This document shows, in pieces, positions 1 to 49,762 of a stretch of 49,762 bases of DNA. The stretch is taken from the NCBI GenBank assembly GCA_044371965.1, contig JBILSS010000001.1:1-49762 (forward strand), in the 5' to 3' direction. Made by a program: the position numbers and the translations under genes. The notes beneath the pieces were generated by a model. It made no database searches. It was not told the origin of the DNA and was given only the letters and a program-made list of their open reading frames with translations. How positions within the stretch are numbered: the stretch's first letter is position 1; the number at the start of each line of letters is the position of its first letter. This DNA is from Vampirovibrionales bacterium. Lineage in GTDB: Bacteria > Cyanobacteriota > Vampirovibrionia > Vampirovibrionales > JAJTHC01.

Positions 1-712
1 AGACCATGCCTCGAATGACACGAGCCAGCCCCGTCCATCCAATGGTTGCCATCAACATAGACACCAAGACAAATCGCACGCCACTGCTTAAACTCGCAGG
101 CAATAAGGCGGCAAGGCTCACCAAAAGGAAGATGGATGGTATCGACATTAAGACTTCGGTCAATCGCATGAGGAGATTGTCTACCCATCCGCCTAAATAA
201 CCCGACAATGCCCCGATGCTTAGCCCCAAGGGCAAAGATACCAACAAACTACAAAAGCCAATAAATAAGGAAATCTGCCCTGCGTGTAGGAGCCTTGAAA
301 AGTTGTCTCGACCGTTGACATCACGCCCCAAAAAGCTCAAACTCGCAGGAGCCTCTACCCCGAGCAAATGCCAATCGCTTTTAATGAAGCCCAGCATCGT
401 GTAAGCATCGCCCTTGACCCCTAGTTTAAGCGGGTAAGGTTTATCGAGTTCAGGTTCATAAGTGAAGCGTAGGTTTTTGGTATCAAAGACTCGTTTATAG
501 TGAAAGATGTAAGGAGCCACCCATGCCCCTTCGGTGCTTCGCCATTGAATCGGGGTCGGCGGTAGATAGGATTGCGTTTCTCTCACGCTATTGGGGGCAT
601 AGGGGGTTAAAACCCCTGCGAAGACCACGGCACCATAAAGCACCGTAAGCATCGCCAACGCCCAAAGTTTGGGTGGCACTTTATGATGGACTTTTGAAAC
701 GGGCGTAGTCAA
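1..712 (-). CDS. ABC transporter permease, oligopeptide/dipeptide (OppC/DppC-like) type; 5' part only, gene continues past the left edge
   Basis: Absent from the ORF track because it runs off the window. Reverse-complement translation from TTG 712 (alternatives GTG 679, ATG 652) is open to base 1. It reads ...KVPPKLWALAMLTVLYGAVVFAGVLTPYAPN...FLGRDVNGRDNFSRLLHAGQISLFIGFCSLLVSLPLGLSIGALSGYLGGWVDNLLMRLTEVLMSIPSIFLL... This is the N-terminal TM helix plus the G-D-SR...GY-GG--D...R core typical of OppC/DppC permeases. Plus-strand ORFs 6..200 and 216..404 are antisense shadows. Confidence 0.7.
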   Translation of the reverse strand, partial: MTTPVSKVHHKVPPKLWALAMLTVLYGAVVFAGVLTPYAPNSVRETQSYLPPTPIQWRSTEGAWVAPYIFHYKRVFDTKNLRFTYEPELDKPYPLKLGVKGDAYTMLGFIKSDWHLLGVEAPASLSFLGRDVNGRDNFSRLLHAGQISLFIGFCSLLVSLPLGLSIGALSGYLGGWVDNLLMRLTEVLMSIPSIFLLVSLAALLPASLSSGVRFVLVSMLMATIGWTGLARVIRGMV

Positions 713-830
713 GGGATCTTCCTTAATTACATGATATGTTTCTATTATAACGCTTAATTTAAAAAAGTTCTGCTCAATTTAGAAATGTGATATAATACTC
801 CTGTTATTTGAAGCCTAAGGAATTATGTAG

Positions 831-1814
831 ATGCCCCTAGAAAATGAAAACAACAACAATCCTATTGCTATCTATGAAGATCTGGAAATTGACCTAAAGT
901 TAGAATTGCCCATTGATTCAAATGCTGAAACGCTATGGATGACACAGGAACAAATAGGGCAATTATTTTCGGTAGAATCAAATACGATTACTTACCACAT
1001 ACTGAATATCTATGGTTCTGAGGAATTAGAAGAAAATCCAACTACTCGAAAAATTAGAGTAGTTCGAAAAGAAGGTAAGAGAAGCGTTTCACGTGAAATA
1101 AATCATTATAATTTAGATATGATTCTTTCTGTTGGGTATCGTGTGTCTTCACAAAAAGCTACTAAGTTTAGGCAATGGGCAACCAAAATTTTAAAGACCT
1201 ATATTGTTTCTGGGTATGTCTTAAATGAAGCTCGATTAGCACAAGACCCTGAAGCATTAAGTAACCTCTCTCATAAATTAAGAGAATTACGCTTAAGTGA
1301 AAAAAATGTCTATAAGCAGGTTTCTGAGTGCTTTAAAATTTCTGCTGTGGATTATTCGTCAGAATCGAAAGCATGGAGAAGTTTTTTCGCTAAAATACAA
1401 GATAAATTTTATTTTGCCGCAACTGAAATGACGGCTCCTGAGATTAAAATAGAACGTGCGGATCATAACAAAGAACAGATGGGCTTAACTGTTATGGAGG
1501 GGAAAAAGGCACCTCGCAAACAAGAAGTTCAGATTGCCAAAAATTACTTAGATGAAAAAGAGTTTAGAACTTTACATATTATTGCAGATTTATTTCTAAC
1601 CTACGCTGAATCTAAAGCTATTCGTGAGCAGAGTCTTACAATGGAAGAATTGATTAGTAAGTTTGATGCTCTCATTGAAGTGACGGAATATCCTTTATTG
1701 AAAGAGTATCCTGTAAGACATTTTATGAAAGTAAAACAAGCGGAACTGACAGTAGAAAATGAGAGACAAATTTATATTGCAGAAAGAAAACTGCTTAATA
1801 GAAAAGAGTCTTGA
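831..1814 (+). CDS. RhuM-family (virulence protein RhuM-like) putative DNA-binding protein
   Basis: 327-aa ORF. TLWMTQEQIGQLF...ITYHILNIY...LDMILSVGYRVSSQKATKFRQWATKILKTYIVSGYVLNEARL matches the conserved RhuM-family core from memory. Visibly AT-rich relative to both flanks. Its stop overlaps the first in-frame start of murT (TTGA). Confidence 0.8.
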   Translation: MPLENENNNNPIAIYEDLEIDLKLELPIDSNAETLWMTQEQIGQLFSVESNTITYHILNIYGSEELEENPTTRKIRVVRKEGKRSVSREINHYNLDMILSVGYRVSSQKATKFRQWATKILKTYIVSGYVLNEARLAQDPEALSNLSHKLRELRLSEKNVYKQVSECFKISAVDYSSESKAWRSFFAKIQDKFYFAATEMTAPEIKIERADHNKEQMGLTVMEGKKAPRKQEVQIAKNYLDEKEFRTLHIIADLFLTYAESKAIREQSLTMEELISKFDALIEVTEYPLLKEYPVRHFMKVKQAELTVENERQIYIAERKLLNRKES

Positions 1815-3238
1815 ACGAAGTGTCTGAAATTATTACCACTTGGACGCTCAAAGATGCCTTGGCAAGCCTTTTCGTCAAAGCGTTAAGCTTGGCGATTCGC
1901 TTAAGTGGCAAGGGTTCCGCCACCAGCTTACCTGGTAAGTTGGCTTTAAGGTGGCATCCGCAATTGTTAAACGCCTTAGGCAAAAAGTTGCCGAAGATTC
2001 GTGTGATGCTAACAGGCACCAACGGCAAAACCACGACCGCCACCTTTTTACGAGACATCTTTGAAGCGAATCATGACGCCTGCTTGCTCAATGAAAAAGG
2101 GGCGAACTTGGTCTATGGCATCACCACAAGCTTGGCTCAAGCGGTTGGGTGGAACGGTGCTTATCACGCCCAAGTTGCCGTGCTAGAAACGGATGAAGCC
2201 ACCGTCGGCAAAGTCGCCCCAGCGGTTATGCCGTCTGATTTAGTGGTGATGAACCTCTTTCGAGACCAGCTGGATCGCTATGGGGAACTTTCGACCACAG
2301 CGGCTTTTATCGAAGAGGGTATTCCCTTTACAACAGGCACGCTATTCCTCAATGCGGACGATCCCATGCTCGTGGGTATGGGACGAAATGCCGAAAAACA
2401 GGGGCTTGGCGTCTTTTATTTTGGCTTAAATGTGAGTGGGCAAGCGTCGGAAAAAACGGCAACAGGCTTGGCGAAAACGGTGCCGCATCCGCAGGAAGTG
2501 GCGAACTGCCCTGAATGTGGGCAAGCGGTTTTGTATCGTAGCCGTAGTTTTGCTCACTTGGGCGACTGGTTTTGTGAAGGTTGTGGATTGAAGCGTCCTG
2601 ATTTAGATGCCAGTATCACGCCGTTAAACGTAGAAGCCGACGGCTGGCATTTAAGGTTGGATCACCACGTCCTCGGGCAGGGGATTATTCTCAAAAGCCC
2701 TTTAATGGGACTTTATAACGCTTACAATGTTTTAGCAGGGGCTTCTGTGGCAGGGCATTATCACACGCCAGTCACCGCCATTCAAACGGCGTTGGACACG
2801 CATCATGCCATGTTCGGCAGGGCTGAAAAGCGAGTGATTGAAGGCAAATCTGTTCAAATTATGCTGATTAAAAACCCTGCAGGTGCCTCTGAAGTGATTA
2901 AGACCGTGTGTGATGACAAAAAGGCACACGTTTTAATTGCTTTAAACGATTCTTATGCCGACGGCGAAGATGTCTCGTGGATTTGGGATGCCGATTTCGA
3001 GCAATTATTGACCACGCATCCGAATGCGGAACGCTACACGGTGAGCGGCAAACGTGCCTATGACTTGGCGAACCGTCTGCAACACGCTACGCTGGACATG
3101 CATTGGCATCCGCAGGTGAAAGCGTCTTTAGAAAACGCCTTGCATCTGGCGTTAGCAGGGGTTGAAGAGGGGGAAACGCTCTATATTTTACCCACCTACA
3201 CGGCTTTGCTGGAACTAGAAAGTTTACGAACTATATAG
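1811..3238 (+). CDS. murT: Mur-ligase-family protein, lipid II isoglutaminyl synthase subunit MurT
   Basis: 475-aa ORF colinear with MurT. It has the LPGKLALR N-terminal segment, P-loop MLTGTNGKTTT, FRDQLDRYGE, Cys4 ribbon CPECG...CEGCG, NPAGASEV and the C-terminal DGEDVSWIWDADFE (DUF1727-type) region. The start is uncertain (TTG 1811 is the first candidate). Confidence 0.8.
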   Translation: MNEVSEIITTWTLKDALASLFVKALSLAIRLSGKGSATSLPGKLALRWHPQLLNALGKKLPKIRVMLTGTNGKTTTATFLRDIFEANHDACLLNEKGANLVYGITTSLAQAVGWNGAYHAQVAVLETDEATVGKVAPAVMPSDLVVMNLFRDQLDRYGELSTTAAFIEEGIPFTTGTLFLNADDPMLVGMGRNAEKQGLGVFYFGLNVSGQASEKTATGLAKTVPHPQEVANCPECGQAVLYRSRSFAHLGDWFCEGCGLKRPDLDASITPLNVEADGWHLRLDHHVLGQGIILKSPLMGLYNAYNVLAGASVAGHYHTPVTAIQTALDTHHAMFGRAEKRVIEGKSVQIMLIKNPAGASEVIKTVCDDKKAHVLIALNDSYADGEDVSWIWDADFEQLLTTHPNAERYTVSGKRAYDLANRLQHATLDMHWHPQVKASLENALHLALAGVEEGETLYILPTYTALLELESLRTI

Positions 3239-3680
3239 GGCTATAAAGATTTCGTCGTTCGAGAGGCATCTTGAGAAAGTCCGTCAAAATCCCACGAGCG
3301 GCTTCTTCATCGATTAATCCCTTGTGACGACTGGGAGCTTTACCCGACTCACGAATATGCTGTTCCGCAATTTTAGAGGTCAACCGTTCATCCAACAGAT
3401 AAATCGGCAATTCAGGACGTTTCTCTAGCAAGGCATCGGCGAAATCGTAGACGGCGTCTGCCATAAAGCCTTCGGAGCCATCCATGTTGCGGGGGAGTCC
3501 CATGACCAGAGCCACGGCTTTTTTGTCGTCGATGAGGGCTAGCACTTGGTTGAGGGTTTCAACAAGGGGGATTTTGGTTCTTGCGAGTGTGGGGAGTCCG
3601 AAGCAAAACGTTTCGCTGTCGTCGCAATAGGCGACGCCAATGCGTTTTTTCCCGTAATCCATGCCGATGTATGTACTCAT
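3231..3680 (-). CDS. ruvX: Holliday-junction-resolvase-like nuclease RuvX/YqgF
   Basis: 149-aa ORF. MSTYIGMDYGKKRIGVA...GLPRNMDGSEG...LLDERLTS is the YqgF/RuvX signature. Its 3' end overlaps the murT 3' end by 8 bp (convergent). Confidence 0.9.
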   Translation of the reverse strand: MSTYIGMDYGKKRIGVAYCDDSETFCFGLPTLARTKIPLVETLNQVLALIDDKKAVALVMGLPRNMDGSEGFMADAVYDFADALLEKRPELPIYLLDERLTSKIAEQHIRESGKAPSRHKGLIDEEAARGILTDFLKMPLERRNLYSPI

Positions 3681-4240
3681 TGCGGGGTGCCTTGGGGTAA
3701 AACCGCTAATCCCTGTTCAATAGCCATTTCAACACTCAAGACTTTAATCGAATGGCGAGGAATATTCCATATTTCAGACAAGGGGAGAGTTTTGAACTGT
3801 TTTCGAATCTCTCGGGTAAGGATCTCTATTTGTTCGTTATGAGCCGTTTTACTTTCCTTTGTATTATTGCAGATCACAATAAACTCAAAATTAATCAGAT
3901 GTGAACTATTTAATTCAGAAATAAGAGTTGGAAACCTTTCCATGTATTCGTGTCGTTTAAAAGCATAAGCTAATAGAAGAGAAAGAGAGTCTGTAAATTT
4001 TTTAAGTAAACTGTCTATTTCGTCTGCCACATCTGCTCTTGGTACACTCCGTTTGGCTTCGATAAAACTTAGTTTCTTCTTCTCAGGAGTACCATGATGT
4101 AGAATAAAATCAACCGCCGAAACACCTTTACTATTTAAATGCTTCTTGTATAAGATCGCTTTGTCTAATTCTATGCAATCCATTTCTTCAAATGAACCAA
4201 AACAAATTTCAGACTCTTTATCCTCGAAGAACTTTACCAT
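3677..4240 (-). CDS. Hypothetical protein with a PD-(D/E)xK-like nuclease motif; downstream partner of the ATPase gene
   Basis: 187-aa AT-rich ORF, 4 nt downstream of the ATPase gene. GVSAVDFILHH, 11 residues, then LSFIEAKRS gives a D...ExK arrangement preceded by an acidic helix FEEMDCIELDKA. No named family recognised. Its stop TGA overlaps the ruvX ATG (ATGA at 3677-3680). Confidence 0.6.
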   Translation of the reverse strand: MVKFFEDKESEICFGSFEEMDCIELDKAILYKKHLNSKGVSAVDFILHHGTPEKKKLSFIEAKRSVPRADVADEIDSLLKKFTDSLSLLLAYAFKRHEYMERFPTLISELNSSHLINFEFIVICNNTKESKTAHNEQIEILTREIRKQFKTLPLSEIWNIPRHSIKVLSVEMAIEQGLAVLPQGTPQ

Positions 4241-4244
4241 AATA

Positions 4245-5276
4245 TCAAAGTCTCATTTCGTCTTTATACAAAGTGATAGACTCCTCAATAATTGAGTTAT
4301 CAGGCATATCTTCTTTTAGATTTTCACTATGCCATTGAGACCCCTCTGCATTTTTTTCATACAGGAGAACAGGTATATCCATTTGTTCTCGCAATGCGAT
4401 AATGTGCAACTTTTTAATGACAAAATAAGAATGGGATGCCATGAAAATTTGAAAGCCTGCATCTACTAACAAGGCAAGTTCTTCTAAAAAAGTAGAGATA
4501 TAATGAGGATGTAAGGCTGTTTCAGGTTCATCAATAAAAATAACAGAACCTTTAACGAGGTACTTACTACCAAGTAAGGTATCTAAAATGCCTAACTTTT
4601 TGATGCCTTCCGCTGTAACACTCATGGGAAACTTATATTTACCTTTCGTGTAAATCCACTCTCCTTCTTTTGTCGCTTCAATCTTCCCTTCGAGCATTGT
4701 TTTTAACTGCTCACGAAAGGTTTTGACTTCATTCTGAAAGTTACCTCTAACGGGGACGCCTCCTAATGCTACCGCTAAATCATAATAGGTATCATCAAAG
4801 CCAAAGATCTTGTCTTTATCACGACTTTGTAAAATGATTTTCTGTGTAGAAAGCACTTCTTTGGGTGGAAGAAAAATAGAGTCTATATTTTTTCGTTCGA
4901 CTTTATTCTCAATCAAAGTGACTTGCTTTGTCGCATCTTGTCCAAACGTAAAATGAATATTTTTTTTTGATATAATAGCTTGAAAATCAGCTGGTTTTTT
5001 GTCAGGTTGTTTGGTAACTAAATCACCAATCGTTTTTGCTTGAAACGTCCAATGTAGTTTTTCACCTAAGTGAGCAGGAAACGGCTTCTTTATATCGTCC
5101 CCTCGCTCGTGTGTTTCAATGGCTTTTATGGTGGCATACAAAGCCTTGAGCAAAAAAGTTTTTCCCGAACCATTTTCGCCCACAATGAGGTTGATGCCTC
5201 CTAAGTTGTCCCATTTTAAATCCTTGAGCGGTCCAAAGTTTTTAATATGAATCGACTCATAAATAGGTTCAGACAT
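4245..5276 (-). CDS. ABC/SMC-like (AAA_21-type) P-loop ATPase
   Basis: 343-aa AT-rich ORF. N-terminal IHIKNFGPLKDL...INLIVGENGSGKTFLLKAL (Walker A), signature-like SVTAEGIKKLGIL, Walker B VIFIDEPETALHP, H-loop MASHSYF. No nuclease or TOPRIM domain is fused. Confidence 0.85.
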   Translation of the reverse strand: MSEPIYESIHIKNFGPLKDLKWDNLGGINLIVGENGSGKTFLLKALYATIKAIETHERGDDIKKPFPAHLGEKLHWTFQAKTIGDLVTKQPDKKPADFQAIISKKNIHFTFGQDATKQVTLIENKVERKNIDSIFLPPKEVLSTQKIILQSRDKDKIFGFDDTYYDLAVALGGVPVRGNFQNEVKTFREQLKTMLEGKIEATKEGEWIYTKGKYKFPMSVTAEGIKKLGILDTLLGSKYLVKGSVIFIDEPETALHPHYISTFLEELALLVDAGFQIFMASHSYFVIKKLHIIALREQMDIPVLLYEKNAEGSQWHSENLKEDMPDNSIIEESITLYKDEMRL

Positions 5277-5317
5277 GACAAAATCCTTTATTTCAGTAGC
5301 ATGAAGTAGATAAACTT

Positions 5318-5326
5318 ATTTTAGCA
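5318..5326 (-). promoter_or_regulatory. Candidate extended -10 promoter (TGc TAAAAT) for the ATPase/nuclease/ruvX unit
   Basis: Minus strand reads ...ctgTGcTAAAATaag..., about 40 nt upstream of the ATPase ATG, with AAGGA as SD. No good -35. Motif match only. Confidence 0.35.
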
Positions 5327-5350
5327 CAGCTTCTATTAATCAATACAAAT

Positions 5351-7288
5351 CTACTCCCACTCCACGGTGGCAGGAGGTTTGCTGGTGATGTCGTAAAACA
5401 CATGACCCACCCCAGCGAGTCCCTGTAAATACGAGCCTAAACCCGACAAAAAGCCTTCAGGCAATTCCTGCCCCACTAACGCTGGTCGAGCCGTCATAAA
5501 GTCACTGGTCACCACCGCCCTAACCGCCAACGAACGACTGCCGACGCCGTCGACCGCCACAGGCAACATCACGGCGAGCAACTGACTAATAGCGTTGAAA
5601 TCGGCGTGAGCCATGGTGTAATCCGTTACATGAGCATCCCAGTTTTGCAATTGAGCAATGGCGTCAGGCGTGAGCGTCGTAGGGGTAATCGTCTTAATCG
5701 AGCTTGCCAACACACGAGACGGAGCGATGTTGAGAGCGATGCGGTTAATCAAGGGCAGACGATTGGTGAGTTCCCGAGCCGCATGACGCACGGCTTTAAA
5801 GCCGTGGATGCTGTCAAAATCGTCCGCTTCAATCGCTGCGACATAACTATAAGTGCGTCCGTCGCCTTGCACACCAACAGTGCGAACAGGCAATAAAACA
5901 GCTTTTAAATCAAACTCACTCGCCACACGTTGAAGATCCGCATTCAGCGTATCGTAAGCGTCTAAGCCATAAGCGGTATTGGCACAGAGCATCCGTACGC
6001 CCAAACCTGGACCTGGAAAAGGCTGGCGAATGACCAAGGCTTCAGGCAAGCCGAGCAAACGCCCCACTTGGCGGACTTCATCCTTATGCAAGTCACGGTT
6101 AGGCTCGACGATGAGTCCCTTGTCACGCTGGGCTTGAATGAGAGGCACATCATTATGATGCGTCTTGATTTTTTGAGCCGTTTTAGAAACATCCTTATTC
6201 CCACTTTCAATCAAATCAGGGCGTAGCGTCCCTTGAGCGAGCAAGACATCATCCGCACTAACGCCAGCTTCTTCAAGCGTGGCTTTCATCTCGGCATCAA
6301 TCAAGCGGAAGAAAGCATCGCCAATGAGACGGCGTTTTTCTTCTGGATCCGTCGCTTCTTTCAACGGCCCAATTGTACGACCTGCATCATCAAGCGTGGT
6401 GAAATCGAGGAAAAAGTCTTGAGCATCGAGACGTTTAAGATGCGTTAAGCCAATGGCTTGAAGGGCATCGCAAACGAGATCGCTTTCATCTTGACGCATC
6501 AAGCCCGTGTTGATATGCACGGCATAGACTTGTTTGGCAGGCAAGGCTTTAATCAACGCCGCCGCCACCACAGAAGAATCCACGCCCCCACTCACCAGCA
6601 CAAAAACAGGGCGATCCTGCACCTGTTGCTTGAGTTCATCGAGCATGGTTTCGAGTCGATCCGCCAATTTGAAGGATCCTGAAAGGTGACAAATATCGAA
6701 TAAAAAGCGTTCGAGCATGGCGGTGCCTTCGGTGCTAAGTTCCACTTCAGGGTGAAACTGTACGCCGTAAAATGGTTTGCTTTGGTGAGCAATGCCTGCA
6801 TGCACATTCACCGTTTTGCCTGCTTCTTCAGACACAGATTCCGCAATAGCGACAAAGCCTTCGCCTAGTTGTGTGACGCTATCGCCATGACTCATCAACA
6901 CATGCTGCGTACTATTTAAGCCTTTGAACAGAGGGCTTTCCGTATCCACCGAGATTTCGGTTTCGCCGTATTCCTTGCGAGAACAGCTTTCTACCGTGCC
7001 TCCAAAGTGTTGGGTCATCAATTGCATGCCGTAGCAAATGCCTAAAACAGGAACGCCCAAATCGAAAATAGCCCCATCACACTGCGGAGACCCTGCATCA
7101 TACACCGAGTGAGGTCCTCCGCTCAAGATAATCCCTTTGATACCAGCGTCTTGCAAGACAGATGCGTGAACATCAATCGGAAAAATCAACGATTCCACGT
7201 TCATTTGACGCAAACGGCGATCAATCACCTTGGTGTATTGAGCTCCACAGTCTAAAATCGCAATAGGTTCAGGGAAGGGGTTTGACAT
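5351..7288 (-). CDS. guaA: GMP synthase (glutamine-hydrolysing), long form
   Basis: 645-aa ORF. GATase domain (ILDCGAQYTKVIDRR...GICYGMQLM...FHPE), PP-loop VLVSGGVDSSV, and C-terminus ...YDITSKPPATVEWE. It has an extended C-terminal (dimerisation-type) region about 120 aa longer than the usual ~520-aa bacterial enzyme. Confidence 0.9.
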   Translation of the reverse strand: MSNPFPEPIAILDCGAQYTKVIDRRLRQMNVESLIFPIDVHASVLQDAGIKGIILSGGPHSVYDAGSPQCDGAIFDLGVPVLGICYGMQLMTQHFGGTVESCSRKEYGETEISVDTESPLFKGLNSTQHVLMSHGDSVTQLGEGFVAIAESVSEEAGKTVNVHAGIAHQSKPFYGVQFHPEVELSTEGTAMLERFLFDICHLSGSFKLADRLETMLDELKQQVQDRPVFVLVSGGVDSSVVAAALIKALPAKQVYAVHINTGLMRQDESDLVCDALQAIGLTHLKRLDAQDFFLDFTTLDDAGRTIGPLKEATDPEEKRRLIGDAFFRLIDAEMKATLEEAGVSADDVLLAQGTLRPDLIESGNKDVSKTAQKIKTHHNDVPLIQAQRDKGLIVEPNRDLHKDEVRQVGRLLGLPEALVIRQPFPGPGLGVRMLCANTAYGLDAYDTLNADLQRVASEFDLKAVLLPVRTVGVQGDGRTYSYVAAIEADDFDSIHGFKAVRHAARELTNRLPLINRIALNIAPSRVLASSIKTITPTTLTPDAIAQLQNWDAHVTDYTMAHADFNAISQLLAVMLPVAVDGVGSRSLAVRAVVTSDFMTARPALVGQELPEGFLSGLGSYLQGLAGVGHVFYDITSKPPATVEWE

Positions 7289-7360
7289 GAAAGGCAGTCT
7301 CCAAATTGGTTTAAATGGTATAAGAATTAAGGCTTAGTGTAACCCAAACAAGCTAAATAG

Positions 7361-7369
7361 TGTTACAAT
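7361..7369 (+). promoter_or_regulatory. Candidate extended -10 promoter (TGt TACAAT) for the AIM24-family gene
   Basis: tagTGtTACAATatt about 70 nt upstream of ATG 7441. Motif match only. Confidence 0.35.
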
Positions 7370-7440
7370 ATTCACAGTTGAGAAATAATTAAGTTTTGTT
7401 GAATTTGAACTCATTAAAATTTGCAGAGAGAGAGAAAAAA

Positions 7441-8250
7441 ATGAACCATCAAAAACGCTGTCATGTCATCGACTATGAAATTTTAGGAGACGATATTCAA
7501 GTTGTTGAAATTACCTTAGACCCTCGTGAAACGGTCATTGCCGAAGCAGGGGCGATGAATTATATGGATAGCAACATTAGTTTTGAAACAAAATTAGGGG
7601 ACGGCAGTAATCCTTCCGCAGGATTTTTTGATAACTTATGGAGTGCTGGCAAACGGGTGCTTGCAGGCGACAGCCTCTTTATGACGCATTTCACCAATAA
7701 TGCCCCTCGCCCTAAAACCATTGCGTTTTCAGGTGAAGTTTTAGGGAAAATCGTGCCGTTGGATATGCAAGCCTTGGGTGGACGTATTATTGTTCAGAAA
7801 GATGCCTTTCTCGCTGCTTCTTTAGGCACGAAAATAGACTTGTTTTTCAATCAGCGTTTAGGCAGTGGATTCTTCGGTGGCGAAGGTTTTATTTTGCAGA
7901 AAATAGACGGCGACGACAAAGTCTTTTTAAGTGTGGGTGGAACCGTCATTACCAAGCAATTACAAGGTGAAAAGATCCTCGTTGATCCTTCTTGCATCGT
8001 CGGGTTTACAGAAGGAATCAACTTTGACATTGAGTTTGCAGGGGATCTAAAATCCAGCTTACTGGGTGGCGAAGGCTTATTCTTGGCGACCTTGCAAGGA
8101 CGTGGCACAGTGATGTTACAAAGCATGCCCTTTGAACGCCTTTCCAGACGTATCGTTGCAGCAAGTGGCGTAAAAACTGTGTCAGGCAGTGTGGTAAGCG
8201 GTGGATCTAATAATTCCGTTGTGGGCAATATCATTCGGAACTTTACTTAA
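7441..8250 (+). CDS. AIM24/DUF124 (TIGR00266-like) family protein
   Basis: HVIDYEILGDDIQVVEITLDPRETVIAEAGAMNYMD...GGEGFILQKIDGDDKVFLSVGG...GGEGLFLATLQGRGTVMLQSMPFERL. ATG 7441 is preferred over TTG 7396 (purine-rich GAGAGAGAGAAAAAA precedes it). Confidence 0.8.
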   Translation: MNHQKRCHVIDYEILGDDIQVVEITLDPRETVIAEAGAMNYMDSNISFETKLGDGSNPSAGFFDNLWSAGKRVLAGDSLFMTHFTNNAPRPKTIAFSGEVLGKIVPLDMQALGGRIIVQKDAFLAASLGTKIDLFFNQRLGSGFFGGEGFILQKIDGDDKVFLSVGGTVITKQLQGEKILVDPSCIVGFTEGINFDIEFAGDLKSSLLGGEGLFLATLQGRGTVMLQSMPFERLSRRIVAASGVKTVSGSVVSGGSNNSVVGNIIRNFT

Positions 8251-8269
8251 TTCAAAGCGAAGAAAAGAG

Positions 8270-8307
8270 GGATTGTATCATTTTAAGCTCGCTTCATGAT
8301 ACAATCC
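8270..8307 (+). terminator. 12-bp perfect hairpin downstream of the AIM24-family gene (candidate terminator, no U-tract)
   Basis: GGATTGTATCAT (8270-8281), a 14-nt loop, then ATGATACAATCC (8296-8307). Confidence 0.35.
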
Positions 8308-8341
8308 ACTTGTAAACTTTAGCAAAGTCTAATTAACGCAC

Positions 8342-8421
8342 CGTCATTGCGAGTGAAACGAAACAATCTGTTCACCACTTGCATTATATTTACAGATTGC
8401 CACGCTACGCTCGCAATGACG
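8342..8421. repeat. Long-hairpin intergenic repeat, GTCATTGCGAG type (family copy 1)
   Basis: CGTCATTGCGAGTGAAACGAAACAATCTG, 22 nt, then CAGATTGCCACGCTACGCTCGCAATGACG. This is a ~29-nt imperfect inverted repeat. It is related in termini and architecture to 36388..36456 and 42251..42331. Confidence 0.7.
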
Positions 8422-8449
8422 TAGAACCGTTTCAAAAAAGGATGCCTTA

Positions 8450-9829
8450 ATGGGTGTAAGCACCGTAACCCTTGAAAGCCTTACTCCTGAAGCCAGTGGA
8501 CTATTGACCATTTTACCGTTGGTCTTGTACACGCTCATGGCGGTGGCGTGGTTGTGGTTTAGCTTCCCTACGCTAAAAGGCAGGCAACGAGCCTATTTCA
8601 TCGTCAGTTTTGTGACGATGACCTATATCGCCCTTGCCTTTATGAAGTCGCCTTACCTTTATTTAATGGTGCTGGCGATTAGTGCGACCTTTAGCTTTTG
8701 TACCTATGTGGTGGATGTGCCTCGCCGATCAGCATCCGTATTGTTGGCATTCTTGGGTTTTTTACTGCTCTTGCCTTCGGAAGTGAGTCATAGCTTGTGG
8801 GTGTTATGGTTTATGAGCCTGTCGCTTCAAAATTACTTTTTCTATCAACGAGGTGTCGTCAAAGCCCGTGGAGACTTGGTCAAGTCCACCTTCTTTTGGG
8901 GAGGCATCGTACTGGTAAACCTACTATTCATCTACCCCAGTTTAGACAAACTCTCGTTAAGCTCTTTTATTATTTCAGGCGGATTCGCCAGCGTCTTACC
9001 CTTTTTCTTGTCGGTGGGCTTGTCTCCCGCACTTGAATATCTCTTCGATTTTTTATCATCTTTGACCTTGCTAGAACTGTCAAATTTGGATCATCCCTTG
9101 ATTAAGCGTCTACAAGTCGAAGCCCCTGGGACCTTCCATCATAGCTTGTTATTAGCGACTTTATCAGAACAGGCGTCTGATGATATTAACGCCAACGGGT
9201 TGTTGACTCGTGTGGGGTGCTTGTACCATGACATCGGTAAAATGAAGCGTCCGATTTATTTTGTTGAAAATCAAGCCTATTTTGGCGTGTCGAATCCGCA
9301 TGATTATTTGAACCCTCGCATGAGCAAACTCATTGTAACGGCTCACCCCATTGACGGTATGAAGTTAGGTGAAGAGTACAAATTACCTGATGCCATTCAA
9401 GCCTTTATGCCTGAACATCACGGTACACTCATTTGTGGATACTTTTACGCCCAAGCCCTTAAGGAAGAAGGCAAAGATCACGTCACCAAAGCCCAATTTC
9501 GCTATTCAGGGCCTAAGCCCCAAACTCGTGAAACGGCGATTGTCATGCTTGCCGATGCTGCTGAATCCGCCGTGCGTGCCTTAAACTCCCCCACCCCCGA
9601 CCAAGTGGATGCCTTGTTAGAAATCATTTTCAAGCAACGCATTGAAGACGGTCAGTTTGACGAATGCCCCATTACCATGCAAGAAATCTGGAAAATCAAG
9701 AAGTCGTTTACGAAAGGCTTAAGTGCGATCCATCACCAACGGGTGAACTATGCCGAAAAAATCAGCCAAGTGCGTTCGGCGGGCAAGTCTAATCCTATGA
9801 GTAAGGGCTACATTCAACCACCTGCTTAA
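8450..9829 (+). CDS. Membrane HD-domain phosphohydrolase (7TM-HD, PgpH-like candidate c-di-AMP phosphodiesterase)
   Basis: 459-aa ORF. About 7 predicted TM helices, then an HD domain: HHSLLLATLSE...LYHDIGKMKRP...PEHHGT...MLADAAESAVR. It lacks the long extracellular N-terminal domain of canonical PgpH. Confidence 0.75.
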   Translation: MGVSTVTLESLTPEASGLLTILPLVLYTLMAVAWLWFSFPTLKGRQRAYFIVSFVTMTYIALAFMKSPYLYLMVLAISATFSFCTYVVDVPRRSASVLLAFLGFLLLLPSEVSHSLWVLWFMSLSLQNYFFYQRGVVKARGDLVKSTFFWGGIVLVNLLFIYPSLDKLSLSSFIISGGFASVLPFFLSVGLSPALEYLFDFLSSLTLLELSNLDHPLIKRLQVEAPGTFHHSLLLATLSEQASDDINANGLLTRVGCLYHDIGKMKRPIYFVENQAYFGVSNPHDYLNPRMSKLIVTAHPIDGMKLGEEYKLPDAIQAFMPEHHGTLICGYFYAQALKEEGKDHVTKAQFRYSGPKPQTRETAIVMLADAAESAVRALNSPTPDQVDALLEIIFKQRIEDGQFDECPITMQEIWKIKKSFTKGLSAIHHQRVNYAEKISQVRSAGKSNPMSKGYIQPPA

Positions 9830-9835
9830 CAGAAA

Positions 9836-10825
9836 CTAGCTCTTCCACTTCGACCAAAACGAACCTTTAGGATTCCCCTGAATCCGTCGAGCCAAGTTCA
9901 TCAGCTGGCTCACAGGGGTAGAGAAAATGCCTTGTGAACTTTCTTCTTCATCGTCCGTCACTTCAGTGGCGTACAAGTCTTCTAACTTAGATGTCAAACT
10001 TTCTGCTGAAGCCAGCTTCGTAATTTTACCGTCTTGAGCAAAGGAAATGGCACCTGTTTCTTCAGAAACGACTAAACACACCGCATTAGAAATTTCAGTC
10101 AAACCAATCGCCGCCCGATGCCGTGTGCCGTAACGCCAGCTTAAATTAGGATCTTCCGTTAAAGGTAATAAAACCCCAGCGGAAACGATATGGTTTTCTC
10201 GATTGATGACCATCGCCCCATCATGCAACGGTGTATTGGGGTGAAAAATGGTTAAAATCAACGGAGACGACATAATGGCATTAATTGGCGTACCCATTTC
10301 GAGGTAATGGGCATCCAAGGACTCATCAGGATCCAAGTCCAGCACAATCAACGCCCCTGTCTTCGATTTAGACAAAAAGCGAATGACATCACTCAAGGTT
10401 TTTACCGCTTGCCACGGTTCTCCGTAGGAAAGGGACGGCTTTACCGAATTCGTACTTAAACTCAACCAGTCGTTCTGCCCGAAAAAGAGCAAGACTCGTC
10501 TTAATTCAGGCTGAAAAATAACGATTAAACCAATCACAAGCAGTTGAATACTCGTGCGGAACACGATTTCTAAAATCATAAATTGAAACTTTTGAGCCAA
10601 TGCCCAAAGCCCCACCAGCAAGATCAAGACAATAAATAAGCCTTTCACCAAGTGATCCGCATGGCTATAGCGAATAAACTTATTGTGAACGTAATACAAA
10701 ATCCCTGCTAGAATTGTGAATTGCACAATAATTCGCCACGAATTGGGCAGTAAAGCACTGATCCATTCATTATGTTGTAGCAGATTTTCCATACCTTGAA
10801 ACCCTATCTCTATCATTGTTTTCAT
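9836..10825 (-). CDS. cdaA: Diadenylate cyclase (DAC/DisA_N domain, membrane-anchored CdaA type)
   Basis: 329-aa ORF. N-terminal TM helices, then TGALIVLD...PLHDGAMVI...GTRHRAAIGLTE...VSEETGAISFA. Acidic C-terminal tail TDDEEESS. Confidence 0.85.
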   Translation of the reverse strand: MKTMIEIGFQGMENLLQHNEWISALLPNSWRIIVQFTILAGILYYVHNKFIRYSHADHLVKGLFIVLILLVGLWALAQKFQFMILEIVFRTSIQLLVIGLIVIFQPELRRVLLFFGQNDWLSLSTNSVKPSLSYGEPWQAVKTLSDVIRFLSKSKTGALIVLDLDPDESLDAHYLEMGTPINAIMSSPLILTIFHPNTPLHDGAMVINRENHIVSAGVLLPLTEDPNLSWRYGTRHRAAIGLTEISNAVCLVVSEETGAISFAQDGKITKLASAESLTSKLEDLYATEVTDDEEESSQGIFSTPVSQLMNLARRIQGNPKGSFWSKWKS

Positions 10826-10853
10826 TATGACATAAATGGCATGCCTTGAAAAG

Positions 10854-10862
10854 CTTATACCA
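10854..10862 (-). promoter_or_regulatory. Candidate extended -10 promoter (TGg TATAAG) for cdaA
   Basis: Minus strand reads ttttaaaTGgTATAAGctt, about 30 nt upstream of the cdaA ATG. The same TGgTATAAG nonamer recurs at 40567-40575 upstream of the nucleotidase gene and at 7315-7323. Confidence 0.35.
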
Positions 10863-10997
10863 TTTAAAAGGTAATATCATCCCCTCTAAATAGGGGAGTG
10901 CTTTGGAGTCTCTGTTTAAGGTGTCGATACCTAGAACAAGACCCTCTCCACAGTGGATTCATACTGTGGTGTTGTCAATTGGCGGAGATTTCACCCT

Positions 10998-11798
10998 ATG
11001 ACTTCAGCTCAAAACCCCTTTGAACAACCTAAAGCAAGCGAAAAGCCTACCATCGCTCAAAATGTGAGCAAAACGGTGCTGCCTACGGATGCCGTCATTC
11101 CACAATTACAACAAAACTTTGTGCGGCAAGACCAACATACTTACGCCGTAATGCCTCGTCAAACGACGAAAAGCAATAACGTGGCAGATTATTTAAACTT
11201 GGTGGAACGGGTGGCTCGTGCCGAGTTTCGGCGTATTCCGCCTCACATGGTGGAACTTGAAGAACTCATTAGTATTGGGGCGTTGTCTGTTCAAAACTTG
11301 ATTAACACCAAAAGCCCTGAAGATATGGCACGTTTGAATATCTCGTACATGGCAACCGCCATTCGTTGGGGGATTCGCAATGAGATTCGGGTGCGTTTAA
11401 AATGGTACACGCTCAAACATAAAAAAAATGATGCCGTTGATGAAGCAGGCAACAGCATTGAAAGCGTCCGTGAAGCGGTGTATGAAACGATTTTGTCGAT
11501 CGACAGCTTGCAAACCAGCGAAGACGGCACCACCAGTTTCGACACCATTGCCGACGGTTCAGCCACCCCTGAAGAAGAACTTGAAATTTCTGAATTGGGT
11601 AAAGCGGTGAAAAAAGCGATTAAGGCGTTGCCCCCTCGTGAAAAGTACATTATGGAATGTCGCTTTTACAAGAACATGCAGGTCAAAGATATTGCGGATG
11701 AAATGGGGCTTTCCAGCTCTCGCATTACACGCATTGTGCAATCCTGCTTGGATGATGTGCGTAAATACCTTAAGGATAGAATGTACATTCAGGATTAA
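10998..11798 (+). CDS. Sigma-70 family RNA polymerase sigma factor (group 3, FliA/SigF-like)
   Basis: Region 2 (ELEELISIGALSVQNLI...YMATAIRWGIRNEIR) and region 4.2 (LPPREKYIMECRFYKNMQVKDIADEMGLSSSRITRIVQSCLDDVRKYL). ATG 10998 is preferred over GTG 10953. Confidence 0.8.
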   Translation: MTSAQNPFEQPKASEKPTIAQNVSKTVLPTDAVIPQLQQNFVRQDQHTYAVMPRQTTKSNNVADYLNLVERVARAEFRRIPPHMVELEELISIGALSVQNLINTKSPEDMARLNISYMATAIRWGIRNEIRVRLKWYTLKHKKNDAVDEAGNSIESVREAVYETILSIDSLQTSEDGTTSFDTIADGSATPEEELEISELGKAVKKAIKALPPREKYIMECRFYKNMQVKDIADEMGLSSSRITRIVQSCLDDVRKYLKDRMYIQD

Positions 11799-11887
11799 TA
11801 TAGAAAGCTCTGCAAAAGTTCAAGTCGGATGAAGATTCAAGGAAAAACAAACGGCTTTTGAGGCGTGTACATAGACGTACACAACGC

Positions 11888-11954
11888 TGATTGCTTGCAA
11901 TCACTCGCGAAGCGAACAACGGCTTGTTTTGTTGATTGCTTGCAATCACTCACG
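11888..11954. repeat. Two direct copies of a 22-nt unit containing a 16-bp near-palindrome
   Basis: TGATTGCTTGCAATCACTCGCG (11888-11909) and TGATTGCTTGCAATCACTCACG (11933-11954). The core TGATTGC-TT-GCAATCA is palindromic. It lies between the convergent sigma and waaA genes. Confidence 0.7.
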
Positions 11955-12003
11955 CTTCGTGCACATGAAGATTCGCCGAATGGGACTTTCGCAGATCTTT
12001 CTA

Positions 12004-12030
12004 TAGTGTTTTAATACCATTTAAACGCTA
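12004..12030. mobile_element. 27-bp mini-element of the TAGTGTT...ACTA family, flanked by TA/TA
   Basis: ta|TAGTGTTTTAATACCATTTAAACGCTA|ta. Its termini resemble the MITE inverted repeats at 39242..39387. Its last three bases (CTA = TAG on the minus strand) are the waaA stop codon. Confidence 0.55.
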
Positions 12031-13374
12031 TATGGAATGCCAGTGCAATTGCTTTAAGACGGCTTCCACCAAGCTATGCGTCTGCCCTTGATGAGCCGCC
12101 AACATGACATAACCCGCTTTGACCAAACGTTCACGCTCGTGGGTATTGGTCATCAATTCCACAATGGCGTGCTTTAAGGCAAGGGCATCTTGTACCTGGA
12201 TGCCTGCTTCATGTTGTTCTACCGTGTAAGCAATTTCCTTAAAATTGTTCATGTAAGGACCATATAAAACAGGTGTACCTACCATGATTGGCTCCAGAAT
12301 GTTATGCCCCCCTAAGTGAGGCAAAAAGCTCCCTGCGACAATCGCCATGTCCGAAAACGCCAAGATGTCTTTTAATTCGCCGATGCTGTCCACCAAAACC
12401 GTTTTTTCTGTATTGAGAGATGTGTCACTCAAAGACGATCTCAAACGAAAGCGAAAGGTTTCTTCCCTTAATAAACGGCTGACTTGAGGGATCCGCTCAG
12501 GGTGTCGAGGTACCAAGACCACCCGCAATTCAGGGAAATCACGAGACAACTCATACAATACATTCAACAACAAAGCCTCTTCCCCCTCATGGGTCGACGC
12601 CACTGTAATAACCGTGCTGTCTTTCGGGAAATTGAAGAGTTTTTTGAGATGCTGGATTTTATCTTGTCGTTCGTGCCAAGGCGGTAAATCAAATTTTAAA
12701 TTGCCCAAAACAGAGACCTTGTTGATGGCATGAGGCAAGAGTAAGGACTTAAAACGCTGGGCATCCAACTTGGTTTGCATGTAGGCGTGATCCAACAAGC
12801 TTAAAATGGGTCTTAAAAAGCGTTTGATTTTTTGATAGCCCAAAAAAGATTTATCCGACAAGCGTCCGTTGATTAAATATAAAGCGGTCGAAGTACGGTG
12901 ACCCACATACCAAATAAAATACGGCCATAATTCCGTTTCCATAATCATGACCAAATCAGGACGAATGGCTTTCACGAGCGGATTCACTGCAAAAAAGGCA
13001 TCATAGGGAAAATAGAGTACCACACACTGATTGCCTAAATCGGTTTGGGCGAGGGTCTGCCCTGTTTTGGTGGTGGTACTAATCACCACTGTGATGTTCT
13101 GCTCTAAAAGCAGATGAATCAAGGGCTTTACCGCTAAAAGTTCACCGACTGAAACCGCATGGATCCACAAGACAGGCTGGTTTCGGTTCAATTTGTCGAG
13201 CTTTTCTTCTAAGGCAGGTGAAATAAAGCCACATTTTTGCCAAAATCCTGCACGCAATTTCGGTACAAACACAAAGGCAAGTAGCCAAAATGGCAAGGTG
13301 AAAAACACAGCGACCAAAAGCAAAGCTTGATAAAGCAGTACACGACGAAAGGCTTCTTTGCTTTTTGAAAGCAC
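12028..13374 (-). CDS. waaA: 3-deoxy-D-manno-octulosonic acid (Kdo) transferase
   Basis: 448-aa ORF. N-terminal TM, LWIHAVSVGELLAVKPLI (the WaaA WIHA-SVGE motif), and a C-terminal GT-B domain GGSF-P-GGHN-LEP. Confidence 0.85.
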   Translation of the reverse strand: MLSKSKEAFRRVLLYQALLLVAVFFTLPFWLLAFVFVPKLRAGFWQKCGFISPALEEKLDKLNRNQPVLWIHAVSVGELLAVKPLIHLLLEQNITVVISTTTKTGQTLAQTDLGNQCVVLYFPYDAFFAVNPLVKAIRPDLVMIMETELWPYFIWYVGHRTSTALYLINGRLSDKSFLGYQKIKRFLRPILSLLDHAYMQTKLDAQRFKSLLLPHAINKVSVLGNLKFDLPPWHERQDKIQHLKKLFNFPKDSTVITVASTHEGEEALLLNVLYELSRDFPELRVVLVPRHPERIPQVSRLLREETFRFRLRSSLSDTSLNTEKTVLVDSIGELKDILAFSDMAIVAGSFLPHLGGHNILEPIMVGTPVLYGPYMNNFKEIAYTVEQHEAGIQVQDALALKHAIVELMTNTHERERLVKAGYVMLAAHQGQTHSLVEAVLKQLHWHSI

Positions 13375-13389
13375 GGTCTTTTCTTCCTT

Positions 13390-13434
13390 CTGAAAAGGGA
13401 TTCATCCCCTGCCAAAGCAAGGAAGAATCCCTTT
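13390..13434 (-). terminator. Rho-independent terminator after rpoC2
   Basis: Minus strand reads AAAGGGAUUCUUCCUU...AGGGGAUGAAUCCCUUUUC. This is a long imperfect stem followed by a U-run, 16 nt after the rpoC2 stop. Confidence 0.55.
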
Positions 13435-13449
13435 AATATCTATAAATAA

Positions 13450-16400
13450 CTAACCAATTAGGTCATCATCGGCGATGTTTGCCGCCAAGTCATCGAACTC
13501 TTCTTCACTTTCAATACCCATGCCCATCGAAGAGGCAAAACTATCATCCAGCAAGAAGTCGCTGAAGCTTTCCACATCGGGAGAACCAAACATGCTTTCG
13601 ATTTCTTCCAAAATCGCTGAAGGCTTACGAGCATTAGATTTGAGGTTAGCGGAATCGTCTTGCTCAAGCTCACGACGCTGATCTTTAAAGCGTGGGAAAC
13701 CAGTACCTGCTGGAATGAGGCGTCCGATAATGACGTTTTCTTTCAGTCCACGCAAGAGATCGATACGTCCTTCAACAGCGGCTTCCGTCAAGACCCGTGT
13801 CGTTTCTTGGAACGAAGCGGCGGAGATGAAACTTTCCGTGTTCAAGCTGGCTTTGGTAATCCCCAGTAAAACAGGAGAGTAAGCGGCAGGACGCTGCCCT
13901 GCTTCTTCCGCTTGACGGTTGGCTTCATTAAGGACTTTCATATCCACCAATTCGCCACCCAGCAAGAAGGTGTCGCCACTTTCATCAATACGAACCTTGC
14001 GAGTCATTTGACGCACAATGATTTCCAAGTGCTTGTCGGCAATTTCAACGCCTTGCGAACGATAGACTCGTTGCACTTCTTCGACCAAGAATTGGCTAAC
14101 GGCTTCAACCCCTGAAATTTCAAGAAGTTCATGTGGATTGATCGAACCGTCGGTGACTTGCTCACCTGCTTTGATGCGTTGACCGTCTTCCACCAAGAGG
14201 TTTGCTCCCAAAGGAATCGCCACTTCCACACGACCCGCTTCATCGTCAATCAAATAGACGTGAGGGACTTCTTCATCCCATGTAATTTCAATCTTGGCAT
14301 TAAAGGGAGCCAAAACCGCAATTTCTTTAGGCTTACGACCTTCCAAAAGTTCTTCGACTTTAGGAAGACCCTGAACAATATCCCCTGTTTTTTGACGTTC
14401 AAAGATCAAGGTGGCAATCAAGTCGCCTTGTTGAGACAGACCGTAATTTTCAGCCTGCAACTGCGTACCAGGACTAATCAAGTAAGGGCGTCCAATGTGA
14501 AGGGTGACCGTTTTGCCGTCGACCGCTTCCACTTGTGCCGAATCAATCGAAAGCGTACCTTTATTATCTAAAGCTTGCCCAACACGAATGAAGTCGCCCG
14601 TTTTGACGATGACATCGCCTGCTAAGGTCTGTTCCTTCAAATGCTTTTTGGACACGAGCAATAAACGACGCACCTCACGAGCATCAGCATCTTTCGGTAG
14701 CAAAATCGTACCGTTGGTTGTCGCCAAAACTTGTGACTTAACCACGGATCCGTTTTTCTCAATAATATCGCCGTGTTCCACCAACAACATGGTCTTGGTC
14801 GCATTAGCACGAACCGTTTCAGAGCTATTGTTGTGACGAATGGTGATATGCTCAAGCACAACCACTTTCAATTCTTGTTCTTCTTCGGTTAAGGCTTGCA
14901 GTTCCGTCACACCTTTTAGGCGAGACATAAAACCACCCATTTGAAGCACCAAACTTGTGCGTAGTAAAGAGGTGCCTTCTACAGAACGAAGCTTGGCTCC
15001 ATCGGTGGCTTGCAATTGCGTTACAGGAATGACACGAATATGCTCTTCTTCAGTCGACATGAACTCAATGTTCACTTCACGAGGGGCAACTTCGTACTCA
15101 TACACAGGACGAATCAAGACTTCCGCATACTCCAGCGAAGAGGTGTCATCGGTGTCAGGATTGAAGCTATCTTCGGCATCATCAATTTGATAGGTAATGG
15201 TGACCAAACTGCGAACCGTTGCCGCAATACCAGGAGCCACTTCATCACCGACTTCTATAATGGTACCGTCATCGACTTGCAAGTCTTTGACTTCATCCAC
15301 ACGATACAATTCACCAGGACGCACAATCACTTCATGGATAATATCATTTTCTTCCACAAAGTTGACGACCCCATCAATACGGGCATAAATACCGTTAACG
15401 AGTTCTGTGCCTGCTTTGACGAACATACCCGAATCCAAACCAGGGGCTTTTAAGGAAATATCCTTAGACACTTGGTGAATCTCTTCAGGAATAAAGAGGA
15501 CTTTCCCTGCTTTGGTGACGATTTGTTGCTCGTCGACTTCTACGCCTTCATAGCGGATTTCACCACTGGTAGGAACAGAAACGCTATCATCGACGAGTTC
15601 GGCAATAATACTACCATTTTCAACGGTCGTTCCTTGCGGAGCCTTAATAATGTAGGTTTCTTCCACATTATCCGTATCACTCACGACTTGCCACAACATT
15701 TCTTTTTTCGTTTGAACAAACGTCGCATTGGCAGGACTGACTGATGCAATCACAACCGTCAATTCCTTACCGTTTTCAATGACTTTCACATCTTCATTAT
15801 TGATGTTCGCTTCAACCGTGACTAAATCTTCAGGCAGGCGGACTTCTCCACCATACTCACTTTGTAGCATGGTTTCAGCCAACACGTCATCTTCAAAAAC
15901 GCTTTGGGAGTCTTGCACTTTAAGGTCAGAACCCGCAGGTAAGTTGTAAACATCCCCACCCAAGACCCAAATCGTACCGCTACGGTTGGCGGTGCGTGAA
16001 ATGTTCCCTTGACGATCCCGCTTTTCATCGGCATCAAAGTCTTCATAACGCACTTTACCGCTTAAATCAGCCGTAATATCTTTGGTCGCTTTTTCAGTCA
16101 AGCGGTTCATGTTACCACGAGCCGAACTCGGATCAAACTCAAAAATGGCTTGCCCTGCTTCAACCGCAGTCCCTTTTTTATGCACAAACAAAGTCGCTCC
16201 AAAGGGAACCGTATAGACTTCGTCTTTGCCTTTGGTATTTTCAATCACCAATTGACCGTCACGAGTGGCAATATCCACCACGTCTCCATGACGGGTACGG
16301 AAATCACGAACAGGCACTTCAACTTTGACTTTACCCGCATTCGTCGCTTTGACGATTTCACGAGACACACCACCACTAAATACACCCCCTGTGTGGAAGG

Positions 16401-17418
16401 TACGCATGGTGAGCTGTGTACCTGGTTCACCGATGGATTGTGCCGCCATAATCCCGATCGATTCGCCTTGATCCACCAACTTATTCGTGGTAAGCGACCA
16501 ACCATAGCACTTTTGGCAGATCCCGAAATTGGTTTCACACGTCAGACCGGAACGCACCAAAATCGCTTCAATGCCTGCTTCGTTAATGGCTTCCGCAATG
16601 GCTTCGGTCATGACTTGACCTGCTTGAACCAGGACTTCCCCTGTTTCAGGATGCACCACATCAACCGCAGACGCTCTTGACACGATTCGATCTTCAAGGG
16701 TAACCACAACAGAACTACCATCGCTAATGGAACGCATCCACACACCTTTTTGTGTGCCACAATCTTCTTCGGTGATGATGACATCTTGAGCCACATCCAC
16801 CAAACGACGCGTCAAGTAACCCGAGTCGGCGGTTTTCAAGGCGGTATCTACCAAGCCTTTTCTCGCACCATAGCTCGAAATAATGTATTCGGTTACGCTT
16901 AAGCCTTCACGGAAATTGGTTTTAATGGGAACGTCGATAATCTGCCCTTGAGAATCCGCCATCAAACCACGCATCCCCACCAACTGACGAACTTGTGACA
17001 AGTTACCACGAGCGCCAGAGAACGCCATCATGTAAATGGAGTTGAGCTTATCGAAGTTGTCGACGACCGCTTTGGTCAGGGTTTCGTTGGTTTCAGCCCA
17101 TGTATCGATAACTTTCGTGTAGCGTTCTACTTCAGTGATTTCGCCTCGCAAATAGCGTTGACGAGATTGACTAATTTCATCTTCGGCTTTTTGCATCAAC
17201 TCTTTTTTCACCGCAGGCACATCCAAATCTTCAATCGAAATCGTGACACCTGCCAAAGTCGCATAACGAAAGCCTAAGTTTTTCAATAGGTTGGCAAGGT
17301 TGCCTGCTTTGGCACCGCCATGTTCATTATAGACCCCTAAAATGAGCTTACCCAGCTCTTTTTTATTCATAATTTTGTTATAGAACTCGGTTTTTTTCTT
17401 GCTTTGCAGGGTTGTCAT
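13450..17418 (-). CDS. rpoC2: DNA-directed RNA polymerase subunit beta' (C-terminal part, cyanobacterial RpoC2 type)
   Basis: 1322-aa ORF. The N-terminus ...LKNLGFRYATLAGVTISIEDL... picks up exactly where rpoC1 ends. Also GARKGLVDTALKTADSGYLTRRLVDV and C-terminal GRLIPAGTGF. A large internal insertion makes it much longer than the equivalent E. coli segment. Confidence 0.95.
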   Translation of the reverse strand: MTTLQSKKKTEFYNKIMNKKELGKLILGVYNEHGGAKAGNLANLLKNLGFRYATLAGVTISIEDLDVPAVKKELMQKAEDEISQSRQRYLRGEITEVERYTKVIDTWAETNETLTKAVVDNFDKLNSIYMMAFSGARGNLSQVRQLVGMRGLMADSQGQIIDVPIKTNFREGLSVTEYIISSYGARKGLVDTALKTADSGYLTRRLVDVAQDVIITEEDCGTQKGVWMRSISDGSSVVVTLEDRIVSRASAVDVVHPETGEVLVQAGQVMTEAIAEAINEAGIEAILVRSGLTCETNFGICQKCYGWSLTTNKLVDQGESIGIMAAQSIGEPGTQLTMRTFHTGGVFSGGVSREIVKATNAGKVKVEVPVRDFRTRHGDVVDIATRDGQLVIENTKGKDEVYTVPFGATLFVHKKGTAVEAGQAIFEFDPSSARGNMNRLTEKATKDITADLSGKVRYEDFDADEKRDRQGNISRTANRSGTIWVLGGDVYNLPAGSDLKVQDSQSVFEDDVLAETMLQSEYGGEVRLPEDLVTVEANINNEDVKVIENGKELTVVIASVSPANATFVQTKKEMLWQVVSDTDNVEETYIIKAPQGTTVENGSIIAELVDDSVSVPTSGEIRYEGVEVDEQQIVTKAGKVLFIPEEIHQVSKDISLKAPGLDSGMFVKAGTELVNGIYARIDGVVNFVEENDIIHEVIVRPGELYRVDEVKDLQVDDGTIIEVGDEVAPGIAATVRSLVTITYQIDDAEDSFNPDTDDTSSLEYAEVLIRPVYEYEVAPREVNIEFMSTEEEHIRVIPVTQLQATDGAKLRSVEGTSLLRTSLVLQMGGFMSRLKGVTELQALTEEEQELKVVVLEHITIRHNNSSETVRANATKTMLLVEHGDIIEKNGSVVKSQVLATTNGTILLPKDADAREVRRLLLVSKKHLKEQTLAGDVIVKTGDFIRVGQALDNKGTLSIDSAQVEAVDGKTVTLHIGRPYLISPGTQLQAENYGLSQQGDLIATLIFERQKTGDIVQGLPKVEELLEGRKPKEIAVLAPFNAKIEITWDEEVPHVYLIDDEAGRVEVAIPLGANLLVEDGQRIKAGEQVTDGSINPHELLEISGVEAVSQFLVEEVQRVYRSQGVEIADKHLEIIVRQMTRKVRIDESGDTFLLGGELVDMKVLNEANRQAEEAGQRPAAYSPVLLGITKASLNTESFISAASFQETTRVLTEAAVEGRIDLLRGLKENVIIGRLIPAGTGFPRFKDQRRELEQDDSANLKSNARKPSAILEEIESMFGSPDVESFSDFLLDDSFASSMGMGIESEEEFDDLAANIADDDLIG

Positions 17419-17507
17419 ATCGCAAAACCTCTTTCATTGAATTAAAAAATGGTATTAAGAAGGATGAAGAGCAGGCAAGCCTTTTGAAGAGGCTTGCCTA
17501 TGGGTCG

Positions 17508-19283
17508 CTAAACTTGAGCGAGGGCTTGACGCACGGTTTTGTTGAAAATAATGCGTCCCACCGTCGTGTCAATCATCGTACCGTCGGAATCTCTCACGGC
17601 AATACGGGCATGAATATGAAGGACTTGTGCTTCAAATGCTGCTAAAGCATCGTCAAAACTGAAGAAACGCATCCCTTCACCCTTATTGGAGTTGGGGTTA
17701 TCTAAAGTTAGATAGTAAAGACCCAAAACCATGTCTTGCGTTGGAGTGATCGCAGGCTTACCTGTCGCAGGAAGCAACACGTTATTGGTTGCGAGCATCA
17801 ACATACGTGCTTCCGATTGAGCTTCTAAAGACAAGGGAATGTGAACCGCCATTTGGTCACCGTCAAAGTCGGCGTTAAACGCCATACAGACCAAGGGATG
17901 CAACTGAATCGCTCGACCATCTACCAAAACAGGTTCAAAGGCCTGAATCCCCAAACGGTGCAGAGTCGGTGCTCGGTTAAGAAGCACAGGATGCCCCTTA
18001 ATCAGCTCTTCCAAGACATCCCACACAATCGTCTCACCACGTTCGATTTTTTTCTTGGCGGATTTAATGTTTTGACACTCCCCACCTTCAATCAATTTAT
18101 TGATGACAAAGGGCTTAAACAGTTCAATCGCCATTTCTTTAGGCAATCCACACTGATGCAAGTTCAATTTAGGGCCTACCACAATAACAGAACGACCTGA
18201 ATAGTCGACACGTTTACCTAACAAGTTTTGACGGAAGCGACCTTGCTTCCCTTCAATAATGTTGGACAAGGATTTTAAGGGACGGTTATTCGGTCCTACG
18301 ACGGTGCGTCCACGACGACCATTGTCAATCAAGGCGTCCACAGATTCTTGTAACATGCGTTTTTCGTTGCGGATGATGATTTCAGGCGCACCCATGTCAA
18401 TCAAGCGAGCCAAGCGGTTGTTACGGTTGATGACTCGGCGGTACAAGTCGTTTAAATCAGATGTCGCAAAACGACCACCATCCAACTGCACCATAGGGCG
18501 AAGGTCAGGCGGTGTCACAGGTAAAGCATCCATGACCATCCAACTCGGATCGGTCTTGCTGCCCATCAACAATTCAGCCAAACGCAAGCGTTTCATGAGC
18601 TTGGTTTTCTTTTGGCTGGCAGTTGCCCCTAAGGTGTCGACTTGCCCACGCAATTCGTTGACCAGTTCCACCAAATCAATGTTTTGCAACATGGTCTTAA
18701 TGGCTTCTGCCCCGATGCCGACTTCAAACTGAGCATCTTCATTGTCGTCCAAAAGCTTATCATACTCTTCTTCGCTCAAGAGCTGACCGTAGGTGAGTTC
18801 GGTGTTACCCGCATCTAGCACAACGTAAGCGTTAAAGTAGATGATCTGCTCTAAATCTTTCAAGGGCGTGTCCAATAAAAGCCCCATATAACTGGGGATG
18901 CCTTTCAAGAACCAAATATGGCTAACAGGGGCTGCCAATTGAACGTGCCCCATACGCACACGACGCACACGGGCTTCGGTGACTTCAACGCCACAACGCT
19001 CACAAATAATGCCTCTATGACGGACACGTTTGTACTTACCGCAATAGCATTCCCAGTCTTTGGTCGGTCCAAAAATACGTTCGCAGAAAAGACCGCCCAT
19101 TTCAGGCTTTAAGGTACGGTAGTTAATGGTTTCAGGCTTTAAGACTTCACCATGAGACAAGTCTAAAATACGAGTCGGCGATGCAATGCCGATGCGAATA
19201 TAGTCAAAGTGATCGATATTTGTGCTAACCAAGGGGGCGTTCCTCCGATTGTTCATGGATGAATGGCGTTTGCCAGCAACCAT
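17508..19283 (-). CDS. rpoC1: DNA-directed RNA polymerase subunit gamma (N-terminal beta' part, RpoC1)
   Basis: 591-aa ORF. Zinc ribbon [23 protein letters not shown], and catalytic [12 protein letters not shown] near the C-terminus. The true start may be the ATG at 19256 (MNNRRNAPL). Confidence 0.95.
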
Positions 19284-19352
19284 TAAGACGATATATTTAA
19301 GCAGGATTCAAGCATGAGCTTCCCCTTAAGTTGCCTTAAGGGGATTCATAAA

Positions 19353-22300
19353 CTAATCAGCGAAGAAGTTCAACAACTCCGTGTCATTGGGGATAATCAC
19401 ACGCTGTTTCAGGGCTTTTTTAGCCGCTGATTCATCGGACATGAGATCCACCTCAACTTCTCGATCGTTTTCATCTTTCTTAACAACAGAAAGATCCAAG
19501 CCGATGCTTTGAAGTTCACGCACCAAAACCTTAAACGATTCAGGAATACCGGGGCGTGTGAGGTTTTCACCTTTGACGATGGCTTCATACGCACGGCTAC
19601 GACCCGTGACATCATCCGATTTAATCGTCAACATTTCTTGCAAGGTGTAGGCTGCTCCGTAAGCTTCCAACGCCCACACTTCCATTTCTCCGAAACGCTG
19701 ACCACCAAATTGAGCTTTACCACCCAACGGCTGCTGCGTTACAAGACTGTAAGGTCCAGTGGAACGAGCGTGGATTTTGTCATCAACCAAGTGAACCAGC
19801 TTCATCAAGAACATGTAGCCAAGTGCCACAGGGTTGTGGAAGGCTTCGCCTGTACGACCGTCGAGCAACGTTGCTTTACCCGTGGGGAAAATCCACGATT
19901 TGCCTGACGCTTCAATGGCTTCTTCAAGCTCTTGACGCACAGCTTTAAGCGACGCTTCTTCACCGTACATCTCATCAAAGGGAGGCACTTCGTACAACTT
20001 GCCATTTAAGAAGGCAGCGAGTCCCAACATGGTTTCGTACGTTTGACCCACGTTCATACGAGACGGAACACCGAGCGGGTTTAAGACCACATCAACAGGC
20101 GTGCCGTCAGGCAAGAAAGGCATGTCTTCGATTGGCAAAATACGGGACACGATCCCTTTGTTACCGTGACGACCCGCCATTTTATCACCCACGCTGACTT
20201 TGCGACGCTGTGCCAAGTACACACGAACCACGGTGTTTGCTCCAGGAGGAAGATCATCGCCTTTTTCACGTTCAAAGACTTTGACATCAACCACACGACC
20301 GCCTTCTCCGTGAGGCACACGCAAGGAATTGTCTTTCACATCCCGAGCTTTTTCGGCGAAAATCGCACGCAAGAGCTTTTCTTCAGGAGGATGTTCCGCT
20401 TCACCTTTGGGCGTAATTTTACCGACCAAAATATCATCGGCATAAACCCTAGCACCCACACGAATAATGCCCTGCTCATCAAGATTTTTCAAGGCATCCT
20501 CGCCCACATTGGGCAGTTCACGGGTGATTTCTTCAGGCCCTAGCTTTGTAGCACGGGCATCGATCTCAAACTTTTCGATGTGAATGGAAGAAAAAATATC
20601 ATCCTGCACCAAGCGTTCCGAAATCAAGACGGCATCTTCAAAGTTGTAACCTTCCCATGGCATAAACGCCACGAGAACATTCTTACCTAGAGCCAATTCA
20701 CCGTCTTTGGTGGATGCTCCATCGGCAATGACATCGCCCAATTTTAAGACGTCGCCTTCACGCACAATTGGCGTTTGGTTCAAGCAAGTGTCTTGGTTTG
20801 AGCGGACATATTTCATGAGCTTGTGACGAATCACCTTATTGGTCTCAACATCACGCACATCCACAAAAACGCCTGTAACTTTTTCAACGGTGCCCGCGAC
20901 GGTACTTTTCATACACATCCCCGAATCCAGTGCCACACGCTTTTCGAGCCCTGTCCCTACAGCAGGACGTTGCGTATGCACCAAAGGCACGGCTTGACGT
21001 TGCATGTTCGCACCCATTAAGGCACGGTTGGCATCATCATGCTCTAAGAAAGGAATCAATGAGGTTCCGACTGAAACGATCTGAATCGGTGAGCTACCCA
21101 CATAATCAACGGTATCCGCGGTTGTTGTGGTGAAATCGTTACGGTAGCGAACAGGAACAGCATTACCAATAATGGCACCCGTTTCCACATCACGACGCAA
21201 GTCACCGGGAGCAATACGGTAACGATCTTCCTCATCCGCAGACAAGTAATCAATGTCACTGGTGACAATCCCATTCTTCACGACGAAATAAGGCGTTTCA
21301 AGGAAACCGTAATCGTTCACTCGAGCAAACGTACAAAGACTACCGATCAATCCAGCGTTAGGACCTTCAGGCGTTTCTACAGGGCAAATACGTCCGTAAT
21401 GAGACGGGTGAATGTCTCGAACCGCAAAACCTGCACGCTCACGTGTCAAACCACCTGGTCCAAGAGCCGATAAACGACGCTTGTGCGTCAATTCAGCCAA
21501 AGGATTCGTTTGATCCATAAACTGAGACAACTGTGATGAGCCAAAGAACTCACGAATCGCCGCCAACAAAGGCTTGGGATTCAACAAATTGTTCGGTGTT
21601 AAGGTTTCAGTATCTTGAAGGGTCATACGTTCTTTAACGATACGCTCCAAGCGTGAAAGACCTACTCTGAACTGGTTTTGAAGCAATTCACCTACCGCAC
21701 GAATACGACGGTTACCAAGGTGATCAATATCATCGACCGCCCCTTCATCGTAGTGAAGACTAATCAAGTAATCGACTGCGGTGATAATATCGCCAATGGT
21801 TAAGGTACGAACGTTGTCAGGCACACTTAAGCCAAGCTTTTTGTTCATTTTATAGCGACCGACTTTACCCAAGTCATAACGCTTATCGTCAAAGAAGCGA
21901 GACTCAAGCAATTGACGACCACCACTCACACTAGGCGGATCACCTGGACGAAGTTTTTTGTAGACTTCAATCAAGGCTTCTTCCATCGTTTCCGTGGAAT
22001 CCTTGTCTAGCGTACGACGCAAAAACTCAAAGTGACGCAAACGCCCTTCCATGTCTTGCTCGGTCAAGCCTAAAGCTCGCAATAAAACAGTGGCAGGAAT
22101 CTTACGGTTTTTGTCGATTTTGACGTAAATGACATCGTTAACATCGGTTTCAAACTTCAACCACGCCCCACGGTTGGGGATCAAGGTCGCATTAAAGGTA
22201 CGCTTACCGTTTAAGGCGGTTTCTTTTTTGAAGTAAATACCAGGTGAACGCACCAACTGCGAAACAATAACACGTTCCGCACCGTTAATAATAAAGGTGC

Positions 22301-22658
22301 CTCGATCGGTCATCATAGGAACTTCGCCGATATAGGCTTCTTGTTCCTTGATTTCACCTGTGTCACGGTTAATCAAACGCATTTTAATGCGTAATTGCTT
22401 GGAATAGGTCGCTTCGTTGTGACGAGCGTCTTCCACTGAATACTTGGGCTTGTCGAATTGATATTCAGGCAAGAAATACAATTCCAAGCGACCCGTGTAA
22501 TCCTTAACAGGAGAAAAAGAAAGCAACTCTTCTTTTAAGCCTTTTTCAAGAAACCATTGAAATGACTTTTTCTGAATCTCCGCAAGATCAGGCATATGAT
22601 CAAGGGGAAGGTCACCAATTCCAGGAAGCGTTGAACGCTGAACCTTTGTAGCCGTCAT
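19353..22658 (-). CDS. rpoB: DNA-directed RNA polymerase subunit beta
   Basis: 1101-aa ORF. ...[14 protein letters not shown]..., ...[33 protein letters not shown]... Confidence 0.97.
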
Positions 22659-22856
22659 GTCAAACCCTCTTTAGCTATGGCACAAGGTTTTGGCAATAAA
22701 ACCTTGCTATTCTACTTCATACATGGTGGGAGCTTTTTAAACATACACGAATTGAGGAGGCATCTCGCCACCTCAAACTTTTTATATTATATCAGCAAAA
22801 AGCGATTCGAAATCATTTAAAATGAAGCTCCTGAAACGCTCACCAAAGGCGTTACG

Positions 22857-22900
22857 ATAAAAATGCAAAGAAGGGCAAGCTTCCCAAAGGAAACTTGCCC
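22857..22900 (-). terminator. Strong hairpin plus U-tract between rplL and rpoB (attenuator/terminator)
   Basis: Minus strand reads GGGCAAGUUUCC-UUU-GGGAAGCUUGCCC, a ~12-bp stem, followed by UUCUUUGCAUUUUUAU. This is the classical position of the rplL-rpoB attenuator. Confidence 0.6.
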
Positions 22901-22909
22901 CGAGACAAC

Positions 22910-23308
22910 TTACTTAAGCTCGATTTTCGCACCAAGCTCTTCGAGTTTCTTCTTCAACTCTTCAGCTTCTTCTTTTTTCAAGCCTTCTTTGACGGTTTTA
23001 GGCGTACTGTCGACCAAGTCTTTGGCTTCTTTCAAGCCTAAACCTGTAATCGCACGAACTTCTTTCAACACTTGAATTTTGGTAGCACCAGCATCCAATA
23101 AAACAAGGGTGAAATCGGTTTGCTCTTCAACCGCCTCAACAGCAGCAGCAGCCACAGGAGCAGCAGCAGCAGCGGCAGGAGCAGCAGCAGAAATGCCGAA
23201 CTCATCTTCAAACGCTTTTACCAATTGAGCGGTTTGTAAAAAGCTCAATTCTTTAATTTGCTCAAAAACTTGAGACGTTTTGGAATCTAATTCAACAGCC
23301 ATCATCAT
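22910..23308 (-). CDS. rplL: 50S ribosomal protein L7/L12
   Basis: Ala-rich hinge [19 protein letters not shown], and C-terminal domain [37 protein letters not shown]. The start is one of three consecutive ATGs. Confidence 0.95.
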
Positions 23309-23407
23309 AATGAAAGAACCTCTTTCGACTTATATAACATAGAATCTAACAAATAAAATAGGCATTCACCTAAGTTTGGGAATCTCAACCCACAACACAA
23401 AGAAAGC

Positions 23408-23941
23408 TTACGCTTCTTCACCTTGCTTGATTGTAGAAAGTTGATCAAGCAAACGAACCAAACCGCTTTGGTTATGACTCAAGGCATTCGCCAAGCCCAT
23501 CAAAGGACTTGCAATACACATGAGCAACTTACCACGAAGCTCTTCTTTAGAAGGCATCGTCGCAAGCTCATTCACACCAACAGCGTTCATTGCATTACCT
23601 TCCAAGAAGGCAGCACGAAGCTCGTTTTCTTTTTTATTCTTTTTAAGGAATTCTTTAATAACCTTAACGGCAGAAACTTCATCCCCATAACCCAACACAA
23701 GACCCGTAGGCCCTTTGAGATAAGGGGCAAGCTTTTCAATATCCGTACCCAAAGCAGCACGCTTGACCAGCGTATTCTTCGCCACTTTAACTTTAACATC
23801 AGCCGCACTTAACGCACGACGAAGATTCGTCATTTCTGCTACAGAAAGCCCACGATAGTCCACCAGCAAAATAATGTTAGCGGCTGTAATATCTTCTGTA
23901 AGTTGACTGACAAAACCCTTTTTCTGAGATAGCGTCGGCAT
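23408..23941 (-). CDS. rplJ: 50S ribosomal protein L10
   Basis: 177-aa ORF. KKGFVSQLTEDITAANIILLVDYRGLSVAEMTNLRRAL... Immediately upstream of rplL. Confidence 0.9.
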   Translation of the reverse strand: MPTLSQKKGFVSQLTEDITAANIILLVDYRGLSVAEMTNLRRALSAADVKVKVAKNTLVKRAALGTDIEKLAPYLKGPTGLVLGYGDEVSAVKVIKEFLKKNKKENELRAAFLEGNAMNAVGVNELATMPSKEELRGKLLMCIASPLMGLANALSHNQSGLVRLLDQLSTIKQGEEA

Positions 23942-24178
23942 AGTATTTGCCCTTCATGTCGCTTAAACTACTACTAAATACAGACATCCCCACAATTGAG
24001 CGTCTCTAAAAACGCCATGACCCTTTGAAGACATCCCACAAGCAAACAAACCAGCAAACATAAGAGGCTAGTCAATTATTCACTTGATTAGATTTTAATT
24101 ATATGCCAAACATACAGAAAGCAACACTTTTTTTTAATATAACAGATTTGTTACAGTCTACTGATTTTCACGAGTTTT

Positions 24179-25522
24179 TTAAGGGCTGGTCGGATACTCA
24201 CTCAAGGCTTGACGCAAGGCATAACGCTCTAAAATCGCTTCAATGTCAATCACACTATTAAAGAAGCTGCGGTTCGTTAAGGTAAAACGCTGGGCATAAT
24301 TGGCTTGAGCCTCACGATCCGCCATTGGAGCGTTTAAGTAGTCGTGTAAGGTCGCTTCCACCGAGCTTAAATCCTGCGGAATATACTGCAAAGCCTTGCC
24401 GTAATAACTTTTGAGCCACTGTTTCGGCTCCGTGATAAGATTGGCTCCATTCGCCGTAGCATTGTCGATGCGGTCATGCCCACTTTCAGGATACATCGGG
24501 AAAATATGCCAAACGGCTTGAGTGTCGCCATATAACGCCACAGACGTCCCCGATTCAGGCGGAGGCAGAATCGTCCATTTGTCCGACAAAAAGGAGGCTT
24601 TTTCCCACCCATTCCCACACAAGGTCAGCGGAATGTTTTTCGCTTGCCTTAGAAAATGCTCACGCCAGTACATTTCCGCACTATGGTTGATCCACGCCAT
24701 CAGTCGAGGGTACTGATACGGGTGAACCTCTTGCGGATTCACGCCGAGGCGTTCTAGCCCATCGAGCAAGAAGGTATCGGCAGGATGTTCAGGCGAAGCG
24801 ATGAGGTAGTCGATCGCTTCTTTGCAAAGGGCTTCAAAGGCAGGGAACTTTGGGAACTTTAATGATTCTAGCTTTTCTTGAAAGGGGGTAAAACTACACG
24901 GCACCAAAAGTGAAATCGTCCGTTCTTTAAACGGTTTTTGCGTTTCAAAGGACGGAAACCCTACACCAGGAAGGGTCGTATTAAAGGCTTTAAGCGGATG
25001 CTTCACCACACGATGCTGGCTATTTCGAAAGCCTTCAATCGCAAAGTGAGCATTGATTTTTTCAGGATAATCCACTTCAGTAATGCGAGGCAACTGAATC
25101 AAGGGGTGATCCGCAAACCACGACAAGCTAGGTACTTTAAGATGTTGCCCAAGCGTCTTACGGTTGCTTAATTCAATGGCTTCATGGATGGCATTAAAGC
25201 TCACTAACATCGTGGGTTTAAAGTCCTTAAGAATGCCGTCGAGTTCTTGGTTGGCGTGGGGATTGTCCTTCAAATTAAGCTTTGCGGTGGCGTGACCTCG
25301 TAAACGAAAGGCATCGTTGAGGTTTTGGGTGAATTGATTTAACGCACCGTATTGAGATCCGCCTTCGACTAAGAGAATTTGCTCTTTTTTAGTGAGCTTG
25401 GGGGCGTGCCGATAGATATAGCTTGCCAAGGCGTCTAGTGACGTGGGGACGTTTTCTAGCATAGGGATGCCTCGTGGGCGAGCGGTTTCGGTCGTGGGAG
25501 GGCTAATGGTATTGGTGGACAT
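24179..25522 (-). CDS. Hypothetical protein (possibly a GT-B/CgeB-like glycosyltransferase fold; not confidently assigned)
   Basis: 447-aa ORF with normal composition. The C-terminal part CGNGWEKASFL...RIDNATANGANLITE is reminiscent of CgeB/DUF3880-type proteins, but I cannot verify this. Confidence 0.6.
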   Translation of the reverse strand: MSTNTISPPTTETARPRGIPMLENVPTSLDALASYIYRHAPKLTKKEQILLVEGGSQYGALNQFTQNLNDAFRLRGHATAKLNLKDNPHANQELDGILKDFKPTMLVSFNAIHEAIELSNRKTLGQHLKVPSLSWFADHPLIQLPRITEVDYPEKINAHFAIEGFRNSQHRVVKHPLKAFNTTLPGVGFPSFETQKPFKERTISLLVPCSFTPFQEKLESLKFPKFPAFEALCKEAIDYLIASPEHPADTFLLDGLERLGVNPQEVHPYQYPRLMAWINHSAEMYWREHFLRQAKNIPLTLCGNGWEKASFLSDKWTILPPPESGTSVALYGDTQAVWHIFPMYPESGHDRIDNATANGANLITEPKQWLKSYYGKALQYIPQDLSSVEATLHDYLNAPMADREAQANYAQRFTLTNRSFFNSVIDIEAILERYALRQALSEYPTSP

Positions 25523-25671
25523 CGCAGGGGCTTCCTCATTTTAGTGATGCTTCTTATTATAGTCCTGCTTGAGCGTTTCGTTTTGTGTGGTTTTAAAAAT
25601 ACGTTTCTTGCATGATGTGTAATTGATGGCGAGATCTTGACAAAGCCGCTTACATTTGACACAATATAAAA

Positions 25672-25840
25672 AGGGGGAGTCCCCAAGCGTAAAAGCTTGA
25701 GAACTCCGTTCAGCTATCCTCCTAGAGTTTGGTCACTAGAAGGAGGATAATTAGTAACATCGAAAGATGTTCTATATAATCCATTTTGCTTCACCTCCTT
25801 TCTGTTAGATTGGGGGGTGTTGCTTATTAGCAACCCTTTT
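25672..25840 (+). ncRNA. Candidate antisense (antitoxin-like) RNA, copy A; ends approximate
   Basis: The predicted TSS is about 7 nt after CACAAT. The RNA is fully complementary to the minus-strand peptide ORF, its SD (contains UCACCUCCUUUCU) and its start codon. It ends at hairpin GGGUGUUGC-UUAUUA-GCAACCC plus UUUU (25812-25840). The plus strand has no conserved ORF. Confidence 0.5.
25722..25784 (-). CDS. 20-aa hydrophobic peptide MDYIEHLSMLLIILLLVTKL (candidate type I toxin), copy A
   Basis: ATG 25784 is preceded by AGAAAGGAGGTGA (25803-25791) with a 6-nt spacer. The peptide has a hydrophobic core and a C-terminal K. The ORF is conserved in copies B and C. A minus-strand terminator follows: GGAGU..CAAGC-loop-GCUUG..ACUCC plus CCCUUUUUAU (25707-25662). 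Confidence 0.6.
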   Translation of the reverse strand: MDYIEHLSMLLIILLLVTKL

Positions 25841-25882
25841 AAGGCTTTTTATAAGCTAGCATAAACTTGTAACGCCTTCAAG

Positions 25883-26842
25883 TTACAATAATAAGTTCCG
25901 CTGGATCCGCCTCAAACCGTTACGACGCAAGGGACTGTTCTCAAAGGCTTGAGCAAACGCATCTTCACTCAAACTCTGAAAATACGCCCGACTGGGATGC
26001 TCCAACACCGCCCGAGGGCTAAAGGCAGGCTCCTCAGTCACTTTGGAAAACTTCAGGTTCCATGGGCAGACGTCTTGGCAAATATCGCATCCAAAGCCCC
26101 AATCCTGCTGGTTTGCTTGGATGAAATCAGGCAAATACTCATCCGTATTTTCAATCGTCCAATAGGCGATGCATCGACGGCTGTCGACCACCGTGGGCGA
26201 GACGATCGCATCGGTTGGGCAAGCGGTGATGCATCGTGTACACGTCCCACAATGCCCCGATTCCAGCGTGTTTTCGTGGGGGCTTGTATAGGCATCGACG
26301 GCTTGATTGAGGAACAACGCCCCAATCATCACCCATGAGCCGACTTCTTTCGTGATTAAAAGACTATGCTTGCCTTGCCAGCCCAAGCCTGCTTGAACGG
26401 CGAGTGCCTTTTCTAGCAAGGGAGCCGAATCCACAAAGGGACGCCCGTCTAAGCCGTCATGTTCCGTCTGTAATGCCTTTAAGACCTTACCCAATTTACG
26501 ACGCAAAACCTTGTGATAGTCTTTACCTAGGGCGTAGCGAGCGATTTTCAGATCGTCGCCTTGCCCAGCTTGCCAACCAGGGAAGTAGTTGATCGCCACC
26601 ACCACGACACTTTGCACCCCTTCCCACAAATCAGGCGGAGACACTCGTTTTTCGGCATGACGAGGCATCCAGTCCATGTCGGCGTGATGCCCAGCATCCA
26701 GCCACGCCGTCAGGCGTTGGGCTTCGTTTTTGAGGGCATCGGTGGTGAGAACGCCCCACTGTGTGATGCCCACGTCGTTCAGCTGTTTTTGGATGTCGGT
26801 GTGGGGGATCAAAGAGGGCATCCTTTTATTAAAAAGCGTCAT
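25883..26842 (-). CDS. queG: tRNA epoxyqueuosine(34) reductase
   Basis: 319-aa ORF with two ferredoxin-type clusters CGTCTRCITACPTDAI and CDICQDVCPWN, plus an N-terminal QueG-type domain. Confidence 0.85.
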   Translation of the reverse strand: MTLFNKRMPSLIPHTDIQKQLNDVGITQWGVLTTDALKNEAQRLTAWLDAGHHADMDWMPRHAEKRVSPPDLWEGVQSVVVVAINYFPGWQAGQGDDLKIARYALGKDYHKVLRRKLGKVLKALQTEHDGLDGRPFVDSAPLLEKALAVQAGLGWQGKHSLLITKEVGSWVMIGALFLNQAVDAYTSPHENTLESGHCGTCTRCITACPTDAIVSPTVVDSRRCIAYWTIENTDEYLPDFIQANQQDWGFGCDICQDVCPWNLKFSKVTEEPAFSPRAVLEHPSRAYFQSLSEDAFAQAFENSPLRRNGLRRIQRNLLL

Positions 26843-26922
26843 GATACTTTGCTAAGTGTATCATGACGCTAGATTTATAGGGCGAATACGTTGTTTTTTA
26901 TATTCCACCAGCTTATCAAATG

Positions 26923-27258
26923 TTAGAGTTTATAAGGATTGACTCGTGTACTAGTAGGAGTCAATGCTTCATAATGGGATGTTATTTCTGCCGTCCAGTT
27001 CTGTTCAGGAAGATCTACAATCCGCTTTAACCAACTCGAGGTAATTTCTTCAAGTTCAGATAAAGCACCTACTTGTGGACCTTTTAGTTGACCACTCGAC
27101 TGTAAATTTTTATAGTTCTTTAACGAACGTAATGTTGCTAAATCCTTGAGTAATCGTTCCGCTTCAGTAGAGAGATTTCCACTACGTTGTACGTCACTTG
27201 CTTTCGCTTGTGCAGTGTTTTGTGAAGAGGTAAGGCGAGAGGCGATATTCATCGACAT
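26923..27258 (-). CDS. Hypothetical protein (111 aa)
   Basis: ORF only. Somewhat AT-richer than its neighbours. No motif recognised. Confidence 0.45.
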   Translation of the reverse strand: MSMNIASRLTSSQNTAQAKASDVQRSGNLSTEAERLLKDLATLRSLKNYKNLQSSGQLKGPQVGALSELEEITSSWLKRIVDLPEQNWTAEITSHYEALTPTSTRVNPYKL

Positions 27259-27456
27259 GGGTTTTTTCCTTAGGGTTAGGGGGTATTGTTAAAAGCTCTG
27301 TTAGAAGCTTACGTATACATAAAAGCCCCTCAAGTTTGCTTTGGAACCGTTACGTTACAAATTGTTACAAAAAGCACTCAAAATCGTGGGTTTTACGCAC
27401 TATGAAATAGCGTAAATAGTTGTCATGCTTAGTATAGTAGCCATAGCGTCTTACCC

Positions 27457-27475
27457 CCTCCCCTTTAAGGGGAGG
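27457..27475. repeat. C/G-run hairpin CCTCCCC-TTTAA-GGGGAGG
   Basis: Perfect 7-bp stem. Part of a 27.42-27.70 kb stretch rich in GGAGAGG/CCTCTCC words. Confidence 0.5.
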
Positions 27476-27642
27476 AAAACAACCTTCTCATTCACGAAGT
27501 GAATCTACTTCTTTAGGATGGAGAGGTTGGGAGAGGAAACCAACGGTTTTCTTTCCCAAGAGAAAAAGTTTACTTTTTCGACCATGTTGGGGTGGGGAGT
27601 AGATGTAAACACTGTAGTCTAGGCATCCCCCCCTCTCCCTAG

Positions 27643-27662
27643 CCCTCTCCTCAAGGAGAGGG
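27643..27662. repeat. C/G-run hairpin CCCTCTCC-TCAA-GGAGAGGG
   Basis: Perfect 8-bp stem, preceded by CCCCCCCTCTCCCTAG. Same word family as 27457..27475. Confidence 0.5.
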
Positions 27663-27705
27663 GATAAGACTTAATTACGCCCCAAACCCCAAAGGAGACC
27701 CCGAA

Positions 27706-28137
27706 ATGAAACTCTATCGTGGAGACAACGACCCTCGCATCGGCTTACGCACCCGCTACGACATGCGACGGGGCTGTTTTATTACGTCGCATACACGCTT
27801 TAACTTTTTTACGACCACGGGCGGATCTCGCACCGAATCGGAAGAACACTTCATGGACAGACTCGAAGCGTGGTTTGAAGTCATGGAAGAAGCGGGCAAA
27901 CCGATTGACCGCACCGCAACCTATGAAAAGCCTCCAGGGATTGTAGGGCGTCCGAAATCGGATCGGGTGCGGATGCATCTTTGGGTGTCGAAAAACTTTA
28001 AGCAAATCCTTCAACGAGAAGCCAAAGTCTTGCACCTTTCGTTGAGTGATGTGGTTGAACATGCATTTATGCATTACTTTAAGAAAGAAGCCCATAAAGA
28101 GTTGTGGGAGTTTCGAGGCGAAGAAGGACCTCATTAG
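27706..28137 (+). CDS. Hypothetical protein with a C-terminal ribbon-helix-helix (CopG/ParG/Arc-like) candidate DNA-binding domain
   Basis: 143-aa ORF. The C-terminal RVRMHLWVSKNFKQILQREAKVLHLSLSDVVEHAFMHYFKK has the beta-strand/helix/helix pattern of RHH proteins. It is followed immediately by the iteron array. Confidence 0.55.
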   Translation: MKLYRGDNDPRIGLRTRYDMRRGCFITSHTRFNFFTTTGGSRTESEEHFMDRLEAWFEVMEEAGKPIDRTATYEKPPGIVGRPKSDRVRMHLWVSKNFKQILQREAKVLHLSLSDVVEHAFMHYFKKEAHKELWEFRGEEGPH

Positions 28138-28309
28138 TGGAAAGATCTGCTTTCTGTGTGTCGAAATCGGTTATTCTATGTGTCAGGAAAACAGGTTTTG
28201 TGTGTCAGAAAAGAAGGTTCTATGTGTCGAAACCCCCTATTCTGTGTGTCGGAAAAGCAGGTTTCGTGTGTCAAAAATCGACTTTCGTGTGTCGGAAATC
28301 AACGCCTTT
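28135..28309. repeat. Iteron array: 7 phased 22-bp units with TGTGTC(R)(R)AAA cores, plus one degenerate leading unit
   Basis: TGTGTC starts at 28157, 28179, 28201, 28223, 28245, 28267 and 28288, giving spacings of 22, 22, 22, 22, 22 and 21. A leading degenerate unit GTGGAAAGATCTGCTTTCTG overlaps the stop of the upstream ORF. The array ends at the proC stop. Confidence 0.85.
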
Positions 28310-29134
28310 TTAGACGTTTTTCGACAACTCTTCGGCTCGACGTGTCGCTGCATGGACGGCATCCACCAACGCCCTCGACACATTCGCCGATGCCAACGCC
28401 TCTAAGCCTTTCGCCGTCGTGCCGTTAGGGGTGACGACCTCCGCCTTTAGCTGAGATGCAGTCGTAGCACGGGCTTCCAGCAACAAGGCGGAGCCTTTCA
28501 CCAGCTGAAGCACACCTGCTTCCACCAGTTCAGGGGGCAAACCTTCGGATAAACCCGCGTCTACCAAGGCTTCCATGATGTAAAACACATACGCAGGACC
28601 ACTACCAAACAAGCCTGTAAAGGCGTTGATCTGCCCTTCTTCGAGCCAAACCGCCTTGCCCATCGCCTCAAACACGGATTCCACCAGCGTTTTTTGAGCA
28701 TCCCCCACAAAGGCATTCGGAGCCATTGCCGTAAAGCCTTGTCCCACAAGGGCTGGCGTATTCGGCATAACCCGCACGATCGCTGTATCTGGCAAAGACT
28801 TGCCTAAGGTTTCTAGCGTGATACCAGCCGCAATAGAAAGCACCAAAACACCTTCTTTTAGAGAGATTTTCGCCAAATCCGCCAATACAAGTGGCATAAT
28901 AAAGGGTTTTAGCCCCAAAAGCAAGACATCCACTTGGGCAAGGGATGCTTGTCCTTTTTCAAGCGTGGTGCAGGAAACGCCGAATTTCGCTTCTCTTACA
29001 CGGGCTTGATCTTCTGAAGAATCAATGGCGATAACGTTTTCAGGCAAAACGCCCGCCTTTAATAAACCTTCTAAAATGGCTCCCGACATTGTGCCTAAGC
29101 CGATAATACCGATTTTGATCGTATTTAAAGACAT
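28310..29134 (-). CDS. proC: Pyrroline-5-carboxylate reductase
   Basis: IGIIGLGTMSGAI Rossmann motif, MPNTPALVGQG, GSGPAYVFY, VVTPNGTTAKGL. Confidence 0.9.
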   Translation of the reverse strand: MSLNTIKIGIIGLGTMSGAILEGLLKAGVLPENVIAIDSSEDQARVREAKFGVSCTTLEKGQASLAQVDVLLLGLKPFIMPLVLADLAKISLKEGVLVLSIAAGITLETLGKSLPDTAIVRVMPNTPALVGQGFTAMAPNAFVGDAQKTLVESVFEAMGKAVWLEEGQINAFTGLFGSGPAYVFYIMEALVDAGLSEGLPPELVEAGVLQLVKGSALLLEARATTASQLKAEVVTPNGTTAKGLEALASANVSRALVDAVHAATRRAEELSKNV

Positions 29135-29146
29135 TGCTCGCTCCTT

Positions 29147-30748
29147 TTAGTGGCGGAATTCTCGAACGGAAGTCGCCAGCATGGCGATGTCATACTGGTT
29201 AACAGCCGAAATCACGTCGGCATCCTTAATGCTACCCGCAGGCTGAATGATGCACGCCACACGGTTTTGCGCCGCAAGCTGGATGTTGTCCACCGCAGGG
29301 AAGAAGCCGTCGGACGCTAAAACCGCTCCGTTGGCGTTTTCACAGGCTTGAGCCAAGGCTTGCTCTACCGCACCGACTCGGCTGGTTTGACCGCCTGAAA
29401 GCCCCCATGCTTGACCGTCTTTGGCTACGACAATGGCGTTCGATTTCAAATGCTTAGCGACCTTCCACGCAAAAGCCGCATCCCTCAACTGATCTTCGGT
29501 GGGCTTTTTCTTGGAAATCACCTTGAGTTCCTTTGCCATCAAGGCTTCCGCCTTGGCGAACTGCTGTTCTTGGATCAAGACCAAATTCGGACTCACCTGC
29601 TTCAAATACAGACCATCCCTAGTTTCCGCAGGATGCTTGCCCGATTCAGGCGTCACCCAAGGGCGAGTGACCAAACGCAGGTTTTTCTTGGCTTGCAAAA
29701 TCGACAAAGCCTCTTCGCTAAAGCTCGGAGCAAGAATGACTTCGGTGAAAATATCCACCATCGCTTTCGCCGTGGATTCGTCCACCGCACGGTTTAGCAC
29801 GACCACGCCTCCAAAGGCAGACAAGGGATCGCAGTCCAAGGCACGCTTATAGGCTTTCGCCAACGTGATGCCCACCGCCACACCGCACGGCTGATTATGC
29901 TTGATAATCGCCGCCGCTGGCTCGTCGTCAAATTCGCAAATGAGGTTCCACGCCGCTTCCATATCCACGATATTGTTGTACGACAAGGGCTTGCCGTGCA
30001 AGACATGAAAATCAACTTCATCAGGACGAATGGCAAATAACGCCGCCGCTTGGTGCGGATTTTCGCCGTAACGCATGCTTTGAATATTGTGCAAGGTCAG
30101 GTTCATCGTCGTGGGGAACTCGAGGGCATCGGCGTTGTCGCCCAAGGCTTCGGCGAGGATTTGGCTCGACAACCAGCCACTAATGGCGTTGTCATACGTC
30201 GAAGAACGCTGAAATGCCGCAAGTGCTAGGCGTTTACGCAAGCCTAGCGATGTTTGCCCGCCGTTGACGGCTAAATCGGCGATGAGGGCGTCGTATTGAT
30301 CAGGACTCGATACCACGGCGACATCCGCATGGTTTTTCGCAGCGGCTCGAATGAGGGACGATCCGCCAATATCGATGAGTTCGACCATGGCGTTCGGGCT
30401 TTCCGCCGTTTGCGATTGTGCCAAACCGAGTTCAAAGGGATACAAATTCACGGCGACGACATCAATTTTAAAGGTGACATCTTTCATGTGATCGGCTTTG
30501 TCACGCTTGGCGAGAATGCCTGCAAATACGGTGGGATGAAGGCTTTTCACCCGCCCTTCTAGGATTTCGTCAAAGCCTGTGACGGTGGACAAATCCACGA
30601 CGTTTAGCCCAGCGTCTTCGAGCGTTTTGCGAGATCCGCCCGTGGCGATGAGTCCAAAGCCGAACTTGGCTTGCAAGGCGGTGGCGAGTTCAACGATATG
30701 GGTTTTGTCCCAGACGGAGATAAAAGCGTAGCGAGTGGGGTTTGTCAT
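29147..30748 (-). CDS. purH: Bifunctional AICAR transformylase / IMP cyclohydrolase
   Basis: 533-aa ORF. FISVWDKTHIVELA...TGGSRKTLEDAGL...GRVKSLHPTVFAGILA. C-terminal ...IIQPAGSIKDADVI...TSVREFRH. Confidence 0.92.
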   Translation of the reverse strand: MTNPTRYAFISVWDKTHIVELATALQAKFGFGLIATGGSRKTLEDAGLNVVDLSTVTGFDEILEGRVKSLHPTVFAGILAKRDKADHMKDVTFKIDVVAVNLYPFELGLAQSQTAESPNAMVELIDIGGSSLIRAAAKNHADVAVVSSPDQYDALIADLAVNGGQTSLGLRKRLALAAFQRSSTYDNAISGWLSSQILAEALGDNADALEFPTTMNLTLHNIQSMRYGENPHQAAALFAIRPDEVDFHVLHGKPLSYNNIVDMEAAWNLICEFDDEPAAAIIKHNQPCGVAVGITLAKAYKRALDCDPLSAFGGVVVLNRAVDESTAKAMVDIFTEVILAPSFSEEALSILQAKKNLRLVTRPWVTPESGKHPAETRDGLYLKQVSPNLVLIQEQQFAKAEALMAKELKVISKKKPTEDQLRDAAFAWKVAKHLKSNAIVVAKDGQAWGLSGGQTSRVGAVEQALAQACENANGAVLASDGFFPAVDNIQLAAQNRVACIIQPAGSIKDADVISAVNQYDIAMLATSVREFRH

Positions 30749-30883
30749 GGTGGAGTGTCCTTTGCTTTGGGTTCAGAGAGTCTATTGTACTTAAAACACG
30801 ATTTTTTGACTAGGGGGGCGATTTGGGAGGAGGAAGCGACTCGACCCCTTGACAAAGCCTGCGAGATTTGCCACAATATAAAA

Positions 30884-31047
30884 AGGGGGAGTCCCCAAGC
30901 TTGCGAGACTTGAGAACTCCACGCTATCTTCTTAGCTTTTTAAGACTAATAAGAAGATTATCAGCAGAAGTAGTGTTTCTGATGTAATCATTTTAGCTCA
31001 CCTCCTTTCTGTTACAGAACGGGGGTGTTGCTTATTAGCAACCCTTT
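30884..31047 (+). ncRNA. Candidate antisense (antitoxin-like) RNA, copy B; ends approximate
   Basis: Same architecture as copy A. Terminator GGGUGUUGC-UUAUUA-GCAACCC plus UUU at 31023-31047. The plus-strand ATG is followed directly by TAA, so it is non-coding. Confidence 0.5.
30932..30991 (-). CDS. 19-aa hydrophobic peptide MITSETLLLLIIFLLVLKS (candidate type I toxin), copy B
   Basis: ATG 30991 is preceded by AGAAAGGAGGTGA with a 6-nt spacer. The sequence differs from A and C at most positions but keeps the acidic N-terminus, hydrophobic core and penultimate K. Confidence 0.6.
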   Translation of the reverse strand: MITSETLLLLIIFLLVLKS

Positions 31048-31130
31048 AAAGGTTTTCATTAGGCTAACATAAAGCCGCAAGTGATTCAAGAACACTTGAC
31101 AAAGCCTGCGAGATTTGACACAATATAAAA

Positions 31131-31302
31131 AGGGGGAGTCCCCAAGTGTACTAGACTTGAGAACTCCTTTGAAAGCTATCCTCCTAACGTTTCCACACTA
31201 GAAGGAGGATAATTAGTAACATCGAAAGATGTTCTATATGATCCATTTTGCCTCACCTCCTTTCGTTACAGAATGGGGGTGTTGCTTATTAGCAACCCTT
31301 TT
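31131..31302 (+). ncRNA. Candidate antisense (antitoxin-like) RNA, copy C; ends approximate
   Basis: Same architecture as copy A. Terminator hairpin plus UUUUAUUU at 31277-31306. Confidence 0.5.
31184..31246 (-). CDS. 20-aa hydrophobic peptide MDHIEHLSMLLIILLLVWKR (candidate type I toxin), copy C
   Basis: ATG 31246 is preceded by CGAAAGGAGGTGA with a 6-nt spacer. It differs from copy A only at Y3H, T18W and L20R. Confidence 0.6.
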   Translation of the reverse strand: MDHIEHLSMLLIILLLVWKR

Positions 31303-31439
31303 ATTTCAGGTTTTTATTAGGTTACCATAAAGCCGTAAGCCTTTCAAGCAACAACCCACGTTCACCCAAAACAATAAAATTGTGCAAAAACGTTCTTTGA
31401 GGTAAGATAAGAAACAATCATCCACAAGGAGCGTTAGAC

Positions 31440-32801
31440 GTGTCTTTTTCAAAAAGCAATGCCGTTAAAGTAGGACTCTTCACCTTGCTCAGCTTGGGCG
31501 TTTTATTTGGCACCGTGTATTGGCTCAAAAGCCGTGAGTTCCAACAAGGACTCGCCTATAGCGTCTCCTTCCCCGATGTCGACGGCTTGCGTGAAGGCGC
31601 ACCCGTGCAACTCATGGGAACCCAAGTCGGCTATGTGGAAAAAATCATCCCGCAATTTGACAAAAACAAGTTTGATGTCGACGTGCAGTTTCGCCTCGCC
31701 AGCAAAGACAATCCCATCCCCAAGGCGTCGGTGCTTTCGATTGAGCAATCGGGCTTGATTAGCGAAAAGCTCCTTGAAATTACACCGCCTCACCTGCAGT
31801 GGACGGATGTGGAAACGGCGTATTCTCCTACGGAAAAGCCCTTGCCGTGGAACTTAGAGCTTCGCATGAAAGAAGGCTGGGTGGATATTGGCACGGTTGA
31901 AAAGGTGGAAGCTTTGCAGGCGCCTCCTGAAACGCCGTTGAACAAAAAGAAGTTTTACTTGGGCAAGCGTCTGTATTTTAGAATTACTCGGCCGGGGATT
32001 TTATTGCCTGAAGTGCCGTTTTACTTTATGAAGTCGTCTAAACAGGGACTTGCCTTGCGGATTGATTCGTATGATGCGGAATGGTCGCCTGCTTCGTTAC
32101 CTGCTCAAGGCACCTATTTTACGGTGGAAACGCCGTTGCGATTGAAGAAGTTCTTGCAAGCGTCGATTGCGTCTGCCGAAGCCTTGAAAGAAACCAACGA
32201 CAAAATCAACGCTCTGTTGGATGCTGAAACCATCGTGCATATTCAACAGATTATTGAAAACGTGAAATTACTGTCGGGTCAAACCACGGAATTGGTTTCG
32301 ACCACGCAAAGCTTGCTCAAAACCTTGAAGCAAGATGTTCATAGTATGGTGCAGTCTGTTTCGACGTTGAGCAAGTCCTTAACTCGATTGATGAATAATA
32401 TCAACATTTTAGTGAACGATCCCATGCTGAAAGACGATTTCAAGGGACTCATCACCGACTTGCGTCAAACCGTTTTGCAGGCTCAAGCCTTGATTAGTTC
32501 TCCTGAATTGGCGAGTACCTTTAAAAAAGCGAACTTGGCGTTAGACAACGTCAATAATGTGGCGACTTTGGCAAAAACCAAGCTTGAAGCGGAAACGCTG
32601 ACCACGAAAATGGAAGTCACCTTAAGCGAGCTGAATACCTTGCTCGTGAAAGCGAATAAGGTGACGGATGACAAGACGAATCCGATTACGAAAGAAGTGC
32701 TTCAAAATGTGGTGAATGACGCCACCGTGACCCTACAAAATCTCAAGCAATTTAGTAAAAAATTGCAAGGGCATTTTGTGCTTTGGAAATTGGCGTTTTA
32801 A
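31440..32801 (+). CDS. MlaD/MCE-family protein with a long C-terminal coiled-coil region
   Basis: 453-aa ORF (GTG start). N-terminal TM, then the MCE core SFPDVDGLREGAPVQLMGTQVGYVEKI. The C-terminal half is heptad-like and low complexity. Confidence 0.7.
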   Translation: MSFSKSNAVKVGLFTLLSLGVLFGTVYWLKSREFQQGLAYSVSFPDVDGLREGAPVQLMGTQVGYVEKIIPQFDKNKFDVDVQFRLASKDNPIPKASVLSIEQSGLISEKLLEITPPHLQWTDVETAYSPTEKPLPWNLELRMKEGWVDIGTVEKVEALQAPPETPLNKKKFYLGKRLYFRITRPGILLPEVPFYFMKSSKQGLALRIDSYDAEWSPASLPAQGTYFTVETPLRLKKFLQASIASAEALKETNDKINALLDAETIVHIQQIIENVKLLSGQTTELVSTTQSLLKTLKQDVHSMVQSVSTLSKSLTRLMNNINILVNDPMLKDDFKGLITDLRQTVLQAQALISSPELASTFKKANLALDNVNNVATLAKTKLEAETLTTKMEVTLSELNTLLVKANKVTDDKTNPITKEVLQNVVNDATVTLQNLKQFSKKLQGHFVLWKLAF

Positions 32802-32803
32802 TC

Positions 32804-33760
32804 ATGGCGATTCATGTGTTTTACGGCACGGATGAATATCGCAAAGAACGGGCGTTTAGAGCCTTGCGGAAGCAAGTCGTCAATAGTGAGCTAGGGGCGT
32901 TGACGCATCATGTGTTGGACGACCCCAGTTTTTCGCAGTTGCTGGAAACCTTGAACACCAGCTTTTTCGCCTTGGGGGGCTTGCCTGTGGTGGAAGTGCA
33001 TCACTGGCAGGGGCTGTATGATCTCAAAGAAGACGACAAGGGGCGTGTGCCTGAATTGATTGAAGCGTTGGAGGCTCAAGCGGAGCAGAAGGACATCATT
33101 TTTTTGACGTCGAAGCTGGATGTTCGCATGAAATTAGGCAAGTGGATAAAATCTCATCAAGCCAGTCAGCTTCATGTGTTTGACACCCCTGCCTTTTGGG
33201 ACACGGAAAAAGCCGTGCATGTGCTTATGGAAGAATGCCAGCTCCTCGATATTCGCTTGAGTCGTGACGCCGCTTTTCTGTTGGTGGAGTTCATGGGCAA
33301 TGACTTACGTCCCTTAATTAACGAATGTGAGAAGCTCCATGCGTTTACGAATGCGCAAGTCATTGAAGCCCACCATGTGCGGAGCTTCAGCGTCTTGGAT
33401 GCCCAAACCTTCAGCGTGGTGGATGCGTGGTTGCAAAAACGCTTGACGCATCGCAGTATGCACGATTTGAATGCCTTATTGGTGAACGATGCCCCGATTA
33501 AGTTTCTCGCCTTATTGTCGAGTCGGGTGAATTATTATTACCGTCTCAAGCGTGGGTTGGCGGTGGGGCAGTCGTTGGATGAAATTGCTCAAATTGAGGG
33601 AAAGAAGGTCTTCCCCATTCAAAAAGATTTGGAGAAGGTGCGTGGTTTGACTTTGGCGAATCTTGAAGGTTTGAAGCGTCGTTTGCTTGAGGTGGAGTTT
33701 CGCCTGAAAAGTGGGGATGATAATCCTACGTTGTTGTTGGAACAATTGATGTTGACGTAA
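32804..33760 (+). CDS. holA: DNA polymerase III subunit delta
   Basis: MAIHVFYGTDEYRKERAFRAL... N-terminus, ~318 aa, typical HolA size and pattern. ATG 32804 overlaps the mlaD-like stop region. Confidence 0.65.
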   Translation: MAIHVFYGTDEYRKERAFRALRKQVVNSELGALTHHVLDDPSFSQLLETLNTSFFALGGLPVVEVHHWQGLYDLKEDDKGRVPELIEALEAQAEQKDIIFLTSKLDVRMKLGKWIKSHQASQLHVFDTPAFWDTEKAVHVLMEECQLLDIRLSRDAAFLLVEFMGNDLRPLINECEKLHAFTNAQVIEAHHVRSFSVLDAQTFSVVDAWLQKRLTHRSMHDLNALLVNDAPIKFLALLSSRVNYYYRLKRGLAVGQSLDEIAQIEGKKVFPIQKDLEKVRGLTLANLEGLKRRLLEVEFRLKSGDDNPTLLLEQLMLT

Positions 33761-33785
33761 AAATTGAGGAAATGAGGAGTTGGTT

Positions 33786-34782
33786 ATGGAAGGTCAATTG
33801 GTAGCAGGACACTTGAAAAATTTTGAAGCGTGTGTTCAACGTGAAGATGATATAGAGTTTTGGTATGCTCGGGATATTGCCCCTCTTTTAGAGTACAAAG
33901 AGTGGCGTAACTTTCAGAACGTCATTGAAAAAGCAAAGGAAGCTTGTGAAAATAGTAGTCATTCATTTGCATACCATTTTGTTGACGTCAACAAAATGGT
34001 TTCGCTTGGATCTGGAGCCATAAGGGAACTTGATGATATAAAGCTAACACGCTACGCCTGCTATAGTATCCGATAGATAAAACGGTCTATGGTCTCTTCG
34101 TTGTCGCTACGATTTTTTTGTTTAGTTATGTAGGTCTATCTACACGCCCTCACAAAAAAATCTAGGCTCCTAGAATAGCCTCATAGCCTGTTTCATCTAT
34201 CGAACACTATACCTTATAGCGATGAATGGAGACCCCAAAAAACAGGCGATTGCCTTTGCACAAAGCTACTTTGCTTTTCAAACAAGAAAGCAAGAACTGA
34301 TTGAAGAACGACTCAAAACACTTGACCGCTTATGGAAACGAGAAGAGCTTACGCAATCTGAAACGAGACTGTCCGCCAATATTTACCAGCGTGGGGTGGA
34401 TGCAAGGGGTTTTGCCACAATCCGAAGTAAGGGAGACACGGCGTTGTTTGGAGGCAACTCCACAAAAGATATGAAAGAAAAACTAGGCGTCCCTGATTCA
34501 AGTCCTCTAGCAGATTATCTTCCCACCTTGACGATCGCTGCGAAGAACCTAGCCACTGAAATTACGAACCATAATGTGGAATCGAATAACCTTCAAGGGG
34601 AAAGAAAGATAAGCGACGAACACGTGACAAATAATACAAGCGTGAGGGGTTTACTGGTAGAAAAAGGGATTTTCCCTGAAGCCTTACCTGTTGAAGAAGA
34701 TCTAAAAAAGCTTAAACGAAAAATCGAGAAAGAACATAAGTTACTCAATAAAAACCCCAAGAAATTTAATCAAAAGGATTGA
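33786..34782 (+). pseudogene. dinD: DNA-damage-inducible protein D (DinD family), split by a 146-bp MITE
   Basis: The upstream part ends ...DDIKLTRYACY then SIR-stop inside the insertion. The downstream frame resumes YLIAMNGDPKKQAIAFAQSYFAFQTRKQEL... Removing 34064..34209 plus one TA restores ...LTRYACYLIAMNGDP..., the conserved DinD core. Confidence 0.8.
34064..34209. mobile_element. 146-bp MITE (copy 1) with a TA target-site duplication
   Basis: TA(34062-63)|TAGTATCCGATAGATAAAACGG...CCTGTTTCATCTATCGAACACTA|TA(34210-11). It has ~22-bp terminal inverted repeats. The core TTGTCGCTACGATTTTTTTGTTTAG...CACAAAAAAATCTAGGCTCC is shared with 39242..39387. No ORF. Confidence 0.85.
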
Positions 34783-34802
34783 AAATTTCTAAAACTATAC
34801 AT

Positions 34803-34840
34803 AAAAAGCCCTCTTTCCATAATGAAAAGAAGGCTTTTTA
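34803..34840. terminator. Bidirectional terminator between convergent dinD and the RlpA-like gene
   Basis: AAAAAGCCCTCTTTC-cataat-GAAAAGAAGGCTTTTT, an A-run/stem/T-run arrangement. Confidence 0.6.
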
Positions 34841-34852
34841 ATTGAAAATAAT

Positions 34853-35953
34853 CTAATTCAAGACTTCAAGGCGGACTTTCGCCACGCCTGAAGACACAGC
34901 ACCAATCGCTTGAGCCGCTGCTTTAGACAAATCAATCACACGATGATGGCTATAAGGCCCACGATCGGTAATACGAACCACACAGCTTTTGCCATTGTGT
35001 TCGTTAATGACTTTTACTTTCGTACCAAATGGCAAGGTCTTATGAGCAGCCGTCATATGATTCATGTTAAATCGTGAACCATCCGCCGCTTTACGACCGT
35101 TAAAGCCTGGCCCGTACCAAGAAGCCACACCTTTGGCGATGAAGCGTCCCGATGCCTTTAAGTCAAACACCGAAGGGGCTGAGGCAGGTTTTTCGCCTAG
35201 TGCCATGCGAAGTTGTTTCATCCACAATTTCGCTAAGCTGTCTAATGGCATGTGAGCCGCAATGGCAGTGGATTCATCCACCACGGTGAGCAGATGCTTG
35301 CCCATCATCAAGTGATAGTCACCTTCTGCTTGACGTTCTAAGTGAACATCCTGAAAATGGAGCGGTAATTTGGAATACGCACTCAAGCGATCCGCCACTT
35401 GCTTAGAACGCAAATAAGGCGTTAAAAAGCCTACTCGCGAACGAAAGCGAAAGACTTCTTGCTCATTAATATAGAAGCCTGCTTCTTCTAGCTGTTTATT
35501 GTAAACCGTCCGCAAGGAATACGGTAGTTCTTTGGCAAACATCGTGTTCAATACGATTTTGTCAGGCACGGCTTGCAAATGCCGAGTTACGGCAAGATTC
35601 AATTGTGCTTGACGGTCTTCACTGCCGTTACCTTCTAAAAGCATCCCTTGCGTCGTATGAACGACAGAGGGGGCTTTCTTCGGGAGCATACCCGTTTTTA
35701 CAGGGACTTCAGCGGACTTACTTGACTTAAATGTGTCACTGGATTCCGTGCCTTCAGCGAAGGCGACATCATCCATTAAAGGCAAGTTTGCCAGCATCTC
35801 TTTGGCTTGAGTCGGTAATAGACTCGGATGTTCGTTGCGAAGCAACGAAGGGGCTTGTTCATGGGCGTCACATAATAGGACGTTCCATTGAGATGCAATC
35901 AATAAAGCCAATACTAAACAAGCCCACGTGTTTTTATTCTTCCAGTCTCTCAT
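34853..35953 (-). CDS. RlpA-like (DPBB domain) lytic transglycosylase family protein with a long N-terminal region
   Basis: 366-aa ORF with a signal/TM segment. C-terminal GVASWYGPGFNGRKAADGSRFNMNHMTAAHKTLPFGTKVKVINEHNGKSCVVRITDRGPY is the RlpA double-psi beta-barrel. Confidence 0.8.
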   Translation of the reverse strand: MRDWKNKNTWACLVLALLIASQWNVLLCDAHEQAPSLLRNEHPSLLPTQAKEMLANLPLMDDVAFAEGTESSDTFKSSKSAEVPVKTGMLPKKAPSVVHTTQGMLLEGNGSEDRQAQLNLAVTRHLQAVPDKIVLNTMFAKELPYSLRTVYNKQLEEAGFYINEQEVFRFRSRVGFLTPYLRSKQVADRLSAYSKLPLHFQDVHLERQAEGDYHLMMGKHLLTVVDESTAIAAHMPLDSLAKLWMKQLRMALGEKPASAPSVFDLKASGRFIAKGVASWYGPGFNGRKAADGSRFNMNHMTAAHKTLPFGTKVKVINEHNGKSCVVRITDRGPYSHHRVIDLSKAAAQAIGAVSSGVAKVRLEVLN

Positions 35954-36236
35954 GAGGGTGGAATCTCCGTACTTGCTAAACTTAAACGCTCCGTGTATAG
36001 CACCGCCGCTACCGTTGAATGACCAAACAGCTCTTTACCGTGGATTCAATTGTGCCTTGTATTATTTCACAAGGGGGTAACCGCAATGGGGAAATGCTCG
36101 GTCATCAGTCAAAACACAAAGGCACTTAAGAAAGCATCCGTGGTTTAGGTCGAAAGTGGGGTTTAGCCACCGTCTTTTCCGCATACAGTTCGCAGCCTAA
36201 GCCGCATCGAAAGGCGATAAATGTTTAGTCTAATAA

Positions 36237-36251
36237 GTGTTAAAAACACAC
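36237..36251. promoter_or_regulatory. 15-nt exact repeat GTGTTAAAAACACAC (palindromic GTGTT-N3-AACAC), copy 1
   Basis: An identical 15-mer recurs at 36345..36359, 108 bp away, in the divergent rlpA-like/pilMN intergenic region. Confidence 0.4.
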
Positions 36252-36344
36252 CAAAGCATTTAAGGCGTTCCGCAATGTAATGTTAGCACAGTCTTAGTGA
36301 AAGGCAAGTGTTTTTTGTAAAGCTTCCACTAGATGGTGGGGTTG

Positions 36345-36359
36345 GTGTTAAAAACACAC
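36345..36359. promoter_or_regulatory. 15-nt exact repeat GTGTTAAAAACACAC, copy 2
   Basis: See 36237..36251. Confidence 0.4.
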
Positions 36360-36387
36360 GATGAGAATACTATGTGAAAGAGAAAAT

Positions 36388-36456
36388 CGTCATCCTGAAC
36401 GTATGTGAAGGATCTCCCAAAACAGTGGGGGATGTTTCGCTACGCTCAACATGACG
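36388..36456. repeat. Long-hairpin intergenic repeat, GTCATCCTGA type (family copy 2)
   Basis: CGTCATCCTGAACGTATGTGAAGGATCTCCC...GGGGATGTTTCGCTACGCTCAACATGACG. Confidence 0.7.
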
Positions 36457-36615
36457 TATTCCTTTTTTAGGCTTTTACAAAACTTTCCTTCATGTAAGTG
36501 ATTTTTACGTCCCGTATTAAGGTATTGTTGGCAGTGTAGCGTATAGTAAATAGAGAGAAATATATAAAGAATGTAATATCCTTACATTTTTGAGAAAGAG
36601 GAATAATCGCCCCCT

Positions 36616-38232
36616 ATGATGATTTTAGCTGCTCCCCAAAACGGTGTTGTATCTCTCGCCTTTTCATCCGACTTCTTAAGGCTTGAATTGGTATGGATCA
36701 ACACACAATCTGGTCAAATTATCAATGCAGGGTATATTCCAATTAGTAGTGTGGACTTAACCACTCGAACCATCCTTGTTCCTGACGACTTCATGGAAAG
36801 TGTTCAATCTTTATTCCAAGAATTGAACATTCCTCCCAACTTACCTGTCACCTTAATGTTGCCTAGCTTTTATACGCGTATGTTGGGCTTGCCACCAGGT
36901 ATCAATGAAAAAGATTTACATAACATTTTGGTGAGTGAAGCAGAGCGTTCCGTTTTATTTAAGCGTGAAGCCCCGACCCTAGATTGGTTATTTTTAAATA
37001 TGGAAGACGCCGAAAATGAATACTGTATTTACACGGCGTACCCTCTTTCGGCATTGACTGAAATTTTAAGCATTTTAAACCAACTCAAAATAAACTTGTG
37101 TTCTATTGAAAGTAATGTGACAGCGGTTTTAAAAGGCTTGATCAGTACAGGCACCTTGGCGAATGACGGTCAAAAACGATTGCTTTCTATTTTAAATGAA
37201 AGTAATTCCACCACCTTGGTGCTAGAAGGGGTGAACATTACCAGTTTAATTGAAGCCCCTGTGTCGTCTCAAAACATTGATGCGTCTGACATTGTGAGTG
37301 ATTTACAGCAGGATACTGGCGGTTTGAGCGATCTACTTCATGATTGTAAAGAAGTAATTGTGGTACATAATAATTCTAAAGTGCCTGCAGACTTGTTAGC
37401 CACCGCCTTTGAACAGTTTGATGAGGTAGTGTTGGTCGAACAGAATGCTGATACCATTGCATCCTTAGGGGCTAAAAAACCTTTATATCCTTGTACGGTT
37501 GAAGCCCTAGGGGCGGCGATGTTTAAGGAACTCGCTTCCTTTGGAAGCTTGAACTTACTTCCAAAGGAACGTCAAATTGAAGTCATGGTGGCAGATTACC
37601 GAGTCAAGATATTACCTTTTGCGATTGCGGCGAATGTGGTCGTCTTGGCGTTGGTTGTTTTGGCATATGGTGTACTTTCTGCGATAAACCTTGGTAAAAG
37701 TATGAGTTTAGATGAAGTAAATAAGAAAATCGCCAATCATAAAGCACCTGATGTTTCGCCTGAAACGTATGCCAAAGAACTTTGGTTGAAACGTTACAGT
37801 GATTTTAACGTCAATATCGTCAAATGGTTGACGGCTGTACAGAAGGATTTGCCTAGCACCTTGTGGATCAATTCAGTTTCTTTACAATGTGTGAACGGTA
37901 AAAGCTTTTTACGTTTAGAAGGCGGAAGCCAAAACGGACAAGAAATCGCAGGCTATTTTCAAAAAATACAACCCACCTTTTTAGCCGACAAATTAAACTA
38001 TTCCAACGTAGAACCCACATCTTTAAGCGTAACGCCTTCCTTAATCCCCTTTAAGCCTGTGACGACCCCTCCCCCTGCAGGTGGATCGTCTGGTGGTTTA
38101 GACAAGGCTACTAGTGCGGATGTTTACTATAAATGGCAGGCTCAAGCAGGCACAGATCCGAGTGCGGTTCCAGTAGCACCAGCCGCCGCTCCGCCTCCCC
38201 CTCCTGCGAGTCCTGCTCCAGCAAGTCATTAA
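36616..38232 (+). CDS. Type IV pilus assembly PilM-PilN-like fusion protein with a Pro-rich C-terminal tail (tentative)
   Basis: 538-aa ORF. The N-terminal ~310 aa resemble the PilM actin-like domain only weakly. Then come the PilN hallmark LNLLPKERQ and a TM helix (ILPFAIAANVVVLALVVLAYGV). The tail is ...VAPAAAPPPPPASPAPASH. Confidence 0.5.
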   Translation: MMILAAPQNGVVSLAFSSDFLRLELVWINTQSGQIINAGYIPISSVDLTTRTILVPDDFMESVQSLFQELNIPPNLPVTLMLPSFYTRMLGLPPGINEKDLHNILVSEAERSVLFKREAPTLDWLFLNMEDAENEYCIYTAYPLSALTEILSILNQLKINLCSIESNVTAVLKGLISTGTLANDGQKRLLSILNESNSTTLVLEGVNITSLIEAPVSSQNIDASDIVSDLQQDTGGLSDLLHDCKEVIVVHNNSKVPADLLATAFEQFDEVVLVEQNADTIASLGAKKPLYPCTVEALGAAMFKELASFGSLNLLPKERQIEVMVADYRVKILPFAIAANVVVLALVVLAYGVLSAINLGKSMSLDEVNKKIANHKAPDVSPETYAKELWLKRYSDFNVNIVKWLTAVQKDLPSTLWINSVSLQCVNGKSFLRLEGGSQNGQEIAGYFQKIQPTFLADKLNYSNVEPTSLSVTPSLIPFKPVTTPPPAGGSSGGLDKATSADVYYKWQAQAGTDPSAVPVAPAAAPPPPPASPAPASH

Positions 38233-38260
38233 CATATTGAGTCTAATAAAGGTTTAAATC

Positions 38261-39244
38261 ATGCGAAAAACAACTGGTGCCGTCTTTGGTCCTAATCACC
38301 CCGCTTTTGCGAAAGTGCTTCAAACACCCGAATTTTTACTAGGAGTTGCAGGTATTTTGGTGATTTTAGTGCTTGCCTTTAATGTCTTATTTACGTCCGT
38401 ACTGGCTTCTGCAACGCAAATTGAAAAAGACATTGAAACCAAGCAACAAGAACTCAAAGACAAAGAAGCCCTTAATGTTTTATTGGTGCAACTTAAAGAT
38501 GAAGCCGATCCAAATACGACGGATCTACTCAGTATTTCACCTGGTGAAATTGCTTCCGTCAAGATGTTTAACTTCTTGAAAGAATTAGAAGGGCTAAGTG
38601 CAGATCCCCTTAATCTACCTGAACCGCATCATCAAGTCTCGATTTTTCATGTGGAACAAGTGTTGGGTACTACGCCAACGGCGGCGACAGGAATGCCCGC
38701 GGCTCCGCCTGCTCAAGCAGGGGCGATGAAAAACATCTTTAGTGCAGAAGTCACGCCCTTTCCTGCCCCAGAACTTGAGCAATTGAAATTGAATGTGTCT
38801 GCAGAACAATACACCTATAAAATTGATGTACGTGGTTCTTATTTAGGACTCGTTAATTTTGTGAGAAAACTAGCGATTCATTCGCCTTTGGTCGGGATTA
38901 AGGGCTTGGAGTTTAAAGTCGATGCCGAAGCTCCCAGTGTTCTATTATTTAGAAACGTGCCTGCTCCAGCCCTTTCAGGAGCTTCCACCTCCAAACCGTC
39001 GATTTCAACCGCAGCGAGTGTGGTTGCTTCAGGCGCATCCCCAGGAGAAACGCCCGAAGTCACCACGCCTGTTCCTTTAAATCCCTCCAAGAAAGCCAAT
39101 ACCCCTTTGGTCTTAACTTTAACCGTGGATATTTTCTTAAGTAGTGGCAATGCAACAACTGCAAACACAGGCATGCCTTCTTCTGCTACAATAGCACCAG
39201 ATGCCAGTATGGGGACACCTCCTCCTATAGCTTCCGCTATATAG
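38261..39244 (+). CDS. PilO-like membrane protein with a Pro/Ala/Ser/Thr-rich C-terminal half (tentative)
   Basis: 327-aa ORF. N-terminal TM (LLGVAGILVILVLAFNVLF) followed by coiled coil QIEKDIETKQQELKDKEAL. The stop codon TAG (39242-44) is the first three bases of the MITE. Confidence 0.45.
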   Translation: MRKTTGAVFGPNHPAFAKVLQTPEFLLGVAGILVILVLAFNVLFTSVLASATQIEKDIETKQQELKDKEALNVLLVQLKDEADPNTTDLLSISPGEIASVKMFNFLKELEGLSADPLNLPEPHHQVSIFHVEQVLGTTPTAATGMPAAPPAQAGAMKNIFSAEVTPFPAPELEQLKLNVSAEQYTYKIDVRGSYLGLVNFVRKLAIHSPLVGIKGLEFKVDAEAPSVLLFRNVPAPALSGASTSKPSISTAASVVASGASPGETPEVTTPVPLNPSKKANTPLVLTLTVDIFLSSGNATTANTGMPSSATIAPDASMGTPPPIASAI

Positions 39245-39387
39245 TGTTTTAAATAATTTCCCCTACAGTGTCTATACTTTGTCGCTACGATTATTTTGTT
39301 CAGTCATGTAAGTCTATCTACACTTCTTCACAAAATAATCTAGGCTCCTCGTCTAGCCTACTGTACGGAAAACTCTTTAAAACACTA
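39242..39387. mobile_element. 146-bp MITE (copy 2) with a TA target-site duplication
   Basis: TA(39240-41)|TAGTGTTTTAAATAATTTCCCCTACAG...CTGTACGGAAAACTCTTTAAAACACTA|TA(39388-89). Same length and core as copy 1. The sub-terminal ~25 nt differ from copy 1 on both sides but remain mutually complementary. Confidence 0.85.
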
Positions 39388-39389
39388 TA

Positions 39390-39422
39390 TAAAACGGTCT
39401 ATGGTTGATTATTAAAATACTA
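39390..39422. mobile_element. Partial or deleted MITE derivative adjacent to copy 2
   Basis: ATAAAACGGTCTATGGT (39389-39405) is identical to 17 nt of copy 1 (34077-34093). The fragment ends ...AAAATACTA|TA, like a right TIR. Confidence 0.45.
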
Positions 39423-39460
39423 TACGATCTAAAATTAAGGCATCTAGTTAGGAAAGCGAC

Positions 39461-40378
39461 TTGAAGGTTTGTGTGGTCGGAAAAGGTCGAATGCTTCATG
39501 CGTTAATGAAGCCCTTGCTCGTGGCTCATCACGCCGAACGCCTCCAAATCGTGGGGATGCTCACCGACGTGCATGAACACGCCATGCCTCAGTGGCATGA
39601 CGCTGGGATTTCCTTCATTCAATGCCCCCAAGGCATTCAAGACCCTGCTGTTTTGGATCATCTTCAAAACGTCCTTCAGCCCGATGTACTGCTTTTGGCG
39701 TCTTGGGGAGAGATTTTGACACCGCACACGCTGGACGCTTTGGCTCCGATTAAGGTGTGGAACGTGCATCCATCTTTATTGCCTGCTCATCGAGGGGTGA
39801 ATCCTTATATCGCCTGTATTTTAGCAGGGGAATCACAAAGCGGACTCACCTTGCATCATGTGGTGGCAGGCATTGATGAAGGTAAGATCTTGGCACAACA
39901 CGTTGTGCCAATTGATGAGGGAATGTCAGGGCTAGACTTACAGGCTCGCACCTTAGAAGCGATTCCCTCACTTTTTGAAGACGTCATCACCCAAGTGAAC
40001 GCTGTCGGATTAGAAGCGTTTTACCAAACGGCGAGCGAGCAATCCGTTTGGGGAGCGTCGCATCACCGCTTGGCACAGATTACGCAAGTGGTGTTGAATC
40101 CCCATTCTCCGCTTGACGTTCTACAACGCCAAGCCCACGCCGTGCGTGGCTGGATGCCTTGCCTGCTCCCTTTAGGGAAGGGCTTTCATTTAGAAGTAGA
40201 AGCGTTTCATCCGACAGAAGAGACAGAGTCATCCATGTTCAAATGGACGCATCCTGCATCAGGAAAACGCTATTTTGTTACAGTAACAGGCATTTATTAC
40301 AAGGGCTTAAAATGCTTCTGCAAAAGGGGATTTATTCCTTTATTTGCAAAGGTTTATAGGTTTTTTAACGCCTTCTAA
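39461..40378 (+). CDS. Formyltransferase-family protein (Fmt/PurN-like)
   Basis: 305-aa ORF (TTG start). WNVHPSLLPAHRGVNPYIACILAGESQSGLTLHHVVAGIDEGKILAQ is the formyl-transferase catalytic core. Confidence 0.7.
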   Translation: MKVCVVGKGRMLHALMKPLLVAHHAERLQIVGMLTDVHEHAMPQWHDAGISFIQCPQGIQDPAVLDHLQNVLQPDVLLLASWGEILTPHTLDALAPIKVWNVHPSLLPAHRGVNPYIACILAGESQSGLTLHHVVAGIDEGKILAQHVVPIDEGMSGLDLQARTLEAIPSLFEDVITQVNAVGLEAFYQTASEQSVWGASHHRLAQITQVVLNPHSPLDVLQRQAHAVRGWMPCLLPLGKGFHLEVEAFHPTEETESSMFKWTHPASGKRYFVTVTGIYYKGLKCFCKRGFIPLFAKVYRFFNAF

Positions 40379-40525
40379 CTTGGGTTCAAATGTAACAATT
40401 TAAGCATCCAATAGGTTAATCAACATATAAATGACTCATATTTTGAGTGAAGCTGATACAATAAGTTCATATCAAATAAATGATTTATTTTTTGATTTGA
40501 CCCTATATCATTACCCTATTCACTC

Positions 40526-40555
40526 AGGATGATTTTAATATCATCCTTTTTTTTG
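40526..40555 (+). terminator. Strong rho-independent terminator
   Basis: AGGATGAT-TTTAAT-ATCATCCT followed by TTTTTTTT. It lies ~150 nt after the formyltransferase stop and upstream of the nucleotidase promoter. Confidence 0.75.
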
Positions 40556-40566
40556 TCTTTTTTCTG

Positions 40567-40575
40567 TGGTATAAG
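40567..40575 (+). promoter_or_regulatory. Candidate extended -10 promoter (TGg TATAAG) for the 5'-nucleotidase gene
   Basis: ctgTGgTATAAGtga about 45 nt upstream of ATG 40619. Same nonamer as at 10854-10862 (minus strand). Confidence 0.4.
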
Positions 40576-40583
40576 TGAAATTA

Positions 40584-40606
40584 TAGTGTTCGCTAGATGA
40601 TAAAGG
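40584..40606. mobile_element. Solo MITE-type terminal inverted repeat
   Basis: ta|TAGTGTTCGCTAGATGATAAAGG versus the copy-1 right TIR (reverse complement) TAGTGTTCGATAGATGAAACAGG. I count 20 of 23 positions identical. Confidence 0.5.
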
Positions 40607-40618
40607 ACAAACCCACTC

Positions 40619-42241
40619 ATGCTTAAAAACATTTTATTGACGTTGACGCTTAGCCTCCTATTCGTAATGAATAGCCTTTCATCCGCCTTTGCCGTGGAAA
40701 ATACGCCCAAGTTTCATTGCCCCGCCCCCCAAACTTGCGTGAACTTTGTCGCCATTAACGATGTCTATGAATGGAAGCCCTACCCCACAGAAAAAACAGG
40801 CTCCTTAAGTCGATTGTCCACCTATTTGACTCGCTTGCACGAACGCTTCCCCAAAACCGATGTGCTGTTCGCTGGCGATTTATTGTCTCCTTCTAGTGAC
40901 AGCCAACTCACCAAGGGCTTGCACATGGTGCAAGGCTTGAACGCCCTTGGTATCAAAGTGGCGACTTTAGGTAATCACGAGTTTGATTTTGGTGAACAAG
41001 GCTTAGCCAATGCCTTAAAGGTGTCTCAATTTCCTTGGTTGGCGGCGAATGTGCAGATTCTGCCGAATGCGACGCTTTCACCAAGCCAAATCAAGCCGTA
41101 CACCATCCTTGAACAAGCAGGCAAGCGGATCCTCATCTTTGGTTTGTTGACGACTGAAACGACTCAACTCAATAACGTTGCGGGCTATGTCACGATTAAA
41201 GATCCCATCGAAACCGCAAAGACCCTTTTGCCGCAATGGATAAAAACCGAAAAACCTGATGCCGTGATCGCCTTAACGCACCTCAATATCGCTGAAGACA
41301 GACGTTTGGCTCAAAGCGTGCCGAATATTGATGTCATCCTCGGTGGGCATGATCATCACCAGCTTTTGCAGGTGATTAACGGCGTGCCGATTATCAAACT
41401 CGACAGCGATGCTCGAACCGTGGGGCATTTGCAACTGAACTTTCAACCCATGAGTGCTTTGTACAAACGCTCCAAAATAAAGCTCAGCCCCATTGCGGAA
41501 TGGCATTATGAAGTCACCGCCTTAACCCCTGCCGACTTCCCTGAAGACAAGGCGTTTAAAGCGAAAATCCTCGAAAAAACGCCCGCTCGTTTAGCGAGTT
41601 TGGATGAGCTTGTGGGAATGCTCCCTGTTACATGGAACGTCAACCAAGACACTATTCGAGGCGTGTACAGTCCTACGGCTCAACAAATTGCGGAAATCCT
41701 GCGTCGCTACCTTAAAACGGATGTCGTGATCCTCAATAGCGGCGGCATTCGAGGCAACCGCATCATTTCCCCCAGCGTATTAACGCAACGAGACATCTTG
41801 CAGATATTGCCCTTTGACAATGCCATGGTAACACTGACCTTAAGCAAAGCTCAATTACAAGCCGTGCTTGAAAAAGGCTATAGCCAAGTCGACACCGAAC
41901 CCAATTGGGGAGGCTACCTACATTTTTCAGGCATCGTTGCGGTGGTGAATCCCAAGGCACCCGTGGGCAAGCGAGTTCAAGCGGTCTTGGATGCTCGTAC
42001 AGGGCTTCCGCTTGATGCGTCTAAAACGTTTCGGGTGAGTGTGAATACCTATTTAGCCGAAGGCGGTAATGGTTTTGAGATCTTGAAGCAATGCCGAGAC
42101 GCTCAAGTCCCTGCTCCTGTCGCCCTGACTGAAACCCAAGCGGTGAGCTTAGGCAAGGCATTGAAGGGTTTAACGCCCCAAGCCTTGCATGACGCCACGC
42201 ATCAAGCTCCTTCTGTGCAGGTGCTGATTCAAGCTTTGTAA
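40619..42241 (+). CDS. Secreted bifunctional metallophosphatase / 5'-nucleotidase (UshA-like)
   Basis: Signal peptide MLKNILLTLTLSLLFVMNSLSSAFA. GDLLSP...GNHEFDFG...GGHDHH metallophosphoesterase motifs. C-terminal 5'-nucleotidase domain. Confidence 0.85.
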   Translation: MLKNILLTLTLSLLFVMNSLSSAFAVENTPKFHCPAPQTCVNFVAINDVYEWKPYPTEKTGSLSRLSTYLTRLHERFPKTDVLFAGDLLSPSSDSQLTKGLHMVQGLNALGIKVATLGNHEFDFGEQGLANALKVSQFPWLAANVQILPNATLSPSQIKPYTILEQAGKRILIFGLLTTETTQLNNVAGYVTIKDPIETAKTLLPQWIKTEKPDAVIALTHLNIAEDRRLAQSVPNIDVILGGHDHHQLLQVINGVPIIKLDSDARTVGHLQLNFQPMSALYKRSKIKLSPIAEWHYEVTALTPADFPEDKAFKAKILEKTPARLASLDELVGMLPVTWNVNQDTIRGVYSPTAQQIAEILRRYLKTDVVILNSGGIRGNRIISPSVLTQRDILQILPFDNAMVTLTLSKAQLQAVLEKGYSQVDTEPNWGGYLHFSGIVAVVNPKAPVGKRVQAVLDARTGLPLDASKTFRVSVNTYLAEGGNGFEILKQCRDAQVPAPVALTETQAVSLGKALKGLTPQALHDATHQAPSVQVLIQAL

Positions 42242-42250
42242 AGCTTGAAT

Positions 42251-42331
42251 CGTCATCCTGAGTAAAACGAAGGATCTCCCTAGCTCTTGCGGTTTCAATC
42301 TTGGGAGATGTTTCGCCATGCTCAACATGAC
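42251..42331. repeat. Long-hairpin intergenic repeat, GTCATCCTGAG type (family copy 3)
   Basis: CGTCATCCTGAGTAAAACGAAGGATCTCCC...GGGAGATGTTTCGCCATGCTCAACATGAC. It starts 10 nt after the nucleotidase stop. Confidence 0.7.
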
Positions 42332-42369
42332 AGCAAACAGCTAAAAATGGAGCAAAAAATCTAAAAAAC

Positions 42370-42951
42370 CTAGTAGTTTTTAGGCGGAATCACGAGTTCT
42401 TGATCCAACTTCAAGGCATCGCCCTTCAAATTATTCGCTTTTTTCAAACGAGCCACATAATCAGGCGAATAGGATCCATAAAACTTGTGAGCAATCCCAC
42501 CTAAGGTATCGCCACTTTTTACGCTGTACATCGTCGCTTTCACCGCTTTATCCGCCGTGGGTTCTGCGGTGGGTTCCGCATTGACGTTAGGAGAGGTATT
42601 TTCTACCTTTTGAGGAGCCGTAACAGTTTTAGGGGCATCTTTAACCGTTTCTTGAACGACAGCTTGACTAACGGCATCCATCGCAGGGGTTTGGGGGCGT
42701 GAATTAAAGACCCAAAAGAACAAGGTCGTCAAAATTAAACCCGTGAGCAATCCTGCCACAAAGGTCAATAAAGGATGATGCTCTTCTTTAATATCGGCAA
42801 GCACTTGCGTGTCCGTCGTTTGAGACCAAAGTACATCGAGTTCTTTTTGAGCGGAAGCAGGGGTACTGCTTTCATTACGCAAGTAAACACCTAAGTTTTC
42901 AGAAGATGTGATATTTTCACTTACAGGGGTTCCGACAGAAGGAGTCGCCAT
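42370..42951 (-). CDS. LysM peptidoglycan-binding domain membrane protein
   Basis: 193-aa ORF. Central TM LLTFVAGLLTGLILTTLFFWVF. C-terminal LysM YSVKSGDTLGGIAHKFYG...LKLDQELVIP. Confidence 0.8.
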   Translation of the reverse strand: MATPSVGTPVSENITSSENLGVYLRNESSTPASAQKELDVLWSQTTDTQVLADIKEEHHPLLTFVAGLLTGLILTTLFFWVFNSRPQTPAMDAVSQAVVQETVKDAPKTVTAPQKVENTSPNVNAEPTAEPTADKAVKATMYSVKSGDTLGGIAHKFYGSYSPDYVARLKKANNLKGDALKLDQELVIPPKNY

Positions 42952-43216
42952 AATGGGTTTCCTTTTTTAATTGAATCCATTTACAAGCAAAACGCAAATG
43001 GGTTGGGAGGGGTAAACTTAAGTAACCGAAGGTCACCATAACGAAAAGAGGGATTCTACAAGGACGCACATCAACGGTTTTTTGAGGTGTGACGGCGAAG
43101 AACCTTATAGAAAGGGTTTCTTTTACAAATACAATCCTCATTATACGGCAAACATGCAGGACGTGACAAAAATGTGAAGCTATCGTAACAGAAAAGGCGT
43201 TTCTCGACCTTTTTTG

Positions 43217-43245
43217 TTACATTTATCCCTTATTTGTGTGATAAT
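43217..43245 (+). promoter_or_regulatory. Candidate valS promoter: TTACAT, 17 nt, TGt GATAAT
   Basis: Motif match about 65 nt upstream of ATG 43311. Confidence 0.4.
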
Positions 43246-43310
43246 AGACGAAATACAAATGTACGAGCTTACAGAAAAAGCCCTGAAAAATTATGTAGAG
43301 AGACTCCCCC

Positions 43311-46052
43311 ATGCCTCATCCAAACTCATTTCCCCAAGATGCCTTGCCGACTGCGTATCAACCCCACACCATTGAATCCACCTGCTATGCGTTTTGGTTG
43401 GAGCAGAACCTCTTTGAACCTGATGTCGCCCTAAACGCTTGGTTTGACGCCCAAGGGCAGTCTACACCTGAAGACAAATCGAGTATTCCTCACTTTAGTA
43501 TGGTTATTCCGCCCCCGAATGTCACAGGCAACCTGCACATGGGTCACGCGTTGGACAACACCATTCAAGATGTGTTTACCCGTTGGCATCGTATGCTAGG
43601 ACACCGCACCTTGTGGATGCCAGGGATGGATCACGCAGGCATTGCCACACAATCGATTGTGGAGCGTCGTTTGAAGGCTGGTGACGTCGAAGGCTTTCCC
43701 AAAGGCACCTTGCGACATGACTTGAGTCGTGAAGACTTTATTGAAAAGGTGTGGGACTGGGCAAATGCTTGCCAAGTCAATATCAAAACGCAGTTTCAAC
43801 GCTTGGGGATTTCACCCGATTGGTCACGGTCTCGCTTCACGCTGGATGAAGGCTTGAGTGATGCCGTCCGCAAAACCTTTGTGGACTTATATAAGGACGG
43901 CTTGATCTATCGAGGCGAACGCATCGTGAATTGGGATCCTGCCACGCAATCGGCAATTTCGGATATTGAAACCGATTACACCGATGAAGAAGGCTACTTG
44001 TGGCATATTGCTTACCCACTCACGCACGGTGGCGGTGAACTGATTGTGGCAACCACTCGCCCTGAAACGCTCTTTGGAGACGTGGCGGTTGCCGTGAATC
44101 CGAAAGATGAACGTTACGCAAAATACATCGGGCAGACCGTTTTATTGCCTCTTACAGGACGCAAGATCCCTGTGATTGGGGACGATTATGTGGAAATTGA
44201 GTTTGGTACAGGGGCGTTAAAAATCACGCCAGCCCACGATCCCAATGACTTTGAAGTCGGCTCTCGTCATCAGTTGACGCCTTTGCGTATTTTTAATGAC
44301 AAAGCCGAATTGCTTCCGCTGGACTTCATCCCGCAAGCCTTGCACGGCTTGGATCGCTGGAAGGTGCGTGAACAAGTCGAACATCTGCTTGAAGGGCAAG
44401 GCTACCTACGAGCCAAAAATCCGCATGCCCACCGTGTCGGACGCGCCCAACGTAGTGGCGAAGTCATCGAACCGCTTTTGTCGAAGCAATGGTTTGTCAA
44501 CACCAAGCCCCTTGCTCAAGCCTGTTTAGACGCTTATGAGAAGGGCGAACTGCATTATGTGCCTGAACGCTGGGGCAAGGAATACTTGCGGTGGATGAAC
44601 AACATCAATGACTGGTGTATTTCTCGTCAATTGTTATGGGGACATCGCATCCCTGCGTGGCACCACAATACGAGCGGTGAAATCTACGTCGGTGAAACGG
44701 CTCCTGTGGATGCTGAAAACTGGAGCCAAGATCCCGATGTGCTGGATACGTGGTTTTCGTCAGGCTTATGGCCCTTTAGCACCATGGGCTGGCCCGATGA
44801 AAATGCTCAAGATTTTAAGGATTTTTATCCTACGTCGATGTTGGTGACAGGCTTTGATATTATCTTCTTTTGGGTGGCTCGCATGACGATGTTTGGACAT
44901 CAAATGACGGGGAAATCGCCGTTTGAAACCGTGTATATTCACGGCTTAATTCGAGACGAAAAAGGGCAGAAAATGTCCAAATCCAAAGGTAATACGATTG
45001 ATCCTGTTGTGGTGATTGACGAAAATGGTTGCGACGGTTTTCGCTTTGCCCTCATTAACCTCATCACCTACGGCGGTCAAGATATTAAGCTTTCGAAAGA
45101 CAAGCTTGAGCAAGGCAAACTCTTTAGCAATAAATTGTGGAATGCGTCTCGTTTTGTGCTGATGCATTTGGAATCGGGCGAAATCGCTAGCGAACTCGAC
45201 ACCGCCTTGCTTAGCGACATGGATCGTTGGATTTTGGGGCGTTATGAGTTTGTCGTGCGTGAAGCCAACCGTATGCTAAGTGAGCATCGCTTAGGCGAAT
45301 ACGCCCAACTCATGCTTGATTTTGTGTGGTACCAGTTCTGCGATTGGTACATTGAATACGCTAAAGCCCCCATGAAAAGTGAAGATGAAGCCCTTAAAGC
45401 GAACACTCGCTTGATTTTGCACCAGTTGTTGGAAGGTATTTTGAAGCTCTTGCATCCCATTATGCCGTATATCACGGAAGCTTTGTGGCAACGCTTGCCC
45501 TTGAAAAAAGGCATCAGTATTAGTGTTTCGGCGTTTCCGCAACAGGCAAACCTCTATTACCACAATAGCAATCTCAATGAAGAAGTGAGCTTTTTGCTCG
45601 GGGTGGTGCGTGCGTTGAGGCAGATCCGCCAGCAGTACAATGTGCCTCCTTCTAAGCCGGTCGATGCCTTGTTTGAAGCGTCTGAAGGACAGGATTACCG
45701 TGTGCTTCAACGCACGCAAGAGACTTTGCGTCACTTTGTGGCGTTGGGGAAACTTACCATTGAACGCCAGATCACGCAAAAGCCTGAACAAGTCGCCACA
45801 GGTGTGGTGGGGCATTGTAAGATTATGGTGCCGTTGGCGGGCTTGATTGATGTGGAACAAGAAGTGGCTCGCTTAAAGAAGCAAGAAGCGACCTTAAGCA
45901 AGGAGCAACAAAAGCTCTTGGGGATGCTGAACAATCCGCAGTTTTTGGCTCGTGCCAGTGAAGAGGTGGTGTCGAAAAACAAGCATTTGCTGGATGAAGT
46001 TAATCAACAGCTCCGCCTGCTGGAAGAGCAGTTGCAAGGTCTCTTGGCTTAA
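43311..46052 (+). CDS. valS: Valine--tRNA ligase
   Basis: 913-aa ORF. PPPNVTGNLHMGHAL (HIGH), KMSKSKGN (KMSKS), editing domain, and a C-terminal coiled coil. Confidence 0.95.
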   Translation: MPHPNSFPQDALPTAYQPHTIESTCYAFWLEQNLFEPDVALNAWFDAQGQSTPEDKSSIPHFSMVIPPPNVTGNLHMGHALDNTIQDVFTRWHRMLGHRTLWMPGMDHAGIATQSIVERRLKAGDVEGFPKGTLRHDLSREDFIEKVWDWANACQVNIKTQFQRLGISPDWSRSRFTLDEGLSDAVRKTFVDLYKDGLIYRGERIVNWDPATQSAISDIETDYTDEEGYLWHIAYPLTHGGGELIVATTRPETLFGDVAVAVNPKDERYAKYIGQTVLLPLTGRKIPVIGDDYVEIEFGTGALKITPAHDPNDFEVGSRHQLTPLRIFNDKAELLPLDFIPQALHGLDRWKVREQVEHLLEGQGYLRAKNPHAHRVGRAQRSGEVIEPLLSKQWFVNTKPLAQACLDAYEKGELHYVPERWGKEYLRWMNNINDWCISRQLLWGHRIPAWHHNTSGEIYVGETAPVDAENWSQDPDVLDTWFSSGLWPFSTMGWPDENAQDFKDFYPTSMLVTGFDIIFFWVARMTMFGHQMTGKSPFETVYIHGLIRDEKGQKMSKSKGNTIDPVVVIDENGCDGFRFALINLITYGGQDIKLSKDKLEQGKLFSNKLWNASRFVLMHLESGEIASELDTALLSDMDRWILGRYEFVVREANRMLSEHRLGEYAQLMLDFVWYQFCDWYIEYAKAPMKSEDEALKANTRLILHQLLEGILKLLHPIMPYITEALWQRLPLKKGISISVSAFPQQANLYYHNSNLNEEVSFLLGVVRALRQIRQQYNVPPSKPVDALFEASEGQDYRVLQRTQETLRHFVALGKLTIERQITQKPEQVATGVVGHCKIMVPLAGLIDVEQEVARLKKQEATLSKEQQKLLGMLNNPQFLARASEEVVSKNKHLLDEVNQQLRLLEEQLQGLLA

Positions 46053-46061
46053 CTGTTTATA

Positions 46062-46084
46062 TAGCTAATACCAATTAAACACTA
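46062..46084. mobile_element. 23-bp mini-element of the TAGTGTT...ACTA family, flanked by TA/TA
   Basis: ta|TAGCTAATACCAATTAAACACTA|ta. TAATACCA(A/T)TTAAAC(A/G)CTA is shared with 12004..12030. It lies between convergent valS and rnhC. Confidence 0.5.
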
Positions 46085-46092
46085 TATCACGT

Positions 46093-47031
46093 TTACTGCG
46101 TAACCTCGATCGTTGTTTTGAAGTGGAGCTTGACGACCTTTCGCAAGCCTTCGTAGCCTTCGGCTCTGAAGACTCGCTTGCCCATGGCAACGACTTTCGC
46201 ACTCGCCCCCAACGGCAAATCATAGCCTGATTGCTCCCTCAACTGTGCCATGCTCTGCAAAAACTTGTAACGAGCCACCACAGAAGCTGCCGCCACTGCA
46301 GGATGCGACAACTCCGCCTTCGTCGATTGCGACACTTTCACGTGTGGGGCGACTTCCTTCAAGGCATCCAGCAGGTGCGGGCCTTGCGTAAATTGATCCA
46401 CCATTAAGCAAGGGGCGTCGATGAGCGTCCCTTGTTTTTGCATTAAGCCTGCCACGGTTTTGGCGTGCATCATTGCAAGCAAATGATTCAAGTGCTTGCC
46501 TTGAGCTTTTAAGGCATCGTATTGACGGTTATAGCCTTCAGGCATCAAGACCAAAAACGCCACCTGCTCAATGCCTAAGGCTTCTACGAGCTGAGGAGCG
46601 ACTTCTTTAATTTTCATGTCCGTCATGGCTTTGGAATCGGTGATACCGAGCCGTTTTAAAATCGGTAATTGGCTTTCTTTCACCTGAACACAGGCGGTGA
46701 CGAGAGGTCCGAAATAATCGCCTTTACCGCTTTCATCCGCCCCATAAGGGAAATACGCCGTATGTGCTAAAGACGCTTCAATCGTCGACTTCAAACCCAA
46801 GACGCCCAAGGCATCCACGAGGCAGGCATCGCTTTGCGTTTGAAGGGTATACGTCCCATTTCGATACTGTTTGACCAGTATCTTTTCTTTGCTCGTGGGA
46901 TGCACGCCATCCAGGCGGTAGGAGCAATTCTGTTCCGTCTTAAATTGAGGGGAAGACACCCACGCCGAAAGACGTTCTTTGCGTTGAGCTTGAACGCTTG
47001 GCGTGAGCTTTAAATCTTTGTGAACCGCCAT
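46093..47031 (-). CDS. rnhC: Ribonuclease HIII
   Basis: 312-aa ORF. An ~85-aa N-terminal extension, then GADESGKGDYFGPLV, which is the RNase HIII rather than HII form of the motif. Confidence 0.8.
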   Translation of the reverse strand: MAVHKDLKLTPSVQAQRKERLSAWVSSPQFKTEQNCSYRLDGVHPTSKEKILVKQYRNGTYTLQTQSDACLVDALGVLGLKSTIEASLAHTAYFPYGADESGKGDYFGPLVTACVQVKESQLPILKRLGITDSKAMTDMKIKEVAPQLVEALGIEQVAFLVLMPEGYNRQYDALKAQGKHLNHLLAMMHAKTVAGLMQKQGTLIDAPCLMVDQFTQGPHLLDALKEVAPHVKVSQSTKAELSHPAVAAASVVARYKFLQSMAQLREQSGYDLPLGASAKVVAMGKRVFRAEGYEGLRKVVKLHFKTTIEVTQ

Positions 47032-47043
47032 GAATCAAACTTT

Positions 47044-49002
47044 CTAGGCTCGCTTTAAAAATGTGACGCCTAAAGGAGGCAAGGTCAAATCGAGGCTTTG
47101 GGCATGCCCGTGGAAGCCTACGTCTTGCGTCCAAACGTCGCCTGCGTTTAACTGTCCTGAACCGCCGTACGTTTCATTGTCGGTGTTCAACAGTTCCACG
47201 TACTGACCTGCATACGGCACACCCACACGATAGTTATACTGCGTGGTTGGCGTAAAATTACAGACCACCACGACATCATCGGCTTCAAAATGCCCACGAC
47301 GCATAAACGCCATCACACTATTTTCGTTGTCTTGGCAATCAATCATGTAAAAGCCTTCGGCATTGGTGTCTTGCTGATGCAAGGCGGGTTCGTTACGATA
47401 CAAGGCGTTTAGATCCCGAATGAGATGCTGAATCCCTGCATGGCTTTCCCACTGCGTCAAATGCCAATCGACACTTTCTTGGGAGTTCCACTCGTTCCAC
47501 TGCCCGATGTCGCATCCCATAAACAGGAGCTTCTTCCCAGGTTGAGCCCACTGGTAAGCGTACAACGCACGAGCGTTGGCGAATTGTTGCCACATATCCC
47601 CTGGCATTTTGGACAAAATCGCTTGTTTGCCGTGTACCACTTCATCATGGCTGAGGGGCAAGCAGAAGTTTTCGCTAAACATGTACAAACCACGGAAGGT
47701 AATGCCGTTTTGATGATACTTACGGTGAATCGGGTCTTTACTAAAGTATTCAAGGGTGTCGTGCATCCAGCCCATGTCCCACTTATAGTCAAAGCCTAAA
47801 CCGCCTTCGCTAGTGGGTTTGGTGACACCGCCCCAGCTGGTGGATTCTTCGGCGAACATCAAGACATCGGGGAAGCAATGATGCACGGCATCATTTAAAT
47901 CACGCAAGAAATAGATAGCATCTAGGTTTTCACGACCGCCGTAAATGTTGGGTTCCCACTCGCCGTCTTCTCGAGAATAATCCAAGTACAGCATGGAAGC
48001 CACGGCATCGACACGCAACCCATCGATGTGGTATTTGTCGAGCCAAAAGAGGGCATTTGAAATCAAGAAATTACGCACTTCCCAGCGTCCGTAATTGAAA
48101 ATGTCGGTACCCCAATCTTTATGCTCACGTTTGCGGGCATCGCTATGTTCGTACAAATGCGTACCGTCAAAAAAGTCTAAGCCGTGCAAGTCTTTGGGGA
48201 AGTGAGCAGGCACCCAATCGACTAAAACGCCAATGCCGTTTTGGTGAAATTTATCCACCAAGTATTTAAACTCATCGGGATTGCCAAAACGACTGGTGGG
48301 GGCGAAATAGCCCACGGTTTGGTAGCCCCATGACAAATCATAAGGATGTTCCGCAATCGGCATCAATTCCACATGGGTGTAATTCATGGAACGCACGTAT
48401 TCAACGAGTTTGTCTGCCATTTCCACATAAGTGAGCCAGCGGTTGTTTTCTTCGGGGATTTTCATCCAAGAACCGAGGTGGCATTCATAAATCGACACAG
48501 GGCTTTCGGTGGACGGTTTCGCTCCACGATAGCTCATCCATTCCTTGTCATTCCACTGATAGGCGTCGACATCCCACACTTTGGAACCTGTACAAGGGCG
48601 TTCTTCGGCATAGAATCCCATAGGGTCTGCTTTTTCGACTTCGTAAAAGGTTGCGGAAGACTGCATGTAGTATTTATAGGTTTCACCTGCTTTGAGATGA
48701 GGTACAAAGCCCACCCAGTAGCCTGATTCTTTAAAATTGTGCATAAAATGCGATTGCGTGTTCCAGCCATTAAAATCGCCGATAATAGCGACGCTTTGGG
48801 CATTGGGGGCCCAAACGCAGAAATGCACGCCTTGGGTACCGTTGGCATCTTGAGACAAATGTGCGCCTAGTTTCGTGTACATTTGAAGGTGTTTGCCTTC
48901 ACGCAAGAGGTAAAGGTCATATTCGGTGATAAAATCAGTGACGATGGTTTCTTGAGCAACCATGACAGGCTCCTTTTTGTCCAAAATAGATGAAGTTTGC
49001 AT
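47044..49002 (-). CDS. glgB: 1,4-alpha-glucan branching enzyme
   Basis: 652-aa ORF. GH13 motifs [35 protein letters not shown]. The start may be the ATG at 48966 (MVAQETIV). Confidence 0.92.
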
Positions 49003-49138
49003 AAAGATAGATCCTTGCTAGACATAATGCGATTAACAGACTTATGCAAGTCTACCTTACTTTTCATTAGTGTATCATAGCTTGGACGGAAAAACACCTT
49101 CTTTGTAGGATATTTTCGATATGGATTTCACATAGCTT

Positions 49139-49170
49139 AAAGGGAAGGTTTAAACCTTCCCTTTTCGTTT
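49139..49170. terminator. Perfect palindromic hairpin with flanking A/T runs (bidirectional terminator candidate)
   Basis: AAAGGGAAGGTT-TA-AACCTTCCCTTTTCGTTTATT, about 20 nt downstream of the stop of the 49190.. gene. Confidence 0.6.
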
Positions 49171-49189
49171 ATTAAGCTCAATAATAGGC

Positions 49190-49762
49190 TTAGGAAAACC
49201 AGCCTCCTGGAGGACGTCCACTTGGAGGGGAAACTGCTTTTTCGGGTTTAGGGCGTAAAGCTTCTGTTAACCGATCACTCCAAGCTTTAGCGTCTTTTAA
49301 AGTTTGGACAATTGTTAAAATGGATTTAGGGTTTCCATTCAAAGGTTCTTCCTTAAGAAGGGGAAATGGGTTCTGACTAAGATCTAGTTCAGGGGCAGTC
49401 GAACGCAGTATAGCATTTAAGCGAATATCTGGGGGGGCTACACTAGGGTCGCTAATTAATGGAAAATCTGGATGTAGAATAAAAAAAGCAGCTCTATTGT
49501 CTGCTGGATTATACTCCAAGAAACCTGTTAAATCTGAACCTGGGTCAGTTTTTATAAGATTCTCCCAAGCGTCTAGTACAGGTCGTCCAAGACGTTCAAC
49601 GAATGCTTTCTTTTCTCGCACAGAAGCGTTTGGTGGGGCATTTTTTGCAATAGCATCTCCTAAATTTTGGACGAACTGGGAAAATTTTTCCTCTGATTTT
49701 GTGCCATTTGTAAGTCCTTTGAGACCACCTTGACGCTGCAAGGCTTTGTTTTCTTTAGCGGC
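49190..49762 (-). CDS. Hypothetical protein, 3' part (reading frame stays open to the right edge)
   Basis: The track start at 49741 is a TTG. The frame continues upstream (..AAKENKALQRQGG..) to the window end. No motif recognised. The C-terminus is Pro/Gly-rich (SPPSGRPPGGWFS). Confidence 0.5.
   Translation of the reverse strand, partial: AAKENKALQRQGGLKGLTNGTKSEEKFSQFVQNLGDAIAKNAPPNASVREKKAFVERLGRPVLDAWENLIKTDPGSDLTGFLEYNPADNRAAFFILHPDFPLISDPSVAPPDIRLNAILRSTAPELDLSQNPFPLLKEEPLNGNPKSILTIVQTLKDAKAWSDRLTEALRPKPEKAVSPPSGRPPGGWFS

Follow-up and report, generated by a model that had tools for sequence, protein, structure and literature searches.

A probable HEC-02-type two-gene anti-phage system, built of exchangeable modules, between guaA and ruvX in an uncultured Vampirovibrionales bacterium

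In the stretch of DNA analyzed here (the window, 49,762 nucleotides of contig JBILSS010000001.1), two genes of low GC content lie on the minus strand between guaA and ruvX. Gene A (positions 4245–5276, minus strand, 343 amino acids) and gene B (3677–4240, minus strand, 187 amino acids), both defined from the list of open reading frames and the sequence, are co-directional, with the ATPase gene first and a 4-nt spacer, TATT, between them. Their upstream neighbor is guaA (5351–7288, minus strand) and their downstream neighbor is ruvX (3231–3680, minus strand), both confirmed by Pfam. A preliminary description of the locus as two co-directional AT-rich genes with a 4-nt gap, flanked by guaA and ruvX, is confirmed. 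The GC fractions of A and B are 0.365 and 0.360 versus 0.509 for guaA, 0.500 for ruvX, and 0.501 for murT (36% versus about 50% GC). This low GC content is a trait of the whole HEC-02 family, to which the pair is assigned below; in 70 of 74 family loci, the flanks exceed the cassette in GC. Both are real genes rather than chance open reading frames because each has numerous homologues, more than 2800 for A at E ≤ 1e-10 and, for the B profile, 163 representative clusters at E ≤ 1e-3.

The borders of the cassette are tight. The stop codon of B and the start codon of ruvX overlap in an ATGA at 3677–3680 (minus strand), a detail overlooked in the preliminary description; the overlap is kept in related contigs, and in one locus (L097) B and ruvX abut directly. 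The cassette is probably co-transcribed with ruvX. At the other end, the 74-nt intergenic region between guaA and A (5277–5350, minus strand) likely supplies the cassette with its promoter and 5′ leader. A scan of the locus for consensus promoters gave nothing above chance, and inspection of the cassette borders revealed no flanking direct repeats, tRNA, Rfam family, terminator, or above-chance promoter, nor any mobile-element hallmarks beside the cassette.

By its sequence, A is predicted to be a stand-alone ABC-type ATPase, HEC-02A, for which a role as sensor and regulator is proposed. It matches the PADLOC HEC-02A model PDLC04214 at E = 2.4e-131 (residues 7–342, profile positions 3–334 of 338), with the runner-up named ATPase families, AbiLi and AriA, at about 1e-21, and it matches the Pfam models AAA_21 (9e-20) and AAA_15 (2e-16). 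Translation of the minus strand places the Walker A motif GENGSGKT at 5157–5180, with G33, N35, G38, K39, and T40 invariant, and, about 180 amino acids further on, the ABC signature-like SVTAEGIKKL at 4593–4622, with T221, E223, G224, K226, and K227 invariant. The Walker B motif VIFIDEPE (4521–4544, minus strand) is followed by the D-loop ALHP, with D249, E250, E252, A254, L255, H256, and P257 invariant, and the H-loop ASHS lies at 4428–4439 (minus strand; A280, H282, and S283 invariant). Invariance was judged on a multi-phylum alignment of 24 sequences, in which Walker A, the TxEG signature, Walker B, the D-loop, and the H-loop are all unchanged, so that A is predicted to have an ABC-type ATPase core with intact motifs. 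All the motifs quoted for A and B in the preliminary description are present by translation at verified coordinates.

The second protein corresponds to HEC-02B, a small PD-(D/E)xK-like protein for which a role as nuclease effector is proposed. It matches the PADLOC HEC-02B model PDLC04221 at E = 3.5e-28 (residues 8–179, profile positions 6–169 of 171), and HEC-02B models are likewise matched by 66 of 66 aligned B relatives, among which the catalytic-type residues (two acidic residues and an ExK motif) are 97–100% conserved. The first conserved acidic residue, D26 (4163–4165, minus strand), is acidic in all 66 (Glu in 58, Asp in 8). D44-F45 (4106–4111, minus strand), the former being the “D” of the PD motif, directly precede modelled strand 45–51; position 44 is again acidic in all 66 relatives (Glu in 54, Asp in 12), and Phe is found at position 45 in 62. 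The ExK motif, E61-A62-K63 (4052–4060, minus strand), is retained as Glu in 65, Ala in 63, and Lys in 64 of the 66, lies at the end of modelled strand 54–63, and is aligned with E-V-K in the small protein of the Dickeya HEC-02 pair that was tested experimentally.

The fold of B can be addressed through its remote relatives. Word-indexed homologue searches, whether with the single sequence or with a profile, returned 6 close relatives only, and an exhaustive profile search was needed. With 66 remote relatives in the alignment, the AF2 model reaches a pLDDT of 90.6 and a pTM of 0.88; with 7 close relatives alone the pLDDT was 36. The best match of the model in a Foldseek search of the PDB is FokI (probability 0.87, E = 3.6e-3, TM-score about 0.30), followed at lower ranks by Cap4, HamA, BamHI, MUS81, and viral L-protein endonucleases. 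Fold searches with the model gave nothing at E < 1e-3 and, in a viral fold library, weak matches only, and the B profile had no sequence match in the PDB up to E = 10. Nor does B match any Pfam family significantly, NERD (PF08378) and PDDEXK included; one of the 66 relatives matches each of the Pfam NERD, PDDEXK, and HamA models at E values of 0.01–0.07, NERD being reached at E = 0.073. The nuclease fold read from B in the preliminary description is thus borne out in that the model is confident and its best matches are nuclease folds, but not in the strength of those matches. With the ExK motif present and the model confident but the fold scores weak, B may have a NERD-like PD-(D/E)xK fold. 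The same weak scores (TM about 0.3, E ≥ 3.6e-3), the want of a Pfam nuclease match, and the finding of no biochemical data on any HEC-02B in the literature searched would also fit a protein that serves as an adaptor or DNA-binding subunit, in which case any defense would fall to the ATPase or to recruited host factors. Such a noncatalytic B is nevertheless very unlikely, given that the two acidic residues and the ExK are near-invariant across relatives only 23–33% identical, that they fall on adjacent modelled strands as in PD-(D/E)xK enzymes, and that the top fold matches are enriched in nuclease folds.

Because both proteins match PADLOC HEC-02 models over their full length, the pair is assigned, at the level of sequence, to HEC-02, an already catalogued anti-phage family of which it would be an ordinary new member. 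HEC-02 (Hma-embedded candidate 02, PADLOC-DB v2) consists of an ABC ATPase and a NERD-like PD-(D/E)xK protein, and HEC-02B was superposed on a NERD model by Payne et al. (bioRxiv 10.1101/2024.01.29.577857). In E. coli, HEC-02, like other active HEC systems, protected against two or more phages, with plaquing reduced by orders of magnitude, and protection needed both genes; the tested representative was that of Dickeya dianthicola NCPPB 3534 (WP_024108366.1 and WP_024108365.1) (bioRxiv 10.1101/2024.01.29.577857). The earlier reading of the locus as a two-gene anti-phage module, with a stand-alone ABC-type ATPase and a small PD-(D/E)xK-like partner, agrees with this published description, and the PADLOC models, a check suggested at that stage, return HEC-02 for both proteins. 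A further suggestion, that the pair is a variant with a different effector, holds insofar as the effector is not of the TOPRIM, HNH, or RloB type, but the variant is not new. The relationship to the tested system is distant. A is 28% identical to the Dickeya ATPase over 289 amino acids (E = 8e-36), the B profile aligns with Dickeya B at an hhalign probability of 81% (E = 1.2e-5) with D...ExK aligned, and the best PADLOC models are PDLC04214/04221 for the window pair versus PDLC04146/04145 for the tested subfamily. These comparisons place the window pair in a sister subfamily, and phage defense by the pair is predicted from homology to Dickeya HEC-02.

Across genomes, the two genes are strictly linked. 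Of 80 genome loci drawn from many phyla and scored from the A side, 79 have a B-family open reading frame downstream of A on the same strand, directly after A in all but two of them (L032 and L046), and in the 80th locus the contig stops 5 bp past A; the linkage of homologues in other genomes raised in the preliminary description is therefore established. ATPase relatives are encoded in 422 of about 185,000 species-representative genomes, a measure by which this sister subfamily of HEC-02 is widespread. The type I restriction subunits HsdR (7), HsdM (4), and HsdS (2) are the families seen most often among the 106 nearest-neighbor open reading frames of 55 other loci, and the family is enriched beside type I restriction genes.

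These neighborhoods bear on a reading of the pair as a housekeeping DNA-repair or recombination module acting with RuvX, composed of a RecF/Rad50/SbcC-like ABC ATPase and a partner nuclease. In its favor, all related Vampirovibrionales contigs keep the pair at the fixed guaA–ruvX position, B ends in a stop codon that overlaps the start of ruvX, mobile-element hallmarks are missing, and A is weakly similar to RecF and the Rad50 N terminus. Outside Vampirovibrionales, however, ruvX occurs within the fetched locus in one of 77 cases (L086) and guaA in none of 77, the neighbors being most often type I restriction genes, and the RecF and Rad50 matches span the P-loop region only, far below curated cut-offs. 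Moreover, between strains in which guaA and ruvX are 91–97% identical, A and B are 58% identical (29% for a third B allele); because A and B diverge in this way while their flanks do not, a conserved housekeeping role is incompatible with the data. A repair role is accordingly extremely improbable, and a repair operon with ruvX was rejected as a candidate, ruvX not being adjacent outside the Vampirovibrionales clade.

Within Vampirovibrionales, an HEC-02 cassette is found between guaA and ruvX in every related contig that spans the junction, and for this reason its presence is not a recent strain-specific insertion. Exact-protein look-ups and a metagenome scan with RuvX disclosed no cassette-free relatives in which guaA adjoins ruvX; of two reasonably close contigs from the scan, one carries a third cassette allele, and the other, whose RuvX has 55% identity, does not extend far enough to be informative. 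The horizontal acquisition by insertion proposed earlier can thus be retained in part, as modules are exchanged, and in part has to be given up, since low GC is family-wide and the cassette is present in all junction-spanning related contigs. Sequence comparison indicates that the horizontally moving units are modules of the cassette, swapped between strains and species.

The cassette at this constant guaA–ruvX site is a mosaic of exchangeable modules, a detail newly found here. The block at about 5180–5350, comprising the 74-nt leader and the first ~50 codons of A, retains 85–99% nucleotide identity across all alleles (95–99% over most of its length) and in locus L018 is more conserved than the 3′ end of guaA. 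The next module, M2 (4440–5130, minus strand), covers the middle of A (about residues 50–280, with the inserts, signature, and Walker B) and occurs in two allelic types, type 1 in the window, L003, L014, and L017 and type 2 in L002, L018, L011, and L097. Between L002 and the window, identity in M2 is 51–81%, versus 95–99% on either side, and in the A protein 44%, versus 100% in the N- and C-terminal parts. Module M3 (3740–4430, minus strand) joins the C-terminal tail of A (residues 286–343) to residues 1–167 of B and has at least three allelic types. Its two parts always travel together, and their identities co-vary (tail/B of 97–100%/98–100%, 61–63%/57–60%, and 78%/29%), although this could reflect mere physical adjacency. 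Between L018 and the window, the M3 tract is 95–99% identical in nucleotides, whereas guaA and ruvX are 73–91% identical. The modules are therefore far more diverged than their flanks and, in one genome, far more similar than them, and five natural combinations are seen (A1B1, A2B1, A1B2, A2B2, and A2B3).

Divergence and exchange of modules between near-identical flanks fit phage-driven selection, as expected of a defense locus. A tentative extension, plausible although we do not favor it over its negation, is that guaA–ruvX is a fixed immune locus whose polymorphism selection maintains, in which the sensor module and the module of tail plus B recombine freely within and between species. If so, the locus would map the functional module boundaries of HEC-02, mark the C-terminal tail of A as the B-binding surface, and exemplify trans-species polymorphism in a defense gene of bacteria. 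As ruvX is essential in many bacteria, the stop/start overlap with it might prevent loss of the cassette.

The cassette very probably represents a chromosomal HEC-02-type two-gene anti-phage system of an uncultured freshwater Vampirovibrionales bacterium, one that would pair an ATPase sensor with a nuclease effector. HEC-02 homology, intact motifs, strict A-to-B linkage, the confident model of B, and type I restriction neighbors support this defense reading. Weighing against it are the occurrence of the cassette in every related contig, unlike the variable presence typical of defense genes, the housekeeping context with probable co-transcription with ruvX, the difference between the window subfamily and the tested one, and the weak fold scores of B. 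As proposed, A, an ABC-fold ATPase, would act as sensor and regulator, with its variable middle, including the inserts that follow Walker A and precede the signature, detecting a phage-derived cue and its C-terminal tail docking B. After sensing, binding or hydrolysis of ATP would free or activate B, a putative metal-dependent PD-(D/E)xK nuclease with a site formed by D26, D44, and E61-x-K63; cleavage of nucleic acid, its presumed substrate, would halt phage replication, and the infected cell would probably be sacrificed by abortive infection.

An alternative is a selfish toxin-antitoxin or addiction-like module, with B as the toxin and A as a neutralizing ATPase, kept mainly by post-segregational or operon-embedding effects and less by defense. 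The Pfam label of AAA_21 (“AbiEii/type IV TA”), an architecture like that of PARIS, in which AriA restrains AriB (PMC11464382), and a coupling to ruvX tight enough that cassette loss could be costly all point in that direction. The family is nonetheless rare in the usual homes of addiction modules, with matches at E ≤ 1e-40 in 3 of 72,556 plasmid records and 2 weak matches in phages, and HEC-02 protects against phage with both genes required (bioRxiv 10.1101/2024.01.29.577857). As TA-like restraint is in any case compatible with defense rather than an alternative to it, an addiction module sustained chiefly by such effects is improbable. For the preferred reading as an HEC-02 defense pair, the significance lies not in a new system but in the extension of HEC-02 to Vampirovibrionales (Melainabacteria) and in the natural chimeras, which suggest a boundary between a sensor module and an effector-docking module of HEC-02 and offer a cheap, specific basis for domain-swap and interaction designs.

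Of the known systems, HEC-02 of Dickeya is the closest in plan, with an ABC ATPase of ~340 amino acids and, next on the same strand, a D/E...ExK protein of ~170–190 amino acids. It differs in that A is 28% identical and window B is detectable only by profile-to-sequence comparison, and in that the discovery context of HEC-02, which is not a requirement for membership, is an Hma/defense operon, whereas the window pair lies between guaA and ruvX. PARIS likewise combines two genes for an ABC-ATPase sensor and a small nuclease effector, and A matches AriA models at about 4e-21, with AriA among its PDB sequence matches; yet the E value of A is about 110 orders of magnitude lower with HEC-02A than with AriA, and window B matches neither TOPRIM/DUF4435 nor AriB (PADLOC, Pfam). 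AbiL, Septu, Gabija, retron-associated PtuA, and the OLD ATPases share the AAA_15/AAA_21-type ABC ATPase core. In PADLOC, A matches AbiLi at 1.6e-21, PtuA at about 1e-11, and GajA at about 1e-12, and PtuA and the Eco8 OLD nuclease are among its PDB sequence matches. These systems differ in having their own partners (RloB/TOPRIM-like, HNH, or UvrD-like helicase), none of whose PADLOC models matches B, and ATPase inserts that are larger or otherwise unlike those of A. Membership in PARIS, Septu, Gabija, or AbiL was rejected on much weaker ATPase similarity and the lack of a partner match. The NERD and PD-(D/E)xK nucleases, finally, resemble B in an acidic/acidic/ExK arrangement on adjacent β-strands, and the best structural neighbors of its model, at TM-scores of about 0.3, include the cleavage domain of FokI, HamA of Hachiman, and the nuclease domain of Cap4; window B differs from NERD, PDDEXK, and HamA proteins in lacking a significant sequence match to their models, and from these nucleases generally in being a free-standing protein of 187 amino acids that would depend on an ATPase partner.

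The two-gene cassette lies on the minus strand between two housekeeping genes, guaA (GATase and GMP_synt_C in Pfam; 5351-7288, minus strand), which is upstream, and ruvX (PF03652; 3231-3680, minus strand), which is downstream. The first gene, A (4245-5276), encodes an ATPase of 343 residues and the second, B (3677-4240), a protein of 187 residues. A spacer of 4 nt (TATT) separates them, and the stop codon of B shares bases with the start codon of ruvX in the ATGA at 3677-3680. The ORFs, spacer, AT-richness and all motifs quoted in the preliminary description are found at the coordinates checked. GC content is 0.365 in A and 0.360 in B, whereas guaA, ruvX and murT have 0.50-0.51. Low GC recurs across the family: in 70 of 74 loci the cassette falls below its flanks, the median difference being -7 points. 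At the cassette borders in the window, no tRNA, Rfam family, flanking repeat, terminator or above-chance promoter was found. The neighboring GuaA (5351-7288) is 645 residues long, its PP-loop region and C-terminal dimerisation domain lying ~300 residues apart; a typical bacterial GuaA has ~520.

A second AT-rich gene (GC 0.34) of the window is a RhuM-family ORF on the plus strand (831-1814), matched by PF13310 at 8e-71 and by the PADLOC candidate PDC-S05 at 4.5e-100. The segment that holds it (756-1840, ~1.1 kb) is a presence/absence polymorphism, being replaced in two related contigs (L003 and L004) by about 66 bp, so that the permease gene is followed directly by murT. RhuM-like ORFs also occur near the pair in two cyanobacterial loci (L045 and L047).

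General-purpose family models say little about these proteins. In Pfam, A matches generic P-loop/ABC families alone (AAA_21 at 9e-20, AAA_15 at 2e-16) and B has no match, and NCBIfam returns nothing exceeding its cut-offs for either. In PADLOC-DB, both proteins are matched over their full length by models of HEC-02 (Hma-embedded candidate 02), A by HEC-02A PDLC04214 (E=2.4e-131) and B by HEC-02B PDLC04221 (E=3.5e-28); HEC-02B models are also matched by all 66 aligned B relatives. Other ABC-ATPase defence models (AbiLi, AriA, PD-T4-4, NsnB, PtuA, GajA) match A at 1e-21 or worse, and the PADLOC-DB models of their partner proteins have no match in B. The proposal that this ATPase and nuclease-like partner serve in defence is thus supported through the HEC-02 models of both. 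HEC-02, discovered inside Hma systems, consists of an ABC ATPase and a NERD-like PD-(D/E)xK protein, and both genes are needed for phage protection in E. coli (Payne et al., bioRxiv 10.1101/2024.01.29.577857).

The Walker A, TxEGxKK signature, Walker B, D-loop and H-loop of A are invariant in a multi-phylum alignment of 24 sequences. In B, all 66 relatives have an acidic residue at positions 26 and 44, and E61 (65/66), K63 (64/66) and K81 (64/66) are nearly as well kept among proteins just 23-33% identical. An AF2 model of B depends on alignment depth (pLDDT 90.6 and pTM 0.88 with 66 sequences, pLDDT 36 with 7) and places D44 directly before a strand (45-51) and E61-x-K63 at the end of another (54-63). 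This conserved pattern and its placement on the strands make the predicted nuclease fold well supported by pattern. By structure search it is only moderately supported: FokI is the top Foldseek match in the PDB (prob 0.87, E=3.6e-3), and Cap4, Hachiman HamA, BamHI, MUS81-EME1, BsmI and bunyavirus/arenavirus L-protein endonucleases, all PD-(D/E)xK folds, stand lower in the list; TM is about 0.3, no PDB match has E<1e-3, and unrelated proteins such as EF-Tu are also listed. Matches in a viral fold library are similarly weak; a PDB sequence search with B finds none, and Pfam gives single sub-threshold matches at most over its relatives. The earlier assignment of B to the PD-(D/E)xK-type nucleases is well supported by its residue pattern and only moderately by structure search. 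Beside this conservation, a reading of B as non-catalytic is disfavoured.

Relatives of A are numerous (>2800 at E<=1e-10; length ~337 residues, ~50% identity), are encoded by 422 GTDB species representatives and span Proteobacteria, Verrucomicrobia, Lentisphaerae, Cyanobacteria, Bacteroidota, Planctomycetota and other phyla. For B, a word-based search finds just 6 relatives and an exhaustive profile search 163 representative clusters, mostly of 160-180 residues; B changes much faster than A in evolution. Where annotated at all, the two are an "ATP-binding protein" and a "hypothetical protein." Residues 2333-2385 of one 5137-residue protein (P0104) match the D...ExK core of the B profile (E=6e-5) and may represent a nuclease domain fused within a giant protein.

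A lack of linkage elsewhere had been set beforehand as one observation that would refute the proposed defence pair, and the opposite is clearly found: among 80 genome loci located with the A alignment, 79 have a same-strand B-family ORF downstream of A, and in the 80th the contig stops 5 bp past A. With two exceptions among the 79, B is the gene immediately after A. In Lautropia dentalis (L032, 9014-10522) the B-family ORF is found 1.5 kb beyond A, so the two must be parted by an insertion, and in a Methylobacter MAG (L046, 9238-9537) B is reduced to a fragment. Among 106 nearest-neighbor ORFs at 55 other loci, type I restriction subunits are commonest (HsdR 7, HsdM 4, HsdS 2), with more AAA_21 ATPases and Fic next in frequency. 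Adjacency to ruvX or guaA is limited to Vampirovibrionales, with one locus outside them (L086) having a ruvX match somewhere within it; a repair module acting together with RuvX is disfavoured. A TA-like module of a purely selfish kind is likewise disfavoured; plasmids (3 records) and phages (2 weak matches) seldom carry the family.

Among sequences of the lineage, one Logan contig shares 99.9% identity with the window and others, including the NCBI MAG GCA_046315215.1, share 95-98%; relatives are labelled Vampirovibrionales. The order guaA-A-B-ruvX holds in every related contig spanning the junction. As no empty guaA-ruvX site was found among these, recent insertion is not supported. Within the cassette, the leader and residues 1-53 of A are 96-100% identical in protein across all contigs. 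The middle of A (about residues 50-280; window about 4440-5130) occurs as two types, mutually about 44% identical, and the C-terminal tail of A (286-343) with residues 1-167 of B (window about 3740-4430) as three types that always travel together, their paired tail/B identities to the window being 97-100%/98-100%, 61-63%/57-60% and 78%/29%. All combinations of the two middle types with the first two B types are seen, and the third B type occurs with the second middle type (L097). Mosaic alleles at 3740-5130 are visible across L002, L011, L014, L017, L018 and L097.

One contig (L002) differs from the window solely in a replaced A middle, inside flanks 98-99% identical. In L018, from a different species representative, GuaA and RuvX are about 87-90% identical to those of the window; the leader and tail-plus-B tracts reach 95-99% nucleotide identity and the flanks just 73-91%, a closeness beyond that of the housekeeping flanks that implies recent exchange of these tracts. 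The suggested horizontal acquisition is accordingly favored as exchange of modules and lacks support as recent insertion. In L011 and L097, guaA is 96-97%, A 54-58% and B 57% or 29% identical to the window. This pattern fits a fixed site where homologous recombination shuffles alleles and selection is diversifying or balancing, and is at odds with simple vertical divergence.

The final ~20 codons of B (…LPQGTPQ*; 3677-3740) are conserved with ruvX even when the remainder of B is swapped, and the third B allele of L097, without this tail, directly abuts ruvX. Together with the overlap of the B stop and ruvX start, the retained tail suggests that ruvX relies for its expression on transcription reading through from the cassette.

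The pair is best read as a defence system of sensor and effector, in which the ABC ATPase may sense infection through its variable middle region, as allelic variability suggests; Payne et al. (bioRxiv 10.1101/2024.01.29.577857) likewise propose sensing by the HEC-02 ATPase. The C-terminal tail of A may hold or activate B, as their co-segregation suggests with physical adjacency as a confounder, and B would cleave nucleic acid at a D26/D44/E61-x-K63 metal site, judging from conservation and fold.

The HEC-02 pair tested experimentally is from Dickeya dianthicola NCPPB 3534; in the supplementary table that lists it (bioRxiv 10.1101/2024.01.29.577857), the RefSeq product name of the small protein, "cysteinyl-tRNA synthetase," is by appearance a mis-annotation. 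Its ATPase is 28% identical to A (E=8e-36), and its small protein aligns with the B-family profile (hhalign probability 81%, E=1.2e-5), D...ExK falling on D...EVK. The Dickeya proteins also match the models of the window pair, at 4e-60 and 9e-6, but their best models are PDLC04146 and PDLC04145. The PADLOC labels of these two look swapped: PDLC04146, "HEC-02B," is an ATPase model, matched by the Dickeya ATPase at 8e-183, and PDLC04145, "HEC-02A," a small-protein model. From the ATPase identity, the profile alignment and the differing best models, the window pair is, as far as sequence indicates, a homologous sister subfamily of the tested system. The system already has a name and PADLOC models, and a distant homologue gives it experimental support. 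The sole observation beyond the literature searched is that alleles are shuffled module by module at one fixed site between housekeeping genes, which is useful for dissecting HEC-02 and unsurprising in a defence gene; what is new otherwise is a HEC-02 member of a separate subfamily in an unusual host clade, with predicted activity.

Follow-up and report, generated by a model that had tools for sequence, protein, structure and literature searches.

An intergenic unit of ~250 nt, present in three copies in the window (the whole 49,762-nt stretch analysed here, from a Vampirovibrionales bacterium), probably represents a chromosomal type I toxin-antitoxin (TA)-like module, and would belong to a family that has not been described before and is limited to a subclade of uncultured Vampirovibrionales. 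We assign this reading, which is drawn from sequence analysis, a probability of roughly 0.6. Every unit combines a weak peptide promoter, a 5′ hairpin, an invariant 10-nt Shine-Dalgarno sequence and an ORF of 19-24 codons with a covarying hairpin across the stop codon, a terminator and a near-consensus convergent promoter (Table 1).

In the proposed mechanism, the weak promoter would direct synthesis of a highly structured ~180-nt mRNA from the minus strand, encoding a peptide of 19-24 residues in which the N-terminus is polar or acidic and a lysine follows a hydrophobic stretch of 11-12 residues; action at the membrane is presumed. A local hairpin would sequester the very strong ribosome-binding site, and the 5′ end of the mRNA would pair with its 3′ end, so the full-length transcript is predicted to be poorly translated. 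The stronger convergent promoter would yield an antisense RNA of ~175-185 nt whose sequence complements nearly all of the mRNA, ribosome-binding site and ORF included, and pairing of the two RNAs may block translation, lead to degradation, or both. The terminator stem of either RNA may double as the 5′ stem-loop of the other. Codons 3-11 of the ORF and the terminator loop, both hypervariable, are the likely determinants of cognate recognition, and recombination between the conserved arms may allow copies to multiply, be lost and swap their central segment.

Table 1. Coordinates of copy A and its parts, of the tandem copies C and B, and of the genes adjoining copy A
Feature	Position	Strand	Basis or remark
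Copy A putative peptide-promoter -35, TTGAAG	25876..25881	-	4/6 consensus positions; CTTGAA in most aligned copies
Copy A putative -10, TAGCTT, with upstream TG (extended -10 type)	25853..25858	-	TTTATGnTAnnnT motif nearly invariant in 17 full-length copies; function presumed
Copy A 5′ UTR hairpin, GGGTTGCTAATAAGCAACACCC	25815..25836	-	mean pairwise identity 0.96
Copy A putative antisense-RNA terminator (5′ UTR hairpin stem plus T-rich run)	25815..25836	+	T-run interrupted; scored by the scan in copy C only
Copy A Shine-Dalgarno, AAGGAGGTGA, 6 nt before ATG	25791..25800	-	invariant, 20/20 aligned copies
Copy A ORF, 20 codons plus stop, MDYIEHLSMLLIILLLVTKL	25722..25784	-	reading frame, indels and pN/pS
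Copy A hairpin over last ORF codons and stop codon (ATCCTCCT...AGGAGGAT)	25716..25748	-	covariation
Copy A peptide-mRNA intrinsic terminator, 13-pair stem (25707-25676) plus T-run	25666..25707	-	scan
Copy A convergent antisense promoter, TTGACA-17-CACAAT, with upstream TG	25637..25665	+	10/12 matches
Copy A predicted antisense RNA	~25672..~25850	+	putative transcript; 5′ stem-loop is the complement of the peptide-mRNA terminator
Copy C, complete unit; ORF 31246..31184 encodes MDHIEHLSMLLIILLLVWKR	31096..31347	-	nhmmer, promoter scan
Copy B, complete unit directly after C; ORF 30991..30932 encodes MITSETLLLLIIFLLVLKS	30849..31089	-	nhmmer, promoter scan
queG (epoxyqueuosine reductase), 319 aa, outside the module	25883-26842	-	Pfam QueG_DUF1730 and Fer4_16
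447-aa ORF, gene downstream of copy A	24179-25522	-	

Anatomy and Conservation of the Unit

The initial annotation had described a third intact two-promoter copy at 25637-25881, and its ORF, its layout and its distance from a tandem pair are all confirmed: this segment of the minus strand is one complete copy (A), and copies B and C lie side by side ~5.2 kb away (30849-31347). Exactly three copies are detected in the window (nhmmer, E = 3e-81 to 3e-84); they share one layout, and the same antisense promoter was found in B and C. The peptides of A and C differ at residues 3 (Y/H), 18 (T/W) and 20 (L/R), in agreement with the three nonsynonymous codon differences noted earlier.

The two putative promoters are of unequal quality. 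The peptide promoter of copy A (TTGAAG-17-TAGCTT) has ~7/12 consensus matches, below the calling level of the consensus scan, and its candidacy comes from a single source, the conservation of the TG-n-TAnnnT motif across copies. The convergent promoter is found in all three window copies and in each of the 19 aligned copies with an available 3′ end; its -10 element does not vary among the 17 full-length copies, and its -35 element is invariant or nearly so throughout the alignment.

Conservation is concentrated in the signals. Mean pairwise identity is 1.00 for both the Shine-Dalgarno sequence and the antisense -10 element, 0.96 for the 5′ hairpin and 0.88-0.93 for the terminator arms, and overall it is 0.88-1.00 for promoters, Shine-Dalgarno and hairpins versus 0.35-0.49 for the flanks outside the unit. 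The genomes were searched with a 19-mer made up of the terminator 3′ arm and T-run, so the conservation values of that segment are inflated. The terminator loop is hypervariable (0.51), as are ORF codons 3-11 (0.50); these codons are only about half identical, yet the frame is kept open in the non-decayed copies.

The coding signature is carried by the reading frame, which is open in 19 of the 20 aligned copies and in all 19 that are not decayed; each of the other frames is interrupted in at least one copy. Indels within the ORF are multiples of three, and the Shine-Dalgarno lies at a constant 5-6 nt from the ATG. In the B and D subtypes most changes are synonymous (pN/pS 0.08-0.26); in the A/C subtype pN/pS is 0.3-0.9, and constraint on the A/C peptide is therefore weak or mixed. 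The longest stretch free of charged and strongly polar residues spans 12 positions in eight of the nine scored peptides and 11 in the ninth, and GRAVY values of 0.8-2.6 are comparable with those of Escherichia coli IbsA and IbsB. A canonical membrane-spanning helix is longer than such a 12-residue hydrophobic stretch, which is a point against the toxin reading. In one relative, the gene caller picked a 55-residue ORF that starts inside the module, downstream of the real one.

The predicted mRNA is strongly structured (fold z-score, -6.8), and all 15 distinct mRNAs, folded singly, adopt one architecture. The Shine-Dalgarno is predicted to pair with an upstream CACCCCC element, giving a sequestering hairpin in 15/15; both sides of this pairing are invariant, so it offers no usable covariation. 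The 5′ and 3′ ends of the mRNA are also predicted to pair with each other. The two terminator arms have no other partner than one another in any of the 15 folds, and no antiterminator alternative is predicted. Covariation was observed in the hairpin across the stop codon, in which three of eight pairs change on both sides across subtypes and the covariation score was reached by none of 500 shuffles; it derives from about three sequence subtypes and hence from few independent events. Pairing in this hairpin is 96.7% on the peptide strand versus 87.5% on the opposite strand, and for the terminator stem the values, through G-U pairs, are 97.9% versus 82.1%. Judging from these G-U pairs, the selected structure is on the peptide strand.

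Cognate antisense RNA and mRNA have a predicted net pairing energy of -221 to -234 kcal/mol. The antisense RNA of copy B had been taken as orthogonal to copies A and C on account of its divergence, a view that our analysis does not support: it keeps perfect blocks of 27 nt and 13-17 nt with the A and C mRNAs, ribosome-binding site included, and its net predicted pairing energy with them is -76 to -87 kcal/mol. Discrimination of B from A/C, if there is any, would have to be kinetic.

Neighborhood, Distribution and Turnover of Copies

The queG stop codon (TAA, 25885-25883) is separated by a single base (25882) from the TTGAAG element of copy A, as the initial annotation had stated; the 1-nt gap is real, but it does not hold as a design feature. 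In a strain that is 99% identical (L041), 245 nt of palindrome-rich sequence lie between queG and the module, and in a relative with 82-92% identity (L006) the interval is ~415 nt and includes another module copy. The last three queG codons and the stop come from AT-rich sequence upstream of the module promoter, and the C-terminal tails of QueG differ among all three genomes. On this comparison, the contact is a recent strain-specific deletion scar and no regulatory arrangement. Read-through from queG into the module is physically possible in this strain.

The wider search for copies and their neighborhoods that had been proposed for this unit recovered 20 more from about ten genomes or metagenome contigs of Vampirovibrionales; three of these copies (L048-L050) are identical and are counted separately. 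All of the 20 are intergenic and chromosomal and lie between housekeeping genes; copy number varies between strains and close relatives, and a genome may hold many divergent paralogs, often in tandem. Palindromic REP-like sequences flank many copies. A metagenome scan with the pattern ACACCCCC-N8-14-GAAAGGAGGTGA returned 26 matches, mostly 16S rRNA 3′ ends or unrelated genes, with only two true copies (L027 and L036); a further candidate (L034) is a weak look-alike without a recognizable convergent promoter. The range is narrow: the module is absent from contigs with an MlaD 56-71% identical to that of the window (~67 kb in total; nhmmer, E ≤ 10).

Decay of the unit is uneven. The peptide promoter has been lost in two copies and most of the ORF in one, and the antisense promoter is retained by 19/19 copies with an available 3′ end, the asymmetry that would be expected of a TA pair. 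Turnover is also seen at orthologous positions. Upstream of mlaD, the flanks of the unit in one relative match those of the window at 95% identity, but ORF codons 3-11 are identical at only 13 of 27 positions; upstream of purH, the window has a B-type ORF and a relative a D-type ORF. Gain and loss of units and replacement of ORF segments look like homologous recombination between copies. These two loci are the basis for a more specific and rather speculative proposal, that the units are recombining toxin/antisense cassettes. The conserved arms would serve as homology for swapping the hypervariable core (codons 3-11 and terminator loop) between loci; the core would set both the peptide variant and RNA-RNA specificity, and several mutually insulated pairs would be kept and renewed per genome, for example for defense or competition in predatory Vampirovibrionales. 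We regard this proposal as possible but doubtful.

The initial annotation had argued that the unit is selected, or mobile, as a whole. Conservation as a unit across Vampirovibrionales agrees with the first part; autonomous mobility finds no sign in the data. The unit is absent from plasmids and phages (blastn) and from viral contigs (three pattern scans), and the idea of travel on mobile elements was therefore dropped. No transposase or integrase is adjacent to the copies, and the search for terminal inverted repeats revealed only 5 nt, shared by the two -35 boxes.

Reference collections of RNA and protein families gave no assignment. Rfam 15 had no match in the whole window at gathering scores, and none for copies A and B at E ≤ 5 over 25500-31500; a PyrR match on copy C (31162-31289, plus strand) was dismissed as chance (27.9 bits against a gathering score of 54, E = 0.93). 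Six peptides searched against Pfam-A and NCBIfam (hmmscan, E ≤ 10) matched no toxin or other family, and ten peptides of at least 20 residues had no exact match among 15 billion catalogued proteins. An exact look-up of the QueG sequence gave no record either; one of RplJ succeeded.

Alternative Readings

The ORF might encode a small membrane protein under cis-antisense control, with no TA pair involved; such a protein could, for example, modulate a membrane complex or a stress response, with the antisense RNA tuning its level. The coding signature, the hydrophobic peptide and the conserved convergent promoter fit this equally well, and antisense-controlled small membrane proteins need not be toxins. 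However, one would expect a housekeeping accessory subunit to occur once per genome at a stable position and to be more widely conserved, whereas this unit forms many divergent and often tandem paralogs, varies in number among relatives, has its ORF segment replaced at orthologous loci, is absent from slightly more distant relatives and decays in a manner that spares the antisense promoter; we consider the membrane-protein explanation unlikely. Still less probable is a non-coding dispersed repeat with an incidental ORF, whether a small RNA gene, a bidirectional terminator/insulator cassette or a REP/MITE-like element. Its untranslated parts are indeed more conserved than the nucleotides of the ORF, and the unit is dispersed, tandemly repeated and in many cases flanked by REP-like palindromes, but a non-coding element does not account for a frame open in all non-decayed copies with indels in threes, mostly synonymous change in two subtypes, a perfect Shine-Dalgarno at a fixed distance from ATG and a nearly constant length of the hydrophobic stretch. 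The MITE/REP-type mobile repeat in particular was rejected on its 5-nt end match, the lack of an adjacent transposase or integrase and the empty searches of plasmids, phages and viral contigs. Nor does the element behave as a generic dispersed repeat, because its signals are preferentially conserved and its reading frame is maintained.

A leader-peptide transcription attenuator, in which translation of a Leu/Ile-rich leader would act through the terminator on the 447-aa gene (copy A) or purH (copy B), is scarcely credible, even though Leu and Ile are abundant in the peptide, a strong terminator follows it and, in the window, a same-strand gene comes after the unit. This candidate was rejected because the downstream genes vary by locus and frequently have the opposite orientation (e.g., at L002, L005 and L007) and because no antiterminator pairing appears in the 15 folds; moreover, in tandem arrays another unit comes next, and the conserved convergent promoter would be left unexplained.

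Comparison with Known Systems

The preferred type I TA reading can be set beside loci already described. Such loci have classically been predicted by tandem intergenic duplication, copy-number variation from relative to relative and a narrow lineage range (PMC2887945; PMC5367252). Tandem duplication, variable copy number and narrow range are all seen in the Vampirovibrionales unit, which also encodes a short hydrophobic protein with its own translation signals, as a type I TA locus would.

The closest likeness in architecture is to the Ibs/Sib systems of E. coli, in which sibA/ibsA and sibB/ibsB each have an 18-19-residue ORF inside a 136-144-nt antisense RNA, the units lying 335 bp apart (NC_000913.3, 2153311-2153781, annotation). 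Common to both are a very hydrophobic short peptide, an ORF entirely inside a cis-antisense RNA (~140 nt in Ibs/Sib, predicted in the Vampirovibrionales unit), tandem units in one intergenic region together with dispersed chromosomal copies, and lineage-specific duplication with a narrow phylogenetic range (PMC2887945; PMC5367252). The likeness is one of architecture only; no peptide homology (Pfam, NCBIfam) or RNA homology (Rfam) was found, and the hosts are Enterobacteriaceae in one case and Melainabacteria/Vampirovibrionales in the other. The N-terminus of the peptides described here is acidic or polar and a Lys follows their hydrophobic run, in contrast to the MMK...SF.AY pattern of Ibs, and the predicted extents of the two RNAs almost coincide, each RNA terminating at the other's 5′ stem-loop. 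Ibs/Sib paralogs are highly similar, and discrimination between cognate pairs is placed in the ORF and translation-initiation region (PMC2943612). Toxicity and repression have been demonstrated for Ibs/Sib, whereas the Vampirovibrionales unit is known from sequence alone.

With hok/Sok and the Helicobacter aapA1/IsoA1 system the unit shares a predicted pairing of the Shine-Dalgarno with an upstream C-rich element and of the 5′ end with the 3′ end. The aapA1 primary transcript is reportedly translationally inert, with its Shine-Dalgarno sequestered, and the same logic is predicted here. The Vampirovibrionales peptides are much shorter, however; the antisense RNA would cover the whole mRNA and not the 5′ region alone, and an mRNA-activating processing step is no part of the model.

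The compact 250-bp unit, with two convergent promoters and mutually embedded terminators, provides natural variants for the study of antisense discrimination, and standard annotation overlooks its peptide genes. MsoT1/MsoA1 of Microcystis aeruginosa, described in 2025, is the sole candidate type I TA system reported from the wider cyanobacterial lineage, and type I systems are otherwise known only from Proteobacteria, Firmicutes and Tenericutes (PMC12390103). Candidates in Microcystis have 39-81 residues, one or two predicted helices and partial antisense overlap (PMC12390103), and have not been reported as a multicopy repeat family; the peptides described here have 19-24 residues, and Vampirovibrionales are non-photosynthetic. 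If the family is confirmed as type I, the class would be extended to the non-photosynthetic sister lineage of Cyanobacteria.

Copies in the window and the queG junction

A profile search finds exactly three units in the window (E = 3e-81 to 3e-84), each an element of about 250 nt with an ORF for a short hydrophobic peptide and a putative overlapping antisense RNA. The minus-strand sequence at 25400-26100 and the ORF list bear out the initial annotation in its account of the copy A ORF, its contact with queG and its neighbors; the three differences it claimed between the A and C peptides are seen, at positions 3, 18, and 20.

Copies of the unit in the window and the features adjoining copy A
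Feature	Position	Strand or arrangement	Details and basis
queG	25883-26842	minus	319 aa; Pfam QueG_DUF1730 + Fer4_16; TAA stop at 25885-25883
TTGAAG	25881-25876	minus	one base past queG stop; sequence reading
Copy A ORF	25784..25722	minus	20 codons, MDYIEHLSMLLIILLLVTKL; ORF list and sequence reading
447-aa ORF downstream of copy A	25522..24179	minus	ORF list
Copy C	31096-31347	tandem with copy B	peptide MDHIEHLSMLLIILLLVWKR; repeat finding and alignment
Copy B	30849-31089	tandem with copy C	peptide MITSETLLLLIIFLLVLKS; repeat finding and alignment

The emphasis initially placed on the queG junction does not hold up as biology. In a 99%-identical strain (L041) the queG tail reads ...RIQRN-CSVPSP*, and 245 nt more precede the module; 212 of these are 95% identical to a palindrome-rich segment lying upstream of queG in the window (27451-27662). 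In a relative at 82-92% identity (L006) the tail is ...RIQRN-IML*, and the spacer of about 415 nt before the A copy holds palindromes and a 5′-truncated module copy. The tail in the window, ...RIQRN-LLL*, is built from AT-rich bases directly 5′ of the module -35. Given the spacers in L041 and L006, the contact in the window is the scar of a deletion peculiar to this strain. Here queG transcription could read through into the module, because no hairpin lies between them; judged from the compared loci, such read-through cannot be conserved. Peptide A has His at residue 3 in both L041 and L006, so the window has acquired its Tyr recently.

The QueG C-terminus (window 25883-25897) is polymorphic past ...RIQRN, with intergenic rearrangements ending within the last codons. 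REP-like GC-rich palindromes (CCCTCTCCTTGAGGAGAGGG, CTCCTAAAATTAGGAG) occur at about 27451-27662, at L041 1325-1535, and in the flanks of many copies; they recur beside the antisense-promoter end of modules and where the queG region is rearranged. One of them (27630-27664) gives a sub-threshold Rfam match to whalefall-1 (21.8 bits against a gathering threshold of 37, E = 0.032).

Anatomy, conservation, and structure of the unit

On the peptide strand, the 5′ end of the unit carries a weak promoter (TTGAAn-17-TAnnnT, with a TG upstream of the -10) that falls below call in a consensus promoter scan; TTTATGnTAnnnT is nearly invariant among copies, which supports this putative promoter. The 5′ hairpin is GGGTTGCT-loop-AGCAACACCC. 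The Shine-Dalgarno sequence (AAGGAGGTGA, 10 nt, with the ATG 5-6 nt further on) is perfectly complementary to the 3′ end of 16S rRNA, so that a metagenome pattern mostly matched 16S genes. It is followed by the ORF, a hairpin over the last codons and stop, and a 13-pair terminator with a T-run. The opposite strand bears a promoter close to consensus (TTGACA-17-CACAAT, TG upstream, 10/12 matches), and the two -35 boxes form the borders of the unit. On the plus strand, the 5′ hairpin and the T-rich tract after it could plausibly terminate a plus-strand RNA; the scan scored this candidate in copy C only. From the convergent promoters and this candidate, the unit is predicted to yield two convergent RNAs of nearly the same extent (about 179 nt each in copy A; 173-186 nt over the three window copies).

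Over 17 full-length copies, pairwise identity averages 1.00 for both the Shine-Dalgarno sequence and the antisense -10, 0.96 for the 5′ hairpin, and 0.88-0.93 for the terminator arms (the 3′ arm being inflated by ascertainment). It is 0.73 and 0.78 for the peptide -35 and -10, 0.50 for ORF codons 3-11, 0.51 for the terminator loop, and 0.35-0.49 just outside the unit. The initial annotation would have been refuted by a generic dispersed repeat whose ORF and promoters show no preferential conservation; the identities of the unit's parts, set against those of its flanks, argue otherwise.

In 19 of 20 aligned copies, the frame that begins at the aligned ATG stays open for 19-24 codons, the remaining one (metagenome copy L036) having a large deletion inside; no alternative frame is open throughout all 20, and their ORF indels are all multiples of three. 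Values of pN/pS are 0.08-0.24 within the B subtype, 0.16-0.26 within D, and 0.3-0.9 within A/C. The longest stretch without charged or strongly polar residues spans 12 residues in eight of nine scored peptides and 11 in the other, with a polar/acidic head before the hydrophobic stretch and Lys after it; GRAVY (0.8-2.6) overlaps the values for E. coli IbsA (1.98) and IbsB (2.34). We conclude that the ORF is selected as a coding sequence. In a close relative (L048 9565-9732), public annotation calls a 55-residue ORF on the module strand, beginning inside the module 3′ of the 20-residue ORF and extending beyond the module end; the conserved 20-residue ORF is missed.

Predicted folding energies are -64.3 kcal/mol for copy A mRNA (z-score -6.8) and -60.0 kcal/mol for its antisense RNA (z-score -3.5). 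All 15 distinct mRNAs, each folded singly, give the same predicted architecture: a closing helix of AAAAGGG near the 5′ end with CCCUUUU 3′ of the terminator, a hairpin (CACC.CC/GG.GGUG) that sequesters the Shine-Dalgarno sequence, the 5′ hairpin, a hairpin within the ORF whose sequence varies by subtype, the stop-codon hairpin, and the terminator. In the stop-codon hairpin, three of eight pairs have changed on both sides (CG/UA, UA/CG, UG/GC/AU), with a covariation score reached by 0/500 shuffles and far lower in slid controls; the changes alter codon 13 (Leu/Phe/Tyr), and those that compensate adjoin the stop codon. Through G-U pairs, terminator pairing is 97.9% on the peptide strand versus 82.1% on the opposite strand, and the stop hairpin pairs at 96.7% versus 87.5%, which points to selection of RNA structure on the peptide mRNA. 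The Shine-Dalgarno helix and the 5′-3′ end helix are invariant, and hence are predictions without covariation.

Two L006 copies lack the peptide promoter and 5′ hairpin, and most of the ORF is gone from L036; the convergent promoter is kept in every copy with an available 3′ end. Decay is asymmetric, as would be expected if losing the antisense RNA did harm wherever the peptide gene survives intact.

Distribution and copy dynamics

A scan of the genome collection with the terminator 19-mer gave 12 loci, ten of them from MAGs of Vampirovibrionales, which belong to Melainabacteria, the sister group of Cyanobacteria. One locus in a "Gammaproteobacteria" bin (L012, JBEISK010000032.1) is almost identical to a copy in a Vampirovibrionales contig (L007), and its assignment is probably a binning error; another, in a Spirochaetota MAG, was rejected as a chance match. 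Exact look-up of the RplJ sequence retrieved contigs from metagenomes that match the window at 99-100% identity, and CANGYO010000001.1 is syntenic with it at 82-92% identity. The total of 23 full or partial copies includes the three window copies, three identical copies (L048-L050), the true metagenome copies L027 and L036, and the L041 copy.

Every copy is intergenic, and the genes beside the copies are of the usual chromosomal kind (ffh, a flagellar export gene, a histidine kinase, a TPP enzyme, anthranilate synthase, TPR proteins, a radical-SAM enzyme, and bipA). No transposase or integrase was found adjoining copies, and searches of plasmids, phages, and viral contigs gave no match to the unit. 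In relatives with MlaD only 56-71% identical, about 67 kb held no copy, which makes the range of the family narrow. In an unrelated metagenome contig (L034 131-279), a look-alike (nhmmer E = 1.4e-6) combines ACACCCCC and the Shine-Dalgarno sequence of the family with a hydrophobic ORF of 19 residues (MENIVGILTLIIVIYIISR), a stop-spanning hairpin, and a terminator; no convergent promoter is recognizable in it.

Over a 15-kb region the window has three copies versus five in CANGYO010000001.1, one of the five being inverted and adjoining a restriction-modification gene pair. Upstream of mlaD, the window has C then B, and CANGYO010000001.1 has C alone; a relative with MlaD 95% identical has a single copy there, with flanks 95% identical to those of the window and codons 3-11 matching at 13/27 positions (peptide MDEIQQLMSLMIILLLVYKL). 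Upstream of purH, the ORF is B-type in the window versus D-type in CANGYO010000001.1. Copy gain, loss, and core replacement would fit recombination between the conserved arms; transposition as their source does not fit the mlaD and purH comparisons. In L006 (3897-5547), genes for a DNA methylase and a DpnI-like endonuclease lie between proC and queG, beside an inverted module copy; the window is without this pair.

Tandem 22-nt repeats (TTCTGTGTGTCGAAA..., at least 4-6 units) occupy window 28152-28277, between a 143-aa ORF and proC, with a 73% identical homolog in another Vampirovibrionales MAG (L005 2261-2417); the array might serve as protein-binding sites. Another intergenic repeat family, about 125 nt long (window 34092-34181 and 39270-39359; L007 6515-6665; L041 142-266), has copies 84-93% identical, a TATAGT box upstream, and a long predicted hairpin closed by CCGTACAGT/ACTGTACGG (-26.5 kcal/mol, z-score -3.9). 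It has no match in Rfam, and either a small RNA gene or an element of MITE-like type is possible; one copy lies just upstream of queG in L041, where the window sequence differs.

Predicted cross-talk between copies and relation to known systems

Predicted net duplex energies are -221 to -234 kcal/mol for cognate pairs, -143 to -147 kcal/mol for A with C, and -76 to -87 kcal/mol for B with A or C. The cross-pairing of A and C antisense RNAs proposed in the initial annotation is plausible. The orthogonality it ascribed to copy B finds no support in the thermodynamics; antisense B shares with the A/C mRNAs a perfect 27-nt block (the 5′ hairpin) and perfect 13-17-nt blocks, Shine-Dalgarno sequence included. 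In Sib/Ibs, similar paralogs are told apart through two short recognition domains, in the ORF and the translation-initiation region (PMC2943612); by analogy, discrimination among the unit copies would be a kinetic question.

The unit has no match in Rfam, Pfam, or NCBIfam, and of ten peptides of at least 20 residues none (0/10) is present in a 15-billion-protein collection. The best explanation, to which we give a probability of about 0.6, is a new type I toxin-antitoxin-like family that is restricted to one lineage and resembles Ibs/Sib in architecture. A hydrophobic, selected ORF facing a convergent promoter would also suit the main rival, a small membrane protein that is not toxic but is controlled by an antisense RNA, which we consider unlikely; the asymmetric decay is what a harmful consequence of antisense loss would produce. 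Type I families are usually lineage-restricted and chromosomal (PMC5367252), and new ones have been discovered by tandem intergenic repeats encoding short hydrophobic ORFs (PMC2887945). Type I systems are known from Proteobacteria, Firmicutes, and Tenericutes, with one 2025 candidate in Microcystis (PMC12390103); literature searches for type I toxin-antitoxin systems in Melainabacteria or Vampirovibrio yielded nothing relevant. Built on sequence analysis that is itself well supported, the case would place a familiar type of system in a lineage from which none has been described. The Microcystis candidate toxins, at 39-81 residues, have a form unrelated to the unit peptides (PMC12390103). The nearest architecture is that of Ibs/Sib in E. 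coli, where sibA (144 nt) contains ibsA (19 residues) and sibB (136 nt) contains ibsB (18 residues), with 335 bp separating the two units.

Follow-up and report, generated by a model that had tools for sequence, protein, structure and literature searches.

A candidate family of type I toxin-antitoxin-like loci, organized like Ibs/Sib, in Vampirovibrionales

Closest described systems

The Ibs/Sib loci of Enterobacteria (QUAD/SIB repeats) encode a very short, highly hydrophobic peptide (Ibs, 18 to 19 aa) directly opposite an antisense RNA. According to T1TAdb, Ibs/Sib is the only known family in which the antisense RNA spans the entire ORF (PMC8594479). The repeats are about 150 to 250 bp long and occur several times per genome, with tandem copies in one intergenic region (PMC2887945), and their paralogues are divergent. 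We found the same organization in a 49,762-nucleotide stretch of Vampirovibrionales DNA (the window), whose modules would encode hydrophobic peptides of 19 to 24 aa beneath a full-length antisense RNA. In contrast to Ibs/Sib, the modules come from another phylum, have no similarity to it in sequence or structure, and are predicted to give almost co-terminal mirror transcripts, in which each terminator is the terminal stem-loop of the other RNA. Sib recognition is reportedly paralogue-specific, a result credited to Han et al. in 2010. In the modules, unlike Sib, the region from the Shine-Dalgarno (SD) sequence to the 5' untranslated region (UTR) is near-identical in paralogues, which makes cross-protection more likely than paralogue-specific recognition.

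AapA/IsoA of Helicobacter and Hok/Sok are the next closest. Both have a structured toxin mRNA with an occluded SD and 5'-3' end pairing, features that are predicted in the modules as well, and both are found as multicopy, often tandem chromosomal loci. The module peptides are unrelated to AapA (about 30 aa) and Hok (about 50 aa) and are shorter, and the antisense RNAs of these systems cover just the 5' part. Full-length AapA/IsoA and Hok/Sok transcripts are documented to be activated by 3' processing; for the modules, such activation would be speculation only. Neither system had an Rfam match in the modules.

The first-pass annotation knew of no type I system in the cyanobacterial lineage. This holds for Melainabacteria and Vampirovibrionales, for which we found no type I system in the literature, but not for true cyanobacteria, where there are two candidates, MsoT1/MsoA1 of Microcystis (PMC12390103) and Ncl1450/Ncr1470 of Synechocystis (bioRxiv 10.64898/2025.12.20.695498). 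As is predicted for the modules, each combines a small membrane protein with an antisense RNA encoded in cis, within the Cyanobacteriota/Melainabacteria group. However, MsoT1 has 63 aa, two predicted helices, and an antisense RNA over its 3' end only, and Ncl1450 has 36 aa and an antisense partner that also encodes a peptide. Multicopy tandem repeats are reported for neither, and both lie outside Vampirovibrionales.

Consistently with the earlier remark that the modules resemble no recognized family, Rfam, Pfam, and NCBIfam gave no match. Nothing in Rfam reached its gathering score on the modules, and raising the E value limit to 10 brought up nothing but noise under the thresholds, namely PyrR (27.9 bits, with a gathering score of 54), an Enterococcus sRNA, and snoRNAs. 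Six peptide variants searched against Pfam and NCBIfam at E values up to 10 had no match. The Sib covariance model did not match either window locus at E values up to 10, and BLASTP of the peptides against IbsC gave no alignment. Likewise, we found no toxin HMM or antitoxin covariance match for Hok/Sok, Ldr/Rdl, Fst/RNAII, TxpA/RatA, SprA1, and others.

Layout of the window modules

Three homologous modules lie in the window (Table 1), as had been claimed. Modules A, B, and C align with a mean column identity of 83%, and a conserved 26-mer and a conserved 20-mer each occur exactly three times, versus 0 expected. The module starts assigned earlier stood, but the ends lie one base further, at 25882, 31090, and 31348, the last bases of the mRNA -35 hexamers. 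The neighboring genes are purH, queG, an MlaD-like gene, and a weakly glycosyltransferase-like gene.

Table 1. Positions of the predicted elements of modules A, B, and C in the window
Module	Feature	Coordinates	Strand	Remark
A	Whole cassette, antisense -35 to mRNA -35	25637..25882	.	Adjoins queG stop codon at 25883
A	Antisense-RNA promoter TTGACA, 17 nt, TGaCACAAT	25637..25665	+	10/12 plus TG
A	mRNA terminator	25667..25707	-	13-bp stem 25707-25676, then CCCUUUUUA
A	Hairpin of codons 14-17, stop codon, and downstream bases	25715..25748	-	Three pairs with compensatory changes
A	Peptide ORF MDYIEHLSMLLIILLLVTKL	25722..25784	-	
A	Shine-Dalgarno GAAAGGAGGTGA	25791..25802	-	12/12 columns invariant
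A	Hairpin GGGGGTGTTGC-TTATTA-GCAACCC; mRNA 5' UTR hairpin and putative antisense terminator	25813..25841	.	
A	Putative mRNA promoter TTGAAG, 17 nt, TGcTAGCTT	25853..25882	-	Conservation; below scan threshold
B	Whole cassette	30849..31090	.	
B	Antisense-RNA promoter	30849..30877	+	
B	mRNA terminator	30879..30920	-	Stem 30920-30888
B	ORF-3' and stop-codon hairpin	30925..30958	-	CC-to-UU, GG-to-AA versus modules A and C
B	Peptide ORF MITSETLLLLIIFLLVLKS	30932..30991	-	
B	Shine-Dalgarno	30998..31009	-	
B	5' UTR hairpin and putative antisense terminator	31021..31049	.	Stem, then UUU only
B	Putative mRNA promoter TTGAAT, 17 nt, TGtTAGCCT	31061..31090	-	
C	Whole cassette	31096..31348	.	Tandem, 5 nt after module B
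C	Antisense-RNA promoter	31096..31124	+	
C	mRNA terminator	31126..31167	-	Stem 31167-31135
C	ORF-3' and stop-codon hairpin	31177..31210	-	
C	Peptide ORF MDHIEHLSMLLIILLLVWKR	31184..31246	-	
C	Shine-Dalgarno	31253..31264	-	
C	5' UTR hairpin and antisense terminator	31275..31303	.	Sole copy passing terminator scan
C	Putative mRNA promoter TTGAAA, 17 nt, TGgTAACCT	31319..31348	-	

Every module has the near-consensus plus-strand promoter previously described, with TTGACA, a 17-nt spacer, and CACAAT preceded by TG (10/12). The proposed plus-strand terminator passed a simple rule in copy C but failed it in copies A and B, where just 3 to 4 U follow the hairpin. The positions of the promoter, ORF, SD, and hairpin support an antisense RNA spanning the whole ORF. 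At the level of sequence signals (a promoter, and a hairpin and U-run beyond the SD), the modules carry the antisense-RNA gene expected of type I systems.

On the minus strand, the 12-nt SD GAAAGGAGGTGA occurs only three times in the window, once per module, and is followed in all three by 6 nt and ATG, as first noted. It is complementary to 12 nt of what we take to be the 3' end of 16S rRNA here (the established 16S sequence; the rRNA lies outside the window). Each module also has the expected minus-strand terminator, a 13-bp stem followed by CCCTTTTTAT. This long stem is specific to the minus strand because of U-G pairs, and in module A the complement of the terminator is the 5' stem-loop of the antisense RNA. 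The motif described as the minus-strand promoter, TTGAAN, 17 nt, TGnTAnCnT, is conserved but matches the consensus at only about 8/12 and falls under the scan threshold, so our call is based on conservation and not on the promoter scan.

We found that the three window mRNAs share one predicted architecture, with z-scores of -6.1, -4.9, and -5.4. The hairpin over the 3' end of the ORF shows compensatory changes at three pairs. The SD is predicted to be base-paired to a CACCCCC upstream of it, in a helix that contains a C-A mismatch in the mRNA, and the mRNA is predicted to close by pairing of its 5' and 3' ends; the full-length mRNA would therefore be poorly translated. We found no covariation support among copies for the SD-sequestering helix or the 5'-3' closure; both never vary.

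Peptide frame and signals across the family

Pattern scans found 19 further copies, 16 in five Vampirovibrionales metagenome-assembled genomes (MAGs) and 3 on metagenome contigs; in the hairpin-based scan, promoters, SD, and ORF were not selection criteria. The multicopy, tandem placement claimed for the window was thus also found in related genomes: all copies are intergenic, tandem pairs occur at three loci (the window, L003, and L005), and truncated remnants of a neighboring copy occur at several. A single genome holds five divergent subtypes, and the window and a syntenic MAG carry different numbers of copies, in genomes about 91% identical. Two scans of viral contigs gave only L016, a chance match without a module in a high-GC phage, and blastn in distant mode gave no match on plasmids and phages. 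These genomes also contain several other short repeat families.

The peptide is 19 to 20 codons long in the window and 19 to 24 residues across the family. Its N-terminus is short, polar, and mostly acidic and is followed by an 11-residue Leu/Ile/Val core that is 92% hydrophobic, an invariant Lys, and a short tail. GRAVY is 1.0 to 2.1, and the C-terminus has the pattern xK(L/R/S/N). As in type I toxins, the predicted product is small (<~60 aa) and hydrophobic and would have a membrane-spanning-type segment, its hydrophobic stretch of 11 to 13 residues being short for a membrane span. Fozo et al. searched for type I toxins by multicopy or tandem intergenic placement and a polar or charged C-terminus (PMC2887945), and the modules have each of these traits.

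The ORF is maintained, as the first-pass annotation held. It is ATG-led and intact in 19/21 scorable copies despite about 45% nucleotide divergence in the N-terminal half; the copies are related, so these are not independent events. The two exceptions are a 23-nt deletion in L007 and another copy in which GTG alone is in frame. The SD, spacer, and ATG-led ORF together are intact in 18 of the 19 first copies and also in L014. We found frame 0 to be stop-free in all 18 unique ORFs, whereas the five remaining frames contain stops in 18, 8, 18, 13, and 17 of these sequences, respectively, and composition shuffles put the chance that five subfamily representatives would all be stop-free at about 1e-3. 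In the N-terminal half of the coding region, subfamilies differ in length by 3-nt gaps, i.e., whole codons, and the differences between related copies include synonymous changes of Leu codons, e.g., CTA to TTG. pN/pS did not discriminate between frames (0.46 to 0.50 in the ORF frame versus 0.53 to 0.54 in a stop-filled alternative frame), and an overlapping RNA hairpin could account for part of the ILLLV conservation. As claimed, the plus strand has no conserved ORF, every plus-strand frame being interrupted by stops. We rejected a plus-strand ORF that has 33 aa in copy C and 13 aa in copy A and is missing in copy B.

Conservation follows the signals. The SD (12/12), the ATG (3/3), the antisense -35 (6/6), and the antisense -10 (5/6) are invariant columns. 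Promoter hexamers are near-invariant while their spacers drift (mean pairwise identity, 0.60 to 0.67), which agrees with what had been seen in the window, and identity falls to 0.38 in the terminator loop and 0.31 in the linker. Among orthologues in genomes about 91% identical, differences are located in spacers and loops, and the copy C ORF is identical to that of its orthologue. Among copies whose detection did not depend on it, the antisense TTGACA is intact in 19/19, and the -10 CACAAT is intact in 18/19; part of the invariance of the 5' UTR hairpin is due to ascertainment by the search pattern. Decay is asymmetric and falls on the peptide side, not the antisense side, which is the one indirect hint that the peptide may be toxic: L007 lost the ORF through its deletion, and neither L005c nor L005d retains the mRNA promoter or the 5' UTR hairpin. 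Divergent copy L013 kept the peptide and the layout with both terminators of different sequence, and its antisense terminator sequesters the SD directly. The earlier statement that homology stops exactly at the two -35 hexamers did not carry over to the wider family, in which it often overruns the plus -35 by a few bases (CCCC). An upstream palindrome is also part of about half of the family copies.

Competing readings and a proposed mechanism

With moderate confidence, we read the modules from these signals as type I toxin-antitoxin loci organized like Ibs/Sib. On this best reading, they make up a candidate type I toxin-antitoxin-like family that is new in sequence. All in silico tests that the first-pass annotation proposed for this idea supported it.

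An unlikely competitor is a non-toxic small membrane protein that modulates a membrane complex, with an antisense RNA that merely tunes its level. Small hydrophobic regulators of 20 to 40 residues are common among bacteria. They occur in cyanobacteria as well (PMC5126843), and the coding and antisense signals would fit such a protein equally well. However, housekeeping small proteins are usually single-copy and syntenic, whereas the modules are multicopy and tandem, are gained or lost between closely similar genomes, and fall into five divergent subtypes in one genome. The decay on the peptide side rather than the antisense side also speaks against it. Finally, both an antisense promoter stronger than that of the mRNA and the predicted sequestration of the SD point to default-off control.

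Another possibility, which we consider improbable, is that the plus-strand RNA is the main product and the peptide is secondary or a by-product. Such a trans-acting sRNA would mimic the 16S 3' end with CACCUCCUUUC and bind the SDs of other mRNAs. Consistently with this, the invariant 12-nt anti-SD-like motif lies in the plus RNA, and the plus-strand promoter is the best-conserved element, kept where the ORF or mRNA promoter is lost. In contrast, the ORF is open in its own frame only and its indels are whole codons, the peptide chemistry is conserved under heavy nucleotide divergence, and L013 kept the peptide while its SD region changed. In addition, folding of the plus RNA is predicted to hide the anti-SD motif in a 7-bp helix with GGGGGUG.

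We consider it very improbable that the ORF and promoter-like motifs are incidental to a selfish or structural repeat between genes, whether MITE/REP-like or a bidirectional terminator cassette. The modules are dispersed, tandem, and variably present, in genomes that have other short repeat families, and they end in a short inverted repeat (CTTGA...TCAAG). These ends, however, are simply the two convergent -35 hexamers, and we saw no target-site duplication in the flanks and no transposase link. An incidental ORF would not stay open in a single frame with an invariant SD and ATG at about 45% divergence, and conservation follows the promoter hexamers, not the spacers. We give almost no credence to a leader-peptide attenuator, in which an Ile/Leu/Val-rich leader ORF and terminator would control a downstream co-oriented gene, because of the identity of the neighbors and the inconsistent orientation across loci: each window locus lies upstream of a minus-strand gene and in its orientation, Leu, Ile, and Val abound in the peptide, a terminator comes after the ORF, and there are the weak, sub-threshold PyrR-site matches, but the downstream genes encode PurH and a weakly glycosyltransferase-like protein rather than branched-chain amino-acid functions, the module is convergent with its neighbor at at least four other loci (L005a, L006, L007, and L009), and tandem copies and a strong opposing promoter do not fit.

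According to the type I model, each module would be a self-contained pair of convergent, almost co-extensive genes. The minus strand would give an mRNA of about 185 nt encoding the peptide, and the plus strand an antisense RNA of about 175 nt from its near-consensus extended -10 promoter. This RNA would start at the mRNA terminator, run across the stop codon, ORF, start codon, and SD, and end at the 5' UTR hairpin. The duplex would block ribosome binding and/or trigger cleavage and so may keep a membrane-active, potentially toxic peptide off. We infer from the sequence transcription from both promoters, the RNA ends, translation, membrane insertion, toxicity, and repression. Since the segment from the SD to the 5' UTR hairpin is near-identical in full copies, the antisense RNA of any copy could pair in trans with the mRNAs of other copies.

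A broader proposal is more tentative, and we hold it at somewhat under even odds: that this is the first type I family of Melainabacteria/Vampirovibrionales, unrelated in sequence to others and combining a mirror design, a masked perfect SD, and a shared antitoxin domain. In the mirror design, toxin mRNA and antitoxin RNA would be co-terminal, each terminator serving as the end-protecting stem-loop of the other. The masked SD would be a perfect 12-nt complement of the 16S 3' end restrained by an intramolecular anti-SD. The identical antitoxin 3' domain across paralogues would create one pooled immunity network, not insulated pairs. More speculatively, the peptides could double as membrane-lytic effectors in a lineage that includes a predator of algae.

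If the type I reading is true, the module offers a compact cassette of 250 bp that is easy to synthesize and test and whose promoters, SD, ORF, and terminators are clearly delimited, and its mirror-image transcripts and perfect but masked SD would be useful cases for RNA devices. Genes of 19 to 24 codons are far under annotation cut-offs and are missed by standard annotation of these MAGs. As to biology versus detection bias, the latter would gain support from a well-defined family of unrelated sequence in uncultured Vampirovibrionales.

Layout of the modules in the window

The first-pass annotation had described three homologous modules in the window (A, B, and C), each pairing a minus-strand peptide gene with an opposing plus-strand antisense RNA. 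We found that the three copies share a mean column identity of 83% when aligned and that two long conserved words occur three times each (zero expected in the window), which bears out this homology. Each right-hand end had been placed one base short.

Every window copy carries the same plus-strand promoter, TTGACA, 17 nt, and TG-n-CACAAT, which scored 10/12 plus the extended -10 TG in a promoter scan. The putative minus-strand promoter, TTGAA(N), 17 nt, and TGnTAnCnT, was read from the sequence and falls under the scanner threshold. Between it and the Shine-Dalgarno (SD) sequence lies the minus-strand hairpin GGGUUGC-UAAUAA-GCAACACCC. The SD itself, GAAAGGAGGTGA on the minus strand, occurs at three sites only in the 49.8 kb searched, one in each module, and is followed after six bases by an ATG and an ORF of 19 to 20 codons, downstream of which a 13-bp hairpin and CCCUUUUUA form the terminator. 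Of the plus-strand hairpins claimed as terminators, the one in copy C alone is followed by a convincing U-run.

In the antisense promoters, the -35 region (TTGACAAAG) is an inverted match to the extended -10 region (TTTGnCA), giving the repeat TTGnCAAA...TTTGnCAA, which is perfect in two loci outside the window, L007 and L009. This repeat may have arisen by chance from the two promoter elements or may serve a dimeric regulator as its operator.

Coordinates of the modules and associated features in the window and in outside loci (L numbers)
Feature	Sequence	Coordinates	Strand
Module A	window	25637-25882	
Module B	window	30849-31090	
Module C	window	31096-31348	
Antisense promoter	window	25637-25665	plus
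Antisense promoter	window	30849-30877	plus
Antisense promoter	window	31096-31124	plus
Insertion in divergent metagenome copy	L013	3101-3209	
Segment absent from window	L005	3741-5697	
Segment absent from window	L006	6442-7944	
Second intergenic repeat	window	34062-34211	
Second intergenic repeat	window	39240-39391	
Second intergenic repeat	L009	2278-2429	
Second intergenic repeat	L009	5464-5587	
Second intergenic repeat	L007	3734-3882	
Long palindromic element, CGTCATTGCGAG...CTCGCAATGACG	window	8339-8421	
Long palindromic element, CGTCATCCTGAACG...CTCAACATGACG	window	36387-36455	
Short similar stretch	window	27586-27670	
Short similar stretch	window	28198-28298	
Non-syntenic counterpart of short stretch	L005	390-474	
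Non-syntenic counterpart of short stretch	L004	2345-2436	

The window holds other repeats. Five copies of a second conserved intergenic repeat (~150 nt), with inverted ends TATAGTGTT...AACACTATA, align with a mean column identity of 72%, and identity to a MAG copy reaches 97%; this repeat may represent a MITE or a further small-RNA gene. Both long palindromic elements were found too in MAG loci L004, L005, and L007, and they presumably resemble the widespread MITE-like palindromes of many environmental genomes. Two short stretches are 80 to 88% identical to their non-syntenic counterparts and could represent either additional short repeats or pieces of conserved coding sequence.

The peptide gene and its predicted antisense partner across the family

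A search of related genomes had been suggested earlier, and we found the module in them. Scanning a genome collection for the 5' UTR hairpin with its loop left free gave 13 matches, all within five Vampirovibrionales MAGs, and a profile search of the matched loci brought the copies outside the window up to 16. An independent second scan, using the antisense-promoter pattern, found three metagenome contigs; this pattern had no match in the viral contigs scanned. A single viral match to the hairpin pattern was rejected as a chance match, and the plasmid and phage collections held nothing similar to the module. Taxonomy places Vampirovibrionales in Candidatus Melainabacteria, within the Cyanobacteriota/Melainabacteria group.

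Of the first 19 copies, 18 have the SD, the spacer, and an ATG-led ORF without damage, as does L014, and L015 keeps the ORF though the contig end cuts the copy. A 23-nt deletion is present in L007, whereas both orthologues (L009 and L015) are intact. In L013, a divergent metagenome copy adjoining dnaG, a 2-nt change throws the ATG out of frame and a GTG opens the conserved frame (MDKIQQLISLIIILLLVVKL); an insertion of ~110 nt also separates the SD from the canonical 5' UTR hairpin there. No stop interrupts frame 0 in any of the 18 unique ORF sequences; for the five remaining frames, the number of sequences with stops is 18, 8, 18, 13, and 17. By composition shuffles, all five subfamily representatives would be stop-free by chance with a p of ~1e-3. 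Codons 2 to 11 have a mean identity of just 55%, yet length differences between subfamilies there are whole codons. The peptides keep to one pattern, in which M is followed by a polar, largely acidic stretch, then by a core of 11 residues (92% hydrophobic) and a Lys that never varies. Closely related ORFs differ by synonymous changes of Leu codon, for example CTA to TTG. The pN/pS of the ORF is 0.46, a measure that fails to separate reading frames and was given no weight. Taken together, the other results lead us to treat the ORF as coding, and its maintenance across copies agrees with the earlier proposal.

No plus-strand frame stays open across the family, as the first-pass annotation had claimed from the window alone. 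Its claim of conserved promoter hexamers and diverging spacers also stands for the antisense promoter: the -35 is invariant in 6/6 columns and the -10 in 5/6, and the 17-nt spacer is 67% identical. Between orthologous copies in genomes ~91% identical, differences concentrate in this spacer and in the terminator loop. The plus RNA is predicted to start within the complement of the mRNA U-run and to end at the 5' UTR hairpin; thus, the plus RNA (~175 nt) and the mRNA (~185 nt) would be near-complete mirror images. In L013, both terminators are replaced by different hairpins with U-runs, and the SD complement lies directly inside the antisense terminator hairpin. This copy keeps the layout and not the sequence.

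Genomic setting and turnover

All module copies are intergenic. Their window neighbors are purH, an MlaD-like gene, queG, and a weakly glycosyltransferase-like gene. The Ile/Leu/Val-rich ORF raised the idea of a leader-peptide attenuator, which is ruled out because module orientation relative to neighboring genes varies between loci.

Tandem pairs occur in the window, L003, and L005, and beyond several copies lies a stump, the truncated antisense promoter of a next copy. In L004, L010, L014, L003, and L002, such stumps lie just past the mRNA -35 and end after the -10; in one, AACAATGACAAAGCTCACGACATTTGACAC, TTGACA is mutated to ATGACA. They resemble what would remain after tandem arrays collapsed. 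The window is ~91% identical over several kilobases to one Vampirovibrionales MAG contig, which has an additional tandem copy adjoining the copy A orthologue, a further copy past queG adjoining a DpnI-like gene, a copy B counterpart truncated on the mRNA-promoter side, and, next to the copy C orthologue, a pentapeptide-repeat gene that is not in the window. Segments of MAG CANGYO010000001.1 that are absent from the window, encoding a DpnI-like restriction enzyme and a pentapeptide-repeat protein, adjoin module copies; therefore, the modules border variable regions.

The defects observed to date affect the peptide side (ORF deletion, mRNA promoter loss, and shifted ATG), in small numbers. Among copies found without selecting for the promoter, the antisense TTGACA is intact in 19/19 and CACAAT in 18/19. 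This asymmetry of decay, small as the numbers are, is the one expected if loss of the antisense RNA were harmful.

About half of the modules (in L004, L005, L010, L011, L014, L001, and L006) have a palindrome of the form CCCTCTCC-loop-GGAGAGGG, after which come A-rich sequence and GCCGAACCCC, in the 40 to 60 nt upstream of the antisense -35. In L005c and L005d, which are truncated, the same palindrome stands in place of the mRNA-promoter end. It may act as an insulating hairpin or as a site of recombination.

Predicted RNA structure and relation to known systems

The three window mRNAs share one predicted fold (z-scores, -6.1, -4.9, and -5.4), which comprises a closing helix (5'-AAAGGG/CCCUUU-3'), the 5' hairpin, a helix pairing CACC-CC to the SD GG-GGUG, a hairpin within the N-terminal coding part, and a hairpin joining codons 14 to 17 to the stop-codon region, with the terminator. 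In the stop-codon hairpin, three pairs have substitutions in both partners (CG to UA in 4 and 6 sequences; UG to GC or AU in 4), and the terminator covaries at apical and basal pairs. The 13-bp terminator stem is specific to the minus strand because of conserved U-G pairs. The SD-masking and end-to-end helices do not vary across the family and hence show no covariation, so these modeled helices are conserved but unproven. In the plus RNA, CACCUCC pairs with GGGGGUG in a perfect mirror helix of 7 bp, including a U-G pair.

From these features, we propose that a strong constitutive promoter would drive an antisense RNA complementary to the entire peptide mRNA, SD and start codon included. The mRNA would come from a weaker promoter and would mask its unusually long SD by folding. 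Pairing of the two RNAs would block translation and probably lead to cleavage of the duplex, and a drop in antisense RNA would allow the peptide to be made and inserted into the membrane. Since the segment from SD to hairpin is near-identical in all full copies, antisense RNAs could cross-react in trans between copies.

In organization, the modules are nearest to Ibs/Sib, the only family whose antisense RNA covers the ORF from end to end according to T1TAdb (PMC8594479); Ibs peptides are 18 to 19 aa, and Ibs/Sib loci are tandem intergenic repeats (PMC2887945). We found no match of the modules to Sib or other antitoxin RNA models, no toxin HMM match to the peptides, and no alignment of a module peptide to IbsC. 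Membership in Ibs/Sib thus fails, and the earlier statement that the modules belong to no recognized family is upheld.

Type I systems have been reported in Proteobacteria, Firmicutes, and Tenericutes. We found no report of them in Melainabacteria in the literature, and in that group the claim that none is described stands; for the cyanobacterial lineage as a whole it needs updating, given recent candidates in Microcystis (63 aa, two helices; PMC12390103) and Synechocystis (36 aa; bioRxiv 10.64898/2025.12.20.695498). We are confident that the modules are a real pair of peptide gene and antisense RNA. That they function as type I toxin-antitoxin systems, as first suggested, is supported by sequence as a candidate reading, and we lean toward it. 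The original observation is confirmed, and the modules are supported as a candidate family, new in sequence, within an established type of system that has not been described for this lineage.
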